Source: an uncultured archaeon (lineage in GTDB: Archaea > Asgardarchaeota > Jordiarchaeia > Jordiarchaeales > Jordiarchaeaceae). From it: 32,000 nucleotides of DNA. The notes under the pieces are model-generated. The model was not told the DNA's origin, searched no databases, and worked only from the letters and a program-made list of their open reading frames with translations. Each line of letters opens with the position of its first letter. Within the stretch, counting starts at the first letter, position 1. Where the stretch lies: contig CAZECW010000187.1 in the NCBI GenBank assembly GCA_964510585.1, forward strand, positions 73,154 through 105,153, in the 5' to 3' direction. Made by a program: the position numbers and the translations under genes. Below, one piece after another: positions 1 through 32,000 of this stretch.

Positions 1-22
1 TGGTGGCTACGACTTTTGCCAA
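1..22 (-). CDS. ef1b: Translation elongation factor 1-beta, N-terminal fragment (runs off the window edge)
   Basis: Manual reading of the minus strand gives GAGGTG (SD), 6 nt, then TTG GCA AAA GTC GTA GCC ACC = MAKVVAT. It lies directly downstream of a DUF1610 Zn-finger gene, the conserved archaeal gene order. Only 7 codons are visible. Confidence 0.6.
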
Positions 23-43
23 ATGTTGCACCTCTTTCCTTTT

Positions 44-220
44 TTATGGTCCTTCAAAATTACATAGGGGACACTTGAAAGTGTTTGAGAATAGTCTGCA
101 CCTTTCGCAGCGCCAGATGGTATATTTGCCGCAGTTGGGGCAGGGGAACCTTACTGCTCCCTTTTCAGGTGACACTATTTTGCCACAGCTTGTGCACAGT
201 TGCGGTTTGATTTCAGACAT
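44..220 (-). CDS. Small archaeal Zn-finger protein (DUF1610 / HVO_2753-like, COG2888), 58 aa; absent from the ORF track
   Basis: Manual translation: MSEIKPQLCTSCGKIVSPEKGAVRFPCPNCGKYTIWRCERCRLFSNTFKCPLCNFEGP*. It has four CxxC pairs, the family-typical FxCPNCG and FEGP C-terminus, and a GGAGGA SD upstream. Confidence 0.92.
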   Translation of the reverse strand: MSEIKPQLCTSCGKIVSPEKGAVRFPCPNCGKYTIWRCERCRLFSNTFKCPLCNFEGP

Positions 221-325
221 AGTTATCCTCCTGTCTTCTGAGTTTATTTGTTGTTCCCACTTAGAACTCGAGGGTTTTTAAATTTATGTTGTCTCTACTT
301 AAAATATTTATTCAAACTTTCAAGG

Positions 326-1528
326 TTATTGTATATTTTTTCCTGTCTTCTTTTTTATTGGTATGACTGAGGCTAGGAAGTTTAGTAGGATGCTGATGGA
401 GAGCGAGGGTTTTAAGAGTATTTTCCTAATCACTCCTGACTCGAAGTCCATGTCTCCCACTTCTTCTATGACTGTGTGGAACTCTTCTCGGGTAAGTGTT
501 TCGAAAAGTCTGTCCAGGGTTCTATCCTCCATTCTGTTTAGAATTTTTCTGGCCAAGAGCATAGAGTTGAACTCTCTGGAGAGCAGTTTTTTCCACTTTT
601 TCTGATACGCTGAGAGTCTCCCTCCACTCACGTTTTTTTCGTTGACCGCTTCGGCGGCGACTTCACCTGCAATCTGTGCGCATAGTCCGCCCATAATCAC
701 CCCTCCTCCTGTTGTTGGCTTCACCTGTCCAGCTGCGTCGCCTACGACTAGAAATCCGTCGGTGTAGGTCTTTGGGATTGGCCCGCTTAGGATTATGCTG
801 CCGCCAAACTTTTTGACTGGAACGGCGTGCAAGAGCTTTTTTGAGGCTATGGGATGATTTTTAATAAATTTTTCTAGATATTTTAGGGCGTGATGGTGAG
901 CGCCGAGTCCCACTCTTGCGGTGTTCTCACCTGTGGGGATTATCCAGGCAAAGAATCCTGGTGCCACCTTGTTTCCGAGGAATATTTCCACCTCTTCTGG
1001 GTTTACCTGAGCGTTTTTCACCTCAATTTGAACTCCCGGTATTATTCCTCTGGATACGGCGGCCAGCCCCATTTCTCGAACAAATTTTCCTCTTACTCCC
1101 TCGGCGTCGATTATGACTTTAGTTTTAAAATGTTGCTCTTTTTTCTGTGAAACTTTTAGGATTTTGATTTCGCCCATTTTTACAGATAAGACCTTGGTGC
1201 CTGTAAATAGTGACACGTTTTCTTTTTGGGCGAGGCTTGCTAGGTACTGGTCAAGTAGGGGACGGTTAACAACATACGCTTGAGTGTTTCTGCGTGAAAC
1301 GCTAAACGTTGCGCCTTGGGGGGAATAAAATGTGGCGCCCTTAACCCTGTTTAGGATGCATTCCTTTGGAACATTTATGTTCAGCCGCCTGAATCCGGTT
1401 GTACTGATTAGGCCCGCGCAGTGCTCTGGCAGGCCTACATAGGGGTGTTCCTCGATTATTGCAACTTTTACGCCTTTTTTGGCAGCGTTTTGAGAGGCTA
1501 TTGCTCCTGATGGTCCGCAGCCGATCAC
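326..1528 (-). CDS. Geranylgeranyl reductase family flavoprotein (digeranylgeranylglycerophospholipid reductase-like)
   Basis: Motifs: GxGxxG Rossmann (VIGCGPSG), CAGLIS, IDAEG, YxWIIP-like FAWIIP, VVGDAAGQVKPTTGGG. The reading frame stays open upstream to 1561 (KIAPEQNFDII), so the true start lies upstream of GTG 1528 (see findings). Confidence 0.9.
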   Translation of the reverse strand: MIGCGPSGAIASQNAAKKGVKVAIIEEHPYVGLPEHCAGLISTTGFRRLNINVPKECILNRVKGATFYSPQGATFSVSRRNTQAYVVNRPLLDQYLASLAQKENVSLFTGTKVLSVKMGEIKILKVSQKKEQHFKTKVIIDAEGVRGKFVREMGLAAVSRGIIPGVQIEVKNAQVNPEEVEIFLGNKVAPGFFAWIIPTGENTARVGLGAHHHALKYLEKFIKNHPIASKKLLHAVPVKKFGGSIILSGPIPKTYTDGFLVVGDAAGQVKPTTGGGVIMGGLCAQIAGEVAAEAVNEKNVSGGRLSAYQKKWKKLLSREFNSMLLARKILNRMEDRTLDRLFETLTREEFHTVIEEVGDMDFESGVIRKILLKPSLSISILLNFLASVIPIKKKTGKNIQ

Positions 1529-1740
1529 AATTATGTCGAAGTTTTGTTCTGGAGCGATTTTTCATCCCACCTTGTGGGCATTTTTGGTTAAAAATGTTTA
1601 AGTGGGGTTATTTTTAAGGGTTACAGAAAAACACTTTAAACTCTAGCCATATAGAAGGGAAACAGGTATGACATTTTAAAGGAACTATTTAGGTGTGCTC
1701 ATCTTTTACGTTTCCTCTTTGCTAAAGGAGTCGCTTTGAA

Positions 1741-2097
1741 ATGTTTGAGTACAAAATGGCAATTTTGGTACGAACCGATTTAAAAATGAGTAAGGGAAAA
1801 ATCGCGGCACAGGTGGCGCATGCAGCGGTTTCAGCCTCAGAGGAAGCTAGGAAGAGGAATCCGGACTGGTGGGGGAAATGGATGAATGAGGGCCAGAAGA
1901 AGGTTGTGGTTAAGGTAAAATCTTTGGATGAACTTAAAAGGTATGAGTACCAAGCGATTAGGAATAAGATTCCCCATTCTTTAATAATTGATAGGGGTCT
2001 CACGGAAATACCGCCTGGCACTGTTACTGCTCTTGCTATCGGACCGGCGCCAGAATCACTCATAGACAGTATTACGGGCGGGCTACCTCTGCTTTAG
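1741..2097 (+). CDS. pth2: Peptidyl-tRNA hydrolase 2 (archaeal/eukaryotic type)
   Basis: Motifs KMAILVRTDLKMSKGKIAAQVAHA, QKKVVVK, DRGLTEIPPGTVT and GP; 118 aa. Confidence 0.97.
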   Translation: MFEYKMAILVRTDLKMSKGKIAAQVAHAAVSASEEARKRNPDWWGKWMNEGQKKVVVKVKSLDELKRYEYQAIRNKIPHSLIIDRGLTEIPPGTVTALAIGPAPESLIDSITGGLPLL

Positions 2098-2114
2098 CAA
2101 ATGTCGGTGAGATT

Positions 2115-3488
2115 ATGAGTGAACTAGAAAAAATCATTGGAATAGAGTTTTTCGCTACCAAGTCTAAAGGAATAGGAGGAGAACTCAGGAAGAGATGGGA
2201 GGACTTCGTAGTGGAGGAAATAACTCCCCAAAAGGAGATACTTTACGCTCTAGGCCCCAATTCCGAAACAAGCAGACCGGATGGTGAGCATGGAAATGGA
2301 GGAGAAACTGTGGGGGATTATACTATTTTTACTCTTGAGAGGCACGGTTTGTATAATACATTTGAGGCTTTGGATAAAATTGCTCATAGTTTGAGGATTG
2401 GAATAAAAAGGTTTTCCTATGCGGGGGTGAAGGATAAAAGGGCGGTTACAACCCAAAGGGTTAGTGTTTGGAGGGTTGACCCAGAGAGACTGAAAAAACT
2501 GAATATTAAGGGACTTTACATAAGGGATGTGCGTAGGGGCGCGGAAGCTGTTAAGCTTGGAGATTTATGGGGCAACCACTTTCGTATCACTGTTAGAGGT
2601 ATAAACTTGGAAAAGTCGGAGGTGGAGCTAATAGTTAAGAAAACCTGTGATGAGATAGCGGATTTGGGTGGTGTCCCCAACTTTTTTGGCTATCAAAGAT
2701 TTGGGCTTCGGAGACCCTTGTCTCACCTTGTGGGAACTAAGCTGGTTAAGAACGAGTTTAGGGAGGCTGCAATGCTATTTTTAGCAAAAGCTTATCCCCT
2801 TGAAGGAATGGATGCCCAAGAGGCGCGTAATTATTTGTATGAGACTGGAGACTTTGCTGGAGCTTTGAAAAAGTTTCCCAAGCGCCTAACTTTTGAGAGA
2901 ACAATGTTAAAGCATTTGTCTCAACATCCCAATGATATTCTGGGCGCCTTTAGGCGGATTCAAAGAGGTCTACTTATGATGTTTATACATGCCACGCAGT
3001 CTTACCTATTTAATAGAATTCTTAGTCTAAGGCATAAATGCGGTCTCCCACTAAACAGTGCTGTGGTGGGGGATATTGTGGCTCCAGTTCAGGGTGCTTC
3101 GCCGAGAGATTATATGCTGGTCACGGAAGAAAACATTTCAAAAATAAACGAGCAGGTTAAATCTGGAACATTGGGCGTTGCAATACCTTTGATAGGGTAT
3201 GATATAACTCTTCCCATGTTTCAGCCAGGGGAGCTGGTAGAAAAAATTTTACAGGAAGAGGGTTTAAGTCCAAGCATGTTTAGACTTCAATCTATACCTG
3301 AGATAAGTTCAAAAGGAGGATACCGACTAATACTCTCAAAAGTATCTGACTTGAAAGTGTTGGACATAAGTGAAGATGAGTATAGTGAAAACGCGATTAA
3401 ACTTACAATTTCCTTCTCGCTGTCCAAGGGCAGTTACGCCACAATGGTGCTCAGAGAATTTATGAAAACAGAACCCACAAAGTATTAG
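2115..3488 (+). CDS. truD: tRNA pseudouridine(13) synthase TruD/Pus7
   Basis: DFVVEE, catalytic YAGVKDKRAVTTQ, GNHFRI, PNFFGYQRFG and GSYATMVLRE motifs; GGTGA SD. Confidence 0.96.
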   Translation: MSELEKIIGIEFFATKSKGIGGELRKRWEDFVVEEITPQKEILYALGPNSETSRPDGEHGNGGETVGDYTIFTLERHGLYNTFEALDKIAHSLRIGIKRFSYAGVKDKRAVTTQRVSVWRVDPERLKKLNIKGLYIRDVRRGAEAVKLGDLWGNHFRITVRGINLEKSEVELIVKKTCDEIADLGGVPNFFGYQRFGLRRPLSHLVGTKLVKNEFREAAMLFLAKAYPLEGMDAQEARNYLYETGDFAGALKKFPKRLTFERTMLKHLSQHPNDILGAFRRIQRGLLMMFIHATQSYLFNRILSLRHKCGLPLNSAVVGDIVAPVQGASPRDYMLVTEENISKINEQVKSGTLGVAIPLIGYDITLPMFQPGELVEKILQEEGLSPSMFRLQSIPEISSKGGYRLILSKVSDLKVLDISEDEYSENAIKLTISFSLSKGSYATMVLREFMKTEPTKY

Positions 3489-3584
3489 TAAAAAGTGAAG
3501 AACAATAAATTAATTAGTAATTGATACTTCTCATCGAAGACCGTGAAGGAATTTAAAACAGCAATCCGTCGGAGGTAAAACATA

Positions 3585-4895
3585 ATGTCAGAATGTTCCG
3601 AGGATATTCATAAGACACACTTCACCAGTGAGATAGGTCCAGACCTTGATGGAAAAATCGTGGTTTTAGCTGGATGGGTAGAAAGCATCCGAAAATTGGG
3701 TGGAATAAAATTCATCATTTTGAGGGATAAGGAGGGGCGTTCACAGATCACCGTCCCCAAGAGCAACTCAAAGGTTTTCGATGAGGTAGACAAATTAGGC
3801 AAGGAATACGTTATCCTGGTGCGGGGAAAGGTGAGAAAGATCGAAAAGGCGCCCCAAGGAGCTGAGGTAATCCCCGAAGAAATAAAAATACTAAACACGT
3901 CAATCTCTCCTCTTCCATTAGACCCCTCAGGTAAGGTTGACGCGAATCTTGATACCCAGCTAGACAATAGGGTGCTAGACCTTAGGCGTCCAGAAAAAAC
4001 GGCTATTTTTATTATTCGCCACGAGGCAAGTAAGGCTATCAGAGAGTTCCTAATCAAGAGGGGCTTTATAGAAATTAACACCCCCAAAATCATTGCCTCC
4101 GCTTCTGAGGGTGGAGCCGACCTCTTCCCTATCTCATACTACGAGAAGGAGGCGTTCCTAAGCCAATCAGCTCAACTTTACAAAGAGCAGATGTCTAGTG
4201 TTTTTGAGAAGGTTTTCGAGATCGCCCCCTGTTACCGCGCCGAGTTAAGCCGCACAGTCAGACACCTAAGCGAAGTTTACACAGTTGATGTGGAAGTAGC
4301 CTTTAACAACTATTTAGACGTAATGGAACTCCTCGAAGAACTAATTTCCCACGTGTTTAAACATATAAAGAAAAAATGTTCTGAAGAATTAAAAACGCTA
4401 AATCGGGAATTGCCAGTTCTCAAAACTCCTTTTCCCCGCTACACCTATACTGAAATTGTAGAAAAGCTACAGGCTGAGGGAATCGAAATGAACTGGGGAG
4501 AGGACATCTCTACACAGGCTTACCGCAAACTTGGAGAAATATTGAAGGGACTATACTTCATAGTGGATTGGCCCACTGCTGGAAAGCCCTTCTACATACT
4601 GCCCCGAAAAGACAACCCCGAAATATGTGAATCATTTGATCTCATGTATGAGTGGCTGGAGCTGGCCTCTGGAGGAACAAGGATACACAAAAAAGACATG
4701 CTTATTGAGAGGCTAAAGGAGCAGAAACTGAATCCTGAATCGTTCGCATTCCACCTAAAAACATACGATTGGGGAATGCCCCCACATGCAGGATGGGGAT
4801 TGGGATTAGACCGACTAGTTATGGTTCTCACTGGAGCGGAGAATATAAGAGACTGCGTCTTATACCCCCGGGACCGAGACCGACTCACGCCCTAA
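3585..4895 (+). CDS. aspS: Aspartyl-tRNA synthetase, archaeal type, probably non-discriminating (Asp/Asn)
   Basis: OB-fold GWV...LRD, FLSQSAQLYK, motif 2 YRAE and motif 3 GLDRL...YPRD. KAP in the anticodon-domain loop is typical of non-discriminating enzymes. GGAGGT SD. Confidence 0.95.
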   Translation: MSECSEDIHKTHFTSEIGPDLDGKIVVLAGWVESIRKLGGIKFIILRDKEGRSQITVPKSNSKVFDEVDKLGKEYVILVRGKVRKIEKAPQGAEVIPEEIKILNTSISPLPLDPSGKVDANLDTQLDNRVLDLRRPEKTAIFIIRHEASKAIREFLIKRGFIEINTPKIIASASEGGADLFPISYYEKEAFLSQSAQLYKEQMSSVFEKVFEIAPCYRAELSRTVRHLSEVYTVDVEVAFNNYLDVMELLEELISHVFKHIKKKCSEELKTLNRELPVLKTPFPRYTYTEIVEKLQAEGIEMNWGEDISTQAYRKLGEILKGLYFIVDWPTAGKPFYILPRKDNPEICESFDLMYEWLELASGGTRIHKKDMLIERLKEQKLNPESFAFHLKTYDWGMPPHAGWGLGLDRLVMVLTGAENIRDCVLYPRDRDRLTP

Positions 4896-4940
4896 AAAAG
4901 AGGTAACTACAGAAAAATTACAAGACCTTTAGCGAGATAA

Positions 4941-4968
4941 GCCCCCACTCATAGTGGCGGAAGGGGGC
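4941..4968. terminator. GC-rich stem-loop between the convergent aspS and nusA-like genes
   Basis: GCCCCC...GGGGGC outer arms with an inner CCACT-cat-AGTGG hairpin. A T5 run follows the nusA-like stop on the minus strand. The terminator role is only inferred. Confidence 0.3.
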
Positions 4969-4975
4969 AAAAAGG

Positions 4976-5482
4976 CTACTCAAAAACTATTCTAATTTTT
5001 TCCTTGGTTAAATTATAAACAATGTTCTCTAAAGTAGGTACGTCTGTGGGGAGTCTTCTACTATCTGATTTCTTGATTCTCACCTTTTTCTCCAGCGTGC
5101 CGTCTGGAAGCCAAATTGTGTTCACGCCCAAAACTGGGATTGGAGATAGAATGTCCTCTATGGTCTTTTTTGTGGAGGAAGTTGCCTCTATAACTCTAAC
5201 TTTTTTCTTTAATTCATCACTTAAAACTTTAACAATTTTGCCTTTTGGACCTATAAAGTGTGATATGTCGCCTGGACCAACGACTATTATGATTAAATTG
5301 TTGGTTTCAATGGAGCCTCTGAACTCCGCTTCTTTGAGGTTGGGAAACTTACTTTCAAGTTCTAGGAGACTCTTAGCTACCTTTAAATCTAGGGGCGTCA
5401 CTTCCCCTCGTTCTATCTTTTCCCTACATGTGGAACAGTAAACTCCACTTTTAAGACAAAAAGAACATACGGGAACCTTCAA
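4976..5482 (-). CDS. NusA-like KH-domain protein with N-terminal Zn finger (archaeal NusA2 family)
   Basis: N-terminal CxxCxxxxxxCxxC, KH motif ISHFIGPKGKIVKVL and KKVRVIE. Adjacent to alba as in other archaea. TTG start. Confidence 0.85.
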   Translation of the reverse strand: MKVPVCSFCLKSGVYCSTCREKIERGEVTPLDLKVAKSLLELESKFPNLKEAEFRGSIETNNLIIIVVGPGDISHFIGPKGKIVKVLSDELKKKVRVIEATSSTKKTIEDILSPIPVLGVNTIWLPDGTLEKKVRIKKSDSRRLPTDVPTLENIVYNLTKEKIRIVFE

Positions 5483-5722
5483 TTCTCAAGTCTCCGAATA
5501 CGAGTAATCATGAGGCTGTAAGTACCGGTTAAGGCAGTTTTCCGCCGATAATAAACAGCAATTTTAGTGTAGTTTTTATAGGAAGAGAGATTGCTTAAAA
5601 AACTTTTGTTAAATTAGACTTGTTGAGGCGCTCTGTCCAGAGAGGTGCAGTGTGCTTTTGGTGAAAAAGAAAATGTATTAATTAAAGAAAAAATTTGATA
5701 AAAAACCAAAAAAGCCGTCCAC

Positions 5723-5998
5723 TTAGTCTTTTCCCAGTGTGATCTCAATAGTTGAAACATTAATCGTTGAACCGTTCTCTGCCGTGATGGGCTCAGTTCC
5801 AATTTTTATGTCCTTAGGTTTAGCCTCTGAAACGAATCTGTTTCTCACTATCTCCGCCACGTCTACAGCTCTGCTTATGGAGCGGCCACGTGCCTTCAAA
5901 GTCACTTCCTTTTTTCCGTTATGGAAAAGAGTTATGCATGCTAAAACATAATTCATCACGGGTTTGGATCCTATGTAGATAGAGTTTTCTTCTGACAT
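5723..5998 (-). CDS. albA: DNA/RNA-binding protein Alba
   Basis: [30 protein letters not shown] and VSTIEI motifs; 91 aa. Confidence 0.98.
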
Positions 5999-6064
5999 GT
6001 TTGTTACCTCTTCCGCGCTTTTGGATTAGTTGCATAACTACTAAACGCCGTATCTACCTAGAAA

Positions 6065-6077
6065 TAATAAAGTTTTT
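6065..6077 (-). promoter_or_regulatory. Putative BRE/TATA box for alba
   Basis: Minus strand AAAAAC-TTTATTA about 66 nt upstream of the alba ATG. Confidence 0.35.
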
Positions 6078-6302
6078 GGTGACACAAAAAGTCTAATTAT
6101 TAAGCAAAAAACTAAGAACCGTTTTTAAAGAGGAATACCCATAAAGAATAACTACTTTTTAAAAATATGATGATTTTCGTTTTCATAACTCGGGCTTCTG
6201 CAACAAACATATAGTTGAATTTTTATATCTTTAAAAAAAATATAAAATTAAAGATTTAAACATAGTATATTAAATCCTTCCAATCTCTAAAAATTCTGGG
6301 TA

Positions 6303-8357
6303 ATGGTTAATATGATTAAGGCGTTCCACATTCTTCTGAAGTCCGGTGAGCCCCTTTTCCACAGGGTTTATGGTAAGGAGCAGGTTGATGAATCGCTTTT
6401 TTCGGGGTTTCTAGGCGCTGTTTACAACTTTGCTCAGGAACTGGGCCATGGAGATATTAAGACTGTGGAGGTTGGTGATGCAAGGTTCGTATGCGAAGTT
6501 TCTGAGAACTTGATTTTCGTGGCTGTTGTTGGAAAAGACGACGATGAACAAGAACTAAAAAATTTTCTAGGCTTTGCTTCTAGAGCCTTTGTTAACCGCT
6601 TCAGAGAGGAACTTAAAACATGGCGTGGAAATGTGTCTATCTTTAGGGAATTCACCCAAGAGTTAGATCACTTAGTGGAAGATTATCAAACGAAGCGCCT
6701 CCCCGGTAAGGTTAAACTGGTGCCTTTTCTAAGAGATTCTTCTGGGGGATCAAGTTACCCCTTTGATGTGGAAATAGCCTCTGTTTTCTGTTTACTGGAA
6801 GATATAAGAGATCGTGGAGGGGGCTTTCTCTGGAAAAAGCCAGAGGAGGCGTTGAGGGGTATTGTAAGAGTTTTATGGCCTTTTTGGATAGTGCCTTTTG
6901 AGGATGGAGACCGGGGAGTTATAGTGGATGCTATGAGTATGGCGCCCCTCCAAATACGAACCAAGCGTTACTCGGCTTTAGATAAAGCTGATAATTTTCT
7001 CAAAATAAATAGTGTAGATGTGTTTGTAAATTCTCTTGAGGATCTAATATTGGATTTAGAAAGTGAGAAATCGGAGGAATTTCCACTATATGGATTTTTA
7101 GTTCCAGAGTTAGTTAAAGATTTGGAGATCAGCTTTTCTCAAGCCAGAGTGGGTGAGACTAAGGATTATGTTGTAGTCCGCCCCCTTGTAACTCGCACCC
7201 AGACGGTTGAGAATAAAACTGTTTTTATGAAGTTAATTCAAGATTTGGAAACAAGTTCTCAAAGACTAATGGAAAAGGAAAATTTCTTAACATTAATAAC
7301 TGAGAAGTGGCTTAAGGTAATAAATGAAAAGATGGTGGAGACCCGGGAAAGTTATAGAGTCAAAATAGAGGAAACAGTTAAGGATGTCGAGAAGCAGATT
7401 GGAATACTCTTACAGCTCAGAGAGGAGGAACTGAAAAAACTTGATGCTTGGTTTGCTGAAGCAGATAAGAATCTTATACTGGAAATAAAAGAATTGTTTG
7501 GTCCACTGATTGAGGTTTTAGAAGATGTGGCGCTGAAATCCACCGAGGAGATAGGAAAGTCAATCGATGAAAAAATTAGTGTGTTGGAAGTTATAGAGGG
7601 GAGAATTCAAAAATTAGCCAACGTTTCGGAGTATATGAATAAGACCAAGAAATTGGTGGAGAACATTTCTAAGAGTATAAAGAAAATTGATTCAACTATT
7701 GAGAAAATAAACAAGAAAATAGAAGTTGACAAAAATTCCATTCTGAAAGACTTTGACAGAAAAATCATGGAACAAAACAGTCGAGTAGACTCGCTAAAAG
7801 AAGAAGCAAAAGATGTCCTCAGCAAACAACAGTTTTTAATGGATAGAATTACATCTAAACTCCAAGAATTAAGGCAGCTGATTCAACGTGAACGCAAAGA
7901 AGTCGACCGGCTTTTAAAATTGTTAACTTCATTGATAATTAAATTGCCGGACAAAATATTTTCTCCATCTCTATTTTATATCCCCCTATATATTGGAAAA
8001 TTCGAAGATACGAAGCAAGAAAGATTTTTTGTGGTACCCCCATTAGTTCTGCTAAAATCGAATGAAACTATTAGTTGTGACTTTGGACAGAAAACACTTC
8101 CCCTGGATCTACCTAACCCTGCGTTTCTAGAAGCTGTAAAACGAAAGGCTGAAACACTAATTAATGATAGTAAGGAGCTAAAATTAGAAATTCTAAAGGG
8201 GTTTAAAAAATCAAATCTAATAAATTCGCAACAAATAGAGACAAGCGTTTACGAGGGCTTAAACAATCTATTACGCCTCAATATTCTTACTGAGAAGGAC
8301 TTTCAAATTTTGAAAGCTAGAGCCAAGGAGGTTTTTAGGACGGAGGAGAGAGTTTGA
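6303..8357 (+). CDS. Longin-domain protein with long coiled coil (Asgard-type), function unknown
   Basis: Residues 1-130 follow the Asgard longin pattern (GEPLFHRVY, DESLFSGFLGAVYNFAQE, WRGNVSIFREF). A beta-rich module, about 250 aa of heptad-rich helix and a second beta-rich module follow. Confidence 0.7.
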   Translation: MVNMIKAFHILLKSGEPLFHRVYGKEQVDESLFSGFLGAVYNFAQELGHGDIKTVEVGDARFVCEVSENLIFVAVVGKDDDEQELKNFLGFASRAFVNRFREELKTWRGNVSIFREFTQELDHLVEDYQTKRLPGKVKLVPFLRDSSGGSSYPFDVEIASVFCLLEDIRDRGGGFLWKKPEEALRGIVRVLWPFWIVPFEDGDRGVIVDAMSMAPLQIRTKRYSALDKADNFLKINSVDVFVNSLEDLILDLESEKSEEFPLYGFLVPELVKDLEISFSQARVGETKDYVVVRPLVTRTQTVENKTVFMKLIQDLETSSQRLMEKENFLTLITEKWLKVINEKMVETRESYRVKIEETVKDVEKQIGILLQLREEELKKLDAWFAEADKNLILEIKELFGPLIEVLEDVALKSTEEIGKSIDEKISVLEVIEGRIQKLANVSEYMNKTKKLVENISKSIKKIDSTIEKINKKIEVDKNSILKDFDRKIMEQNSRVDSLKEEAKDVLSKQQFLMDRITSKLQELRQLIQRERKEVDRLLKLLTSLIIKLPDKIFSPSLFYIPLYIGKFEDTKQERFFVVPPLVLLKSNETISCDFGQKTLPLDLPNPAFLEAVKRKAETLINDSKELKLEILKGFKKSNLINSQQIETSVYEGLNNLLRLNILTEKDFQILKARAKEVFRTEERV

Positions 8358-8367
8358 AAAATAAAAT

Positions 8368-9480
8368 TCAACCAATCAGTTCATATACTGTTGTTCTCTG
8401 AACTGGGATCCGTCCACAGTCTTTGATGAGGGCTATTATAGTTTCGGGGGGAAGATACTCTCCACTAGGAGAGCCCGCAATTTTTGAAATATTTTCCTCG
8501 ATTAATGTTCCCCCGAAATCATTCGCGCCCGCGTTTAAGCAGAACTGAGCAAATTTTGTGCCAAGCTTAACCCAGCTCACCTGGATGTTATTTATCAACC
8601 CGTCGAACATTAGGCGGGAAATAGCATAAACTTTCACATCTTCCATGCCCGTGGCGCCTGGCCGGGAGGAAAAATTCTTGTAGAGCTCTGTTTGTTGGTG
8701 AATGAAGCTGAGTGGAACAAACTCTGTGAATCCCCTAGTTCTCTTCTGTATATTCCTTAAAATATCCATATGGACTGCCTTGTCCCTACTGCTTTCTATA
8801 TGCCCATACATCATAGTGCTTGAGGTCAATATTCCTAACCTATGGGCTTCCTCAATAATCTTAATCCATTCCTTTACTGATATTTTCGTGGGGCAAATCA
8901 CTTCCCTAACTTTATCCACTAATATTTCTGCTGCTGTTCCGGGCATGGAGTTTAATCCTGCTTCCTTTAGAATCTTTAAGACTTCGCGTGTGCTTAAACC
9001 TTCCTTTCTTGCAGCGTGGTATATCTCCATTGGGCTGAAGGCGTGAATGTGTATGTCTGAGCTAACCCTTCTCACTGCTTTTATTATTTCTATGTATAAG
9101 TCAAGGGTAGCTTCTGGGTGCAGTCCACCTTGAATGCAAACTTCGGTGGCTCTCATATTTATTGCTTCGCGGGTTTTGTTTTCAATCTCTTTTGTTGATA
9201 AAAGAAATTGTTTCGGAGAGTCTTTGTCTTCCCTAAATGCGCAAAAACGGCATCTATTGATGCACACATTTGTAAAGTTAATGTTTCGATTTATGACGTA
9301 AGTTACAATGTCACCCACAGCTCTTCTCCTAATCTGATCTGCAACAAGGATTAGGGCTAGAAACTCTTGGCCAGTGCAATTGAACAGGAGTTCTGCTTCG
9401 TCTACTGAAGGGGGATGTCCATCTATGGCTTTTTGAAGTATGTGGGAAACTTCTCCATTTATGTTATCTAGCAAATTCAA
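8368..9480 (-). CDS. cofH: FO synthase subunit 2 (5-amino-6-(D-ribitylamino)uracil--L-tyrosine 4-hydroxyphenyl transferase)
   Basis: NRNINFTNVCINRCRFC radical-SAM motif, QGGLHP, HAFSPME, PGTAAEIL, TMMYGH, IQVSWVKLG and GANDFGGT. Overlaps the cofG stop by 4 nt (TTGA). The MqnC/E alternative is disfavoured by the pairing with cofG. Confidence 0.9.
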   Translation of the reverse strand: MNLLDNINGEVSHILQKAIDGHPPSVDEAELLFNCTGQEFLALILVADQIRRRAVGDIVTYVINRNINFTNVCINRCRFCAFREDKDSPKQFLLSTKEIENKTREAINMRATEVCIQGGLHPEATLDLYIEIIKAVRRVSSDIHIHAFSPMEIYHAARKEGLSTREVLKILKEAGLNSMPGTAAEILVDKVREVICPTKISVKEWIKIIEEAHRLGILTSSTMMYGHIESSRDKAVHMDILRNIQKRTRGFTEFVPLSFIHQQTELYKNFSSRPGATGMEDVKVYAISRLMFDGLINNIQVSWVKLGTKFAQFCLNAGANDFGGTLIEENISKIAGSPSGEYLPPETIIALIKDCGRIPVQRTTVYELIG

Positions 9481-10613
9481 TTTTTACACTTCCTGTAACC
9501 TTTTTCGTCTGCCAATTTGTGGATGAGGGGGGCAACCTTACCAGAAACATAGCCTTTTTGTATATATTTCGGATAAATTGGTAATCTTTCTACCAGTCTG
9601 AACTTATTTTCTCCAGTTATTTTTTCAAGCTTTTGCCTAGTTGGCCAAGGATTATTTGGATTAATTTCATCCGAGGTTACGGGTGAGATTCCTCCCCAGT
9701 CATTCATCCCCGATACAAGTAGCTCACGTTCGCGTCCAATGTTTAAATTTGGGGGAATCTGAATACTCGTTTCGCCTTTAAAAACTAATCGGGTAATAGC
9801 TGCGGTTAGCATAATGTCGCTTAAACTTGGCGGCTGCGCCTTTTCCATAGGTGTGCCTGGTATTGGAGTGAAATTCTGAATTATTATTTCCTGTATGTGG
9901 TCATATTTCTCATGGAGCTCTTTTAAGGCGAATATGCTTTCTATTCTCTCCTCAACTGTTTCTCCTATTCCTAGAAGGATGCCAGTTGTGAAGGGTACCT
10001 TTAACTCTCCCGCATATTTTATAGTTTTGATTCTTCTTTCAGGTAATTTTCCAGGGCTGTGCTCATGTGGTTCCCCTACTCCGCATAGTCTCTCACTACA
10101 GTTTTCCAGCATAAGGCCCATACTGGCATTTACCTGTTTTAGCTTTTCAATCTCCCGTTTCTCCAGGATTCCCGGATTACTGTGAGGAAGCAATCCCACA
10201 TCTAGTGCCAATAGACAAAGATCGTAGAGATAGTCCACCATTGAGGAGTATCCCCAATCCTCAAGTAAATCTCTAACTTCGGGATACTTTTCTTCGGGTT
10301 TCTCACCAAAGGTGAAGAGGGCTTCAGTGCACCCCGCCCTTTTTCCACTAATTAAGAGATTTTTTACTTCTTCGGGGCTCAAAATCCTCGCAAGCGGATC
10401 CCCCAGCTCCTTTCGAAAACCACAATAACTGCAACGGTTTCTACAAATATTTGTTAGGGGAATAAAAACGTTTAGAGAAAATGTTACAATGTCACCATAA
10501 TACTTTTTCCTTATTCTATTAGCTGCATCACATACAGCCCGAAGATTTTTTTCACTTGATAAATTTAGTGCTTCCTCAAATGTTAAGTCCTCGAAATCAA
10601 TATTCTTGAGCAC
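9477..10613 (-). CDS. cofG: FO synthase subunit 1 (7,8-didemethyl-8-hydroxy-5-deazariboflavin synthase)
   Basis: VFIPLTNICRNRCSYC, EALFTFGEKPE, PHSNPG, SMGLMLE, IIQNF, IQIPPNL and DWGGISPVTSDEINP motifs. Confidence 0.93.
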   Translation of the reverse strand: MLKNIDFEDLTFEEALNLSSEKNLRAVCDAANRIRKKYYGDIVTFSLNVFIPLTNICRNRCSYCGFRKELGDPLARILSPEEVKNLLISGKRAGCTEALFTFGEKPEEKYPEVRDLLEDWGYSSMVDYLYDLCLLALDVGLLPHSNPGILEKREIEKLKQVNASMGLMLENCSERLCGVGEPHEHSPGKLPERRIKTIKYAGELKVPFTTGILLGIGETVEERIESIFALKELHEKYDHIQEIIIQNFTPIPGTPMEKAQPPSLSDIMLTAAITRLVFKGETSIQIPPNLNIGRERELLVSGMNDWGGISPVTSDEINPNNPWPTRQKLEKITGENKFRLVERLPIYPKYIQKGYVSGKVAPLIHKLADEKGYRKCKN

Positions 10614-10663
10614 GACCCAAGCCCTCTTTCCTTAAGTTGAATTGTAAATATTGGTTGAATCTG

Positions 10664-11803
10664 CTATAGGGAGGGAGTATTTTTCTTTTTGGCAGATGGG
10701 AAGGAGCCCATTATTTTTACTTCTCCTGCGCTTTTGCTAATATTCATTATTGCCTCCTTAACCTTGGGGTCTTTTCTGTGGCCTTCCAAATCCACAAAAA
10801 ATATGTAGTCCCCTAGAACTCTTTTTGAGGGTCTAGACTCGATTCTTGTAAGGTTAATGTTTCTTTCTTTGAACTGCTCTAAAACTTCGCATAAAGCACC
10901 AGGTCTATCCTGCAATAGAAATATGGCTATGGAGGTTTTATCTTGGCCTGTTGGTTCAGTGTCTTCAGAGGCTATTACTGCGAACCGGGTTTCATTGGTT
11001 TGTTCATCCTGTATTCCCTCAGCGAGCACAGTCATTCCATAAAGTTTTGCGGCTGCTAGGCTACCGATGGCCGCTATGTTTGTGTCTTCTTCTTCTGCAA
11101 CTATCTTAACCGCTTCTGCAGTGCTAAGAGTTTCATATAGATGTGCATGTGGTAGCTTTTTGGCTAGAAATGTTCTACACTGGGCCAAAGCCTGTGGATG
11201 AGAGTAAACCTTAGTTATTTTGTCAAGGCTTATTTTTTCTTTTGAAATTAAATTGTGTACCACGGGGAGGATGATTTCTCCACAGATCTTCGCCTCGCTT
11301 CGAGCTAAGAGATCTAGGGTTATCGTTACACTGCCTTCAACTGAATTTTCAATGGGAACGATTCCAATGTCTACATGTTTATTTTCCACCGCAGAGATTA
11401 TACTTGCGATTGTTGACATAGGAATCAGTTCCGCTTCGGTTCCCGCTGCGTACTTTAGGGCGGCTTCCTCTGTGAAGGTTCCACGTGGGGATAGATAAGC
11501 AATTTTTTTGACTTCACCCCTCACCTCGCCTTCCGTTCTTCTTCCATAGTCAATGATTTCAAGGAAAATCTTATTCACAAAACTGGGATCTAAGCCCATT
11601 TCGACTGCCCTTTTTTCACTATTGGCAATTACTTGTGTTTCTCTTTTCTGGTCTCTAATCTTCAGTTTCAAGCTTGACTTTACTTTGGCCAGCTCCCTGA
11701 TCTTATCTCTTCTCTGTGCTAAAAGCTCCACTATCTGTGAATCGATTTCGTCTATTTTCTTTCTAATGGCTGCCAATTTATCTTCATAATTTTCTGATGT
11801 CAC
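10664..11803 (-). CDS. pheA: Bifunctional chorismate mutase / prephenate dehydratase with ACT domain
   Basis: N-terminal AroQ helix (IRKKIDEIDSQIVELLAQR), PDT motifs GTFTEEAA, PIENSVEG, SHPQALAQC and NETRF, and ACT motif PGAL...INLTRIESRP. Confidence 0.95.
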   Translation of the reverse strand: MTSENYEDKLAAIRKKIDEIDSQIVELLAQRRDKIRELAKVKSSLKLKIRDQKRETQVIANSEKRAVEMGLDPSFVNKIFLEIIDYGRRTEGEVRGEVKKIAYLSPRGTFTEEAALKYAAGTEAELIPMSTIASIISAVENKHVDIGIVPIENSVEGSVTITLDLLARSEAKICGEIILPVVHNLISKEKISLDKITKVYSHPQALAQCRTFLAKKLPHAHLYETLSTAEAVKIVAEEEDTNIAAIGSLAAAKLYGMTVLAEGIQDEQTNETRFAVIASEDTEPTGQDKTSIAIFLLQDRPGALCEVLEQFKERNINLTRIESRPSKRVLGDYIFFVDLEGHRKDPKVKEAIMNISKSAGEVKIMGSFPSAKKKNTPSL

Positions 11804-11849
11804 TTCTCACACCAATCTACGACTTAAGAATGCAGATTACTTTTTTAGA

Positions 11850-11861
11850 TTTATAACTTTC
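11850..11861 (-). promoter_or_regulatory. Putative BRE/TATA box for the pheA-cofG-cofH run
   Basis: Minus strand GAAAG-TTATAAA about 46 nt upstream of the pheA GTG, with a GGTGTGA SD-like sequence between them. Confidence 0.45.
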
Positions 11862-11972
11862 TGTTAGGTAGCATTGGGACTTGCAAAACCAATATATTGT
11901 CCTTCGAGTCTCTTTTCAATATTAAGAAATTTAAGTCCTTTGACCTATTTCCGGAATTTACGGTGCCTAAAA

Positions 11973-12755
11973 ATGTGTAAATTGTTAGCCTTATCTTGTA
12001 GTAGTGAAGAAGATAACAAAAGTATTTTAGAAGCCTTTGTTAAAAAATTTGGGTCTACAAATCCAGATGGTTGGGGAATGGCCTATCTGGACGAATCAAC
12101 TGGACTATACTGTATCAAAAAGGTTTACCATAGGGACCGAAGACGGTTGGAGGAGACTTTCTTCCGTGATTTAGGAGAGGTAAAAACTAGGTCGTTAATC
12201 GCTCATTTACGAAAGGCATCGATCGGTCGGAAGAGTCAAGAGAACTGTCATCCCTTCGAAGGATACATAGATAACCACCAATTTATCTTTGCACATAATG
12301 GTACTGTGTGGCCCAGAAAAGTTCTTGAATCTAAACTAGTTAACCATAAACCAAAATCTGATGATCCCACGGATTCAGAACTGGTTTTCTGCTACATTAT
12401 GGAAGTTTTAGAAGAAAGAGGCGTCAATCTGAACTCGTGGCGGGATATGGTTGAAACTATAAATAGTGTAGTTTTAAGCATCCGCTCAGAGGCCCTCATT
12501 ACTAAATTAAATTTTATACTCGCCGATAAAAGTTACATATACTGCTACAACTGGGGTGAACTCCAATATTCACTAATGGAGGAAAGCACCAATTGCAAAC
12601 TTCCCAACGAAACATTCTCCCCCTGTAATGGAAAATTTTTAGTGTGCAGTAGACCTCTACTAGAAAACTCTTCTTGGAACTCCGTACCTCCAAAAACCAT
12701 TTTGGTTCTGCGAGAGGGAAAAATACAATTCTCAAGCAAAAATACTAGATTCTAG
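11973..12755 (+). CDS. Class II (Ntn) glutamine amidotransferase, YafJ/EgtC/Dug3-like
   Basis: Start reassigned to ATG 11973 so that the catalytic Cys is residue 2 (MCKLL). Motifs NPDGWG, AHLRKAS, ENCHPF, FAHNG and TDSE. Confidence 0.88.
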   Translation: MCKLLALSCSSEEDNKSILEAFVKKFGSTNPDGWGMAYLDESTGLYCIKKVYHRDRRRLEETFFRDLGEVKTRSLIAHLRKASIGRKSQENCHPFEGYIDNHQFIFAHNGTVWPRKVLESKLVNHKPKSDDPTDSELVFCYIMEVLEERGVNLNSWRDMVETINSVVLSIRSEALITKLNFILADKSYIYCYNWGELQYSLMEESTNCKLPNETFSPCNGKFLVCSRPLLENSSWNSVPPKTILVLREGKIQFSSKNTRF

Positions 12756-12899
12756 GTAGCTAATTTTTAAATTAAACCCAAATATATATAATTATAAGAT
12801 GTACTCCTAACAATTAATTTAGATTTAATGATAATTGGCTATTTAAAAAAATAGACCAATTTTCTATGAAGCATTATCCGTTTTTGGAGGGTAACCCAA

Positions 12900-14186
12900 T
12901 TGAAAGCACTAGTACTGGCGGGCGGAACAGGTAAAAGACTCTTCCCCCTAACAGAGACTCTTCCCAAATCCATGATTCCACTGGCTGGGAAACCGGTGCT
13001 GGAGTATGTTATAGAATACTTGGTTCACACCAACTTGAATGACATCATCATTGTGGTGGGGCCTAAAAAGGAGCAAATTTGTGATTACTTCTCAACAGGT
13101 AAGGATTTCGGGGCAAATATTTCGTATGTAGAGCAAAAGAGACCGGTGGGAGTGGAGGACGCGATTCTCACCGCTCTACCCGTATTAGAAAAAGAGGAGG
13201 AATTCCTAATTGTTCATTCTGATTTTGTTGCCTCCAGCGAAATAATCCGTAGAGCTATAGAATATCATAAGGGTTTAGATTCAGATGCCACTATTGTGAT
13301 TACCTTGGTTGACGATCCTACTCTTTATGGTGCGGTGGAAATTGATGAAAACGCGAGAATAAAGAGAATTATTGAGAAGCCTAAAAAAGAGGAGGCCCCA
13401 AGCAACTATGCTGCAGCAGGAGTTTATGTCTTTAAGGGGGAGTTCCTAAAGAAATTAGAGGAAACAAAGAGATTCGACACATCTGTCCAATCAATGATAC
13501 AGGAGGATAAAACAGTTTATGGTATGGTTTGGGAAAAGGATTGGACCGAGATAACCTATCCTTGGGATATTCTAGAGGCTAATCGATTCATTCTGGCTCA
13601 AAGGCTTAAGGGTAAGGGCTCTTTTATTGCAGAGAGCGCGCAGATTGACAGCACTGCCAAAATAGAGGCTCCGGTTTGGATTTGTGACGACGTGATAATA
13701 AGGCCTCGCGCGGTCATAAGAGGCCCCTGTTTCATTGGTCCAGACAGTTTTATTGGTGATGGAGCCCTAATAAGAGACCACACCTCAATAGGTAAGCATG
13801 TTTCCATAGGGTTCGGAGTAGAAATAAAGAATAGTATAATAATGGATGACTCTTCTGTTGGAAGATTGAGCTATATTGGCGAGAGTATAATAGGGAGATC
13901 AGTTAAAATAGGGGCGGGAACCCAGACGTGGAATATTAAAATGAGGGGAGGCCCCCCAATAGAAATGAATATTGATGGTAAAAAAGTTCCAGTACCCGCA
14001 GAAAGATTCGGTGCCATTATAGGGGAGAATGCCGAAGTAAGCATTAACGTGTCAATATTTCCAGGCAAAAAAATTGGAGCGGGGTCAACAGTGTTTCCCG
14101 GAGTGATAGTTGAGGAGGATGTTCCTTCATATTCAGAGGTAAGAGCCAAACAAGAAATTGAAACCATAGCAAAAAAGGGATTCTAA
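12900..14186 (+). CDS. Sugar-1-phosphate nucleotidylyltransferase/acetyltransferase (archaeal GlmU-like)
   Basis: LAGGTGKRLFPLT..PK signature, YPWDIL and C-terminal hexapeptide left-handed beta-helix repeats. Confidence 0.88.
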   Translation: MKALVLAGGTGKRLFPLTETLPKSMIPLAGKPVLEYVIEYLVHTNLNDIIIVVGPKKEQICDYFSTGKDFGANISYVEQKRPVGVEDAILTALPVLEKEEEFLIVHSDFVASSEIIRRAIEYHKGLDSDATIVITLVDDPTLYGAVEIDENARIKRIIEKPKKEEAPSNYAAAGVYVFKGEFLKKLEETKRFDTSVQSMIQEDKTVYGMVWEKDWTEITYPWDILEANRFILAQRLKGKGSFIAESAQIDSTAKIEAPVWICDDVIIRPRAVIRGPCFIGPDSFIGDGALIRDHTSIGKHVSIGFGVEIKNSIIMDDSSVGRLSYIGESIIGRSVKIGAGTQTWNIKMRGGPPIEMNIDGKKVPVPAERFGAIIGENAEVSINVSIFPGKKIGAGSTVFPGVIVEEDVPSYSEVRAKQEIETIAKKGF

Positions 14187-14193
14187 TTTAGAA

Positions 14194-14820
14194 TTGTCCG
14201 TGATACCTATGTTGGATGCTTTTTATCAAAAATTAGGTGAGGACATCAAAACCGCTAACGATTTGGAGAAGAGGGGGGATTTTAGAGCTGCGGCGAAACT
14301 TTGGATTGAGATAGCTGAATACTGCTTAAAATTTGCTAGATCTGAATATGCTTCTGAGGAAATTAGAAAAAACCTTATTGAGAGGTCTGAAGGCTATATT
14401 GAGCATGCAAAAATGCTAAAAATTAGACCAGCACCCTTAAAGGGCTCCATAGAAAAAAGCTCCCAAGCAATAGACTATTTGGAAAAAGCTTTGGATGATA
14501 AGGTTAGAGCTGATAAACAGTGGATGGCCCTTGACCTAAACTCGTACATAATGACTATGTTTAGTGTAATTGAAAAACTCCTCTACCACGTTTATATATC
14601 CAAAACGGGTAATCTTCCAAGCCTCGAAGAAACATTTACTTCTCTTGTTAAATGGGCCTACAGGGAAGGAATCATCAGTGATCACCCCGACAATATTGAA
14701 TTCGTTAGGCTCCTTTACGAAAAATTATCCAAAAAATCGCAAAAAATAACTAGTGAACAGGCTATGGAAGCAAGAGAAATAATGGAGCGAGTGTATAAAG
14801 AGTTATGCGAAAACCTATAA
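14194..14820 (+). CDS. MIT-like domain fused to a degenerate HEPN/DUF4145-like helical domain
   Basis: Residues about 10-76 match the three-helix MIT pattern (A..LEKRGDFRAAAKLW..IAE...IERSEGYIEHAKMLK). The C-terminal half (VIEKLL...LVKWAYREGII...VR) resembles a HEPN fold without RxxxxH. The start is TTG 14194 or ATG 14209. Confidence 0.55.
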   Translation: MSVIPMLDAFYQKLGEDIKTANDLEKRGDFRAAAKLWIEIAEYCLKFARSEYASEEIRKNLIERSEGYIEHAKMLKIRPAPLKGSIEKSSQAIDYLEKALDDKVRADKQWMALDLNSYIMTMFSVIEKLLYHVYISKTGNLPSLEETFTSLVKWAYREGIISDHPDNIEFVRLLYEKLSKKSQKITSEQAMEAREIMERVYKELCENL

Positions 14821-14834
14821 TTTTCGCATGCCTT

Positions 14835-15536
14835 CTACTTCTTTTTCCAAACCTTCTTTATTTCCTCTTCAGAGGCTAGTCTGAAGGTTTGAGTTTCTGC
14901 GTCAATGATGCCTAAATCTATGTCTTCAGGCTGAAGGTTTTCAGAAACTTCTCTCAAGGTGTCTACCGCCAGTTTTAACATTTCACTTATCGACATATCC
15001 TCTTTATACCCTGCTTTCAGAATTTCCAAAGCCTTAGGTTCATTAGCCCCAACCGCTGCAGCTTTGCTTTTGGTCAAGGCTCCCGAAGTGTCTATGAGAA
15101 CTATTTCCGGGCCCCCTCTGCTTATTCCTCCAAAAAGTAAGGCACATCCAAATGGGCGTGTTCCTCCTAACTGTGTAAAGCGCTGCATGAGACGCCCTAG
15201 CCTTTGGGCAAGTGTACTAACATCTATTTTTTCATCGTATGTTACTCTATACGATTGAGCTATGATTCTTGCTCTGTCAAGTAGAAGTCTTGAATCCGAC
15301 ATGTATCCGGCACTTGTGGCGCCTATGTGGTCGTCTATTTTCAAAACTTTTTCATGGGATTCAAGCAGTTTGCTATGTGTTTTCGCCACCCCTGCCAATA
15401 CCACGCCCTTAGATGTTTTTATTCCGACAGCCGGCGCTCCTTTTTTAACTGCTTCGCTGGAATACTCCACTTGAATAATACGCCCTTCAGGAGAGTACAT
15501 GGTGCTACTTTTATCATAATCCATCTCGTCGGACAT
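14835..15536 (-). CDS. psmA: 20S proteasome alpha subunit (divergent paralog)
   Basis: YD....YSPEGRIIQVEY, EKVLKIDDHIG, FTQLGGTRPFGCALL and AVG motifs; GAGGAG SD. Confidence 0.93.
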   Translation of the reverse strand: MSDEMDYDKSSTMYSPEGRIIQVEYSSEAVKKGAPAVGIKTSKGVVLAGVAKTHSKLLESHEKVLKIDDHIGATSAGYMSDSRLLLDRARIIAQSYRVTYDEKIDVSTLAQRLGRLMQRFTQLGGTRPFGCALLFGGISRGGPEIVLIDTSGALTKSKAAAVGANEPKALEILKAGYKEDMSISEMLKLAVDTLREVSENLQPEDIDLGIIDAETQTFRLASEEEIKKVWKKK

Positions 15537-15762
15537 TAGACGTCTCCTCTTATATTTTGACCTATATCCTATAGGAATTGAAAGTTTCTAAATATTTCCC
15601 AAATCCTTGCAATTACCTAATTTTTAAATCTTTTTAATTTCGCATTATTTGTACTATGCGAATCTGTTTCTAAACTCTAAATCCACTAGTTAAAGCAGGG
15701 TGTGTTAGGAACGACTGAAGTTTCCACTAATCCATTCAATCCTCAGTTTCTATACTGGAATT

Positions 15763-16587
15763 TTACTTGCTAGAAATTTTTTTGAGCACATCTTGAATAT
15801 CATATAAGCAGGTTAAGACACTTTCTATATCAAGTATATCCTGCTGGAGCAAGTTGCCAGCACGTGAAAGATCTATCTGTAATCTGAGCATAAAGGGCGA
15901 AAAACCTTCATTTAATTCAGGGTTTTCCGTATAAATCGCCGCGTGTATCAAGTCAACGCCACCAAAGCCCAGGTCGAAAAGCAAGTCGTCAACTTTCAAA
16001 AGAAATTCGACTATTCGTTGCTTATCACCCTTGGTGCGTAGTTCTGCCTCGGCATCAGACAGACTCTTACTAATCTCGTCCAGCCTCTTTTTCAGAGAAT
16101 CCGTGTTTATAGGCATCTCCTCTCGATACATTGTTGCCTCTGGACAGAAATTAAACCACCACTCAAGGTAGTGCGCTGTGCTGCAAAAGAATTTTTTATC
16201 ATGATTTAATGGCTCCACGGAAACAGTGTACATGCATTCTTCACCACAAATAGTGCAAACCCCAGCCCCATCTTGATATGGTCTAATATCTCCACAAAAA
16301 GGTACACGAACGTACATAGCGTCGCCTTTAGGGGGTAAAAGTTTGGGGGGAATTTGCAACTCTTTACTGAACGGTTTTGAGTCTAATTCGGCAAATATTG
16401 CAGTCCAGACCGGGCCTCGTGGAGTTCTAACTAAAAGAGGGTTTCTTCTCGGGTGGTTGTTGCAATATGTCCAATACGGATCTTCGATTTTGAATTTTCT
16501 AACCTCACAGAAGGGCTCTTGGCTTTTATCACTATTTGCTTTATTGAATTTACAGGTTCCACAGCAATCGCTGCCACCATTAGGCAT
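15763..16587 (-). CDS. Hypothetical Cys-rich metal-binding protein with TRASH/YHS-like finger and C-terminal helical bundle
   Basis: N-terminal CCGTC...C...YCNNHP cluster, a second cluster CTICGEEC...FFCSTAH, ATG start with GGAGAG SD. No family recognised with confidence. Confidence 0.6.
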   Translation of the reverse strand: MPNGGSDCCGTCKFNKANSDKSQEPFCEVRKFKIEDPYWTYCNNHPRRNPLLVRTPRGPVWTAIFAELDSKPFSKELQIPPKLLPPKGDAMYVRVPFCGDIRPYQDGAGVCTICGEECMYTVSVEPLNHDKKFFCSTAHYLEWWFNFCPEATMYREEMPINTDSLKKRLDEISKSLSDAEAELRTKGDKQRIVEFLLKVDDLLFDLGFGGVDLIHAAIYTENPELNEGFSPFMLRLQIDLSRAGNLLQQDILDIESVLTCLYDIQDVLKKISSK

Positions 16588-16987
16588 AATAATTCTCTCC
16601 TAAAACCACACGCTGCAGTTAATCCTTTCTGCTTATCTGATATGTGCTTACATAGGGTCAGGGGGTAGTTGAATTTTGCACATTTCAGGTATATTTATTG
16701 GGTGTTGTAAGGTTTCGAGTGTTCATCGCTTCCAAAATGTTATGTGTGGTGTATCTTTCGTCAATAGTATGTGCTGAGTTGTAGTGTAATGCCATTTTAA
16801 TATATTTAACTGTTTTATCAATTTTTATATGAAATTATGGTGTTTCTGGGATTTTACTAAACTTCTTTTTTAAGAATTAGGGTAATACTCTGGTAACGTC
16901 TGGCTATAGTTTCTCACTCTACAGGGATAATAGTCAATATAATAAGTGACTTTCACTAGGTTTTTTAAAGGCGGTGGGTTCGATTTG

Positions 16988-18484
16988 ATGTCCCTGGATA
17001 GATTCAAGTGTACTTCTTGTAATGAGGCTGAGGCGGCTTACTACTGTGAGGAGTGCAAATCAGCTTTCTGTCTGGGATGCGCCCAGGAGAGAAGGGAGGA
17101 GTTTTTTATCTGCGGTTCATGTGGCTTCAAGGAAACAAACCTTGGAATGGATAGGGATAAGAAAAGCTCCTCAAGATGTCCGAATTGTGGTTCAACTGAT
17201 TTGAGATCTGGGATTAGAAAATGGAAACTTTGTCCTAATTGTCGCTCTGGTATGGTTATAAGCGTTCAAGATAAGAGGGTGGAGCTTAAAAAAACCTTTA
17301 TTGATAATGTTAACAGCATTCTATATGGTTATGAATTGTTGAAAGATTTTTCGAGGAGACTTAGGGAAACTAGAAAGAGGCTAATCTTTCTCAGGCACAG
17401 AAGGTATTTCCACTATCCAAAAATGGAGGAAACTCTAATCTCCCTTTTCCAAGAAATTATTTCCTTGAAAAAGAAGGTGGAGGCGCGGGCTCAACAGGTC
17501 TTAAATGTGATTCAAGTGCAACTCGTGGATTTTTCTTACCCTGATAATTGGAGCCCACGTGATTTTGCACAGATTCAAACAGCTGTGGACAGGATAAAAG
17601 CCGATGTGAATGACTACAAAGTATATGTGAAGGGTCTTATGGAACTACCTGAAAGGAATCTCGATACGGTTGTTTCCTTGGTAAAATTGCTGAGTTTTCA
17701 TTGGAAGTTCTTTGAGGAACATAGAGAAAAAATTGATTTAGAAATTGGGGAAAAACCTGTGGCAGCCATTCAGAGGGTAAAATATGTGGGAAGCTCTTTT
17801 CTCAGTTTAGAAAAATGTAGTGGAATACTTTTGTTAACAGATAAAAGGATAATTTTTATCAGAGAAAAAGGAATTTTAAACAAGTCGTACCAGAAACATT
17901 TTGAACTCCCCCTAAAAGCTCACAAAATCGTAGTTGAAGGATCAATATGGAAAAAACTCTCTTTTGAAGGTTCCCAAGGGGATGTGCGATTCTCCGCATC
18001 CAAAAATACCCTAAAAGCAATTGAAAGATACGTAGAATTGGCTAAAAACTTTGATAAAAGTTCCATAAAGGATAAAACCCAAACTGACAAATTGGAAAAG
18101 CTGGAAATAACCCTAGACGACCTGAAAACTGAGCTACACAAAAAAATTATGAGCGTTTTCACACCCCAAATTAAGGAGCCCACTCGCGGATTTGAACTAC
18201 AGCCACCTGTTCCCACCGTTACCCCCAGAGTTGCTCAAAAGTCCGCACCCCCACTAACCACTTATAATCGGGTACAAGTTCAAACTGTGGAAGGATCAAA
18301 AAGAGGGGATGTTCTGGATTGGGAACGAAGGAAATTCTCCATTGAGCAGCTTCTCAAAAAAATTGAGGAACTTTGGCGGCGTGGAGACATTTCTGTAGAG
18401 GAGTACCTGAAAAGAATGAAGAATCTTTATGAGGAACTCTACGTCTTGAACCAGAAATTAAAGGAAATCGAAGTTCAGGCGTAA
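16988..18484 (+). CDS. B-box/Zn-ribbon + coiled coil + PH/GRAM-like + steadiness-box (Vps23-core-like) protein; ESCRT-I-like
   Basis: Six CxxC pairs, a helical region, GILLLTDKRIIF (PH/GRAM-like) and a Pro-rich linker. The C-terminal FSIEQLLKKIEELWRRGDISVEEYLKRMKNLYEELYVL aligns by eye to the TSG101/Vps23 steadiness box. Start moved to ATG 16988 (GGTGG SD). Confidence 0.65.
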   Translation: MSLDRFKCTSCNEAEAAYYCEECKSAFCLGCAQERREEFFICGSCGFKETNLGMDRDKKSSSRCPNCGSTDLRSGIRKWKLCPNCRSGMVISVQDKRVELKKTFIDNVNSILYGYELLKDFSRRLRETRKRLIFLRHRRYFHYPKMEETLISLFQEIISLKKKVEARAQQVLNVIQVQLVDFSYPDNWSPRDFAQIQTAVDRIKADVNDYKVYVKGLMELPERNLDTVVSLVKLLSFHWKFFEEHREKIDLEIGEKPVAAIQRVKYVGSSFLSLEKCSGILLLTDKRIIFIREKGILNKSYQKHFELPLKAHKIVVEGSIWKKLSFEGSQGDVRFSASKNTLKAIERYVELAKNFDKSSIKDKTQTDKLEKLEITLDDLKTELHKKIMSVFTPQIKEPTRGFELQPPVPTVTPRVAQKSAPPLTTYNRVQVQTVEGSKRGDVLDWERRKFSIEQLLKKIEELWRRGDISVEEYLKRMKNLYEELYVLNQKLKEIEVQA

Positions 18485-18566
18485 ACCGTTACAAACTAGA
18501 TATCTATAACTTAATTACCTAAAAACCATTGAAATTTTTGAAAATTGTGTAAAAAGAAATTCTCAA

Positions 18567-19202
18567 TTACTCCTTTTCTTTGGGCTTCTTTGAACTCTCC
18601 AATTCCCTTTTCAGGTCTTCTAGCTCAGATGCCAAGGAAGATTTTTCTGTTATTATGTCCCCCTGCGGTACTTTGGGTTCCTCTATGCCCTCCAATGCAA
18701 TTTCCGCCTCTAGACGGTTTAACTCACTTTCAATATCTCCTGCCTCTTCGACGCCCATTTCGGAAGGAGTTGCCAAAATGTCTGAGCTTCTAGAAATATC
18801 GCGCATAGCTTCCTCTTGCTCTATAATCATTTCGAGTATCTTTTCTGAGTTGACGAGTTTTCGGGCGTTTTCAAGCTCTGCTCCGGCGAGTTCAAATGCT
18901 TCCTTGAGTTCTAAGACATCATAGGCTTCTTCTATGGCGATGATTCTCGTTTCAAGGTTCTCAATAAATGCGGTGTACTTGCCTAGAAAATTCTGGTATC
19001 TTCTGAATTTTCTGAGGGCGAATGTTGCCATGCCTTTGTTGCCCATTTTTAGATACTGTTTAGCCTTGTTTCTTTCCTCGATTGCCTTCCTCTCGTAGTT
19101 TCGTGAACGCAGAGTTAGCCTATTTATACTAGTTCTTAGCTGTGCGATTATCTCGTCCTTGTTTTTGGGCCTTTTTCCAAAGAGTATATCTTTAATACTC
19201 AT
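18567..19202 (-). CDS. ESCRT-III / Snf7-family protein, Vps20/32/60 (ESCRT-IIIB) class
   Basis: Basic N-half and acidic C-half. Motifs AKQYLKMGNKGMATFALRK, NLETRIIAIEEA, DIESELNRLEAE and PKVP (MIM2-like). Confidence 0.85.
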   Translation of the reverse strand: MSIKDILFGKRPKNKDEIIAQLRTSINRLTLRSRNYERKAIEERNKAKQYLKMGNKGMATFALRKFRRYQNFLGKYTAFIENLETRIIAIEEAYDVLELKEAFELAGAELENARKLVNSEKILEMIIEQEEAMRDISRSSDILATPSEMGVEEAGDIESELNRLEAEIALEGIEEPKVPQGDIITEKSSLASELEDLKRELESSKKPKEKE

Positions 19203-19226
19203 ACTTTTCTCCTCTAAGAGTATTCA

Positions 19227-19237
19227 TAGGTTACCTA
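19227..19237. promoter_or_regulatory. 11-bp inverted repeat TAGGT-T-ACCTA next to a TATA-like tract upstream of ESCRT-IIIB
   Basis: Minus strand reads GAAGTTATTATATTTAT-TAGGTAACCTA about 25-50 nt before the ATG. This suggests an internal promoter with an operator; the function is inferred. Confidence 0.3.
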
Positions 19238-19298
19238 ATAAATATAATAACTTCAATTCTTTATTAAACTATACTCTTTAGGCATTATTATACATATT

Positions 19299-20336
19299 CT
19301 ACCCATATATTCTGTTTATTTCTTTTTGTCTGGTTTCAATAAAATCGATGAAATTTTCCAGTGAAGGATCCTCCTCAGCTTCTTCATGAACTAGTTCTGC
19401 TATGCTGAGCAGGGAGGCTGCTACATGTGTGCGTGCGGGCTCGGATTTTATCTCGGGCTTAATGAGAGCTACTATTCTCTTTTCAAAATCATTGAAAGTT
19501 AAAATCCTATCCACAAGGAGAATAAATGATTCGGTTATTCCCCTCTCCAAGTCCTGTTTTTCGTCTAATATCAAGTTGGCTGCCAGATTTTTGAGGGCCG
19601 GTTTCACAATGTCCTCTCTAAACCAATTGAAAAGTTTGCTCTTCTTATCTGATGGAGGAAGAAAGCTTGAAGCAGGGGCACTAATATTTTTAGGCTCTTT
19701 TTTAAGGTTCTCCGCCATTTTATGAATATTTGAACTTTTAATGGTCTCCATTGCCGCTAGTACCAGCGACTTCACCCCCAAAACCACTTCTCCTCTACTA
19801 AACCCCTCTAACATTTTTTCCAGAGCATGTCTGGCTTCCTCGAAGGAAACCTCTTTTGAAATAAAAGACTTGAAAAGTTCCAAGATTTTTGCTCTTGTTT
19901 CCAGAGCTTCACTGTAACCAACGCTATCCAGTGTCAAGATTCTGTAGCCTGGATCCAGAACTTGCTTGTCAAACCATCTTACAACTATGTATTCATCAGT
20001 AATTCTCTCTAAATCTTTTAGAGTAAGTTTGGGATCAGCTTCCTCCAACTCATTGCAAAGCTGCGAAGCGAATGTTTCAAATACTGAAGAGACGTAGTTT
20101 TGGAGAACTTCATCCAATTTGAGACCTTCTAAAATCTTCTCAACCCTCTTTTTGAACGCGGGCTCAGAAATTTTTCCCTCCACCCGCTTTTTAAAATATG
20201 GAAACACTTTCTCCCTGACCATTTGAGATTTCTCAATAAAATTAGCTACAATACTGTCTAGGACGCCGAAAACCACATACTCAAAAAATTCTCTTAAGAT
20301 TTTTAGACCCTCTTCTGAATCAAAAATGTAGGGCAT
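19299..20336 (-). CDS. All-alpha-helical hypothetical protein inside the ESCRT-III operon
   Basis: 345-aa ORF starting 16 bp after the HerA-like gene, with normal composition. No family recognised. It has three repeated helix-hairpin motifs. Confidence 0.75.
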   Translation of the reverse strand: MPYIFDSEEGLKILREFFEYVVFGVLDSIVANFIEKSQMVREKVFPYFKKRVEGKISEPAFKKRVEKILEGLKLDEVLQNYVSSVFETFASQLCNELEEADPKLTLKDLERITDEYIVVRWFDKQVLDPGYRILTLDSVGYSEALETRAKILELFKSFISKEVSFEEARHALEKMLEGFSRGEVVLGVKSLVLAAMETIKSSNIHKMAENLKKEPKNISAPASSFLPPSDKKSKLFNWFREDIVKPALKNLAANLILDEKQDLERGITESFILLVDRILTFNDFEKRIVALIKPEIKSEPARTHVAASLLSIAELVHEEAEEDPSLENFIDFIETRQKEINRIYG

Positions 20337-20352
20337 TTAAATTCACCAAGAA

Positions 20353-23300
20353 TCATTCGATGAGTGACCTGCGCAGCTGCTCGATTTTTTCGAAAGTTTT
20401 CCTCTTTAAGAAAACATATTCATCCTCAGTCATCCTACCCAACTCAAAGTACTCATGTAGGCTCCTCAAATATTTCTGGAATTTCTCTATCTGCCTCAGA
20501 ATCTCCTCCTGCCTTTTCTCCTTATCAGACACCTGTTCTTCCTCCTCTTCCTCTAATGGTTTAACACCCACTGGTTCGCTTACCGGTTTACTAATTTCCG
20601 GTTTAACGCCCTCTTCGGCGCTGATTCTGGGTATTGGTGGTGGGCTGGGTAATTCTGGAAGTTCTTCCTCTGTTATGGTTTCTCTCGTTAAGGGTTTTGG
20701 TCTTGGTGTGCGGGGAGCCGCCTTTAAGCCTTTAACTGTCTCTTTAATTGTTGTTACCATGCCTGCTGCCTCATTTTTAAGCGCCGAAGTGGATGAAACA
20801 CTAATTATTGTGTTTTCCTCGGTTTCAACTATCCCTACGGCCAATCTTGATTTCTCCTTGGAGGCTAAAACTACAGGTACGCTTTTTGTTGTGTCTATCT
20901 CTATTTGCCAACCTTCCTCCTTCAATTTTGTGTAGATTTCACGGATGGCTTCTCTGCTATGCGCCTGTGTCACTATTGGTTCTGCTACTCCCTCCATTTT
21001 GGGGGCAGGGTACAAATGATCATAAAATCTGTATTCCAAGACTCGTTTTAGGTAGTCGGAGGCCAAATCCGTCGGTAAGCTGAGCACGGGCGGGGCTGGT
21101 ATTGATATGTCTGGGGACACTTCCACCATTTCTTCTTCTGTAACTTCTTCCAAAGCTTCTAAAGCCTCAGCCTCTGCTTCGGGTGTGCCTCTTGTTTCCT
21201 CAACAGTTTTCTCAATTTCTGGAGTGGCAACCTGTTTTGAAGCAATGGCTGTGAGTTCTTCAATTATCTTGGGAAGGGCTTCGCGGCCAGAATGCTGACT
21301 CAGCCTGGGTCTTATCTTAACTACAAGGGCACGGTTACTTGTGATAGATTCGTCTGAAACAATGGTCATTCCAACGGGAATGTTTCGTATAAATCCAGAA
21401 TCCTTTATTTCTATGGGGACTTCCGCTGGTGATCTTTTTATGAAGGCAATAATGTCTGGTTCATAGGACAAATAGTGTGTTATCAACACGTCTAGTTGAG
21501 ATAAAATTCTACTATCTGTGGCTGAGGGTTGCTGGGTCACAAGCACTAATCCACAGCCGGGTTTTCTTCCCAGTTTAGCATATTCTACGAGGGGTTCAGA
21601 AGCTGCGGTAACACCCTTAGAGGGAGCGAGTAGATGCGCTTCGTCAATCATCAGCCAAGTCACAGGAATCTCCGCCTCAACCTTTTCATCGATTGTTTCG
21701 CCCAACTGTGCAGCCTCTTCCATTCTTGATATCTGTGCTCTCACCTTGAGTATCTTACGTGCCAGTATACCAATGATTAGGGCACGCAGGCTGTCATCTA
21801 GATGACTTACGTCAATGACAGATACCTGATTGGGAACCGCTAACTGAGTTAAGCTAGTTCCTTTGGCTGAGAAGATTCCCCACTGATTCGCAGATGAAAG
21901 TCTAGCAACCAAAGCTCTTCTAGTGTCACGTCTAAATCCTTTGTCCTCAGAAATGATGTCGGAACAATTCTCGATACATTTAATTAAATCCTCTATGCTG
22001 TAATCGTTTCCTTTACCGGGGACATCTAGTTCTTGGTCATCAATTGTAGCTCTGTAGCCTTTTTTAACCCTATCAATGACCTGTTCTGTTAAGAGACCGA
22101 GCGTGCTAAACCTGTCTATACCAAAGGTGTGGCACCAATCGTCAGCTGTTAACTCTGAAGGCCTCAACGAGAAGGGCTTATCCCTCGTTTGCTCCGGAAC
22201 CTTATCATAGAAACCGATTGGAATAAAGACCTTCACGTTATCGAAGCCCTTGGGAGTGAGACTCCATTTTTCAAGAGCCTCCAATTCCTTTTCGTCCCAA
22301 TTGGGGTACTTCATACTCCAAAAAATTCCCATAGGATCAACAATAATTGTAGCGATTCCCAGTCTTGATTCAGCCAATTCCTCCGCAATGACTCCCATAG
22401 TGTAGGATTTGCCAGAGCCCCTATGACCACTTATAAATATAACGTGAGGCTTTACCCCATCAAGAAGAACCTTACAACCAAGCAGGTTCACATCTTTGCT
22501 GGTTCTCTCTCCCACACAACCAATGTAAAATGTTCCCTTGCAGCCAAGTTTGGCTTGTGTGGATTTTGTTCTCCCCAAAATTACTGATTCGCCCAAACTG
22601 TCTCTCAGAACGGTGAGTGGAGTGTCAACTATTTTAGGCGTGTCAACTATGTTTACCTTCTCAGAGTTAATTATGCTCGCCTCACCAAGAATGTAGGCCA
22701 ACGCCTGCCAATAGTCCTTCAAACTTTTAAGATCAATTTGTTCCGCAATATATCTTCTAAGCTTTGGTTGTTTTGGATACCTATCCTTATCGAAGCTCGA
22801 TAAGCTCCAAAGAAGGAAATCCGCGGTTTCCTGAGCCGATAGACCCCTTAACGGTTTAATAGCCTTTAAGGCTTTTTCCAAAAATTCCATACTATCTGTA
22901 GCCATGAATAGAAGTAGAAAGATTTCCCCCCGTTTATCTATATCAACTGTGCTTATTAGCTCAACCATCTTGTCCAGAAATTTGTCATCTTCATTGTACA
23001 TAAAACCTTCAAAAAGGATCTTTGCAATTTGTAGGTCGAGGGATTTCTGGAACAAAGCGAACCCGAATGCGGTTTGAAGAGACTTTTGAATCTTGTCGTT
23101 TCCCGCTTCTACCAATAGTGAACGAAAGGCATGGACAATTGCTGCTGTGGCTTCACCGTCTATTTCTCCCTTGCTTGAAAGCCAAGCTCCAGAATTTGAT
23201 TGTAGAGAAACCAGTTCTTCGGCGATTTCATTAGATTTCTCCAAGAAGGATTTATCACCCGTAGCCCTATACATGAGGATATGGCAGTTCAAAAGGTTGG

Positions 23301-23391
23301 CCCTATCTCTAATGGTCGCGGGTTCCACAGTCAAAACGTTCTGGATAACATTTGAAAGCAATTCGCATAGGGGTCTTCCCCTAACTAGCAT
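20353..23391 (-). CDS. Multidomain HerA/FtsK-superfamily (DUF87-type) ATPase with N-terminal alpha/alpha-toroid repeats and C-terminal helical hairpin
   Basis: Walker A GHRGSGKS (aa 322-329), IVDPMG, Walker B MIDEAH (aa 580-586), GRKPG Arg-finger segment, TQQPS and RPR..HSG. The N-terminal 240 aa contain YxATGDxxFLEK-type repeats and LQSNSGAW. The tail is Pro/Glu-rich. Confidence 0.85.
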   Translation of the reverse strand: MLVRGRPLCELLSNVIQNVLTVEPATIRDRANLLNCHILMYRATGDKSFLEKSNEIAEELVSLQSNSGAWLSSKGEIDGEATAAIVHAFRSLLVEAGNDKIQKSLQTAFGFALFQKSLDLQIAKILFEGFMYNEDDKFLDKMVELISTVDIDKRGEIFLLLFMATDSMEFLEKALKAIKPLRGLSAQETADFLLWSLSSFDKDRYPKQPKLRRYIAEQIDLKSLKDYWQALAYILGEASIINSEKVNIVDTPKIVDTPLTVLRDSLGESVILGRTKSTQAKLGCKGTFYIGCVGERTSKDVNLLGCKVLLDGVKPHVIFISGHRGSGKSYTMGVIAEELAESRLGIATIIVDPMGIFWSMKYPNWDEKELEALEKWSLTPKGFDNVKVFIPIGFYDKVPEQTRDKPFSLRPSELTADDWCHTFGIDRFSTLGLLTEQVIDRVKKGYRATIDDQELDVPGKGNDYSIEDLIKCIENCSDIISEDKGFRRDTRRALVARLSSANQWGIFSAKGTSLTQLAVPNQVSVIDVSHLDDSLRALIIGILARKILKVRAQISRMEEAAQLGETIDEKVEAEIPVTWLMIDEAHLLAPSKGVTAASEPLVEYAKLGRKPGCGLVLVTQQPSATDSRILSQLDVLITHYLSYEPDIIAFIKRSPAEVPIEIKDSGFIRNIPVGMTIVSDESITSNRALVVKIRPRLSQHSGREALPKIIEELTAIASKQVATPEIEKTVEETRGTPEAEAEALEALEEVTEEEMVEVSPDISIPAPPVLSLPTDLASDYLKRVLEYRFYDHLYPAPKMEGVAEPIVTQAHSREAIREIYTKLKEEGWQIEIDTTKSVPVVLASKEKSRLAVGIVETEENTIISVSSTSALKNEAAGMVTTIKETVKGLKAAPRTPRPKPLTRETITEEELPELPSPPPIPRISAEEGVKPEISKPVSEPVGVKPLEEEEEEQVSDKEKRQEEILRQIEKFQKYLRSLHEYFELGRMTEDEYVFLKRKTFEKIEQLRRSLIE
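22622..22650. repeat. Short direct repeat GTGTCAACTAT x2, period 18 (IVDTP duplicated) at the toroid/ATPase junction
   Basis: Perfect 11-bp copies at 22622-22632 and 22640-22650; the protein reads IVDTPK-IVDTPL. Confidence 0.7.
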
Positions 23392-23439
23392 AGTCGCTTC
23401 CCCTCAAATTTCCCTTATAAGTAGAAAAAGGGAAGAGTT

Positions 23440-24051
23440 TCAGAGTTCTTCTTTCAATTTTTTAATATCTTTTTCCAGTTCCTCAATCTTCCCGCTTGGT
23501 GCAGAGGGAAGCTTTACTCCGGTCTCCACACCGATTTCTTGGTCAATCTCGGAAATAGTTGCTGCAACCTCTTGGGATGTCACTTCGGTAGAAACCGTCA
23601 TCCTCTCCATTCCCGCCTCAGCCACATCCTGAGCCACGTCAAAATCCTGCATAGTTCCATCTATTTCCTCAACCATCTGGGCTATGTCTGGCAAGTTAAC
23701 TGCCCCCTTAAGTCCATTAAGGGCTGATCTAATGCCTGATAGAGTGCTGGCAACATCATAGATGGACTCGCTCTGGCGAAGCCTAACCACCATACCTTGA
23801 ATCCTAAGACGGTAGGCGTCTGTTGCTAGAGCCCATTTTGAATACCTTACGTAGTGTTCGGCGTACATTTTAGCTGCTTCCGTGTTTCCCCTGAGCCGGT
23901 ACTTCTTGGCTTCCTCCCTGTTTTTCCTGGATTCTCTCTCTAGCTGTTTTTTCTGATACTCAAGCTTGCGGGTGAACACTTCAAGTTTATAAATAACATC
24001 TTTAATTTTCGGTCCACCCTTAAGCCAACTCACAAACTTTTTTAGAGGCAT
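23440..24051 (-). CDS. ESCRT-III / Snf7-family protein, Vps2/24/46 (ESCRT-IIIA) class
   Basis: Basic helical hairpin (KKQLERESRKNREEAKKY, AAKMYAEHYVR), NLPDIAQMVEEI, an acidic tail, LPSAPS and a MIM1-like ELEKDIKKLK. Confidence 0.87.
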   Translation of the reverse strand: MPLKKFVSWLKGGPKIKDVIYKLEVFTRKLEYQKKQLERESRKNREEAKKYRLRGNTEAAKMYAEHYVRYSKWALATDAYRLRIQGMVVRLRQSESIYDVASTLSGIRSALNGLKGAVNLPDIAQMVEEIDGTMQDFDVAQDVAEAGMERMTVSTEVTSQEVAATISEIDQEIGVETGVKLPSAPSGKIEELEKDIKKLKEEL

Positions 24052-24286
24052 ACACTACACCAATAAAATTTTGATATTTATCCTGTATAAGAAAATTAAA
24101 AAGGAAGCATATAACACTTTCTTAATGTGCATTTTTCCCCTCAAAACCGTGCCACTCCCCATGTTTCTGCACCAAATTCGAAAATTTTAAATCACTCATA
24201 AAAACTTCCTCCGAGACGTTTAAAGCAAACAAATAATCGCTTCGTCTTAAACACAAATTGTGGAAAGCACTTAGCCTTTTCATAGT

Positions 24287-24904
24287 CTAGATTATTTTTT
24301 TCTTCTCGATAACTCGGTCTAGCTTTTCTTGAATGAGAGATATGCAGTGGCTTCCCAGGTATTCTTTGGGCCCCAAACTTATTGGTTTAATTCCCATTTC
24401 CACCAGGTATTTAATGTCATTTTGATTTAGTCCTATATGATCTCCTAGTATAAATGTGAGTTGCGGCCTTTTCAAATTTAGAAATCCGCTCAAAACCTCG
24501 TTAATACTTTTACCTGCACGGTGGAGAAAGTAGGTTTCAGATTCACAAAGCTTTTCCTCCACTATATCTTGGAAGCCTTTATTCATTAACTTAAAACCAG
24601 AAACAATATCTGGTGTTTTCTCGGGGTCTAATAACCCTTTTAGTATTAAGGCAACTTTTAGTTCGTCCCTTGGCAACTCCTCAATTTTTTCACCGTTGAC
24701 CTCAACTGTGATTGAAGGCCTTGGTGGGCCTTCTAGCACAGCGTAAAATATCGTATCTACTCTGTGGTCCTCCGACAGAAGCAGAGAGGAGAGAATACAT
24801 CTACACACTACGTCTAATCTTCCTGAAGTGCCTGGCAGGTCTTTTATGGTGAATTTATTATCGGTGCGGGCAGTGCTGGCTTTAAGAATGAATATCCTTT
24901 TCAA
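24287..24904 (-). CDS. trmY: tRNA (pseudouridine(54)-N1)-methyltransferase
   Basis: DLPGTSGRLDVVCRC and SPOUT knot motifs FILGDHIGL and ISLGP. Confidence 0.92.
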   Translation of the reverse strand: MKRIFILKASTARTDNKFTIKDLPGTSGRLDVVCRCILSSLLLSEDHRVDTIFYAVLEGPPRPSITVEVNGEKIEELPRDELKVALILKGLLDPEKTPDIVSGFKLMNKGFQDIVEEKLCESETYFLHRAGKSINEVLSGFLNLKRPQLTFILGDHIGLNQNDIKYLVEMGIKPISLGPKEYLGSHCISLIQEKLDRVIEKKKII

Positions 24905-24915
24905 AAGGCCTTCAC

Positions 24916-25809
24916 CTAAAGACTAATTAGCGCTTCGTAAATCATTTTAATCGCTATAAGGATCATAGCTGAGCCAAAGATTTTTCGAAGAAGATCGGGT
25001 TTCAGTTTCAAAGTTATTCTACAACCTATCTGCGCCCCGATTATCGCCCCTATTATCATAACAATTCCCACCGGCCAATCTACCTGTCCTAGCATGGCGT
25101 GTTCGAAGGTTGCGAAGGCTGATGTAAAAATTATCATAAACATCGAGGTGGCCACTGTGATAACCATGGGAACCCCCAAGATAATATTCATTACAGGCAC
25201 TTGAACTATACCCCCGCCTATTCCAAGCAGACCCGAAGAAAGTCCCGCTAAAAAGGAGAACGCCAGACCTAAAGGTAAGTTTATTGAGTACTCGTAGGTT
25301 TCGCCTTTGCCCGTTTTAATTTTTCTTTTCCAAATCAAAACACTTTTTATTGACTTTCTTTCCTCTTTGAGGGTTTCTTGATAAACAAAAGGATTTTGAT
25401 TTTGCTTCTTTAAAATCATATTAATTCCTATTATCGTTAATACGATACCAAAGATTAGTTGAAGTATCCCCTCCCGAACCAATCCCGTCAGAAAGGCTCC
25501 TAGAAAAGCTCCAGGTATAGAAGTTGTAACTAAAGCTAAACCCAGTTTGAAATCTATAACCCTTCTAACACCATATTCTAAGGTGGCGGAAAACGAGGTA
25601 AATATTATAACAAATAAGCTAGTTCCTATGGCTACATTTATTGTATCATTTGCCAAATAATTTATTATAGGGACATTTAAGAATCCACCTCCCACACCTA
25701 ACATGGCCGCAATAATCCCTGTGAAAACTGTTGTTCCACCGAGCAATAGATACAGCCACCATTCACTACTATTACTATTCAGTAAAAGGAACCATAGCCA
25801 CCAGTCCAA
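24916..25809 (-). CDS. TauE/SafE (TSUP) family membrane transporter
   Basis: Two repeats of the G(V/I)GGG...P motif, A(I/V)(G/A)TS(L/M)F and multiple TM helices. Confidence 0.92.
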   Translation of the reverse strand: MDWWLWFLLLNSNSSEWWLYLLLGGTTVFTGIIAAMLGVGGGFLNVPIINYLANDTINVAIGTSLFVIIFTSFSATLEYGVRRVIDFKLGLALVTTSIPGAFLGAFLTGLVREGILQLIFGIVLTIIGINMILKKQNQNPFVYQETLKEERKSIKSVLIWKRKIKTGKGETYEYSINLPLGLAFSFLAGLSSGLLGIGGGIVQVPVMNIILGVPMVITVATSMFMIIFTSAFATFEHAMLGQVDWPVGIVMIIGAIIGAQIGCRITLKLKPDLLRKIFGSAMILIAIKMIYEALISL

Positions 25810-25975
25810 AATATCATCTCCGATCAGATATCCAATAACGGCGACGTAATATAAAATAGTTTCTAGCCTCCATTTGGCTTTTTCATCATTTTACCCCAAA
25901 GTTTTTGAGGATAAAAATAAATACTCCCTTATGCGTAGTTTGGACTAGTTAAAAAAAATAAAAAGAAGTGATGCT

Positions 25976-26251
25976 GTGCCAAAAAAACGTAAGAGCCGTG
26001 GAAGAGCCAAAGGAGACGCCGGGAAAAAAGCAAGAGTTCAATGCAGCATGTGTGGTAAACTTGTTCCTCGCGATAAGGCCAAGAAGGTAACTAGGTACAC
26101 AACTGTAGTTGATCCCATGATAGGTCGAGAATTGAGACAGCAGGGAGCCTACATTCCAAGAACTAAGGAAATCAAAATGTACTGCATCAATTGCGCTGTT
26201 CACAGAAACGTGGTTCGAGTCCGATCAAAGGAAGAGAGGAAATCCCGCTAA
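25976..26251 (+). CDS. rps26e: Small-subunit ribosomal protein eS26
   Basis: MPKKRKSRGR, VQCSMCGKLVPRDKAKK and YCINCAVH motifs. Confidence 0.97.
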   Translation: MPKKRKSRGRAKGDAGKKARVQCSMCGKLVPRDKAKKVTRYTTVVDPMIGRELRQQGAYIPRTKEIKMYCINCAVHRNVVRVRSKEERKSR

Positions 26252-26308
26252 AAAGAGGAAATGATGAATCTAGTAAAATCCGGTTAACCCCATTACGGGA
26301 GGAAGATA

Positions 26309-27211
26309 TTGTTTGATTTAGTGGTTATTGGGCATATTGCAAAGGACACCATAATTAGGGAGGGCGTCAAGACCTACTCTATTGGGGGAGCCCCCTACTA
26401 TGCGGGTGTAGCGGCCAGAAAAATGGGGGGAAAAGTGGGTATAGTGTCCAAAATAGGTGCAGATCTTGATGATTCATCCCTATCTGTTTTCAGAGAAATG
26501 GGAATCCAAACCTGTATTAGGAGGACGGAAGGTTTAACTACAAGCTTTGAGCTTGAGTACCTAAAAGACTTTAGAAGATTAAAACTGAAACAGGCGTGTG
26601 AGCCAATTTTATTTGAAGATGTTCCAAAGCATTTTTTAAATTCTCGTTCCATTCTCATCAGCCCTATTGCAGGGGAAATTTCACCAATCTTTGTAGAGAA
26701 ACTTTACAGTGAATCAAAATCTGTCATTGCAGCTGATGCGCAAGGTTTCGTTCGAAGGTTCGATAGCGAAGGAATTGCACAGTTTGCTTTCTGGGAGGAT
26801 GCGGAAAGGGTTCTCCCCCTATTGGACATTGTTAAGTTTTCCAAGCGTGAAGCATTAACCGCTATGAATTGTGATGGTATTGACGAAGCCGCCGAGAAAA
26901 TTTTGAATTTCGGTCCAGAAATAGTTATAATAACACTCGGTGATGAGGGGGTAGTAATTAGGGGTAAGGAAAACCTTTTCATTAAACCAAAAACTCCACC
27001 GAAAAAGTTGGTAGAAACCACCGGTGCGGGCGACATATTCTTTGGAGTGTTTCTTCTTGAATACGTCCATACAAAAAATGTGGCAAATTCTGGAAACATT
27101 GCAACAATTGTTGCAGCAAGGTCCACCGAGGGAGTAGGATTGTCGCGATTTGTGACAAGAGACATGATTGAAAAGGATATCCAAAGTTTTAAGAAACTTG
27201 AATTTCCATAG
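26309..27211 (+). CDS. PfkB/ribokinase-family carbohydrate kinase
   Basis: GGAPYY substrate motif, DAQGFVR, VKFS..EA, ITLGDEG and the anion hole ETTGAGD. Confidence 0.9.
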   Translation: MFDLVVIGHIAKDTIIREGVKTYSIGGAPYYAGVAARKMGGKVGIVSKIGADLDDSSLSVFREMGIQTCIRRTEGLTTSFELEYLKDFRRLKLKQACEPILFEDVPKHFLNSRSILISPIAGEISPIFVEKLYSESKSVIAADAQGFVRRFDSEGIAQFAFWEDAERVLPLLDIVKFSKREALTAMNCDGIDEAAEKILNFGPEIVIITLGDEGVVIRGKENLFIKPKTPPKKLVETTGAGDIFFGVFLLEYVHTKNVANSGNIATIVAARSTEGVGLSRFVTRDMIEKDIQSFKKLEFP

Positions 27212-27259
27212 TCAAAAAATTGCGATTTATCATTCATAAAGAATAGGAAGGTGAATTAT

Positions 27260-27550
27260 GTGATACATATAGAACAGATAAAGATTGGAAACGCTTCTTG
27301 TCTTGGTCTGAAAGTTGATTTAAAACCTGCTCCCCTTCTGCTCATAATTGGTGCGAAGGGTTTTCTGTCATGCGGCTTCCTTAATGTCGAAGTTGCAGAG
27401 AAACTTGGAGTTGCGGCTGCAGTGGTGAGTGGCGTAAAAACTTTTGATGATGTACTAAATGGAGAAGTAAAAAGTCTTACCACCGAAGCCGAAAAAATGG
27501 GAGTAAGAGCTGGCCAAAAAGGCAGAGAGGCTATGAGTAAACTAGTATAA
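27260..27550 (+). CDS. YunC/DUF1805 family protein
   Basis: PLLLIIGAKGFLSCGFLN, AAVVSGVKTFDDVL and GVRAGQKGREA. The start is GTG 27260 (GGTGA SD) or GTG 27251. Confidence 0.88.
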   Translation: MIHIEQIKIGNASCLGLKVDLKPAPLLLIIGAKGFLSCGFLNVEVAEKLGVAAAVVSGVKTFDDVLNGEVKSLTTEAEKMGVRAGQKGREAMSKLV

Positions 27551-27634
27551 AAATTATCTTTGAAAACATTGGAATCGAATCCTAGTTATACTAACAAACC
27601 AAATTCTTTTTTTCAAGAAATTTTCCAGAAATCC

Positions 27635-28762
27635 CTACTTTGATGGCTGGATATTACCCAAAATCCCGAAGGCCGGGCATCCCGGAATAAAGACTCCCCT
27701 GTCGCTATACTTCTCTGCGCAGTCCCCTATGACGTAAGTTCTGCCCTCCATTTCTTTGGGCAGCTTTACGTCCCGCCCTACGATGAGGTTAACTTTTCCC
27801 ACTTTTTCTGCAAGTCCATGTTTTCCTAATCTATCAAGCTCTACTCTTGTCCAGGCTAAGCAACCTTCATAGCACGCGCATCCAACGTGAACTTCTACAT
27901 TTGGATAAACACCCATCACATCCGCCGAAGGCCTCTTAAAATACCTGCGTACCTCACTGATACTCGCTCCTTTAACCTCAATTTTGTTAAGATCCATTTC
28001 TCCCAGTCCTTGGAGGGAGGCGAGCCTTATATGAGGAATTTCTTGGGGGTCAAAACCCATAATGCTTGAGGCTACAGCGTCTACGGACACCAAATCTTCC
28101 CCAGCAATGATGACTCCCATTTTCAACGCGTTTCCATAGGTTGGCCCCTGCCCCTCTAACGCAACCAAGCCATCAACTATTGCTAGGTCTGGTTTAGCTG
28201 CAAGAGTTACATCCACCACTTTTTGGTGGATGTCTGTCCTGTGATAAATCTGTTTCTCCTCGGGGGACAGTAATCCGATTTGGTTCTTAATGGCTAAACT
28301 AACTCTACACATTGTATGTGTCTTCAATTTTGGTACAGTGATGAACTTGTCACAATCTAGCAACTTTTTAGGAAGTTTAATGGTATTCATCAGCTTTGCC
28401 CTTGGAACCTTTACCTCCACATACTCCTCCTCATCCAAATAAACAGCCTCTGCCTCCTCATCCTCCACTACCTCTTTCATCCCAGTTACCTCGAAAGCCT
28501 TCCTAGATTTATAGATAAAAACTGGAGCATCTCCAACCATTATTTGGCTGGCACCAGCCTCCTTAACCAGCTTAATTACTGCCCTAACTACTTCCGGGTC
28601 GGTGACTGTACCCGATTCTCTTGGGAGGGGTACAACTAAGTTGGGTTTAATAAAAACTTTATCACCTCTTTTAACAACTTTTTTAATCCCGCCAATAGCG
28701 TCTACTGCTCCTTGAACTGCTTCGGCCGCTGTTTCGCCTCTAACCAAAGATACTATAGTCAT
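27635..28762 (-). CDS. DUF362 family protein with Cys-containing C-terminal extension
   Basis: VFIKPNL, TDPEVV, VPKLKTH, LAIKN, DGLVALEGQGP and D.VSVDAV. The C-terminus carries CACYEGC, GDC and PGCP. Confidence 0.88.
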   Translation of the reverse strand: MTIVSLVRGETAAEAVQGAVDAIGGIKKVVKRGDKVFIKPNLVVPLPRESGTVTDPEVVRAVIKLVKEAGASQIMVGDAPVFIYKSRKAFEVTGMKEVVEDEEAEAVYLDEEEYVEVKVPRAKLMNTIKLPKKLLDCDKFITVPKLKTHTMCRVSLAIKNQIGLLSPEEKQIYHRTDIHQKVVDVTLAAKPDLAIVDGLVALEGQGPTYGNALKMGVIIAGEDLVSVDAVASSIMGFDPQEIPHIRLASLQGLGEMDLNKIEVKGASISEVRRYFKRPSADVMGVYPNVEVHVGCACYEGCLAWTRVELDRLGKHGLAEKVGKVNLIVGRDVKLPKEMEGRTYVIGDCAEKYSDRGVFIPGCPAFGILGNIQPSK

Positions 28763-29017
28763 AAATTAACCCCCAATTACGAGAATATTATATGCAGCAA
28801 AAACACTTAAAAAAACTTTGGTAAAACGTTTCATGACGCAACCCAAATACTGAAAAAAGTTATATGAAAACGCAATGTTTTAAATCTGAGCCAAAGATAA
28901 ACTTACAATTATGTGCCTGTCACATTCCTAAAATTGTTTGGGTTAATATATCCTTATGCTAAAGACATACCGATTATTAAAATTGACATTGCGTTTTATG
29001 TTTTGGTTGGTGGTCTA

Positions 29018-30472
29018 ATGGTTGAAGACACGGTGCCTCCTTTACCAGACAAGGAACAGAACTTCAGTGAGTGGTATAATGAAATCATTCATAGGGCTGA
29101 ATTGGTAGACCTCCGCTATGGTGTGAAGGGATTCATAGTATATCGTCCGAATATTGCAACAATCATGAGGCAAACTTATCGCTTATTTGAAGACGCGCTA
29201 GACGAACATGGGCATCAAATTTGCAATTTTCCCGTCGTAATCCCCCTAGAATTCTTTCAAAAGGAAGCAGAACATATTAAGGGATTCTCTGGAGAAGTTT
29301 TCTGGGTGACGCGGGCGGGCGACACTGAACTTGACAAAGCGCTATTATTGAGGCCCACTTCTGAAACTGCAATGTATCCTCTCTACGCCTATTGGATTCG
29401 CAGTTACCGTGATCTACCCCTAAAACTATATCAGAGCAATACTGTTTACCGGTATGAAACTAAGGCCACTAAACCTTTAATTCGAGGTAGGGAGTTCTAC
29501 TGGATAGAAGCACACGATGTTCACAGGACATTTGAGGACGCGGTAAAGCAAGTAAAAGAGGATATGAAAATAACGATAGACGTTCTTCATGATCAGTTGG
29601 GTATTCCCTTTCTACTAATGGAGAGGCCGGAATGGGACAGGTTTGCAGGGGCAGAAAAATCGTATGCGTTTGACGTACTTTTCCCAGACCGGAATGTGTT
29701 ACAGATTGCTACCACACACCTTCTGGGAGAGAACTTCTCCAGGGCCTTCGAGATCACTTTTGAGGATGTAGACGGAACCAAAAAATACGGTCAACAGACA
29801 TGCTTCGGCATAGGAATATCGAGAATAGCCGCGACCATCATCAGTATGCATGGAGACAATTATGGCCTAATATTACCTTTTCACGTGGCTCCAACCCAAA
29901 TTGTTATAGTTCCCATACCTAAGAAGGGACAGAACGAACTTATAATGGAGAAGTGCGAAGAAATCTATCACAAACTCAAAGACCGAGGCTACCGAGTTAA
30001 ACTTGACAATTCAGAGGAACGCCCGGGAGCAAAATTCTACCATTGGGAACTTTTAGGTGTGCCCATAAGACTTGAGGTAGGTCCTAAGGATATAGAAAAA
30101 GGTATGGTAACAGTTTTTAGAAGGGACAAACGCGAACGCATACAGGTTAAAGAGGGCGAAGTCTTGAAAATTATAGAACAACTGAGAGAGGACATTCTAA
30201 AAGAGCTGAGGACACGGAGAGAAAGGGACTTGGAAGAAAACATCCATGAAGCAAAAAGTAGAGAGGAGTTTCTAGAAATAGCGAAAAATAGGGGTGGCTT
30301 CATAAAGATTGATTTCTGTGATAATGCAAAGTGTGCAGAAGTAATTAAAGAGGAAACTGGAGGATACGAAGTAAGAGGCAAGCTCTACGGAAAAGAAGAA
30401 AAACCGAAAGGCAACTGCCTAATTTGCGGTGGAAAAGCAAACTCAGTAGTATACGTCGCCAAAGCTTATTAG
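29018..30472 (+). CDS. proS: Prolyl-tRNA synthetase, archaeal/eukaryotic type
   Basis: FSEWY, LRPTSET, YRYETKATKPLIRGREF, the anticodon-binding domain, a C-terminal Zn module and the terminal AKAY. Start moved to ATG 29018 (GGTGG SD). Confidence 0.96.
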   Translation: MVEDTVPPLPDKEQNFSEWYNEIIHRAELVDLRYGVKGFIVYRPNIATIMRQTYRLFEDALDEHGHQICNFPVVIPLEFFQKEAEHIKGFSGEVFWVTRAGDTELDKALLLRPTSETAMYPLYAYWIRSYRDLPLKLYQSNTVYRYETKATKPLIRGREFYWIEAHDVHRTFEDAVKQVKEDMKITIDVLHDQLGIPFLLMERPEWDRFAGAEKSYAFDVLFPDRNVLQIATTHLLGENFSRAFEITFEDVDGTKKYGQQTCFGIGISRIAATIISMHGDNYGLILPFHVAPTQIVIVPIPKKGQNELIMEKCEEIYHKLKDRGYRVKLDNSEERPGAKFYHWELLGVPIRLEVGPKDIEKGMVTVFRRDKRERIQVKEGEVLKIIEQLREDILKELRTRRERDLEENIHEAKSREEFLEIAKNRGGFIKIDFCDNAKCAEVIKEETGGYEVRGKLYGKEEKPKGNCLICGGKANSVVYVAKAY

Positions 30473-30543
30473 ACTTTCATCACAGCAGATTGGGACTCTC
30501 ACTGTAGGTGTAGTCCATAACAACTTCAAAAAAGGTGAGTAAG

Positions 30544-31800
30544 TTGAAGTATATTCAAATTCCGTACGGCGAAAAACAGATTGACTTCAAGATACCTTCT
30601 GATTGGAATCTGCTAGGGGTTCTATCGCCTAAATTGGCCAATAAAAGGCTCGATCCTTACGAAGCGGTTTTGGGGGCGGTGAGAAATCCAGTGGAAACCG
30701 AAAAATTATACAGCATAGCACAGCGAAAAAGAGACGCCGTGATAATATCAGATGATAATGCACGCCCCACTCCCTCAAATTTTATCATACCCCCTTTGCT
30801 TGACGAGTTAAACCGCGCGGGTATCTCTGATAGAAAAATTACAGTTATTATTGGAGTGGGATTACATGAACATCTCAATGAGAGAGATCTGGAAAAGAAA
30901 CTAGGTAAAACTGTTTTGGAGAGAGTTAACGTACTTAATCATGATCCTGACAATAACTTAACCCACATTGGAAAAACCCCTCAGGGTGTTGAGGTACTCA
31001 TTAATAAAAAAGTTGTTGAGGCAGAGCTAAAAATAGGTATTGGTAGCGTTACCCCTCACGAGTTAATGGGCTTCACGGGAGGAGCTGGAATCATTATACC
31101 CGGCGTTGCGGGGAGACAAACAATTAACCAAAACCATTCTATGGTTAAATTATTTAGAGCAGAATTTGGTAAAATTGAGGGAAACCTAATACGCAAAGAT
31201 AGTGAAGACGCTGCTAGGTTGCTCGGATTAGATATGATTGTAAATGTCACTATGGACGTTAACGAAAATATATATGACGTATTCGCTGGAGATGTTGTCA
31301 GCGCTCACCAGAAAGCAGTTGAACAAGCAAAGAAAATTTATGGTGTGAATCTAGAAAAAAAAGTGGATGTTGTAATAGCTAGTTCTCACCCGAAGGATGC
31401 CACTTTTGGCAAATCGATGAAGGCTATATTCGCTTCCTCCCTAGCCGTTAAACAAAATGGTGTTATAATACATGTGGCACCCTGCTGGGATGGGCTATCC
31501 CACAGCGAAGTTTTTGAAAAAATGCTCCTAGACAACCCTGAACCAAAAAAATTGTTTAAAATGTTAGACGAAGGAAAACTTCCCGGTGAAAGCTGCGTCC
31601 TCTACTTATACTCCCTAGTTAAAAGTAAACACAAAATAATAGTTGTTACTGATGGAATAGAAAAGAAGGTCATAGAAAAAATAGGACTAGAATATGCTGA
31701 AGACCTAGAAACTGCCATAGAAAAGACTGGAAAGCAAAATGCGGATTGTGTCATATTCCCTTGGGGAGCTGTGACACTCCCTCTCCTAAAAGATGCATAA
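30544..31800 (+). CDS. larA: Nickel-pincer-dependent lactate racemase/epimerase family protein (LarA homolog)
   Basis: IPYG, D..RPTP, GLH, NHD, PH...GFTGG, PGVA and NH motifs. The start is TTG 30544 (GGTGA SD) or GTG 30535. Confidence 0.85.
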   Translation: MKYIQIPYGEKQIDFKIPSDWNLLGVLSPKLANKRLDPYEAVLGAVRNPVETEKLYSIAQRKRDAVIISDDNARPTPSNFIIPPLLDELNRAGISDRKITVIIGVGLHEHLNERDLEKKLGKTVLERVNVLNHDPDNNLTHIGKTPQGVEVLINKKVVEAELKIGIGSVTPHELMGFTGGAGIIIPGVAGRQTINQNHSMVKLFRAEFGKIEGNLIRKDSEDAARLLGLDMIVNVTMDVNENIYDVFAGDVVSAHQKAVEQAKKIYGVNLEKKVDVVIASSHPKDATFGKSMKAIFASSLAVKQNGVIIHVAPCWDGLSHSEVFEKMLLDNPEPKKLFKMLDEGKLPGESCVLYLYSLVKSKHKIIVVTDGIEKKVIEKIGLEYAEDLETAIEKTGKQNADCVIFPWGAVTLPLLKDA

Positions 31801-31956
31801 AAGGGCAATACTCCCACACTGTGATACATTCTCATTTCTATTGAACTATATTCTTACCCTTCCTACTTAGTTGAAAGATAAACCATTTTTAAGAAAACAG
31901 ATACCTTAATAGTGAAGATTTGGATAGTACTCTTATGGCAGGTACGGAGGATTTCT

Positions 31957-32000
31957 ATGCAGTTTTTTTCTGACCTACACATACATAGTAAATATAGTAG
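31957..32000 (+). CDS. PHP-domain / endonuclease Q family protein, N-terminal fragment (runs off the window)
   Basis: GGAGG SD followed by MQFFSDLHIHSKYS, the DLHIHS metal-binding motif of the PHP family. Confidence 0.75.
   Translation, partial: MQFFSDLHIHSKYS

Follow-up and report, generated by a model that had tools for sequence, protein, structure and literature searches.

A Jordarchaeia ("Freyarchaeota") Asgard archaeon has its canonical ESCRT-IIIA/IIIB gene pair in the 32-kb stretch of DNA analyzed here (the window), where the pair brackets the genes of a HerA-type ATPase and of an orphan protein, termed Unk. Linkage of this ATPase to ESCRT-III is conserved across several lineages and looks functional, and the ATPase is, in the broad sense, probably a functional partner of ESCRT-III. 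We propose that the ATPase-Unk cassette would supply the ESCRT-III/Vps4 machinery with an accessory motor, working beside Vps4 and not replacing it. ESCRT-III and Vps4 are usually viewed as a scission machine of two parts, passed on to eukaryotes by Asgard archaea; another motor, from a different superfamily and encoded within the ESCRT locus in several Asgard classes and beside Vps4 in a further lineage, would add a component missing from current models and surveys. Surveys based on Vps4 neighborhoods or on coloured ESCRT domains miss the ATPase. In the literature on DUF87 or HerA proteins with ESCRT, Snf7 or Asgard ESCRT-III, the arrangement was not found described, and an accessory ESCRT motor of this kind looks undescribed.

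The ESCRT-III cassette and its genomic setting

The four genes of the cassette lie co-directionally on the minus strand in the order ESCRT-IIIA, ATPase, Unk and ESCRT-IIIB, with intergenic gaps of 48 bp (IIIA/ATPase), 16 bp (ATPase/Unk) and 96 bp (Unk/IIIB). The ORF coordinates thereby confirm the order and spacing given in an earlier, sequence-only reading of this DNA, and Pfam matches and closest solved relatives likewise uphold the gene identities it had assigned, including the distinction between IIIA and IIIB. ESCRT-IIIA (P0001, 203 aa, 23440..24051, minus strand) is of the Vps2/24/46 or CHMP1-3 type; it matches Pfam Snf7 (PF03357) at 1.4e-17 with 64.4 bits, and its best solved relatives are CHMP1a, CHMP1b, CHMP2a and CHMP3. 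ESCRT-IIIB (P0004, 211 aa, 18567..19202, minus strand) is of the Vps20/32/60 or Snf7 type, with a Snf7 match at 8.9e-18 and 65.0 bits (Pfam cut-off 27.3 for both proteins) and with a Heimdall ESCRT-IIIB (9ftl) and yeast Snf7 as best solved relatives. This classing is consistent in reciprocal scoring over 56 loci. Read by eye, both ESCRT-III proteins end in MIM1-like helices. The ATPase (P0002, 1012 aa, 20353-23391, minus strand) is matched by Pfam DUF87 (1.2e-13, 52.1 bits, cut-off 23.2) and HerA_C (3.1e-06, 26.5 bits, cut-off 22). Inspection by eye further pointed at AT-rich, TATA-like boxes ahead of IIIA and IIIB and at T-runs following each of these genes.

Unk (P0003, 345 aa, 19299..20336, minus strand), the orphan partner of the ATPase, has no match in Pfam, NCBIfam, PADLOC or ESM Atlas features; the Atlas contains its exact sequence. 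With an iterative HMM, members of its family were located immediately 3' of the ATPase gene in f1, in f20 and in all loci of a Heimdall/Gerd-labelled clade, and only 22 representative clusters were retrieved among 1.84 billion proteins. Unk is a narrow orphan family tied to the position 3' of the ATPase. One divergent relative, P0147, is solitary, with neither an ATPase nor an ESCRT gene nearby.

The convergent neighbor of the cassette (16946..18484, plus strand) encodes a Zn-ribbon/coiled-coil/PH-like/steadiness-box protein, recognized via weak Pfam matches to Zn_ribbon, an ANCHR-like B-box, bPH_3 and Vps23_core; by architecture, it resembles the Asgard ESCRT adaptor type "Znr_CC_PH_SB, cog.011556" (Makarova et al. 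2024, PMC10936438). A stand-alone MIT-domain protein is encoded ~4 kb from the cassette (14194..14820, plus strand), its MIT match (7.9e-05, 23.1 bits) lying under the Pfam cut-off of 30. RNA-seq contigs of a ~92%-identical relative span the IIIA/ATPase and ATPase/Unk junctions and leave some stretches uncovered, which is a weak hint of expression, as assembled contigs cannot prove a single transcript.

As the sequence-only reading had stated, no Vps4, ESCRT-II or NurA gene occurs in the 32-kb window; all three are present elsewhere in the genome. A complete Vps4 (MIT, AAA and Vps4_C) is encoded beside Vps25 on contig C140 (L072:9675-10841), SepF is grouped with Vps4 and Vps25 away from the cassette contig, and the ESCRT-I/II components EAP30, Vps28 and a UEV-SB Vps23 are found on other contigs. 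The ESCRT genes of Jordarchaeales are spread over three loci, with the cassette still together. The two Snf7 genes of the cassette are the only ones in the genome, and exactly two were counted in almost every one of the 201 Asgard genomes searched. NurA resides on contig C137, adjoining a separate 515-aa HerA paralog, and because of this separate NurA-HerA pair the ATPase of the cassette is not the repair HerA.

Linkage of the ATPase to ESCRT-III across archaea

The order IIIA-ATPase-(Unk)-IIIB was identified in the genus of this archaeon, in the Jordarchaeales family f2, in f4 and f18, and in Hel-type genomes. Loci of f20 read IIIA-ATPase-Unk, with IIIB 18 kb away, and the Heimdall/Gerd-labelled clade displays ATPase-Unk-...-IIIB. 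In all linked loci, a Snf7 gene located upstream of the ATPase belongs to the IIIA type and one located downstream to the IIIB type. Recurrence of this gene order in multiple families of the phylum puts the synteny well outside what chance would produce; the sequence-only reading had tied the ATPase to ESCRT-III and staked this on synteny in other genomes, and such synteny proves to be conserved in many of them. In Hel-type, f4, f18 and f20 genomes, a full-length Vps4 with MIT is encoded divergently and directly beside IIIA of the IIIA-ATPase cassette.

Different arrangements were found on contigs whose ATPase cluster bears the NCBI label Nitrososphaeria/Nitrososphaerota. L081 carries Snf7-200aa-Vps25-like-ATPase-Vps4, L164 carries a Vps4 divergent from Snf7-196aa-ESCRT-II-109aa-ATPase, L166 carries 172aa-ATPase-Vps4 (gap 35 bp), and a further contig has the ATPase and an ESCRT-II/MIT-PLD block in divergent orientation. 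As this taxonomy is label-based and ESCRT-III on such contigs is Asgard-like, these loci are independent in gene order only. The 30 genomes nearest to that of L164 (G205) fall outside the Asgard set and lack the ATPase. With Vps4 adjoining the cassette in sister lineages and lying immediately next to the ATPase on Nitrososphaerota-labelled contigs, we regard the ATPase as supplementing the canonical ESCRT-III/Vps4 machinery.

Orthologs of the ATPase (E<=1e-40) are present in 63 of the 201 Asgard genomes, with none found in several well-sampled families among them, and the ATPase is therefore dispensable for ESCRT function; one Asgard genome lacking it (L075) harbors IIIA, IIIB and Vps4 side by side. 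In Thorarchaeota (f7), where 41 genomes have an ortholog, all 13 loci fetched are unlinked to ESCRT-III. No ESCRT-III gene was found within ~8 kb of the ATPase in Methanofastidiosa, Thermoplasmata, Hadarchaeota, DPANN or Bathyarchaeia, and the non-Asgard neighbors of the ATPase include neither a conserved partner nor an ESCRT gene, the counts being 6/40 for EMC6_arch and 4/40 each for a Hel308-type helicase and an Rce1-like protein. As the ATPase is thus widespread without ESCRT-III neighbors, its basic activity needs no ESCRT-III. In the ATPase tree, clades largely track lineage labels; as its backbone is poorly resolved, the Asgard linkages could descend from one ancient insertion.

Domain architecture of the ATPase

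The core of the ATPase (aa ~263-720, 21232..22605, minus strand) is a P-loop motor of the HerA/FtsK superfamily, as judged by Pfam and motifs. The motifs Walker A (GHRGSGKS, residue 322), Walker B (WLMIDE, residue 579) and TQQP (residue 619) are all intact in P0002 and invariant in orthologs across lineages, and the core retains 45-53% identity between archaeal phyla. Its solved relatives found by sequence are HerA helicases only (E 3e-8 and weaker). No match to Pfam FtsK_SpoIIIE (PF01580) was obtained for P0002, its relatives yielding sub-threshold matches only (0.0036-0.021). A search of P0002 likewise returned no MIT, AAA+ module or Vps4_C above threshold and no transmembrane segment, the top 19-residue hydropathy being 1.28.

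The N-terminal domain (aa 1-262, 22606..23391, minus strand) is predicted to form an (alpha/alpha)6 toroid: its AlphaFold model (meec300e20fab, pLDDT 91.8) comprises 12 helices, and Foldseek matches it to toroids of GH76, GH88, LanC and the alpha2-macroglobulin/complement TED (E 3.5e-4 to 1e-2, TMq 0.55-0.61). Across 43 orthologs, residues W195, P206, R212 and E237 do not vary. A check for a HAS beta-barrel found the model of residues 1-262 to be all-helical, ~50 residues before Walker A being outside the model. Toward the C-terminus, the model (m3328b521f624) contains an alpha+beta domain (aa ~768-890, 20722..21090, minus strand; pLDDT >90) resembling TBP, KA1 and adaptin-appendage platforms. 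VIA-align relates it to the phosphoglucomutase C-domain, KA1 and the alpha-adaptin and gamma-COP appendage platforms (Z 9.5-10.4 over ~85-95 residues), and Foldseek matches are weak. This fold is reported to recur in archaeal ESCRT loci (Makarova et al. 2024, PMC10936438).

A disordered, Pro/Glu-rich linker (aa ~891-949, 20545..20721, minus strand; pLDDT 49-66) contains the MIM2-like motif LPELP at residues 911-915. The motif occurs in part of the own genus only, f2 and all other lineages lacking it; with this restriction, it was dropped as a general mechanism. The protein ends in a helical hairpin (aa ~950-1012, 20356..20544, minus strand) modeled as two long helices with pLDDT >92, which is found in f1 and f2 orthologs only and is Jordarchaeales-specific. 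VIA-align matches of the hairpin mix the ESCRT-I headpiece, CdvA and CHMP hairpins with designed helical bundles, and their Z of 8-9 is generic and not above the helical-hairpin background, so that no kinship to an ESCRT-I steadiness-box or headpiece element is claimed for it.

With respect to the substrate, Euryarchaeal and DPANN homologs carry TrmB/MarR winged-helix and SAP domains fused to the same core. In the N-terminal region of Nitrososphaerota-type ATPases, a NucS_C nuclease match is sub-threshold (E 0.0056), and a profile of this N-terminus against the PDB found no nuclease. The fused domains and the NucS_C match, hints from distant paralogs or sub-threshold matches, suggest DNA as a putative substrate, as do the HerA DNA helicases that are the only solved relatives and the Hel308-type helicases among the non-Asgard neighbors (4/40).

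Possible roles of the ATPase and comparison with known systems

In the mechanism we propose, the soluble ATPase would form a HerA/FtsK-like hexamer, would be recruited to ESCRT-III or the constricting membrane via its toroid and TBP/KA1-like domains and/or Unk, and would translocate a polymer, with DNA as the likeliest candidate, through the neck constricted by ESCRT-III or out of it, resulting in an FtsK-like clearing or loading coupled to scission. Pumping through an ESCRT-III neck, an alternative already named in the sequence-only reading, is the leading mechanism. Its specific version, a DNA translocase at ESCRT-III necks, is put forward tentatively and with somewhat less than even confidence. 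The fullest form, an FtsK-like DNA pump of ATPase and Unk adaptor that is coupled directly to ESCRT-III/Vps4 in Asgard archaea and the Nitrososphaerota-labelled lineage and clears DNA from, or loads it through, the scission neck, is possible but rather doubtful. If true, such a pump would be an archaeal answer to the problem of "DNA in the abscission site" in the lineage ancestral to eukaryotes. Pumping of DNA would link chromosome handling to ESCRT scission, an open question for ESCRT-dividing archaea, and a protein substrate would make the ATPase a new kind of ESCRT-III regulator.

A partner of ESCRT-III working on protein would draw on the same linkage evidence: the ring might thread or remodel ESCRT-III subunits, adding to Vps4 a further motor for disassembly or turnover, or might act on cargo sorted into ESCRT-made vesicles. 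Type VII secretion uses FtsK/SpoIIIE-type ATPases and offers a model for a ring threading polypeptides. Moreover, the Asgard ATPases combine accessory domains of protein-interaction type (toroid, TBP/KA1/appendage-like domain, hairpin) with no recognizable DNA-binding domain, and the LPELP motif in the tail of the own genus could dock an MIT domain. We nonetheless consider action on protein unlikely, given that every solved relative detected by sequence is a DNA helicase or translocase, that distant homologs are fused to DNA-binding wHTH and SAP domains, that Vps4 is kept everywhere, leaving a second disassembly motor without obvious need, and that the MIM2-like motif is confined to part of one genus. 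We give about the same low credence to gene order that was merely inherited, in which ATPase and Unk were inserted by chance between IIIA and IIIB in an ancestor, the arrangement has not decayed, and the ATPase serves, for instance, DNA repair or chromosome handling. The frequency of the family without ESCRT neighbors, including the unlinked Thorarchaeota loci, is in line with it, as is the identical polarity of IIIA upstream and IIIB downstream in all Asgard loci, which a single origin predicts, and the tree backbone can be read without invoking many independent gains. Yet the linkage outlasts class-level divergence (Jordarchaeia, Hel-type, Heimdall/Gerd labels) despite a scrambled remaining ESCRT locus, three further orders with Snf7-like, Vps25-like, Vps4 or MIT genes exist in Nitrososphaerota-labelled contigs, and the intergenic gaps are short (16-96 bp).

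The sequence-only reading had inferred a second, non-canonical ESCRT-III system; in one of its versions, independent of Vps4, the HerA-type ring would take the place of Vps4 as the filament-disassembly motor. The lack of Vps4 in the window and, for the f2 loci examined, within ~6 kb on either side of the cassette fits this idea, which is now largely refuted and highly improbable. The reading had itself named as refutation that these might be the sole ESCRT-III genes with vps4 simply relocated and no interaction between ATPase and ESCRT-III; the genome search found the first two to hold, with Vps4 relocated to C140 in Jordarchaeales, so that this clause applies in part. The two-gene Snf7 complement, here and in nearly all Asgard genomes searched, and the complete Vps4 beside Vps25 leave little room for a second system, and replacement is contradicted by the Vps4, full-length, that four further lineages encode right beside this cassette and by the Vps4 abutting the ATPase in Nitrososphaerota-labelled contigs, as well as by the MIM1-like terminal helices seen by eye. 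A HerA-type ATPase of a defense system or mobile element that landed in the ESCRT-III locus is equally far-fetched. Several anti-phage systems are headed by HerA-type ATPases, and PADLOC reports matches at the superfamily level (mad8 at 8.9e-17, several HerA defense models down to 1.4e-15); however, no nuclease, Sir2, methylase, integrase, cognate effector or other defense partner is encoded in the cassette, Unk and the neighbors match no PADLOC model, ATPase clades mostly track lineage labels with a stable position, and the GC content of the cassette is not distinct from its surroundings.

Compared with the canonical Asgard ESCRT-III/Vps4 locus (Hatano et al. 2022, PMC9192718; Makarova et al. 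2024, PMC10936438), the same two ESCRT-III classes are present here and Vps4, Vps25, EAP30, Vps28 and UEV-SB Vps23 exist in the genome, whereas the ATPase and an orphan gene separate IIIA from IIIB, and Vps4 and Vps25 lie on another contig in the Jordarchaeales order. HerA, FtsK and DUF87 are unmentioned in the text of both papers, and the only such entries in the supplements of Makarova et al. 2024 (PMC10936438) concern ordinary HerA-NurA genes from Crenarchaeota. With archaeal HerA of HerA-NurA(-Mre11-Rad50) end resection (PDB 4d2i, 9x1l), P0002 shares the P-loop superfamily and the DUF87 and HerA_C matches. It differs from HerA proper in scoring only 46.4 bits with NF040819 (cut-off 970) and 45.5 with NF040937 (cut-off 800), in the lack of a NurA partner at the cassette, in an N-terminus (aa 1-262) predicted to be an alpha/alpha toroid instead of a recognizable HAS barrel, and in the additional TBP/KA1-like C-domain.

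Bacterial FtsK/SpoIIIE belongs to the same superfamily, and the proposed shared logic is a ring translocase genetically tied to a membrane-constriction machinery. FtsK carries a winged-helix gamma domain, and distant homologs of the ATPase possess a C-terminal winged helix. Unlike FtsK/SpoIIIE, P0002 has no FtsK_SpoIIIE match and no transmembrane anchor, its partner is ESCRT-III and not FtsZ, and its DNA pumping is proposed only. Vps4/CdvC is likewise a ring ATPase (the ring being predicted for P0002) encoded beside ESCRT-III, but the motor of P0002 is a HerA/FtsK ASCE P-loop instead of AAA+, MIT and Vps4_C are missing from it, and both genes coexist in the same loci. Compared by description only, HVO_1301 of Haloferax volcanii (bioRxiv 10.64898/2026.07.16.738847) is similar in being a HerA-domain protein at an archaeal division site, detected at midcell in a screen of a divisome that is FtsZ-based.

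Locus organization and the ESCRT complement of the genome

Four minus-strand genes occupy positions 18567-24051 of the window, in the order ESCRT-IIIA (IIIA; 23440-24051; Pfam Snf7, 1.4e-17), a 1012-aa HerA/FtsK-type ATPase (20353-23391; Pfam DUF87 and HerA_C), a 345-aa orphan protein termed Unk (19299-20336; no Pfam match) and ESCRT-IIIB (IIIB; 18567-19202; Pfam Snf7, 8.9e-18). Gaps between successive ORFs are 48, 16, and 96 bp, and gene order and spacing agree with the initial sequence-only reading. Its A and B labels are likewise right, because the nearest relatives among solved structures are CHMP1a/1b/2a/3 for the upstream Snf7 protein, and Heimdall ESCRT-IIIB and yeast Snf7 for the downstream one. 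Transmembrane segments were found in none of the four proteins. RNA-seq library contigs from a relative span two gene junctions of the cassette, a weak hint of co-expression. The window DNA was found in hot-spring metagenomes, and close ATPase orthologs carry the NCBI labels Jordarchaeia, Jordarchaeaceae or ‘Freyarchaeota’.

A convergent neighbor (16946-18484) with a Zn-ribbon/PH-like/Vps23-core signature resembles the ‘Znr_CC_PH_SB’ family of Makarova et al. 2024 (PMC10936438), and a weak MIT protein is encoded at 14194-14820. A 274-aa ORF without Pfam match (15763-16587) separates the proteasome alpha gene from the gene of this Zn-ribbon/PH-like protein. Further along, a 684-aa protein (6303-8357) combines an N-terminal longin domain (Fuz_longin_1, 6.1e-07) with long coiled-coil-like sequence.

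The genome (G000; 3.78 Mb, 96% complete) contains exactly two Snf7 matches, both inside the window, which spans C187:73154-105153. Snf7 matches were obtained in 194/201 Asgard genomes, with exactly two in almost all, and the pair in the window is the canonical ESCRT-III pair. Contig C140 encodes a complete Vps4 (MIT, AAA, AAA_lid_3, and Vps4_C), with a Vps25-type ESCRT-II gene directly after it and SepF next; contig C4 carries a UEV-steadiness-box Vps23, Vps28, and an EAP30 protein together. The ESCRT set of this organism is therefore complete and spread across three loci. The sequence-only reading had proposed a second, non-canonical ESCRT-III system in which the ATPase could take the place of Vps4 or pump DNA or protein through an ESCRT-III-shaped neck. 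Its observation holds and the tie of the ATPase to ESCRT-III is supported, but neither a second system nor a loss of Vps4 is borne out, and the ‘Vps4-less’ arrangement is a local peculiarity of Jordarchaeales. The locus is a canonical Asgard ESCRT-III locus plus an undescribed HerA/FtsK-type motor with an orphan partner. On C140, Vps4, the Vps25-type gene, and SepF run head to tail on one strand (L072:8364-10841); this placement of an FtsZ-anchor gene immediately after ESCRT genes may merit attention in an Asgard archaeon.

Distribution and gene order of the ATPase

ATPase orthologs (E<=1e-40) are present in 63 of the 201 sampled Asgard genomes. Profile scans of fetched flanks for Snf7, ATPase, Unk, and Vps4 revealed four patterns. 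The complete order IIIA-ATPase-Unk-IIIB was found in the window’s own genus. The Asgard families f2 (from the same taxonomic order), f4, and f18 show IIIA-ATPase-IIIB, lacking Unk, as do Hel-type genomes, Hel_GB_B among them. Family f20, with records labeled Promethearchaeota or Hodarchaeota, displays IIIA-ATPase-Unk, with IIIB 18 kb away, and a clade labeled Heimdallarchaeota or Gerdarchaeota shows ATPase-Unk-(0 to 2 genes)-IIIB. Synteny, the lack of which in any other genome would have counted against the first reading, recurs as IIIA-ATPase-(Unk)-IIIB in the own genus, f2, f4, f18, and Hel-type genomes. Without exception in linked loci, a Snf7 gene upstream of the ATPase is of IIIA type, and one downstream of it is of IIIB type. 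Full-length Vps4 adjoins IIIA divergently in f20, Hel-type, f4, and f18 loci. As IIIA, IIIB, and Vps4 lie side by side in G034, a genome without the ATPase, the cassette looks like an insertion between IIIA and IIIB. ESCRT linkage was absent from 13/13 fetched Thorarchaeota (f7) loci and from f25; 41/49 f7 genomes encode an ATPase form of roughly 750 aa.

Several of the fetched loci show further features. In Heimdall/Gerd-type loci, the gene immediately upstream of the ATPase invariably runs divergently and encodes a Pfam-less protein of ~1040-1085 aa (L048:2632-5745, L096:4579-7836, L098:4612-7725, L111:57-3218, and L079:2594-5749); this gene is followed by a LarC-type (Ni_insertion) gene and a gene of roughly 350 aa. 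L088 (DATKTP010000243.1), a complete Hel-type Vps4/IIIA-ATPase-IIIB locus, is labeled as the bacterium ‘Candidatus Deferrimicrobium sp.’, probably a binning error. An 80-aa ORF in genome G005 (L036:2073-2315), located ~2 kb downstream of the full-length ESCRT-IIIB gene, is a second copy of its C-terminal third, and in L091 (966-1614) ESCRT-IIIA is broken into two overlapping ORFs by a frameshift or an assembly error.

Outside the Asgard sample, a clade of ATPases of roughly 620-770 aa includes one cluster that three NCBI MAG records assign to Nitrososphaeria or Nitrososphaerota. Gene orders here are Snf7-200aa-Vps25-like-ATPase-Vps4 (L081), Vps4 divergent from Snf7-196aa-ESCRT-II-109aa-ATPase (L164), and 172aa-ATPase-Vps4 with a gap of 35 bp (L166); on a Logan contig, the ATPase runs divergently from an ESCRT-II/171aa/208aa/MIT-PLDc block. 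L163, also a member, lacks ESCRT neighbors. Because the labels rest on NCBI records and the Snf7 proteins are Asgard-like, we take these loci as independent at the level of gene order and not as proof of separate phyla. A gene on a Logan contig of SRR13394437 (5923-6777), divergent beside the ATPase and near Vps25-like genes, encodes MIT fused to a phospholipase-D-type domain (PLDc_2), which could be an ESCRT-III-docked lipid enzyme.

Homologs with cores 45-53% identical occur in Methanofastidiosa, Thermoplasmata, Hadarchaeota, Thermococci-labeled MAGs, DPANN groups, and Bathyarchaeia. In these non-Asgard groups, ESCRT genes were found beside none of the homologs and no conserved neighbor emerged; the core occurs in fusions with winged-helix domains of TrmB/MarR type, with SAP, and with DUF835. 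EMC6_arch, an archaeal EMC6-like membrane protein, accounts for 6/40 immediate neighbors (e.g., L094, L097, L106, and L134). On the core tree, whose backbone is weak, the ‘linked’ label requires at least 6 to 8 changes, compared with ~23 for shuffled labels.

Architecture of the ATPase and its putative partner Unk

The ATPase motor comprises residues about 263-720, with Walker A, Walker B, and TQQP intact. NCBIfam yielded only HerA, VirB4, and CedD matches, all far below threshold, and PADLOC matches are at superfamily level only. In the predicted structure, residues 1-262 form a 12-helix (alpha/alpha)6 toroid (pLDDT 91.8) resembling those of GH76, GH88, LanC, and thioester domains. The long forms of Asgard and Bathyarchaeia possess the toroid; in its place, Nitrososphaerota-type ATPases have a region that matches NucS_C below threshold. 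Behind the motor, an acidic linker leads to a predicted alpha+beta domain (residues about 768-890). In structural comparison, its top matches lie within a single Z unit of each other (9.5-10.4) and comprise phosphoglucomutase C-domains of TBP-like fold, KA1 domains, and platform subdomains from alpha-adaptin and gamma-COP appendages. KA1 domains bind membranes. The TBP/helix-grip fold is recurrent in archaeal ESCRT loci (Makarova et al. 2024, PMC10936438). Either kinship to that fold or KA1-type membrane binding would suit recruitment, the match being at fold level only. Only Jordarchaeales possess the disordered Pro/Glu-rich linker and, at about 950-1012, the helical hairpin.

Unk belongs to a narrow family: 1.84 billion proteins contain 22 representative clusters, whose representatives are all stand-alone (320-416 aa). 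In each of the 23 hits near the ATPase, Unk directly follows it downstream, and its invariant residues include DFEKR-like and DDPSL-like motifs. We interpret Unk as a partner dedicated to the ATPase. A divergent relative, P0147 (383 aa), has a TPR protein and a giant protein of 7032 aa as neighbors (L167:4046-5197 and L167:6805-12197), with no ATPase or ESCRT gene nearby.

Putative function and substrate

Neither Hatano et al. 2022 (PMC9192718) nor Makarova et al. 2024 (PMC10936438) mentions HerA, FtsK, or DUF87 tied to ESCRT; our literature search found no paper combining DUF87 and ESCRT, and other term combinations returned nothing relevant. The present analysis contributes the Unk family with its constant place in the locus, the ortholog count of 63/201 broken down by family, an overview of Vps4 adjacency, three additional gene orders of Nitrososphaerota type, the C-domain of TBP/KA1/appendage-like fold, and the separate NurA-HerA pair of G000. 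The existence of this pair argues against the cassette ATPase being the repair helicase, an identity that we reject.

Since the ATPase also occurs with Vps4, Vps25-like, and MIT genes in varied orders, the linkage pattern best supports a role of the cassette as an accessory module of the ESCRT-III/Vps4 machinery. DNA would be the favored substrate, on the indirect grounds of superfamily membership, solved relatives that are exclusively HerA, DNA-binding fusions in paralogs, and the NucS-like N-terminus; action on a protein substrate is a serious rival to DNA. In Haloferax, the HerA-domain protein HVO_1301 is reported at midcell (2026 preprint, bioRxiv 10.64898/2026.07.16.738847).

Follow-up and report, generated by a model that had tools for sequence, protein, structure and literature searches.

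The window analyzed here, a 32,000-nucleotide stretch of the genome of an uncultured archaeon, encodes a large ATPase; the genome has only two Snf7 genes, one on each side of that for the ATPase. Does a short proline-rich string in the tail of this protein dock the ATPase on MIT domains, and is it this string that connects the ATPase to the ESCRT machinery? MIT-MIM contacts are the means by which ESCRT-III polymers recruit Vps4 and cofactors, and, if true, a HerA-type ATPase equipped with a MIM2 would represent to our knowledge the first archaeal non-ESCRT-III user of this docking motif.

Architecture of the ATPase and position of the motif

The minus-strand open reading frame translates without stops into a protein of 1012 amino acids that matches Pfam families DUF87 (E = 1.2e-13) and HerA_C (E = 3e-6) and, according to Foldseek, HerA structures (E ~1e-16). 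It has the ATPase core fold, DUF87 and HerA_C in common with the hexameric HerA and FtsK-HerA translocases (T. kodakarensis, D. radiodurans, and S. solfataricus HerA) and, by analogy with HerA, is presumably hexameric as well. Unlike HerA, it has an all-helical domain at the N terminus, an alpha/beta domain toward the C terminus and, in this order of archaea, a tail, and it is syntenic, across much of the Asgard phylum, with ESCRT-III and Vps4, not with repair or defense genes; no NurA, Mre11, or Rad50 neighbor was found in the window. The protein scored far below the cutoffs of the NCBIfam equivalogs for HerA repair helicases (NF040819, 46.4 versus 970 bits; NF040937, 45.5 versus 800 bits) and for the anti-phage HerA of SIR2-HerA and DUF4297-HerA (NF042944, 29.8 versus 850 bits), and the PADLOC HerA models yielded partial matches only. 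By these comparisons, it is a member of the HerA superfamily only.

The string in question, LPELPSPP, is contained in the peptide EEELPELPSPPPIP, which upon translation was found exactly where the first-pass annotation had placed it (Table 1). That annotation had also assigned the peptide to a disordered linker, in agreement with the AF2 model: the motif sits centrally in linker 2, where pLDDT is about 30, stays below 50 throughout, and zero secondary structure is predicted. The linker leads into a C-terminal hairpin of two helices (residues 948 to 983 and 989 to 1011; pLDDT, ~95) that, in our orthologue comparison, was kept in families f1 and f2 only.

Table 1. Features of the ATPase locus, with positions in the window and residues of the encoded protein
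Feature	Nucleotides	Strand	Residues	Basis
MIT-HEPN protein, candidate receptor	14194..14820	+		Pfam MIT, 7.9e-5, 23 bits (cutoff, 30)
ESCRT-IIIB (Vps20/32/60, Snf7 class), downstream of ATPase	18567..19202	-		Pfam Snf7, 8.9e-18
Degenerate MIM2 position of ESCRT-IIIB, EEPKVPQGD	18657..18683	-	174-182	
Helical protein, 345 aa, family unassigned, 16 bp downstream of ATPase	19299..20336	-		
HerA-superfamily ATPase, 1012 aa	20353..23391	-		Pfam, AF2, Foldseek to HerA
N-terminal all-helical domain of ATPase			1-248	AF2, Pfam
ATPase domain			~250-715	AF2, Pfam
P-loop motif, GHRGSGKS			322-329	
Linker 1, disordered			716-761	AF2
Alpha/beta domain, then tail			770-890	AF2
Linker 2 with motif, disordered, 56 residues	20539..20706	-	896-951	AF2
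Peptide containing the motif	20629..20670	-	908-921	Translation, coordinate mapping
Core LPELPSPP, MIM2-like short linear motif	20638..20661	-	911-918	Conservation, CdvB match
C-terminal helical hairpin after linker 2	20359..20550	-	948-1011	AF2
ESCRT-IIIA (Vps2/24/46, CHMP1-3 class), upstream of ATPase	23440..24051	-		Pfam Snf7, 1.4e-17

Two other signals were considered for the ATPase. MIM1 motifs follow the consensus (D/E)xxLxxRLxxL(K/R); the extreme C terminus of the protein, EKIEQLRRSLIE, is invariant in the genus and, as judged by eye, fits this consensus in no register, so that it was ruled out as a MIM1. A sortase- or archaeosortase-type signal was rejected as well, since inspection showed that both LPxTG and a C-terminal transmembrane helix are absent.

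Resemblance to MIM2 and conservation of the motif

The MIM2 core has been defined as phi-P-x-phi-P (PMC8970359), a pattern satisfied by L911-P-E-L-P915, and acidic residues are found upstream of this core, as in the published MIM2 consensus. The Sulfolobus CdvB motif LPELPHPP, quoted in the first-pass annotation as the archaeal precedent, agrees with the literature: the MIM2 of S. acidocaldarius CdvB reads RELLPELPHPP (residues 183 to 193), and a C-terminal CdvB fragment containing it bound the MIT domain of CdvC with a Kd of ~30 uM (PMC5840170). With LPELPHPP, the ATPase motif shares seven of eight positions. Both motifs are archaeal, proline-rich, preceded by acidic residues, and probably extended peptides in flexible tails; beyond each, a linker leads to a small protein-binding module at the C terminus, which is a broken winged helix in the case of CdvB and the helical hairpin in that of the ATPase. 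Unlike the CdvB motif, for which a complex with the CdvC (Vps4) MIT domain is available (PDB 2W2U), the motif described here is a putative ligand and is hosted by a HerA-superfamily ATPase rather than an ESCRT-III subunit, in an Asgard archaeon, the Vps4 MIT domain of which most closely resembles yeast Vps4 in sequence.

The eukaryotic MIM2 of CHMP6/Vps20, for which the consensus phi-P-x-phi-P-x-x-P-phi-P has been given (Kieffer 2008 and Kojima 2016, as quoted in PMC5840170), was compared by consensus only. Positions 1 to 8 fit (L P E L P S P P); at positions 9 and 10, where the consensus has phi-P, the ATPase has P-I, with the next proline one residue later. The ATPase reads S-P-P918 and then P-I-P; the third proline of the consensus is present, and phi3-P4 is out of register by a single residue. 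Orthologues continue after the core with PPP[RK]P, PPSRS, or PPTRP.

Nor is the host a tail of the ESCRT-III class to which MIM2 hosts are expected to belong (Vps20/32/60 or CdvB), being a HerA-like ATPase. In the literature searched, CdvB was the only archaeal protein with an experimentally shown MIM2, and no archaeal non-ESCRT-III protein with a MIM2 was found. MIM2 motifs on non-ESCRT-III proteins have been described for Vfa1 and HCMV pUL71 (PMC11218997); in both yeast Vfa1 (PDB 4NIQ) and pUL71, a MIM2-like motif resides in a disordered region, as in the ATPase. Those motifs bind or regulate Vps4 via its MIT domain and are biochemically validated, whereas that of the ATPase is a sequence match; moreover, they bind as a helix plus an extended segment, whereas no helix is predicted upstream of the ATPase motif.

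The strict form of the motif is rare. Within a crude six-frame proteome of the 3.8-Mb genome (4635 ORFs; 1.19 M amino acids), LPELP and LPxLPxPP were each found once, in both cases in the ATPase motif, and the loose core [LVIM]P.[LVIM]P was found 246 times. When the 73-residue ATPase linker was permuted 100,000 times, the loose core arose in 7% of the shuffles; 0.2% of them had the core with xPP directly after it, and 0.13% had LPELP. Searched against PDB sequences, the tail peptide had zero matches among chains of at least 20 residues, shorter peptides being outside the index.

The loose-core counts, together with the generally proline-rich nature of both linkers in this ATPase family, favor the view that the motif has no specific function and arose by chance in a flexible Pro/Glu/Lys-rich spacer, where common descent and a mild constraint on composition have preserved it within one young genus; the strict-form figures argue against it, as do the correspondence with a structurally characterized archaeal MIM2 and a host locus enclosed by the genome's sole pair of ESCRT-III genes. 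Strings resembling phi-P-x-phi-P are also present in linker 1 of some Helarchaeota-type and f31 paralogues and can therefore arise in the ATPase family independently of the window tail.

Conservation bears on the same question. To 15 database sequences, G120 and two further genomes were added, for a set of 16 distinct Jordarchaeaceae orthologues, 15 of which keep the motif. L911, P912, L914, P915, P917, and P918 are invariant across the 15 database sequences, and the two variable positions, 913 and 916, correspond to x in the MIM2 consensus. Columns conserved at 90% or more among the 16 sequences make up 7 of 8 in the motif versus 7 of the 48 remaining linker columns (Fisher p = 1e-4, a value that overstates the case, given the kinship among the sequences and the choice of the motif after it had been sighted). 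Mean pairwise identity amounts to 0.92 in the motif and to 0.54 and 0.46 in its flanks, and the motif codons vary synonymously between species (CTT/CTA, CCA/CCC/CCG, and TTA/TTG); both observations speak against a chance string.

On the other side, linker 2 contains other conserved short strings (APRKxPKP, EPE, and EE), and the motif is absent from every orthologue compared outside one genus (f1). It was not found in sister family f2, whose ATPases have the same tail and hairpin; there, the string W-x-PPP was discarded as an equivalent, since it aligns with the APRKxPKP element of the genus and not with LPELP. Furthermore, a congener, G120, whose ATPase is 89% identical, reads PPELTSPLP at the motif, with three nonsynonymous changes and no visible compensation, so that at least one lineage can dispense with the motif. 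The conservation of LPxLP in orthologous tails, named in the first-pass annotation as a check, was observed within the genus, against flanks of ~50% identity, and failed beyond it and in G120. Judging from the sequence comparisons and the predicted disorder, LPELPSPP is more than Pro/Glu noise, and we consider a string without specific function unlikely.

Candidate readers of the motif

Three MIT proteins are encoded in the genome: Vps4 (MIT, AAA+, and Vps4_C), which is single and encoded away from the ATPase locus; an MITD1-like MIT-PLD protein; and the MIT-HEPN protein of the window. In yeast Vps4, the I18D substitution interferes with MIM2 binding. Alignment places Ile17 of the archaeal Vps4 at the I18 position (MIM2 groove) and Val63 at the L64 position (MIM1 groove). 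The MIT-PLD protein likewise has an isoleucine aligned with Ile18, and the MIT-HEPN protein has Asn22 there and Ile69 at the MIM1-groove position. The most likely ranking of candidate receptors puts Vps4 first, MIT-PLD second, and MIT-HEPN third. That LPELPSPP is a lineage-specific MIM2-type ligand on the ATPase tether, with the Vps4 MIT domain as the best candidate receptor, is a reading to which we would give an even chance.

The MIT-HEPN protein had been put forward in the first-pass annotation as a possible receptor, alongside a Vps4 encoded elsewhere. As a subcase of the MIM2 reading, the motif could be an MIT ligand with this genus-specific protein, encoded ~6 kb away, as its dedicated receptor instead of Vps4. 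MIT-HEPN does have the same taxonomic range as the motif, occurring in all six genomes of the genus and in none of five of the sister family, and the two share a neighborhood in three of the six genus genomes, namely, those whose compared locus spans both (the window, G117, and G120). However, this co-occurrence comes from a single lineage and amounts to one event; the MIT domain scores below the Pfam cutoff; Asn22 replaces the MIM2-groove isoleucine that both Vps4 and MIT-PLD have, and the retained Ile69 suggests a MIM1-type reader; and G120 keeps an MIT-HEPN protein (95% identical) despite the loss of the motif in its ATPase. We therefore regard Vps4 as the likelier receptor and a dedicated role for MIT-HEPN as very improbable.

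The motif might also be functional with a reader outside the MIT family, such as a UEV domain in an ESCRT-I-like protein, some other polyproline reader, or a member of the ATPase complex (the 345-residue protein, the C-terminal hairpin, or ESCRT-III), given that conservation attests to constraint without naming the reader. The genome does encode a UEV-domain protein (PF05743; 30.4 bits, above the cutoff), and P-S/T-P-P (PSPP or PTPP, of the P[ST]xP late-domain type) is present in 14 of the 16 motif sequences; yet, of the eight positions, the S/T one shows the lowest conservation (S/T/A, 62%; with Ala in P0010), and the invariant pattern L-P-x-L-P-x-P-P is that of MIM2, not P(S/T)AP. As to polyproline readers, no SH3, WW, or profilin domains were found in the genome (the WW and profilin searches were run without a positive control), and a class II SH3 ligand (PxxPxR) was rejected as the primary reading, since PTPPPR fits in most congeners but PSPPPI of the window does not. 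The 345-residue protein, for its part, is present in f26 and f13, with motif-less ATPases, and was not found at the sister family loci. A non-MIT reader thus appears improbable to us.

The ESCRT locus and a possible coupling to Vps4

The ATPase gene is neighbored by ESCRT-III genes, the gene for the 345-residue protein, and that for ZnPH-SB. The best PDB matches were CHMP1A/1B/2A/3 for ESCRT-IIIA and Heimdall ESCRT-IIIB and yeast Snf7 for ESCRT-IIIB. The 345-residue protein had zero matches in Pfam, PADLOC, and NCBIfam; its homologues adjoin the ATPase in f1, f26, and f13. Orthologues of the ATPase adjoin ESCRT-III genes in at least eight Asgard families, in five of which Vps4 is adjacent too, and the ATPases of these families are without the motif. 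While the first-pass annotation had taken the motif as support for the wiring of the ATPase into the ESCRT network, this gets the argument the wrong way round: synteny across at least eight motif-less families is much stronger evidence for that wiring. This ESCRT-syntenic Asgard ATPase was not found in the ESCRT literature searched; in the accessible parts of Makarova et al. 2024 (PMC10936438), searched for HerA, DUF87, FtsK, and P-loop, only the canonical HerA-NurA of TACK genomes is mentioned, in the supplement. In the genus of the window, vps4 is unlinked from the ATPase locus. The idea that this loss of linkage went along with gain of the motif was dropped, as vps4 is also unlinked in f2, where the motif is absent, leaving no correlation.

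The tail of ESCRT-IIIB, where a MIM2 would be expected, carries the degenerate sequence listed in Table 1. Elsewhere, in f15/f16, this position reads LPDIPAEEP, LPEVPQGEP, or IPEVPSTEP, and in sister family f2 it reads EPEVPTEPPIP. With the canonical MIM2 of ESCRT-IIIB lost in the genus, the ATPase tail holds the one complete LPxLPxPP-type MIM2 that the proteome was found to contain.

If LPELPSPP is indeed a MIM2-type ligand, it would be held midway along a disordered tether of ~55 residues between the folded body of the ATPase and the C-terminal hairpin, and would most likely occupy, in the form of an extended polyproline strand, the groove between helices 1 and 3 of an MIT domain, the best candidate being that of the genome's single Vps4. 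In a HerA-like ring, six such tails could provide avid coupling to Vps4 or other MIT proteins, a coupling that would be placed at the ESCRT-III polymer made by the two flanking gene products. The ATPase tail may then take over the recruitment or regulation of Vps4 from ESCRT-IIIB, as in the case of yeast Vfa1.

Going further, we speculate that the Vps4-recruiting MIM2 moved from ESCRT-IIIB, where it decayed, onto a HerA/FtsK-type translocase encoded between the ESCRT-III genes, such that Vps4 or MIT-PLD would be coupled to a pumping ATPase at the scission site. The ATPase would then be an undescribed core part of the ESCRT-III/Vps4 module in Asgard archaea and might act as a translocase of DNA or another polymer coupled to abscission, analogous to bacterial FtsK at the septum. 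This scenario is tentative and, on balance, doubtful. What the motif does offer is a simple candidate for a physical link between Vps4 and a second ATPase, one that involves a single peptide and three MIT domains and comes with a naturally motif-less variant. If confirmed, such a link would mean that eukaryotes' closest relatives among the archaea had already put the MIM/MIT code to new use on accessory machines, and it would point to a role for an FtsK/HerA-type motor in ESCRT membrane remodeling or division.

Finally, the tail of ESCRT-IIIA contains the sequence KLPSAPSG (residues 180 to 187), followed by a C-terminal amphipathic stretch, KIEELEKDIKKLKEEL, which, as read by eye, appears MIM1-like.

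The ATPase and its ESCRT-III neighborhood

The ATPase P0001 is encoded on contig C187 of a 3.78-Mb, 96% complete Asgard genome, and its closest homologues are labelled Jordarchaeaceae, Freyarchaeota or Jordarchaeum in the source records. Pfam detected DUF87, the HerA central domain (1.2e-13), and HerA_C (3e-6), and an AlphaFold2 model (alignment of 72 sequences; mean pLDDT 86, pTM 0.70) matched HerA structures 9x1m, 7wrw and 4d2i in Foldseek at E values of about 1e-16. P0001 scored well under the curated HerA cut-offs (46 versus 970 bits for repair HerA; 30 versus 850 bits for anti-phage HerA). Its C-terminal hairpin is restricted to the family of this genus (f1) and the sister family (f2), with QKYLRSLHEY..LGRMTEDEY..IEQLRR nearly invariant in both.

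Features of the ATPase and candidate MIT-domain proteins (window coordinates unless a contig or locus is named)
Feature	Position	Strand	Basis or description
ATPase P0001	20353-23391	-	ORF translation, 1012 aa
All-helical N-terminal domain of P0001	aa 1-248		AlphaFold2
HerA-like ATPase region of P0001	about aa 250-715		AlphaFold2
First disordered linker of P0001 (linker 1)	aa 716-761		AlphaFold2
Alpha/beta domain of P0001	aa 770-890		AlphaFold2
Second disordered linker of P0001 (linker 2)	aa 896-951		AlphaFold2, pLDDT about 30
C-terminal helical hairpin of P0001	aa 948-1011 (20359-20550)		AlphaFold2, confident, pLDDT about 95
Vps4	contig C140		MIT+AAA+Vps4_C, 388 aa; one in genome
MIT-PLD protein, MITD1-like	L002:1435-2277 (same genome, contig C150)		280 aa; MIT + PLD-like
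MIT-HEPN protein	14194-14820

The sole Snf7-family genes of the genome are the two flanking the ATPase gene, upstream one of the CHMP1-3 (Vps2/24/46) class and downstream one of the ESCRT-IIIB (Snf7) class. ATPase homologues were found in 106 of 400 Asgard genomes searched, and 34 loci were fetched and their ORFs classed by jackhmmer. An ESCRT-III gene lay within a few kilobases at 24 of the 28 long-form loci (families f1, f2, f26, f15, f16, f33, f32 and f13), with the ATPase between ESCRT-IIIA and ESCRT-IIIB in f1, f2, f15, f16, f33 and f32; the adjacency (window 18567-24051, L007-L016, L019-L020 and L040-L051) thus spans at least eight Asgard families. Short paralogues of about 750 aa in f31 and f30 had no ESCRT neighbors at the fetched loci. 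Directly next to the cluster in five families (f26, f15, f16, f33 and f32) is a gene for a protein of 384 to 395 aa, and five of these proteins, one per family, are Vps4 by Pfam (MIT+AAA+Vps4_C). In the order containing the present genome, vps4 is unlinked; in a congener with a closed genome, G117, the distance is 750 kb. A ZnPH-steadiness-box gene is frequently located on the other side of the cluster; in G117, it adjoins an 80-aa ORF (L007:4517-4759) that duplicates the ESCRT-IIIB C-terminal tail and is separated from the full-length gene by about 2 kb.

The ESCRT literature searched, of which coverage was incomplete, yielded no description of this ATPase. While the first-pass annotation took a motif in the ATPase tail as sequence support for ESCRT wiring, the affiliation rests instead on this phylum-wide synteny, which matters more than the motif.

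A MIM2-like motif in the ATPase tail

The peptide in question, EEELPELPSPPPIP, was recovered exactly by ORF translation at aa 908 to 921 (nt 20629-20670), and it does lie in disordered sequence, midway along linker 2; the observation of a MIM2-like motif was confirmed, and its interpretation gained partial support. MIM2 comprises a core phi-P-x-phi-P and an extension x-x-P-phi-P (PMC8970359), where phi is hydrophobic, giving the consensus phi1-P1-x-phi2-P2-x-x-P3-phi3-P4, with RELLPELPHPP as the Sulfolobus acidocaldarius CdvB version (PMC5840170). LPELPSPP in the ATPase is identical to CdvB at seven of eight positions and fits consensus positions 1 to 8, positions 9 and 10 being out of register. 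For a CdvB C-terminal fragment that includes the motif, the Kd for the MIT domain of CdvC is about 30 uM; binding is no more than marginal for CdvB1 and CdvB2, where the distal prolines are missing (PMC5840170). The layout is the same as well: in CdvB, a linker and then a small domain for partner binding come after MIM2 (residues 183 to 193) (PMC12909875), and in the ATPase a linker and the hairpin come after the motif. MIM2 itself is known, also from non-ESCRT-III proteins such as yeast Vfa1 and HCMV pUL71 (PMC11218997); what is new here is that an archaeal ATPase of the HerA type carries a predicted MIM2-type motif.

That the string is functionless and merely compositional seems unlikely to us. 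The loose core [LVIM]P.[LVIM]P turns up often, with 246 occurrences among the 1.19 M residues of a crude six-frame translation and an appearance in 7% of shuffles of the proline-rich linker 2, but the actual string is uncommon: LPELP and LP.LP.PP each occur once genome-wide, both in the P0001 tail, and a core followed by xPP arose in 0.2% of linker shuffles. A search over 5.8 billion protein clusters returned 229 P0001 homologues, and LP[EK]LP[STA]PP was kept in all 14 full-length Jordarchaeaceae-clade sequences (69 to 97% identical), the upstream flanks of which differ (TITEEE, ETKLEE, TPIGAE, KKIEEE, APIDRK, etc.). Mean pairwise identity was 0.92 in the motif, and the linker stretches to either side reached 0.54 and 0.46. 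Across the 16 distinct sequences available once three further genomes of the genus were added, seven of 8 motif columns, versus 7 of the remaining 48 in the disordered linker, were at least 90% conserved (Fisher p = 1e-4, an overstated significance, since related sequences were compared and the choice of motif followed its discovery). Variation fell on the x positions of the consensus (E/K at 913, S/T/A at 916), and codon alignment revealed synonymous interspecies changes within the motif (CTT/CTA, CCA/CCC/CCG and TTA/TTG). On balance, the string behaves like a genuine, lineage-specific MIM2-type short linear motif.

Conservation among orthologues, raised earlier as a check, thus held within the genus, where 15 of 16 distinct sequences retained phi-P-x-phi-P-x-P-P once three further genomes were included, and did not hold among the P0001 orthologues compared outside it, where the motif is absent. 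Sister-family proteins (P0017, P0018, L009, L010, L043 and L044) share the C-terminal extension and hairpin, with a shorter, charged linker; their W-x-PPP was considered as a counterpart of LPELP and rejected, as it aligns with the APRKxPKP element of the genus. Orthologues beyond f1 and f2 terminate shortly past the alpha/beta domain. The exception within the genus, G120 (L008:8425-11490; 89% identical overall), is a natural loss-of-motif variant: three nonsynonymous single-base changes have left EEPPELTSPLPVP at the site, PPELTSPLPVP replacing LPELPSPPPIP, and its Vps4, MIT-HEPN and ESCRT-IIIB are unchanged. The motif is young and occurs in a single genus, of which at least one species can do without it.

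Candidate readers of the motif

Three MIT proteins could serve as receptors (see the table); a TPR protein was discarded because its MIT hit was judged spurious. The MIT-PLD protein has the same domain pair as human MITD1, and its gene adjoins one for a DUF2070 membrane protein. In yeast Vps4, the MIT domain of which is nearest in sequence to that of the genome's Vps4, I18D interferes with MIM2 binding and L64D with MIM1 binding (PMC3987140). Mapped through the yeast alignment and alignment A3, these positions are Ile17 and Val63 in Vps4, Ile and Lys in MIT-PLD, and Asn22 and Ile69 in MIT-HEPN. This crude two-residue comparison favors Vps4 (or MIT-PLD) over MIT-HEPN as the putative MIM2 reader; of the two receptors proposed earlier, Vps4 thus gains and the MIT-HEPN protein loses. 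MIT-HEPN does share the taxonomic range of the motif (present in all 6 genomes of the genus and in none of 5 from the sister family), a co-occurrence that counts as one event because a single lineage is involved. All in all, we regard the prospect that the motif binds an MIT domain as evenly balanced, Vps4 being the likeliest receptor.

A different reader of the proline motif appears improbable. The genome does encode a UEV protein (L039, contig C4:2615-2863; a match of 30.4 bits, exceeding the cut-off, within an open frame of 269 aa), which lies apart from the ESCRT-III locus and is possibly an ESCRT-I-like reader of ubiquitin or P(S/T)xP; against this, among the eight motif positions, the S/T one is conserved least.

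Only one congener, G119, carries a second Vps4-like gene (L038, C84:1373-2455; 51% identical, aligned from aa 28 in a 406-aa frame). A proteasome alpha-subunit gene (window 14835-15536) directly adjoins that for MIT-HEPN; work on how CdvB is degraded in a proteasome-dependent manner in Sulfolobus found that the MIM2-linker region of CdvB destabilizes a reporter fusion (PMC12909875).

MIM2-like strings in ESCRT-IIIB and other ATPases

ESCRT-IIIB tails were compared at the equivalent position (window gene, L009, L010, L013, L014 and L043-L047), and MIM2 showed a graded decay. Canonical forms occur in f15 (LPDIPAEEP, LPEVPQGEP or LPDVPLEEP) and f16 (IPEVPSTEP); f2 (EPEVPTEPPIP, EPEVPSEPPII, EPEVPAEAPVP or EPEVPSETPVP) has lost the first hydrophobic residue; and in the genus, with EEPKVPQ[GT]D (in the window, EEPKVPQGD, 18657-18683, aa 174-182), every distal proline is gone as well. 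By analogy with CdvB1 and CdvB2, the latter string is expected to work poorly as a MIM2. In sequence, the ATPase tail (LPELPSPPPIP) is close to EPEVPTEPPIP of f2 ESCRT-IIIB, and no other full MIM2 of the LPxLPxPP type was found in the proteome; the MIM2 role may possibly have been handed over from ESCRT-IIIB to the ATPase.

Linker 1 of the ATPase family is likewise proline rich. In Helarchaeota-type proteins (so labelled in source records; L045:2167-5676, P0033), IPEVPPSPPPIF, just before the alpha/beta domain, resembles the tail motif; the frame of L045 is interrupted by one in-frame TAA. Three of six f31 short paralogues examined (L022-L025, around aa 540-575) carry ELP[EAD][VI]P[QR]PP[IL]KLSKE[DG]W, a MIM2-like core at a position other than that in P0001, and a fourth reads GLSEVPRPPLKLS (also given as GLSEVPRPPLKLSKEDW). 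MIM2-like proline strings therefore recur in the family, which can be read either as repeated gain of putative docking motifs or as a warning about compositional effects.
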